A stretch of DNA of 63,530 bases, filler included, from Collodictyon triciliatum (Eukaryota), in NCBI GenBank assembly GCA_043381765.1. It is 25 parts of 25 records of this genome, joined end to end, with 100 filler letters (N's around TTAATTAATTAA, not from the genome) between each part and the next. Parts side by side here need not be neighbours in the genome. Positions count along the whole stretch, not along the records: positions 20,859 to 23,362 come from JBHJMP010008756.1; 24 more parts are not named here. The stretch is one strand, 5' to 3'. This document shows positions 1-63,530 of this stretch, in pieces. The translations under genes and the position numbers were made by a program. How positions within the stretch are numbered: position 1 is the stretch's first letter; every line of letters starts with the position of its first letter. The notes under the pieces were generated by a model. It did no database searches and was not told the DNA's origin. It saw only the letters and a program-made list of their open reading frames with translations.

Positions 1-15861: not shown

Positions 15862-17914
15862 CCTTGATGGGAAATTATGCGATGTTCTTCTGGTTGGGCA
15901 TTTTGCTGCCTTGGGTATCAAATTTAAAAAAACATAAATACCCCCCATTCCTATATTCTAAACACATGTCCTCTGAAAAGGTTGTGTTCAAATTAGTAAT
16001 GAAAAATGTATGATATTAAACATACTTGAAATTTGTTAAAAGGGCTCGTGCGCGTTTTTGAATAAAAGGAAGAGAAAGAATCGTTTCAATCGACGGTCTG
16101 TCCTCAGGATTCTGGGAGAATTCAGAAAGGCAATACATACTTTTCATATAAGCATATGAATGTACTCTTTGAAACGAAAAAATAAACAATCAAAAGATGA
16201 AATGAAGGATTGGTCAAATTTATCTCGACACATTCTGCGATTTAGATATGTTACTTGTTGGAGCATCATAGATATAAGTCCCTTCAAATCACTTGAGTAG
16301 TGTTCTGGTATAGGTGGGTATACACCCCTCAGAATTTTTAGAACCAGAGATGGTAGATTCTAGAATAGTGCAAATGTGAGAGTGCTGTTCAGAATATATG
16401 TATACCAATATGTTAGAAAAGTGATATTGTCGAGAGCATAGGACGCTTTTTCTTTCTCCTTTGATTCAATTGGAAGATTTTGGTAAGCTTAAATAAGTTT
16501 GAGTCGAATTACATTCCCATCGAATGCGTGACGAAGGGTGGTTATTTCGTAAAGAAGACAACCCAAAGACCAAACGTCACTCTTTTGATTATATGTGAGA
16601 CATTGTCAAGAAATGTTTTGAAAGAATATTTTGAATTAAAATTAAAGAGAAAAATAAAATCATGGCGTTCAGAGAATAAATCATGCTGTAATTAAGGATA
16701 TGGCATGTCCTGGCAAATCTCTGGAGATAAGTAATACGGAGTGCCAACACACTGTAAATAACAAGTTCTCTTAAATTATATCACTTATTAAAATTTCTTT
16801 AGGTAGAGAAAAAAAAAAGCACTATAGTAGATATACAGATGGTTATGAGTTTTTTAGTTGATAATTTGCTACGGTCTTTGCAAAGTGGGTTTGCGTATTC
16901 ATCACTCGAGCTATTCCAAAGTCGCCCAATTTAACAATATTTGTTTCATCATAAATTATTTCCTTGGGGGGTTATTAAAAAAAAATTAATCGACTACATG
17001 TATTATCCTGGCTCAGGCAATATCCACAGAAGCTGTGAGCATACAATTACACTTCACTTACTTGATTTTCGCGGTCGATTATCTTATTTCCGCTCGTTGT
17101 GAGAAACACGTTGGATGATTTTAAATCTCTGTGAAGAATGTTTTGCTGATGGACATGATGAAGAGCCATCGTAATTTGAACAAACCAGTTGATGATTATC
17201 TAGTGGTGAATCACTAAATTAATATTTAAATATTACAGGCAAGTAGTCTCTTAAGAATTAATACATCTTCTCTAAAATGAACGCCACCAGCTTTCTTGAT
17301 TGCTTCGGCTATATCCCCTCCTATTCATTTAGGTATGAAAAGTTTTAAGTCGTGGAGTGAAAAGTCTCATGATCGAACACCTATTCAAAAACTGAAGAAA
17401 AAAAGTATGATCTTAAAAAGAGCGACGAACCGTCAGCATAATCCATTATGATATTTAGAGCGCCCTCGGCAATGAAGCTTTGGTCATACGCTATGATATT
17501 CGGGTGATTGAGCATGGATAGTACCTAAATATGTATATTGACAATTGGCCAATCGGTTAGCTACGAATTAAATGATGTGTTATTACACTCATTGAGAAAG
17601 TGATAGCTCAGTGGTAATAGTAGTGAAGATAAAAATCATCTGAATGTAAATTAAAACGAGAAGCTATTGAGAATAACATAAAAAGGAGTTGAAAATGAAG
17701 AAAGAAAGAAAAAGAAGGGACCAGCTGAGACTGTGCTTTTAAACCTTGACTTCGTTAATAGCGTCTTCATACTCTTGGGCAGTCATATCAAGGATAGGTA
17801 TTTGTTTCATCACACGAAGCTCAGAGTCAGAGACTCTTCGTACTAGGTGTGCGCTTCCAAACGAACCTCGTCCAATGAGTCTGATCTTTTCATACTCCAA
17901 TAGTTTTTTCTTCC
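15862..17914 (-). CDS. NIMA-related (NEK) Ser/Thr kinase, catalytic domain exons (partial)
   Basis: [18 protein letters not shown]...VMKQI...[17 protein letters not shown]...[13 protein letters not shown]...[77 protein letters not shown]. Confidence 0.95.
16595..16701 (-). other. U12-type (minor spliceosome) AT-AC intron in the NEK gene
   Basis: 5' end ATATCCTTAA, branch point TTTCTTGAC about 10 nt upstream of the terminal AC. Removing it restores ...[14 protein letters not shown]. Confidence 0.9.
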
Positions 17915-18360
17915 CTGGTACATGATGCAGTAATAAGTTTCCCGTGGTAGAGAATCAATGAGATTTTGGTCAATGAGAGCAAGGCATGAATCTAAAAGGG
18001 ACGCGAAACTAAAAATAGGAAAACAAACAAATAAACAAACAATATATATATATACATACATACATACATACATACATACATACATACATACATACATACA
18101 TACATACATACATACATACATACATACATACATACATACATACATACATACATANNNNNNNNNNNNNNNNNNNNNNNNNNNNNNNNNNNNNNNNNNNNTT
18201 AATTAATTAANNNNNNNNNNNNNNNNNNNNNNNNNNNNNNNNNNNNNNNNNNNNTATCTTTATCTTTATCTTTATCTTTATCTTTATCTTTATCTTTATC
18301 TTTATCTTTATCTTTATCTTTATCTTTATCTTTATCTTTATCATCGTCTTTATGCTCCAG

Positions 18361-20575
18361 GAATTCTCTCGAGAATTTGAGAACCATGCTAGTGTGCCAC
18401 CCAAACACGACCGCTCTGAGGACTTCACCGAGTACATAGGTGACTCTGCATACAAAACCTCTGTATCTGCTCGCGCTTCGTTCTTCGAAAGACATGCACC
18501 TGCACCAACAGCACCAAGTACATCGAACCAGTTGTATGTAGCCTTGATGATAAAAACAAAAACAAAAAACCTAACGTACTTTAAGTTGAAAGGAAGAAAA
18601 TATATCTTTTGATAATGAATGACTTAAAATACCAAACTCACTTAGCATATTATGTTCTGTAAAGAAGGTCCTTGAATTCACCCCGTAACTTGCCCAACAA
18701 AGTCGCCAACTCAAAGTCCAGTGACAATTCTCAAAAGACAATCGCAAGGACAGCTTTACCCCCACCAAAGCCTGCTCCTAAGCAAAAGGCCAGTGTGACA
18801 AATACCACAAAGGCACCAGCCCAAACACAAAGAGCTAAACCCGCTGTCAACTCAGGGAAGCAACCCCCTGCAAAACACCATACTGCGAAGGTAAAGTAAA
18901 AATAGTTGGCTATCCTGAAAATAGGAAAAATTGCATTTTGGTTTATAAACCACTTTCATTAAATTATTCTTATGTAAACGCAGGCAAATAAAAGTAGAGA
19001 CTTTATTATTGAGCCAGAGGGATACAGTAATTACGGAGAAAAACTTTACAGCAGAGGGCTGTATGATATAAAAAATTTTATGATGTCTAGATATTTTGAA
19101 GTTCATAGTTTTCTTGTTTAATAGAGTAATCATTTAGTTTCCTACGAAAAAAAATATATTAATTTATTGTTCTATCTCAAGGAATCTGATCGAAAAACAA
19201 CAGAATCTTCGTGAGACAGTTAAAAAAGAAGAATTGGAAAAATGCACCTTCAAGCCGAAAATAAGCAACTATGTAAGTAACATATTAAACCAAAATGATA
19301 TATAGTCTTTCAATCCCTTTTTTACAACTTGGTTTTCGTCTTAATCAATTTTCTACTTTGTTTCTTTTTTTTTGGAAAGGAAGTATTTTCTGTATTTTTC
19401 TTTTTCCATCTTGATATTGCTTAATCAGTCCATTGCTTCATATATTCATTTGTAGGCGCAAAATAAAGCATTCGAGGAACCTTTTGAAGTGAGAGCATCT
19501 CGTTTTGAAGAACAAAAGAAAATGAGGATAGAAAAGGTGCAAAAATTGTGTGAAACTAACTTTTTTACTCATGAGTGATTGTCAGTTTTGTTTGGTTTTG
19601 GCTCATTTTTTTATTTGTTTGGTTTTTTATTTGTTTGGTTTTTTATTTGTTTGGTTTTTTATTTGTTTGGTTTTTTACTCGTTTGGTTTGGTTTTTAACT
19701 ATTAGTGGCAGCTAAAATAAAATAAACAAAAAACCGATATTATTTATTATTGCTTAATATAAGGCTGCTGAAGACAGAAGATTGACAGAGGAAAGGAACC
19801 TTACCTTCACCCCTCAAATCAATGAGTATACATCCGAACGACAAGTGTGTTTAACCTTTATTTTAAATGTTAAGGAACTCAATCAGCCAATTAAATCCTG
19901 CATTTTTAATACAATATCTGCCGAAGACAGTTGATAATTGTCGTTTTAAGTGAAATTTACGAAATATCAGAGGTCATCCGATATCATAGAGGAGATGCAA
20001 GATGATATCCAAGTACGTAGGGAACACATGGAGCGCTTGCGAAAAAGATTTGAAGAGCTCGAAATCGAATCTCTCAAAGGAACGCCGACGATATCGGGTA
20101 TCTTCATATATTTTTAATAAGTTGGCTGTGTTTGCTGTGTTTGCTGTGTTTGCTGTGTTTGCTGTGTTTGCTGTGTTTGCATCAATTCCTTCATTTAAAA
20201 GTGTGTTTCATTCATTTGCTTGATACTAATCCGAACTTGATACAGACTATGCTCGAAGTATCAAAAGGTCAGAGCCCATATACGCTCGATTGATTAGATG
20301 GCAAAGCGAAGTGAATGAAAAAAGAGACATGGCTGTGAATGAACGCAATAAACGTAATTGTGAATAGTTTATTTTCATTAAGTTTTTAATTCACAAAATG
20401 TGGAACCCCAAATCAAAGATGCAATAAAAAAAAATTATCAAATCACAGATGAGGCTAAAAAAAGGGAGGCACCAGCAGTTCATGTTGAAGATAGATTGTA
20501 CCGTGATGCTTTAGAAAGAAGCGAGAAGCGCGATACCTTGCGCAAGTCCATCAAAACGCAAGAGGACTTGGAAAG
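18361..20575 (+). CDS. Uncharacterised coiled-coil protein with repeated (C/L)TF.P.I motifs, multi-exon (partial)
   Basis: Exons KEELEKCTFKPKISNY, EERNLTFTPQINEY and VEDRLYRDALERSEKR with GT-AG boundaries. Confidence 0.6.
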
Positions 20576-20858
20576 GTACATATTCTCTTCTTTTACTTTT
20601 ACCTTTACTCTTAATTTCATTCTTACTTTTATTTTTACCTTTTACTTTTACTTTTTATTTTTACTTTTTATTTTTACTTTTTATTTTTACTTTTTATTTT
20701 TACTTTTTATTTTTACTTTTTATTTTTACTTTTTATTTTTACTTTTTATTTTTTCTTTNNNNNNNNNNNNNNNNNNNNNNNNNNNNNNNNNNNNNNNNNN
20801 NNTTAATTAATTAANNNNNNNNNNNNNNNNNNNNNNNNNNNNNNNNNNNNNNNNNNNN

Positions 20859-20931
<73 letters not shown>

Positions 20932-21001
20932 CATAAATAAAATAAAAATTGAAAAAAAAACAAAAATTGAAAAAAAAACAAAAATTAGGCCTAACAGCTC
21001 A

Positions 21002-21448
21002 TCATAAATCGCTCAACTCACTAGCAGCCGCGGCATTCCGGACCGTGATCGATCGCTGTTGCAAAAGAATCTCACTGGGTAGAGGCTGTTGGTGTTGATA
21101 ATGCTGCTGTTGTTGGTGCTGCTGTTGAAAGGCGGGCGGGGCGTAATGCGAGGCAGCTGCATTTGCCTCGGGTTGGACATACACACGGATCTCCTTGACG
21201 CGGGTGGCAGGCGGCTGGCTTTGAGCCACAGGCGCAGCCGGGGCCTCTGCAGCGGGCGGCGAGCCTATGAGGAGAGTGCGTGGCATGTTTGCGGTGATCT
21301 CGTACTCATCAATCAGGTCCTGCGGCTGCGGCTGCGGCTGATCCGGCCAGGCCGAGGGATCCACGTCTGCGTCTGTGCTGTTGCTCGAGAACGAAACGTC
21401 TCCAAAGGACGCCTGGGGCTGTCCCACACTGCGCCTGTATGGATCCAT
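21002..21448 (-). CDS. Hypothetical Pro/Gln/Ala-rich protein (GC-rich; possibly the first exon)
   Basis: 148-aa ATG ORF with coding-like composition; no recognisable domain. Confidence 0.45.
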   Translation of the reverse strand: MDPYRRSVGQPQASFGDVSFSSNSTDADVDPSAWPDQPQPQPQDLIDEYEITANMPRTLLIGSPPAAEAPAAPVAQSQPPATRVKEIRVYVQPEANAAASHYAPPAFQQQHQQQQHYQHQQPLPSEILLQQRSITVRNAAAASELSDL

Positions 21449-22009
21449 CCCCGCTTGCTGTGCTCGCCTTGCGGGTGAGGCAGAGGCAGGGTGGCGCGTC
21501 TTTGGTTTAGTATGGTACGTCTGATCTGCTCCTTGCGGGAAAAGAGGTGCTGGAGAGAAGGAGAGGGAAGGGAAGGGCTGTCTGGTAGGCTTCTCTGCAT
21601 TTTACTATCATTATTTACTTTGATCTGCCTTGCTTCTTTGTGTTTGGGTTCTTTATAAAAGTGTTGGCGGGCTGTGTGCTGTGTCGCCTCCCGTATGTGT
21701 GTGTGTGTGTGTGTGTGTNNNNNNNNNNNNNNNNNNNNNNNNNNNNNNNNNNNNNNNNNNNNNNNNNNNNNNNNNNNNNNNNNNNNNNNNNNNNNNNNNN
21801 NNNNNNNNNNNNNNNNNNNNNNNNNNNNNNNNNNNNNNNNNNNNNNNNNNNNNNNNNNNNNNNNNNNNNNNNNNNNNNNNNNNNNNNNNNNNNNNNNNNN
21901 NNNNNNNNNNNNNNNNNNNNNNNNNNNNNNNNNNNNNNNNNNNNNNNNNNNNNNNNNNNNNNNNNNNNNNNNNNNNNNNNNNNNNNNNNNNNNNNNNNNN
22001 NNNNNNNNN

Positions 22010-22450
22010 TTTTTTTCACAGAGGCCGTGTAGTGGTGAAGGCTGCCAGGGAATACCCGACAGCTTGTTTTCTAGAAAGATGTATGTTTTATTTGAAGGAT
22101 TAAAAGAACTTTGTTAAGTATATTTTTAGCGATGTTAAAGTCCCCTGTCAAGAATACACTTTGTTTGATTTCTGAGGGAATGTATTCTTTACATATGAGA
22201 CATCTATAAAACTTTTTTGAGTTTCCTTTCGGTATCGTATATTCCAGTTCTTTTTCACAGTTACAACACATCTTGGAGGTTTTTAATTCATCTGCAATAA
22301 CTTTCAAAACGTTTGGATAGTATTTTTTCGTAATCCTCATCCAATTGTTGGCATAGAATTCTTCATCTGAGATTTTCTGCTCCAGTTTCCATACGCCGGT
22401 GCAACATCCTTGCCAAATGTCTTTTCGATTCGGTCCATAAACAATTCACT
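22010..22450 (-). pseudogene. Fanzor (eukaryotic TnpB-family nuclease) C-terminal fragment, degraded, with downstream right-end region
   Basis: Across frameshifts and one TGA: SELFMDRIEKTFGKDVAPAYGNWSRKSQMKNSMPTIG*GLRK/ILSKRF/KVIADELKTSKMCCNCEKEL...YRCLICKEY...TGDFNIAKNIL. This gives the RuvC-II 'DE..TS..C..C', zinc-finger and RuvC-III '(R)D.N.A.NI' motifs. Confidence 0.8.
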
Positions 22451-23265
22451 TTTTTTTTTTTTTTATTTTTTTCCCTTTATTCGATTCAAAGCGCAGCGAG
22501 GTTAAGCCATACAAAGGGGCGGGATGGGAGCGCATGGGAGAGAGCAAACGCGAGTAGGGGAAGACACTACCGTGGAGAGGGTAGCACTGGAAAGAAATCA
22601 GTAATAGCGAGTTGGTCAGGTGGGCGTCCCAACTGGTTGATTGGCTGCGTGGGTAGCAGGGGTTGGATGTGCTGTGAGAGATAACGCACGACACATTCCC
22701 ACATCTCTCTTCGCTTGCGGTCAGAGTAGCGAAGAATGCGAGCGTGTTTCAGCAGGCTGTTCAGGAAACTGTATTGCACGAGGCTTTCCAGCCTGGATAG
22801 ATTGATTTCTCGTTCGGGTGAATCATTCGAGTGAGAGAATGCGCGCACACTCCATAGGGACCACAGCATATGTCCCCTTGTGACTGCCCAGAGTATTCTA
22901 GAGTCGTGGGTCATTTGGTATTGTGGGCTAATTGGGATGTCAGACGCGCTGAGTCGGTTGGGCGCATAATCAAGCTCAGAGAGCAACTTGTGGGTAGATT
23001 CTGTCACTTTTTGAGCAAGAGAGCACTTCACAAATGCGTGTTCCATAGAGTCATCTCCACTATGGCACATGGTGCATTCTGGGGAGGTCGTTGCTGCATG
23101 GACTACGGGCACCTATCCACAGCTCTCTGTTGGAGATATTGAGCAGTAGGGCGCGGTGTTTCGGGAGTAACTGAGATCTGCGGGCTTGCTTCCAGCTTTT
23201 GACTATCAGCGGGTCTATAATGCCTATAGTTTCGGCCCAACGACTCATTTTCTCCGGTTTGTAGA

Positions 23266-23270
<5 letters not shown>
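22450..23270 (-). mobile_element. 3' end of an L1/Tx1-like non-LTR retrotransposon (zf-RVT domain, AATAAA, poly(A) tail), 5'-truncated and frameshifted
   Basis: PECTMCHSGDDSMEHAFVKC (CxxC...HxFxxC) and LWSLWSVR; frameshift near 23085; AATAAA at 22481-22476 followed by an A-run to 22450. Confidence 0.85.
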
Positions 23271-23362
<92 letters not shown>

Positions 23363-24083
23363 NNNNNNNNNNNNNNNNNNNNNNNNNNNNNNNNNNNNNN
23401 NNNNNNTTAATTAATTAANNNNNNNNNNNNNNNNNNNNNNNNNNNNNNNNNNNNNNNNNNNNGAAAAAAAAGAAAGAAAAAAAAGAAAGAAAAAAAAGAA
23501 AGAAAAAAAAGAAAGAAAAAAAAGAAAGAAAAAAAAGAAAGAAAAAAAAAGAAAGAAAAAAGAAAGAAAAGAAAGGAGATAATCGTCAATATATGATAAA
23601 GATTGTCATTGTTATTAAACAAAAATTGCTGATTTGATAAATCTCGTGTTTAGAATCAAGGGGAGCACTATCCAGGGAGTGAGCGCACTGATGCAAGGAA
23701 ACCAAGATGAGCAGTGGACTTTTGCAATGCTATGTATTTTAAGTATTTTGCAAACACTGCTGCGATGGTTTGTCCGTCAATTGCAGGCAAGAACTAATGC
23801 AAGGCATTAATGAGTGGGTTGTGTTTGCTCATAGTTTGTCTTTATTCGATTCACTATGGTAGAAGTGGTTGAGGTGAAACAAAGAAGTAACTCAATGATT
23901 TCATCTCCTTTTTTTTCTTCTCTTTCTATGTACAAATTAATTGAAATAAATGCTTTGGATTCCGGTTGGTTAGCCTCTGTAAAGTCAGAACAAAAAAAGA
24001 AAAAAAGAAAAAAAATCGAATCCCAGCATGCGAAGAAGCAGGATGATGCTGCAAAAGGTTGTTGCCTCTCTTGTGTAACTCGG

Positions 24084-25744
24084 TCAGGAGAAAGAATAGT
24101 TAGCGACGATGCAAAGACACTCCTCCGTCTTGTCTTCCTCATCATTTACAAAGACAAGAATATCGATTGTATTCATCGCCCTTGACGATGCGAATCTGTT
24201 TAAGCGCGATGAGAACACCATAAAGTCAGTGGAATGAATCCTTTTCTTCTTTTCCTTTTTATATATAATTAATAAAACACACAAATGACAGACTTGAAAG
24301 GAAGTCGAATCCACTCACTTCAAACCGATGTACCGAGACTCTCCCTGGGGTATTTCCAGCCGTTGTTCCTTAAACTGCACAAGATGCGGCATATTTGACG
24401 ACAGCGTAAACGTCTTTGTGCACGGGTACGGATTGGAATACGATATTTTCTAGAGGAGGCAGGAGCGGTGATTGTGTTGAGCAACGGAGCCAAAAAAATC
24501 ATTCTTGTCAGCCATGCACAAAAATAAAGGACACACCGGCCCATAATTCATCGTAAGTCTGGGAAAATATTGCAGCATATTCGAAGCATAACAAGAACGA
24601 AAGGGGGTTTCTTGTTAAAAAAAATCTAGAAAAAGAAAAAGAAAAAGAAAAAGAAAAAGAAAAAGAAAAAGAAAAAGAAAAAGAAAAAGAAAAAGAAAAA
24701 GAAAAAGAAAAAGAAAAAGAAAAAGAAATGTAAACATGGGTTCATATATTTATCTTGAATCCAACTTTGCTGCTGGGTGCGTCGTACGGGAGCCGAACTT
24801 CAAATGTCTTGTTTGGCACAGGCAAACGTGATGTGACGCGTATAAGCCATGCACTTACAATAAAGTTACTAGCAACATCTGCAGAATAAAAAAACTAGAG
24901 TAAAGGGATTTTTTTTTCTTTTTGAAAAGGCAAAATCATGACAGGGATGCGCTCGCAAGAAATGAGTGTTCCAGAAGAGAAAAAAAGAACATCGGTCAGT
25001 AAAACATGAATGCGAGAAGGATTCATATACTGCAAACCAAATGTAATTGAGAGATAATTATATATTATTTTTTTTGCGGTAAAGAAGCTGCAAAGGATAC
25101 CAACTACGTTGAGATATATATTTCGCGTTTCAGCAGACATTGGCTTTACAGATAAGGATATCTCTGCAAGACCGTTTGCTGGGAGATATAGCTTATTGCT
25201 TGGATGAACCTGGGTGAAAAAGCACACGAATTGAGGGCAAAAGCGCTTCAAGCATGATTGCAACAGTCAGCCCGATTTCCCAAAAGTGCAAGAATGGGGC
25301 AATGTAATTGAATATTCGCGCCAAATAAATGAATCCTGACAAAATCACAAACAAGTAGACGGGATGGGTCTGAAGAGAAGCATTGAACATCGCGTGTCAG
25401 CCCGCTACCACGAACAAGAATGGACGACTTTGACTTCTGTCCTGCCACAACATTCATGTCGAGTCTATGATGAGTAAATGGTAAGAAACCTCGACGGCGC
25501 TAGGGATGGGAAAAATAAATAAAATAGAATAGAACACAACAAAATAGAAATCAGAAATGACGATAAAAACCGAAAAAAGAATAAAGTAAGAGACCTTTGC
25601 AGAGAATGTACTATGATTTCCCACATCTCAATTAGCTTGGTGCAATACGCGTCGTTGTAAAGCATTAGGAAGAAGCGACCGATGTCTGGAGCTGGACCGC
25701 ATCGATACTTGAAAAATACTTCTTGATGCTGTGCATTCTCGCCC
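24084..25744 (-). CDS. NPHP4: Nephrocystin-4 (ciliary transition zone), C-terminal exons (partial)
   Basis: VFFKYRCGPAP...EMWEIIVHSLQR|LDMNVVAGQ...LVRG...IYLNVV|DVASNFIVSAWLI...KTFEV|KISYSNPYP...|DILVFVNDEEDKTEECLCI, matching the NPHP4 C-terminus (ITYTNPYP, IYINDHEDKNEEAFC). Confidence 0.88.
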
Positions 25745-26255
25745 TAGAAAATAATCAAAAGTGCATTTAATTGAGAGCACATAGTAGATAAACCGAACAA
25801 CCAACCGACAACCAACCGACAACCAACCGACAAACAACCAAACAACCAAGCAACCAACCGACAAACAAGAAACAAAGAAACAAAGAAACAAAGAAACAAA
25901 GAAACAAAGAAACAAAGAAACAAAGAAACAAAGAAACAAAGAAACAAAGAAACAAAGAAACAAAGANNNNNNNNNNNNNNNNNNNNNNNNNNNNNNNNNN
26001 NNNNNNNNNNTTAATTAATTAANNNNNNNNNNNNNNNNNNNNNNNNNNNNNNNNNNNNNNNNNNNNGAAAAAGAGAAAGAAAAAGAGAAAGAAAAAGAGA
26101 AAGAAAAAGAGAAAGAAAAAGAGAAAGAGAAAGAAAAAGAAAAAGAAAAAGAAAAAGAAAAAGAAAAAGAAAAAGAAAAAGAAAAAGAAAAAGAAAAAGA
26201 AAAAGAAAAAGAAGAAAAAGAAAAAGAAGGATTGGGTTAAGAGTAGACGATTCAC

Positions 26256-28030
<1,775 letters not shown>

Positions 28031-28670
28031 TGTCTGGATATGTTTTATAATTATACATTATTTTTTTTTTAAAAAAAAAGGGGTGTTTTACTCGCAGTCC
28101 TCAGGCGAAGGCAGGCTTCTTCCTGCGTGGTTCTGCCAGTGCAGTTGTGACGGGCTCCTTTGAGGCCGGGTGGGAGTGGCGAGCGGGGTGCGGATTTGTG
28201 CGTCAATGGCTCAGAGACATTGACATGTCGATTATTAGGGTTGGCTGCCGAATGTGGGTTGAGGCAAAAGCGGCATCAATGGGCAGAGATCAACAATTCC
28301 AGAAGTAGATATTGACATACGATTCCCTTTTCCGGATTTTATTTTATTGAGTATGCGCAAGCTGACCCGCACAAAGACAAACGCAGCCAAGCAGAGGATT
28401 GCGGTGCAGGAGGTTGATTCTCGAGGAGCTTTCGTGTGTGGGATGGAAGCGAGTTGGCTTCTGCTTAGACTGTGACACGGCATTGGTTGACAGGATCGAT
28501 GCGCGATTCTCCGGGTCCGCTGCTGGCTTGGAGCTTTCGTGCAACCTTGAGCCCAGCATATATTAGTTAGNNNNNNNNNNNNNNNNNNNNNNNNNNNNNN
28601 NNNNNNNNNNNNNNTTAATTAATTAANNNNNNNNNNNNNNNNNNNNNNNNNNNNNNNNNNNNNNNNNNNN

Positions 28671-28722
<52 letters not shown>

Positions 28723-28909
28723 AAAAAAAAAAAAACAAAAAAAAAAAAAAAAAACAAAAAACAAAAAAAAAGAAGTAAAACAAGAGAAAAGAAAAATAAG
28801 AGTCCTGAATACCTTGTCATATAATATAATCCTAAAGCATTTGATATAATTTATGAGTTGGCAAAAACTTTCCATATTCACTATGCTCTTATATTTCAAC
28901 CACTTTAAG

Positions 28910-29581
28910 CTCGTAAAGAATGGTCATCTTATTCATCACAGTTTCAACAGGGAATAAGTGGTGCATCGTAAGATTTTTTATTCATATAATTGTAAATAAA
29001 AATGAATCTATTCAAATTTTACATTAAAAGAAGTCTTTGTCTTATTTTCATATTCATGCACTTTATACGGCGAATTATTATGAATAGAGCAACTTTGCTT
29101 GGAAACGATGTTTATCTCTTTGGAGGACTCATGGGAAAATTCATGACAGCTAACGTCAACAAGACCTTCAAGTTTAACATAGGTTGTTTACTATTTTTGT
29201 AATACAAGGAAACACCGTTATGCCAAACGATCATCTTTGCGTCTAGATACCTACTCATGTTATGCAACATTCTGAGATACCTATGATAATACACAAGAGT
29301 TTCCTAAATTTGGATTGGTTAAATAGGATCGGGAACCCTTACCGAGATAGATGCAGTGTCGCCACCACCCGTCCGGAGATATCACTCAGAGGCTTTTTAT
29401 AATGGAAATATATTTATATTTGGTAACAACACCCACCAAATCCTTTTCTAGACTTATTTCCAATAGTATTTAATCTCTGGCAAAATTTACTAGGTGGGAA
29501 GAATGATAATTTCGTCTGTGGGGATGTACACATGTTTTCAATCGGTAGCAAATACATGTTTCGATATCGGCCCAATCCAAC

Positions 29582-29617
<36 letters not shown>

Positions 29618-30920
29618 AAATGAAAAGACAAAGACCAATTCTATTGAAATCTGTCTTATTAATAAGTGCTGATATAATCACCCTTGCTTGCCAATTAATC
29701 CCATAAGCCTACCATTTCAAGAGCTTACTTGGAAATCAATATAGCGAGTAAATCATGGACTAAAATATACTCATCTGACTCGCGCACAAATTCGCAGCTG
29801 CCTCGTTGTAAGCACTCTTGCGTTGTTTATGAGGACAAAATGTGAGTTAACTGGGATAAAATACTACGCCTAAAAATTCATTATTGAATTCATTTTATGC
29901 AGGACAAACCAATATTAAGTCGCTAATTGATCGATTAATCTCAAAGAATCATATTAATCCTTTAATTTCCTAAAAGGTATATCTTCGGGGGAAATCAAAG
30001 CTCTGAGGATAAAGTGCTAGGAGACCTTTACGAATTTAATTTATGTAAATAATTCCAAAATGAATATATACTTATTTTATCTTTCTATGGTCTTAATCAG
30101 CTGATTTTTCAGCTTATTTTAACACCTTGTCTATGCTGCGAACATATTGTTAATTCTAGATTTTTTTCTCTTTTCTTTCTCTCCTTTTCTGTGAATTTGT
30201 AGCTGAATCGGACTCTGTAAGTCCATCAACAATTTCACAAGTCAGGAAGGATTCATCTTCCTCCCCACAGCTACACGAATCGTCACAAAGAAATCGCAGC
30301 CGTACTGAGGACAATATAAGATCGTTCACCATTTTCCCCTTCGGAAATAGAGGAAGTGTGGCAGTGACAGAAAGTGCTAGAGACCCAGCAAGAAGTACAC
30401 TGTCCCATGAAGCCACTGCAAAGCTTGACACTATGTCCTCAGACAGTATTTTGGAGGTAATTATGTCGGTTCCTCTGCATTCGCAATTCAACTCCATCAA
30501 TTGATAAACTTATCCCTTCCTCCTCTTTTTTGAAAAACTTTTTTGGGGCTTCCAAGACAAAGTTGAACACATTGAAACATCTTTTCCTTTGGTCGTATTT
30601 TATTTTTACTCTATAGCAAGTGAAATCTTATAAAGCGTCATTCATACTATGAAAGAAAAAAAGAAAGATGATAATATTAATATTGACGTTTTGACCACAA
30701 TATCACAATAACTTTTCAGAATCTATAATCTAAAAATCCTTCCTTCCCTTGAATCGAATAAAGGAAAAAAAAAACCTTCTCAGAATCTACAATACTGCTA
30801 ACTAAATTATCTGAATATTACAGAGTCTCTCAAGAATCATAGCCAATATCCCAGAAGGGACATCCATCTCTTTGACCTCACTAAAGGAGAAGTTTGAATC
30901 CTCGGAAAACATTCTGTGGG
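28910..30920 (+). CDS. Kelch-repeat protein, internal exons (partial)
   Basis: Repeats ATLLGNDVYLFGG, PPPVRRYHSEAFYNGNIFIFGG and PRCKHSCVVYEDKMYIFGG, followed by Ser-rich exons. Confidence 0.85.
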
Positions 30921-31091
30921 AAAGAGACTTCTACCAACAGCACGGCACCTTTAAGTAATATTCTTAACGCATTGCAGGACTCATTTTTCCAGATATTTAA
31001 TTAATACAGGAAGACATGGATAACCACTAAAACATTTTGATCAGAGTTCGGACATACTTTTCTTTCTCTTTCTCTTTATTATTATTATTAT

Positions 31092-31174
<83 letters not shown>

Positions 31175-31411
31175 NNNNNNNNNNNNNNNNNNNNNNNNNN
31201 NNNNNNNNNNNNNNNNNNTTAATTAATTAANNNNNNNNNNNNNNNNNNNNNNNNNNNNNNNNNNNNNNNNNNNNAAAACCCCAATAAAAAAAACCCCAAT
31301 AAAAAAAACCCCAATAAAAAAAACCCCAATAAAAAAAACCCCAATAAAAAACCCCCAATAAAAACGAACGAGTCTTATAAATGTGAACGCTCTTGCAGAA
31401 AAGCCAGAGGG

Positions 31412-33671
31412 ATGAGCGGGACACAAAGACAATCCAACCGCAGAGTCTTTTTCTTGTTGATAGACGGCCTCGCGGATGTCAGTTATGCGCAGCTCTCGCA
31501 CCAGACAACCTTACAGAAGGCCTCCACCCCATACCTGGACAAACTCGCAGGTACCTTACCGAGCTTGATATCTGCCCGCAAACAACCAAACCCACCTTTG
31601 TGCAGCAACCTCCGGCTCTCCCTTAGCATCGATGAACACAGAGAGGCTCTTATCTGCATCCTCCCAATGAGAGTTGGCGTTCAACCTTTCCACCTATCTA
31701 TGAAAAGGCATTTGCACAGCACGCCCATACAGACATTTTATTTTGATTGAGCTCTGTCACGGCAATGTAGCTGCTGGGATAAACGGCCTCCTCGACCCTG
31801 TTGAGCCCGGCCTTGCGTGTGGAAGCGACACGGCCCACTTATCCATACTTGGCTATAACCCTCGCAAGTGAGTCTCTGCGCCCAGCTTCGATGACCATTT
31901 ACATTATTATCACTTTGTCGATTTTTTTTCGTCTGATTTTGTCCAAGATGCAGCTAGTTCGTTGCATCAATAATTGGGACATACATCCGAATGAAGAAAA
32001 CTGAAGAAACACAAAGCACAATCATATTTCACACGACGAACATTTTATGCTGCGTGAATACGCTAGTGAACCATTCTTCAAACGAATATTCAGCATCCTT
32101 TTCGCTTCTTCGTTCCTTTTCATGCAGATACTACAGAGGCAGAGGGGCATTTGAGTCTATGGGTGCTGGAATAGATATGATACCCGGCGATATCGCATTC
32201 AAGGTTCACCAGACATAACGATGAAAGAGAGGAAGCTGTTTTAATACTAAAATGCGTGTCCATTTTCCAATATAAATTTAATAGCACTCCTATAAATGTT
32301 CTTTCCCTTGACCAATATCTGATTAGCTTGAAGATATCTTCGCACTTAATTCAATATCGCGGTATCATACTCAACACACTTTTGACCTGTGTCTAGTGCA
32401 ATTTTGCCACTATGGATTTGAAATCAAAGCTTGTTGTATCAAGAAGAGCTGACCGCCAATTTGAAGTCGAGGGCCCCATCCTTTCAGATGCACTCGACAA
32501 CACGTATGTACAATACCCATGCGTTCTTTAAAAGTAGTGAATACATTGCAATACACCATCGCATGGTTTTAGCTGCAAGATACTTCATCGTCCCTATTAT
32601 TAGCTACATACATATCCAGCAAGAAGTAATGCCATAGAAAAATGAATACAAGAGTTTCAGAGATTGTAATCAACCAACAACATATGCATCATATCTAAAT
32701 ATTTGAAACTAGGCCTCTTCCATCGTTTCCTGATTGCCAAGTTACTGTGAAATACGCCACAGAACACAGGTAGCTAGCTGAGGAATGTATTGGATAATGC
32801 AATCAAAAAATTAACATAGCTTTCAAAAATATGAATCAATAAAATGTAAACAGAGATATCACATACGAGAATATCGGCATATGACATAAATATATTGTAA
32901 TACAGACACGAAAAAATAAAATGTTCATTTAACCTTGATGACCGTCTTAAGATGCGGGGTTCGTGTGCGTGGGCCATCACTGACTGATTCTGTGACAGGA
33001 ACAGATCCGCTGAAGGACAAGTCTTCTTTTATTGCAAAATATTATTATATAGTTTTCTGTTCCGTAGCGATTGTATTGGCTTATTAAGTTAGAAGAAGAT
33101 ATGTATAATTTGTAAGCAAAGTCCAACCCATAATTGCAAATGTGAATGATTTACAAAACATTTAAATCTTTGAAGCAAACTTTTACTTGTGTCAGAACCA
33201 CTGGATTCTTCACCCGAAGCAGTCAGAACAGCAAAAGTAACACACGACAACAAGAATTTATTCTGCTGGCACTTTTTAATCTTGGTTTTTTTCTTGAAAC
33301 TCAATCTCCTCAATATAGCTCATCAATGAAATGTCTGAGGAATTGAGCCGTGTTCTCCAGCAACATCCGATTAACAAAGAACGAGTACAGCAAGGAAAGC
33401 CAGAGGCGAATATCGTCTTGCTTAGAGGATGCGGCGTCCGCATAAATGTATTTTTCACTGTTTTATTTTATCACCTAATTAATCTCATACATTTTATGTG
33501 ATTATTCTATTATAAATATGATCGGATACTTCAATTTCATTCTTTAACTTTCTGTATAAGCTCCACTTTTTTCTCTTCTAGGCTCCTACTTTCGAAGAAG
33601 AGCACGGCTATCGTGGGTTCATGATAGCGCCAACAGCCATAATAGCTGGTCTGGGAATGTGTCTGGGGCTC
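31412..33671 (+). CDS. Cofactor-independent phosphoglycerate mutase, archaeal-like (apgM) type (partial)
   Basis: FLLIDGLAD...TPYLDKLA|...DPVEPGLACGSDTAHLSILGYNP|YYRGRGAFESMGAG...GDIAFK|CNFAT...RRADR...YATEHR|CG...GTDPLKD...ANIVLLRGCG. Confidence 0.93.
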
Positions 33672-33879
33672 GGTAAGTTGGCATTAAAAAAAAAACAAAA
33701 AACAAAAAACAAAAAACAAAAAACAAAAAACAAAAAACAAAAAACAAAAAACAAAAAAAAAAAAAAAAAAAACAAAAANNNNNNNNNNNNNNNNNNNNNN
33801 NNNNNNNNNNNNNNNNNNNNNNTTAATTAATTAANNNNNNNNNNNNNNNNNNNNNNNNNNNNNNNNNNNNNNNNNNNNA

Positions 33880-33975
<96 letters not shown>

Positions 33976-33977
33976 AC

Positions 33978-35990
33978 ACCTCTGAAACGACCCGCTTTCC
34001 CTTTTAGTCTCTGTGATAACCCACGAAGAGGCTTGTCATGACCTTGAGGCATCGGCTGTCCAGGAAGATCACTATTTTAAAGTTTTTTTAAATCATCATT
34101 TGTATATATGTACTGATATAATCAAGAGAATACAATCGACGTTGGCAATAACTCACTTTAAAAACTCTGAAAAGTATAAATTCTCAAGATTTTTTTTCAA
34201 AGAATGAGACCTATTAATGTACAAGGCGCACTGTAGCTGTAGTAGGTCCCAATCTTCCTATATTATTGAGAATACAGTAAGTGTGTTGGAACACACATGT
34301 AAGACGGATATGTCTTGATTTCGTCCTATTAAGATAGGTAACACTGTTCGAATAAAGGGGGGAAATATAGGTAACAATGTATTGTCGGTCGGATATAAAA
34401 GTATTATAAACTTGTATTACCATTACAACTTGAATGTTGGTTCCTTTTTCCATCACAGAGCGAATTGTATTATTAATTTGGGTTATTTCCGCTAGCTTTA
34501 CAGTAAGATCGTCTTCGTTTCTATAGCGAACCGCCAGAAAAAATCAATTAGAATACTTTTGTCTGGAAGCTAAAATTTTGATATACGGCTGATATTTGTG
34601 AAAATAAATCAGCATACGATCCTTGTGCATCCATCCCAACTGAAGGACGAATAGCAACAGGGGGGACTGGGATATGGGTCATTATGATTCTTTCAGGTCG
34701 CCCGATTTTGGGGTTCATAATCAAGAGCTCTACATCCTTTTAAGAAAATTCACTTTGTGATTCTCATGTGTTCTAATAATTGAATGACATATGCTTATCA
34801 ATTATTTCCATATGTAAGGGCTATACTTCAGGAATAATTCTCTCGAAAAGATTCAAAGCACGTAGGGGGTTCAGGTCGTCTGTTGCTTTAGTTAAAAATT
34901 GGCGGATTTCGCGGTTATGCATTATGGCATCCTCGAATTGTTTGGTGAAATCTTCTTGGACTTGGGTAACTTTGCTTTTGTATTTTTCGTGTATAATTCG
35001 GAGTGGACCAAACTTCTTCACCGTTGCTGAGAACATAAAATAAACATGTAAGTGTGACTAAATACAACAGAAATTTACTACAGAAAAATACAGAAAATTC
35101 GAAAAACTTTAATTTGTGACAGCACCATAGAAAAGACTATCATTTCATATTTATTTGTATGAAGTTAAGATATTCTCAATCTTAATGAACACAAACCGTT
35201 CACACCCTCGCAATAAGGACAAATGGATGTCTTCTTGCATTTTTCTATAATTTTTTTCTGGATACCGAATTTTTGAAGAGTCTCGATTTTAGGGTGACGC
35301 AGCCTGCGGAGAAAAAAGACGCGGTCCTCCTCGTTCAATAAGACGCGACTGCATGTCTGTTTTGATTTAAGTTATACAAATGTATGCGCAAAAATAAGGC
35401 GCTTTACTGCTCAGATTGTTTGTTACGTGTATTAAGTGTTTATAATTGATGGTACATTCACTCGAAAACGCTTACTTTGCATATACATTGAAGAATAATA
35501 ACGGTCTGCCTAAAGAATCCGACATGGAATACAGGTAGTTCAAGCTTGATATATCCAAAGTGGCCTGGACAATCAACTAATTTACAACCACATGTCTCAC
35601 AAGTCGACGATTTATCAGAGACACCCTAAATGAATACGTAAATGAATGTAAATTCACTAGACTTCTTTATAGATGTTATTCAAAAATCGCTTTTGTACAT
35701 AAATATATCAGCAATTTTCTAGCAATATTACAAGTCGTTTATCCAGGCAACCATACGGCATATTCTCGCGGGTAGCCACTTGATACATTTGATGATTTAC
35801 AACCTTTGGGTAATTAAGGAATATTCATTACCAAGTTTCATGTCAATATTGAAGTGAAACAAATTCAAAGTAAGCAAAATATTCTTGTAAGGTTATTTTC
35901 TGCAACATGACATGGTTTGTAAAACCTGAATTTCGGACATTTTGGCGATTTCCAGGTCTGATAGCATCCCAAACTGAATCTTATCACTGG
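33978..35990 (-). CDS. POLR3A: RNA polymerase III largest subunit RPC1, N-terminal exons (partial)
   Basis: DKIQFG...[45 protein letters not shown]...[12 protein letters not shown]...[11 protein letters not shown]...NEDDLTVKL...[17 protein letters not shown]...[16 protein letters not shown]. Confidence 0.93.
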
Positions 35991-36481
35991 GTGTTTGTAC
36001 GTTTTTTTTTTTTTTTATTGTTAATCAAAGTGTTTTTACAAAAGACGCTGAAAATATCATGAAAGGCCTATGAAAGCACTCATGGTATATAAATGAAATG
36101 TACATATAGTATGATATTTTCAATGCAGCTCAAGTGTCTGCTAATTCACGGAGACGTTTATTGGCTGGGTTAATTTCTCTCTTTTTCTTTTGTTCTTTTT
36201 TGTTCTTTTTTGTTCTTTTTTGTTCTTTTTTTCTTGTTTCTTGTTTCTTGGTATCATATGTGGTCTCATTTTTGTCCTTTATTGTCTGTTTTTGTTTTTG
36301 TTTTTGTTTTTGTTTTTGTTTTTGTTTTTTGTTTTTTGTTTTTTTTGTTTTTTTTGTTTTTTTTTTGTTTTCTTGTTTTTTNNNNNNNNNNNNNNNNNNN
36401 NNNNNNNNNNNNNNNNNNNNNNNNNTTAATTAATTAANNNNNNNNNNNNNNNNNNNNNNNNNNNNNNNNNNNNNNNNNNNN

Positions 36482-36518
<37 letters not shown>

Positions 36519-36587
36519 CAACCAAATATACAAAGCACTGATATTTTAACCTAAAGCAAAAGGAAGAGATCAATCTGCCTACTGAAA

Positions 36588-37480
36588 ATGTCGTTCAGCG
36601 CGTCCAAGAAAGCCCCTGTCACTCAGCGCCCGAATATGGGGTCGTCCAACCGCTCCACCGAGCAAGACTTTGACGTTTTTCTGTTTGTTCGAATCCCTCG
36701 CCACGAAGAGCGTATAGATCCAGCCAACGGAAAAAAATATGTTGTGAGTTTTAACTCTCAAACCACCTCTCGAAGCTCTCCTTATTACCACCCCCCCCCT
36801 CAGCATCCACTCGCTCGATCATACTTTTCCCTCCTCCTTTCCTTGTTTGGAGAGGACTTGTTTACCCACTCGCCCGATCATGAATCTGTCTTCCTATCGC
36901 CACTTTATAGATACTTTTTTTTTTTCAACACCTTCGTCACATTCATATCACTTCTCGAAGGTTTATCAAGTTATAGTTGAGAACAACCAGTGCACTTGGG
37001 AGATCTTTCGTCGCTTCAGCGAGTTTGACGCTTTGTATCAGACAGTAAGCCTCCCCTTCGCGATCAAAAAAAAAATGCAATTCAATTTTTTAAATACAAA
37101 AAAAAAAAAAAAAAAAAAGAAAAAAAAGAGGATCTTGTGCTTGGATGACCATTCGTTGTTGAAAATATTTTTTTCCTTTATCTGATTCAAATATTTGTTG
37201 TCGAAAAGATAATATGGCCTAGCTAAATCAAGTATACCTTTTTCATTTATTCCATCTGAAATTGGGTCCAGTTGTGCCGCAAGTTTCCAGGGCAAGTTCC
37301 TGATTTCCCAGTTGGTTCCAAGCTTCTCGGTATTGCTATGGATGTAGTCGAAAGTCGACGCCCCGCGTTAGAAAAGTTTCTTCTGGACTTGCTGGAAAAT
37401 CCAGTATTTATGTTTCAATGTGACGACCTTCAAGTCTTCCTTGAGTCCAAGGATAAGATCACCAACGCCGTCCCACCAAA
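36588..37480 (+). CDS. PX (Phox homology) domain protein (3' end uncertain)
   Basis: KKYV|VYQVIV...WEIFRRFSEFDALYQT|LCRKFPGQVPDFP...VESRRPALEKFLLDLL...LQVFL. Confidence 0.85.
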
Positions 37481-38458
37481 GTGTATGAGCTCTATATCTG
37501 CTTTATCGCATCCTTAATAATATTTTGTGACTCGTTCATTTCCATTCCTCTCCTATGCTCAATTACTCATATTCCGTATCAATCAGCCGGTCGCGCTGGA
37601 AAGTAAATTCTCCAGTCGCCTTGTTTGTTTCAACCTTGTTCATTCGGAGTATGATCAATTCATAATAATAGTAATAATAATGAATATAATAACAACAATA
37701 ATGACAATAATAATTATTCTTTTTGGTGAATTTATTACTTTCTTAATATCATAACTAGCCAACCTGCTCTAGTGCATCCATGATGTGTATTTTCTCATCA
37801 ACTTTCATACTCATAATGAATACTCCCAAAAGGTGAAATATTAGACAAATTATTCTCGTCCGGGAAAATACATATCAGATGAATGCAAGGGTGATATTAT
37901 CTTAGGCAGCCGCACACCTGCGTTGAAGCCTTATTCATTCATTCTACAAAAGACACAATCGAAATGACAGCATCCACCCACCCGCCTGCTCTTCCTATCA
38001 TTTTTCCATCAGAAGATATTCAGTTTATTCACGGAGTCGCCTACATTATACCCAAATGATTCTTTCTCCAAACACAACTGCTTTTATTATCATCATTATT
38101 ATTATTCCTTTTCATATTGTCGATGCTGTTATATTTTCTGTCCTTCCTTCCTGCTCCCTTATATTTACAACTCTCTCAGAAAGGCCAGCCAAACATAAAA
38201 CTCGATGTGGACTCCATAACACCTGCACTCACAAACGACAGGGTGCTTCATCTCAAATATATCTTGCTGTAACCCAACAACGAAAAACACAACCAACCAC
38301 ACCCTGGTTTTTATCGGCCAAGTCAGCTTTGCCTCATTGCACCCAGGTTTGTACCAGGTGTTCGGTCGGCTGGTGCTGTCTGTCCGTTCGACACGCTTTC
38401 TTGGAAGTACAATTGGAGCTGGAGGGGAAGGAAGGGGAAGCGACCATCGCGGGTCTTT

Positions 38459-38500
<42 letters not shown>

Positions 38501-39142
38501 CATCTGGTTGGAATCGAAGAGGAAGAATAATAATAATACTTTAGAAAAGTTATAAACATCCGATAATAAGTATGGTAGCGTGAATTCAATTCCGACAAGC
38601 TGGTATCTGGATTTTTTTTTATTCCAAAAATCTTAGCTGTTGAGCCCGTCTCAACAATCTTTCATTAACCATCAGGCAAGTAGTTCCAAAGTAGGTGGGG
38701 AGATGTGGGAGATAGAAAAAGAAAAACAGGGATAAAAATAAAAAAAAAGGGGAAAAGAGAGGTCCTTGAGGCTTGATAAGAGACGCACGGATTTCTTTTG
38801 GGGACGCGTGGTAGTATCCCACGAGCATGAGAAGAAAAAAAAAGGGACGGGTGATATTGATTGGACGGAGGAGGGGGAATACTGCTTTGATGGCGCAAGC
38901 TGTCGAAAAGGATGGTGAAAAGAGAAGTGAGGTTCGTTTGATAAGCACTAGGTCGAGTGCAAAGAGGACTTCTCTGCATGATTGNNNNNNNNNNNNNNNN
39001 NNNNNNNNNNNNNNNNNNNNNNNNNNNNTTAATTAATTAANNNNNNNNNNNNNNNNNNNNNNNNNNNNNNNNNNNNNNNNNNNNTTTTTTGAACAAGCCC
39101 TGTCAACAATTTCACAATAAACTCAAATCCATATATTATTAG

Positions 39143-41574
39143 GCTTGATAGTTTCTCTGCCAAAGTTGTAGTTAGTGGATTAAAGACACTTGCAAAGCAG
39201 GTATTCAACATATAATTTAATTTCTAGCTTTATATTCTATGAAGTATATTGCAGCATGCAAGGTTGAAAATATTGCAAACTTACTCTGCATCGCCTGTCT
39301 ATGTGTTATGATTTCTTTACAGGGACGCACGGTCTTAACCACTATCCACCAGCCATCCATAGAGATATTTGTCCAATTTGACGACCTTCTTGTATGTATT
39401 CACCCTTTTATACCAAATATGAAAAATGAGCGCTCAAACGCGGAGCAAAGATTCCCACACTCAATATAATCAACAATTTAACAGATTCTTGCCGAGGGAC
39501 AAACCATATACTTTGGTGAGACTCAAAAGTCTTTTGACTACTTCGCTCGAGCTGGATATCCTTGCCCGCCTCATCACAACCCCGCCAGTTATTTTTGTAT
39601 GTATTCAATCGCTGAAAACAACATCTCATGTAATTTGGAGATATGCATGCATGGAAATAAAGCACTACAAATATAAAACCACCAAACTATAATTGCTTAA
39701 TCCTTCAGTTTTATTTCATCTTCTCAAACCTATGAAATTCCATATCTCCAGTGAAGATTCTCTATACAAAGACAATCGGCTCGTCCTCTGGGCACATGCA
39801 TGCAAAAGATGGAATAGTCAAGTAATTTTATACGCTCCTGTTGAAATATTATTATTTTTCTCGCTGCATAATATCTTACACATATACACCAGAGTGGACG
39901 TCGACTTGGAGAATGATTTGGCCAATGTCGATAAAACTCAGGTTTCTCTACATTCCTAATATTTTTTTGAGTCTTGGTTATGGCTTCAAAAAAATCAGTG
40001 TTACATCTCCAGCTATAGCATGATAAATCTAACAATATTTGAACTGTTTCAACTAAAAAAGGCCCTTCAACTGATTGACTACTGGAAATCGTCTCCGGAA
40101 TCAGCAAATAATGATAAGAAATTCTCCGTGAAGGAAAGCATCAAACTAGATGAAGAACATGTAATGATGAACAAAGATATAAATTTGTCCTTAACAATTC
40201 CTAATTTTTTCTACCCTAACAGCAGCACCAATGGTTGTCTTATTATTTATCAATATCAAAAGAATAAAATTATAGAGGGCATAGTGTTTCTACATTACCC
40301 TATTTATTTTATTTATTTTTTTAGCTCACTGCGCCAGCCTGGAAACAAATCTCTTGGGTCTTTCTGCGCTCCATCAAGAACAACTTTCGAGAACCTCTCA
40401 TGACTAAGATGAGAGTTGGCCAAAATGTTTTCGTCGCTGTTGTGGTTCGAATTTCCTCATTTCCCAGCCAATTGTCAAGCTAATATTTTCTTGTGTGCTT
40501 AACTATTGCAACGTAGTGGTATTCCAAAGGTCTTACATGATACTCTGTTTAGGCTGGATTAATCTACCTTCAGCGCGGTCATGACCAGATTGCCTTGCAT
40601 GATAGAGCCGCAGCCATATTTTTCCTTGTACTTAGCCAGATATTCGGGAGCATGAACGGACCGATGTTTCTGTGTATGTTTTCACGTTCATAGCTCCCTT
40701 ACCGCCCTAAATCATTTTTTTTCTTGCGATACAAGTTTGATGTTAACATTTCGTCCTTTTTTTGTAACATATTTCTCATATCTTTTACCTACACCGAAAC
40801 AAATATAGTCCCAGCAGAGCGGGCCATATTCATGAGAGAACACTCATCAGGGCTGTACACAACACTCAATTATTTCATCGGGCGCTGCATGAGCGATATA
40901 CCTGTGTCGTTTATATCACCACTGGTGTTCTCATCGATCGCCTACGTACTAGATTTATTCTTTATTTTTCATCTGCCTGTATTTGTATTGGACAACAGAC
41001 ATGTCAAGCGCGCTCATATCAAAATTTCAATCAGCCCATGGTAGATTTTAACCCTGGAGGAACGCATTGGTATATATTTTGTTTCTTTTTGTTTCTTTTT
41101 GTTTCTTTTTGTTTCTTTTTTTGTTTCTTTTTTTGTTTCTTTTTTGTTTCTTTTTTGTTTCTTTTTTGTTTCTTTTTTGTTTCTTTTTTTGTTTGTTTGT
41201 TTGTTTGTTTGTTTGTTTGTCTTTTTGTCTTTTTGTCTTTTTGTCTTTTTGTCTTTTTGTCTTTTTGTCTTTTTTCTCTTCTAAATAGCATTCTCTAATT
41301 ACAACTTCGTTCACATATGGCAGGTTTATCTTCTTTATTGTAGTCACAATCATTGGTATCGCCTCAGCTTCTCTAGGTATATTTGCCTCTATTTATATAT
41401 TTATATCTCTCGTAACCTCAGGTCAGACGTCAGAAAAAGCATTTACCATAACAATATGAATGGCCGAAACAATTCATGATTCGAACGATAACCATTATAT
41501 ATCATGCAGGAATACTCCTTGGATGTGCAATTACAAACTTTTCCCTCTTGTTTGTCATCCAACCTGCGATTATG
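39143..41574 (+). CDS. ABCG (White-family) half transporter, internal exons (partial)
   Basis: GLDSFSA...|GRTVLTTIHQPSIEIFVQFDDLL|ILAEGQTIYFG...GYPCPPHHNPASY...FPAERAIFMREHSSGLY, plus TM exons. Confidence 0.93.
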
Positions 41575-42591
41575 GTAACACGACTNNNNNNNNNNNNNNN
41601 NNNNNNNNNNNNNNNNNNNNNNNNNNNNNTTAATTAATTAANNNNNNNNNNNNNNNNNNNNNNNNNNNNNNNNNNNNNNNNNNNNCCATACAATCACTGG
41701 ATTCTGCACTCAGAATAATCACACCCTTTGATCGAACATCAGTTTTTGTCAAGGACATGATCTCAAGGATCTTCCCCTTTTTTCTTCAACCAACTCATTT
41801 ATTGCTATTGAATAAGTCGACAAAGTTCGCGCCACCCCAAACTCTAAAATCAAGCACCTTCTTTTTCCAAGCTCTTTTGAACATATCAAACACGTCATTT
41901 TTAACGAAACGAAAGCGACAGAATAGACAAAGCTCGAAGTTTTGTGTTTGTCACTGCCTACCCATCCCCATATTTTCTCTGCGATCAACAGTATTTTTAT
42001 GTACTATACTCCATGAAACCCCTTTTATATGTATGTACTTATATGACTTTTTCCTTCTCCACCGGGCCAATCACGAAGAAAAACGCTCATGTTGGTTTTT
42101 GAGTATTTTTGCGTTATTTTAGGCGACTTTCTCACCAGCTTTTCGTGGTTAACGGGTTGAAGGAACCCAACAACCAAATCATGCTTTTTTTCTCTTCCTT
42201 TTTTCTCAAAACCTAAAAATCCCACTTAGCATCACAGACTCTAACCAACGCTTCACACCTTCGCACAGCTCCAACCTTGGACTTGATTGCTATTGTTTCC
42301 TCAGCATCAATCAAGAAAAATAGCACTTAGGTATTCCTTCTCTTCTCTTCTCTTCTCTTCTCTTCTCTTCTCTTCTCTTCTCTTCTCTTCTCTTCTCTTC
42401 TCTTCTCTTCTCTTCTCTTCTCTGACACTTTTCTTGGGTTTTCATATAAATTAGTAAGTAAATAAGAAATGATTTTTAATTCATCTTACATCACGCTTGA
42501 ATTATGCAATCGTCTTGTTACATCCATTTTTTTCCCCACCACTGGTCGAGACTCTGCAACGTCTAATTCTACAACAGCAGAACACCAAAAA

Positions 42592-44186
42592 ATGGCCCAC
42601 TACTTCTGCTACCAATGCGAGCGAGCAGTGCCCATCGAGGCTGGAGCAAATCTGCAATGCCCTCAGTGTGCCGGTGACTTTCTAGAAGAGCTTGCACCCA
42701 ACGACCCTCGAATGCCCTCGCCGCATCCATTTGGGATTGGTCTGCGAAACCCTGGCACAACGCACAGCCCAGCCCGCAGTCCTGGCAGTCAACCAGCACA
42801 GTCGATCCCCCAGAATGCAATCAGAGTTTCATTTTTAGACTTACTTTTGATGGCTCGCGGTGGGGTTGGTCCGCTGGCTGGAATACAGGGCCCGCCTCCT
42901 GTACAGCCCAGGGCTGCTTCTCGTCAAAATCCACAAAGGCAGCAGACAGCCTCGTCGCCATATGTCGGCTTCCGCCTTCAGGCAGAAGAGGCAGAGGAGG
43001 TGAATGAGGAGGTCGATCTGGGTGAAGACGAGCCCGCGGGATTATCCATTGTCGCTCCTGTTGACACTGAACCCGGGGAGGGTGATGCAGAGAACCCTGA
43101 TGAGGAACAAAGGGAACATGTGGTAGCTTGCTCTTTTGCTCTCTCCTTTTCTGTTTTTTCTTTTTTATCTCCTGTCTCTTTTTTTCCCATTGTTTTTTTC
43201 TCTTTTTCCTTTTTTTTTATCTTTATGTCTTTATGTCTTTTGTTTTTGTTCTTTTGTTATCTGATGGACGGTGTGAGGGCATGGACAACGGTTAGCTCAG
43301 CTGCTGTGAATAATCAATTACGATTTTACAGGAAGATGTAAATGAAGATGATGAAGAAGAAGACGAAGAAGACGGAGGGCCATTAGCCGCTCTGCACCGA
43401 TTAAGGACACTTCTTCTGGCCCAGCAGGGAAATGGAAATAGGGCGATGTGCGTAATCACTTTCCTATTAGTCCTAACCTAAATTATAATTATATATCAGC
43501 TTTTCCAATTTTGATTCCATCGTAAGCCTGACACCATATCCCTTAATTTCCAAACCGTCCAGATCTCTTCAAAATTTCTTGGAGGCTATGGGTCCTCTCT
43601 TGGGGTATCACGGAAATCCTGGTGACTATGTAACCCAAGAACAATATGATGCTCTAATTTCCCGAATGATGGATGAGAAGAAGTAAACCAGGCTGATTGT
43701 ATTATCATATATGTGGCCTTTCATTCACAAGTATATATGTTTCTTTCCGTCTTTCAACCATAGCCCAATTTAATAGCTTTGTTAAAATTTTCAACACCTG
43801 TTTGCACAATTTATGTCGTCTACAGGCCCGACTTTAAACCTGCGTCGGAGGAATTTATCGACAAGTTAGAAAAGCGCACCTACACATCCACCGGTTGCAA
43901 TTTAATTATTGTGCCATTATAAGCGATGAAAAAAATTACTTTATTTTATTTTATTCCTTTCTTTCCGAATAAATTGAAAGGGTTTCTTGTATTTGTAGTT
44001 TCATTTTGTATTATTTTATTAATATTCCCTTTTCTTGACTGATTCAATCTTTTGAATAACATTTATCTGATAAATATGAAAATTCTGAAAACAGATGGAC
44101 AGCTTGACTGCTCTGTATGCCGCGATGACTTCAAGGAGGGAGAAGTGTATAATGTCCTTCCCTGTACACATCTGTTCCACAAAGAC
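42592..44186 (+). CDS. RNF115/RNF126-like RING-H2 E3 ligase (partial)
   Basis: N-terminal YFCYQCERAV...CPQCAGDFLEEL, GNPGDY motif, RING start CSVCRDDFKEGEVYNVLPCTHLFHKD. Confidence 0.9.
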
Positions 44187-44400
44187 NNNNNNNNNNNNNN
44201 NNNNNNNNNNNNNNNNNNNNNNNNNNNNNNTTAATTAATTAANNNNNNNNNNNNNNNNNNNNNNNNNNNNNNNNNNNNNNNNNNNNCATGGGCGCAGCTT
44301 GCTTTCTTCCTGTATCTCGAGGCCTTTGCATCTGCTGCATCTGGCAGGGGTGTGTGTTTTTATTGACAAGTGTAGGATAAGGGGAGGGCGGGAGGCGGCA

Positions 44401-46740
<2,340 letters not shown>

Positions 46741-60803: not shown

Positions 60804-62039
60804 TCACAGACCCACCATAAACTTCTTGCGCGGGATGTAGCCGGAGAAGGACAATGCGCGGCTGTAGGCGAGGTAGTCCTCCACTTTGTACTGATCATCA
60901 CCCTTCTGCAGACTGTTTGTCTCGGCTGCGGCGTCGATTGATGCGGTTGTTTGCGGATTCGAACTCACGCGCTGGGCTGGTGTAGATGAAGCACGACCCG
61001 AACTGCGCGAGGAAGGCGGGCGACTGGGCGTTTTCGGCTGCGCTTGGATGTGTTGCGACTCAGCCTGTTGAACTTGGGCGGCGCGTTCACGATACTGTTC
61101 CACAAGACGATTCTGCGTCTGTGAATCTGGCCGGCGATAGTCAATCGCCTTGAATGTCTGCCCACGGCGCTGCAGGATTTCGGTGTTCTGGAAGTCGCTG
61201 TTCACAATCCCGTACGTTTGTATCATGCTCGGGATGTGGCCCTATAATGCACAGAGAGAATCAAGCGAGAGGAGAGTTTAATATAAATAATACTAATTAT
61301 TTTTTTTTAAAAAAAAAGGAAGTTCGTGAGGGGCTTGTCTTTGCTGTTTGTTTCGGGTGTGATTTATCCTGTTTGGTTGCGTGATTTGGAAAAGGGCTTT
61401 GTGTTTGGTGTGATTGTATGGGGAAGATACCTGGTAGCCCATGATCATGGAGCGGGGCGCGTATTTGTTGGGCGAGAGTGTTGCGCCGCCGCTGAACTTG
61501 TGGAACTCGTCGGTGTCTGACTGGATCGGCGGGATGGAAAGCGCCGACTTTTTGACTGTATGTGTATGTGCGTGTGTTATTTGGGATATGAGACTTTGGT
61601 GAGTTTGTTGCATGCACACAGACGAGATATGGCAGTGAGATTTCGTTTCGATGAGTGCGTCGGTGAAAATGTTTACGGGTGTCGGGGTCGTTGCGTGAGG
61701 CCAGCTCAAACTCTGCGTATTCGATCGCGCCCACTGTGGATGTAAAGTTATAGTAGCGGTACTTTAGTGATTATTATGGCTACTGTTTTTTTTTTTTATT
61801 GTTGTTCTGAAAGACATATACTACTGTGTTTGTTGTTGACTGGCGCAGATCATGGTAAAAAAAAAAATAGCTGAGAGTTCTCTCTTTCCTCTCTTTTTGT
61901 ACTTTCATCCAGACACGATGCAAAAAGAGCGGAATGGTTGTGGCGCAGTTGCAAGGAGGAAACCTTCCAGCATGTCCTTCAGTCCTGGAATGTGCCCGGT
62001 GTATCCAAAGGTGCGTCCTTTCCTCGTGTACTCCGCCAT
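60804..62039 (-). CDS. FAM166/CIMIP2-like ciliary microtubule inner protein
   Basis: Repeated motifs FGYTGHIPGL, MGYQ|GHIPSM and SFSGYIPR; ATG at 62039, TGA at 60804. Confidence 0.6.
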
Positions 62040-62483
62040 GTCTCTGATCTTCTCTTTGCGTGCAGTTTGCTGCTTGGGTCGTGTTCCGTCCGTGCGTTGT
62101 TGTGACGTCCTGTGTGGGATTCTGTTTCAATTGATTTTGTTTGGTTTTGTTGCGCTTTAAGCCTTTATCTGAGGATGCCAAGAATGGAATTTTCAACGGT
62201 TTTCTCGTGTAATGTACATCATATATAATTTATAGTGTATTTTGTACAGTGTGTATTTTTTCGGCATGGTAAAGCTGAGACTCGTGGTGATTCCGTTCAA
62301 AGAATATGCGCGCGTGTGCGTAATAAAATCGATAATAGGTGCATATGTTAAAACAAAATACATAAACATAAACATAAACAAAANNNNNNNNNNNNNNNNN
62401 NNNNNNNNNNNNNNNNNNNNNNNNNNNTTAATTAATTAANNNNNNNNNNNNNNNNNNNNNNNNNNNNNNNNNNNNNNNNNNNN

Positions 62484-63012
62484 AACAACAGAAATATTGG
62501 ACAGAGTACTTGATATAGTGGGATCAAGGTTGCTTTTCTTTTATAGCCTATGAATTGGACAGGATTTTTTTTTGCATTTTTTTTTGAGTTCGATTTCTTG
62601 GATGAACTCGGTATTTATCATTTCATAAATACATCAAGAGGGAAGGTCTACGTCGTCAATAGAAAGGAGCCAATTTATTGCAGTGTCATCCGTGGATATC
62701 CAAGCGCTGTTATGTCTTATGGAACCGATATCCCTTACTTTCAACACAACGGATTGGTATGTGTCTTTGGTTTTTTTTATCGACACTGATTCTATCCATT
62801 CTATGGTATATGTGTGTATGTTTTTTTTGTAAAACAGGAGATATACACACTTGAATTTCATGTTTAATAGAGAAAATATAATGCAGAAATATCTCTATGG
62901 GCCTGGTTCTATCTTGGTGGCCCATAGCGAGAACGAGTACATGAATATCAATGATTTGCTTTCTGATATTGAAAAATACAAAGACATTGCACTACGTTTG
63001 CTCTACGAATGA
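62484..63012 (+). CDS. M20-family metallopeptidase/deacetylase, C-terminal exons (partial)
   Basis: AVMSYGTDIPYF|KYLYGPGSILVAHSENEYM...LLYE*, i.e. the M20 'TD' and 'GPG....AH...E' motifs. Confidence 0.85.
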
Positions 63013-63399
63013 ATAAGATGTTCTTGGCCCCAACTCTCATATCTAATAAAAAGATATGCACCAAAATATGATCGAATGGAGGAAAATACACGATTCTGTG
63101 ATTAGTGGTTTAATAGGCAGATTTATTTTTCTATCTCTCTGGCCTCAATTGAGTGAGAATACTCATCTGAGATCTGAACGACTGGATTTGTGGAATGGAA
63201 CGTTTATTTCTATTTTAATAGAATAGAATATAGTTTGTATACAGCCAAACCAAACAGAAAGATACCATCTCTATAGACATATAAATTGAAAGCAACTATC
63301 TATACATATATATTCTGGACGATTTAATTTCATAGATAGAATGGTTTATATCTATACATGTTTTATATCCATTAGTATATCTCTATGTCTCTATTTATC

Positions 63400-63530
63400 T
63401 GTGTCTGTATGTCTGTATGTCTGTATGTCTGTATGTCTGTGTGTCTGTATGTCTGTATGTCTGTATGTCTGTATGTCTGTATGTCTGTATGTCTGTATGT
63501 ATGTATGTATGTATGTATGTATGTATGTAT
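63400..63530. repeat. (GTCTGTAT)n grading into (GTAT)n microsatellite
   Basis: Direct tandem repeat. Confidence 0.9.

Follow-up and report, generated by a model that had tools for sequence, protein, structure and literature searches.

The locus raised the question whether a short peptide on the minus strand, readable only across one stop codon and two frameshifts, was the remnant of a Fanzor nuclease, and if so, of which type and in what state. Fanzor1 proteins form the eukaryotic and giant-virus branch of TnpB and are RNA-guided DNA endonucleases with a single RuvC, carried by DNA transposons. The sequence at 22450–22074 on the minus strand was read as a dead, 5'-truncated Fanzor1 pseudogene, one copy of a multi-copy, diverged and neutrally decaying eukaryotic repeat family, with a probability of roughly nine in ten.

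Layout of the locus and its three frames

The window, that is, the whole stretch of 63,530 nt that was analysed, was composed of 25 separate contigs of ~2.5 kb (GC 26–63%), which were ordered by length and connected by linkers of the form N44-TTAATTAATTAA-N44. Since the contigs were joined by linkers, neighbourhood arguments across them are meaningless, and the genuine context of the Fanzor fragment was the contig at 20859–23362 only. This contig contained a gap of 291 N (21719–22009), starting 61 bases beyond the TAG stop of the fragment, and the assembly behind the window was highly fragmented and gapped. The features of the fragment were as follows; P0032 is the closest intact relative and X4 a public sequencing run, both described below.

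22074–22450, minus strand: Fanzor1 pseudogene fragment, the C-terminal ~125 codons over three frames, equivalent to residues 498–628 of P0032
22340–22450, minus strand: frame A, up to the TGA, followed by four more codons (22336–22325)
22337–22339, minus strand: in-frame TGA, private to the window copy; AGA (Arg) in every contig aligned there
22323–22328, minus strand: frameshift 1 (+1), a six-A run with one surplus base
22303–22323, minus strand: frame B, the middle piece
22301–22302, minus strand: frameshift 2 (−2), 2 bases lost outside any homopolymer
22074–22301, minus strand: frame C, a 79-aa piece closed by the TAG
22071–22073, minus strand: TAG stop; P0032 extends 20 residues further and the repeat family goes on downstream
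22010–22070, minus strand: 3' flank, still repeat family (X4 depth to 22010), ended by the N gap
22041–22063, minus strand: stem-loop with a 9-bp stem and a 5-nt loop, starting 8 bases past the TAG

The original prediction had stitched the peptide together across the TGA and two frameshifts. The frames ran as it described, and the second break was corrected to a 2-base loss between 22302 and 22301, so that one codon is lacking where frame B passes into frame C. The ~500 N-terminal codons, with the WED, REC and RuvC-I parts, were absent. What remained of the protein was its last fifth, starting with the helix that precedes the rearranged RuvC-II site, continuing over the alternative Glu and the zinc finger, and closing with RuvC-III. 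The TAG at 22073–22071 may be premature, given the longer P0032 and the depth in X4 out to 22010.

The 141-nt region around the stem-loop had a minimum free energy of −26.1 (z −2.33), and 2 of 200 shuffles folded equally well. By its predicted fold, the stem-loop could be part of the 3' RNA of the element or could be meaningless. At this z value the fold was too weak for the stem-loop to be taken as an omega-RNA. Transposon ends, a target-site duplication, a transposase and an omega-RNA were not visible in the 2.5-kb contig.

Assignment to Fanzor1

Direct searches with the fragment were weak and mixed. The original prediction had proposed a search against TnpB and Fanzor profiles. PF07282 (Cas12f1-like TNB) in Pfam gave E = 0.085 and 13.5 bits against a cut-off of 26.3, ranking behind C1_1 at E = 0.0073. 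The frame A piece had no Pfam match, NCBIfam gave nothing relevant to the fragment, a phmmer search of the PDB returned only Elf1 zinc ribbons at E of about 0.5, and a word-indexed search among longer proteins left none of 115 candidates at E ≤ 0.1. The matches to C1_1, PF07282 and Elf1 could be taken to mean that an unrelated CxxC zinc-ribbon sequence had been matched by chance. In the language-model Atlas, 25 of the 30 nearest clusters came under PF07282. The top score was 0.95, with 187 of 256 features shared, and the taxa of the clusters nearest the fragment were mostly Nucleocytoviricota.

When the 79-aa frame C piece was compared exhaustively by phmmer with 1.84 billion representative proteins, 18 matches were found at E ≤ 1e-3. 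One of them, P0002, is a HAMP/MCP receptor and was rejected as spurious. The other 17 were true family matches, with E values from 9.7e-16 to 9.2e-4, and all aligned over the same stretch. A Pfam scan of 10 of the 18 matches found PF07282 below its cut-off in five, the best being P0010 with 26.1 bits against 26.3. The sister copy P0001 (136 aa, NCBI source, from a 582-bp contig) was 78% identical to the third frame of the window over its first 35 residues and 56% identical to frame C in its middle, and by this pattern it is a mis-framed gene model.

The closest intact relative, P0032 (648 aa), was reached via P0001. Against the window pieces, its residues 551–628 (78 aa) were 58% identical (E 2e-26) and its residues 498–542 (45 aa) 60% identical (E 3e-19), and the two pieces were colinear. 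The same arrangement was found in P0013, of which residues 350–390 matched with 56% identity (E 7e-17) and residues 399–474 with 38% identity (E 7e-13), again colinear. The frame A piece (42 aa) was without cysteines, so its match was no zinc-finger artefact. A chance zinc-ribbon match was refuted by the library-wide phmmer matches and the colinear alignments with P0013 and P0032, which covered three frames and included the cysteine-free piece, and its probability is negligible.

Three of the longer relatives were compared with the PDB, with the following E values.

P0008 (634 aa): SpuFz1 (8gkh) 9.2e-37, over residues 14–607, nearly full length; PpFz1 (9cf0) 7.2e-34; GtFz1 (9cer) 7e-16
P0013: SpuFz1 2.6e-19; PpFz1 1.4e-14; GtFz1 1.5e-16
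P0032: SpuFz1 3.7e-23; PpFz1 2.7e-24; GtFz1 2.1e-28

These links to solved Fanzor1 structures, at E ≤ 1e-19 for the stronger pairings, also stand against a chance match. Only Fanzor1 chains matched P0008 and P0032 at E ≤ 1 and P0013 at E ≤ 0.01, and no Fanzor2, TnpB or Cas12 chain occurred in the PDB match lists of the three proteins. A structure of Mimivirus Fanzor2 has been published, according to the available part of the article (PMC11832414). The link of the fragment to the established Fanzors is, at the level of sequence similarity, transitive through metagenome proteins. P0032 itself had no Pfam match at E ≤ 0.01, and it carries a precomputed PF26935.1 assignment in the protein database.

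The Fanzor identity proposed for the fragment was therefore borne out by the 17 library-wide relatives, by the colinear match with P0032 and by the match of the relatives to solved Fanzor1 proteins. The profile search had failed with PF07282 and C1_1, whereas the phmmer relatives were significant and tied to Fanzor1 structures. The proposed Fanzor1 type and kinship with giant-virus and protist Fanzors were upheld by the same relatives and by their match to Fanzor1 chains alone in the PDB.

The residues of the fragment were then read against three published motifs, cited here from partial texts. The Fanzor fingerprint combines a DPG in RuvC-I with an alternative Glu that stands ahead of the zinc finger at a distance of six residues (PMC10711439). 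The canonical RuvC-II Glu is replaced by Gly or Pro in Fanzors (PMC10530073), and the motif [TS][TS]-x-x-C4-x(5,50)-RD has been given for the family (PMC3627910). The corresponding features of the window were as follows.

22379–22393, minus strand: YGNWS motif, with Gly in the canonical RuvC-II Glu position, the rearranged active site typical of Fanzors
22257–22292, minus strand: DELKTSKMCCNC, containing the alternative RuvC-II Glu (22289–22287) and the first zinc-finger CxxC (22268–22257)
22182–22202, minus strand: second half of the zinc finger, with the last ligand Cys changed to Tyr (codon 22184–22182)
22134–22145, minus strand: RuvC-III, reading GDFN, with the catalytic Asp (22142–22140) kept and the preceding Arg changed to Gly

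The YGNWS of the window paired in the alignment with YGDWS of the relatives, and the YGDWS of P0008 paired with GDWS of SpuFz1. Six residues separated the Glu from the CxxC, matching the spacing of the fingerprint, and TS-x-x-CxxC was present. The retention of both acidic residues, Glu 22289–22287 and Asp 22142–22140, was confirmed. With ligand positions taken from the SpuFz1 alignment, three of the four zinc ligands were kept; the fourth was Tyr in the window copy and Cys in P0001 and P0032. The GD was found in the window copy only, and the sister copies read RD, with C>T at 22145 over the full depth of X4 (10 contigs). The DPG of RuvC-I falls in the missing part and was found in the relatives P0019, P0013, P0022, P0027, P0023 and P0032. 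The C4 zinc finger–RD motif is recognizable in the translated sequence, in a degraded form as expected of a pseudogene.

The solved Fanzor1 proteins of Spizellomyces punctatus (8gkh), Guillardia theta (9cer) and Parasitella parasitica (9cf0) were the only PDB nucleases that matched the intact relatives. They shared with these relatives one succession of motifs (DPG, then GDWS, then the alternative Glu ahead of the CxxC...CxxC finger, then RD-N), and the relatives (634–648 aa) were of similar size. Compared with the solved proteins, the window kept only the last ~125 codons, in broken form. As the relatives had little sequence identity with the solved proteins, a separate Fanzor1 lineage was indicated. 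Bacterial TnpB (IS200/IS605, IS607) and Cas12f likewise have a split RuvC, whose RuvC-II and RuvC-III parts enclose a zinc finger. However, in RuvC-I most TnpBs show D-hydrophobic-G, and their catalytic Glu lies ~50 residues ahead of the finger, whereas in the family of the window the RuvC-I motif is DPG (in the relatives) and only six residues separate the Glu from the finger.

Sister copies and the adjoining retroelement

The 5' end of the Fanzor fragment was adjoined by the following features.

22451–22481, minus strand: AATAAA signal (22481–22476) and A-rich tail (22472–22451), the tail abutting the Fanzor fragment
22473–23260, minus strand: 3' part of a probable non-LTR retrotransposon, 5'-truncated and GC-richer, with an ORF (23112–22567) for the zinc-binding tail of reverse transcriptase
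23271–23362, no strand: (AAT)n microsatellite, reaching the contig end

The ORF of the retroelement matched zf-RVT in Pfam with E = 4.5e-4 and 21.2 bits, below the cut-off of 27.5. In the Atlas, 17 of its 30 matches were in the zf-RVT set, with mixed taxa (Arthropoda, Oomycota and Streptophyta). The reverse transcriptase domain proper was absent from the contig, which held the zinc-binding tail only, and no Fanzor sequence was found upstream of the retroelement in the contig. The retroelement was multi-copy and very deep in four runs, with a word depth of up to ~3500 in X4, roughly 10 times that of the Fanzor part. Other copies extended past 23260, and the copy in the window was therefore 5'-truncated. 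One further retroelement copy in X1 ended in the same tail, and one loose end at the retroelement in X4 resembled a cDNA template-switch adaptor. The single poly(A) RNA run, X20, covered only part of the retroelement (22678–22928) and none of the Fanzor fragment; X4 is guessed to be an RNA run.

Within the 25 contigs of the window, tblastn with the read-through peptide (out of frame after its first 42 residues) gave its own locus and two matches at E > 1, and blastn gave only a 24-nt low-complexity match. The contigs of four other public runs were compared with 22010–23262 at a likeness of at least 80%, leaving out 22439–22481. The runs held a share of 0.06–0.16 of the sampled words of the stretch, and no run reached half. 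Among those listed, sister contigs over 22076–22438 were about 82–92% alike in X1, X2 and X4; in X4 as many as 24 contigs covered a single column. These contigs indicate that the Fanzor family is multi-copy; its copies were seen in other samples and may not belong to the same organism. The proposal that this genome hosts or hosted a Fanzor family received indirect support from the sister copies in four other public runs and from P0001. No intact copy turned up for this organism.

The lesions of the window copy could be placed among these copies. The base at 22339 was A>T, giving AGA in place of TGA, in the only X1 contig, in all four X2 contigs and in 11 X4 contigs, at full depth. The surplus base at 22323 was left out in one X1 contig and four X2 contigs (all depth in both) and in seven X4 contigs (230 of 336 depth). 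Two bases were added behind 22301 in one X1 contig, two X2 contigs (5.3 of 10.9 depth) and seven X4 contigs (120.6 of 190.8 depth). Both indels were absent from most other copies, and most had an open frame at the lesions of the window. Among the substitutions listed that set the window copy apart, 10 of 12 changed a residue, including, from the window to the other copies, stop to Arg, Gly to Arg and Ile to Ser. Most of these substitutions gave a residue that relatives also have in that column, such as the Arg before and the Ser after the catalytic Asp.

These comparisons bear on the alternative that the Fanzor gene is live, its 3' part at this locus being broken by sequencing or assembly errors, and that the retroelement junction is an A-run chimera. 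Such errors would suit the highly fragmented and gapped assembly and the frameshift in a six-A run. None of the contigs listed bridged the poly(A) junction, in a comparison that leaves out 22439–22481, and the Fanzor–retroelement junction by itself could be an assembly join. However, the TGA stood against AGA in all contigs aligned, the 2-base loss lay outside any homopolymer, and a zinc-ligand Cys was changed to Tyr and the Arg beside the catalytic Asp to Gly. That 10 of the 12 private substitutions listed changed a residue also pointed to neutral decay and not to random read error. This alternative was considered highly improbable.

The TGA, the frameshifts, the lost conserved residues and the mostly residue-changing substitutions together indicated a neutrally decaying pseudogene. 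The inactivity of the copy, as originally proposed, was upheld by the TGA, both frameshifts, the Cys to Tyr change of the zinc ligand, the change of RD to GD and the ~500 missing codons, and the fragment is functionless today. By analogy with its family, the ancestral protein, when complete, would have used an omega-RNA, transcribed from the transposon's 3' end, to find and cleave DNA that matched it. The most likely source of the junction, as we infer it, is insertion of the retroelement into the Fanzor gene where the sequence was rich in A. The Fanzor1 copy has decayed neutrally, with acquisition of the stop and two frameshifts and loss of conserved residues.

The host is a eukaryote, judged from the retroelement, the microsatellites and a PurK–PurE gene with an apparent intron. 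This GC-rich (63%) fused PurK–PurE gene of the ADE2 type was found in two ORFs at 54911–57182 on the minus strand of a separate contig (54687–57184). Its ORFs were separated by ~320 bases of proline/histidine-repeat sequence, which is probably an intron, and AT-rich simple repeats lay on the flanks. Fusion of PurK with PurE is a usual trait in fungi, plants and protists but not in animals. For a protist host, as in the original prediction, the retroelement and this gene were the only hints, and the PurK–PurE contig and the Fanzor contig may stem from different organisms. On the Fanzor contig, beyond the N gap, a GC-rich open frame of 199 codons (21002–21601, minus strand), rich in Gln, Pro and Ala and without a Pfam match, could represent an exon of the host or a further repeat.

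Intact relatives and the origin of the family

Related loci were sought by a metagenome scan, which gave 10 loci, and by scans of a viral-contig collection, which gave three loci with P0013 and none among 36 candidate stretches with P0032. Locus L001 contained, at 174–3503, a 3,330-bp element with 32-nt inverted repeats and an intact 634-aa Fanzor1, P0019, which is one residue apart from P0008 and was recorded on 20 contigs. The 3.33-kb element was common to L001, L003 (8637–11952), L005 and L006 (8631–11951). It carried a DDE_3/HTH transposase of the IS630/mariner type on the strand opposite to Fanzor1. The transposase was intact in L003 and L006 and in pieces in L001, where the Fanzor stayed intact. 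The contigs of L003 (254 kb) and L006 (173 kb) had dense ORFs, a fused mRNA capping enzyme, HSP70, SNF2 helicases and the 2-cysteine adaptor domain, and by this gene content they look like giant viruses.

The element was of the same kind as the giant-virus Tc1/mariner (IS630)-type Fanzor1 transposons described in the accessible part of Bao and Jurka (2013; PMC3627910). The relatives in this element, which are more distant ones, were 41–55% identical to the window pieces. In comparison with such transposons, the window locus was without a visible transposase or inverted repeat, and its nearest clade (L008, L009 and L011) consisted of solo Fanzors in contrast to the transposase-linked ones. The solo genes were intact at L008 3740–5572, L009 6105–7985 and L011 3850–5631, with no adjoining transposase. 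Their surroundings were giant-virus-like, with ankyrin, MutS, DEAD helicase, RING and MORN genes; MutS adjoined the Fanzor in L009 and ankyrin genes in L008, and L011 and L013 came from the viral-contig collection.

A maximum-likelihood tree was built from the last 190 residues (192 columns, 27 rows). P0002 was left out as spurious and L012 because its translated tail was identical to that of L011. For P0006, P0008 and P0011, the longer members of their clusters (P0022, P0019 and P0027) stood in, and P0020, P0021, P0023–P0026, P0028, P0029, P0031, P0032, L001, L002, L007 and L010 were not included. The window paired with P0001 (support 95/90), and this pair was sister (86/88) to a clade of P0013, L008, L009 and the viral-collection loci. 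As the tree was unrooted with long branches, it gave no direction of transfer.

On this placement the fragment might be regarded as what is left of a giant-virus genome that had integrated (an endogenous NCLDV segment), in which case it would not be a copy of a nuclear transposon family. The giant-virus-like contigs of L003 and L006, the MutS and ankyrin genes beside the solo Fanzors, the viral-collection origin of L011 and L013, the viral-collection rows in the sister clade and the Atlas taxa are all consistent with that origin. However, the many diverged copies (82–92% alike) in each of three runs form the pattern of a dispersed repeat and not of a single integration, and the rest of the 2.5-kb contig was non-viral, with a retroelement and microsatellites. 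The tree, with its 192 columns and long branches, does not speak for transfer in either direction. An integrated viral segment was considered improbable, and the decayed copy of a nuclear repeat family is retained as the reading of the locus.

A broader scenario, which we regard as doubtful, is that a freshwater microbial eukaryote acquired its nuclear Fanzor1 family from giant viruses, that the family multiplied there, and that intact active copies or close relatives such as P0032 remain. If true, it would provide a fresh case of virus-to-host transfer and a new lineage of compact RNA-guided nucleases. The intact members of the lineage, P0032 and P0019, came from freshwater metagenomes and giant-virus-like contigs, and the lineage could be mined for nucleases or could serve studies of the transposon traffic between giant viruses and their hosts.

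The fragment alone matters little, as one more decayed copy of a well-known family with entries from thousands of genomes, both eukaryotic and viral. Jiang et al., in the part of the text available (PMC10530073), counted 3,655 unique Fanzors in a set of 22,497 assemblies, where a single genome held as many as 122 copies, and a dead C-terminal relic beside a retroelement is what Fanzor families leave behind. A point of modest value is the approach, by which a short relic in three frames was securely tied to Fanzor1 through metagenomic intermediates where curated profiles fail. Among these intermediates, the family member P0006 (378 aa) was named '6-pyruvoyl-tetrahydropterin synthase' by its source, which looks like a mis-annotation.
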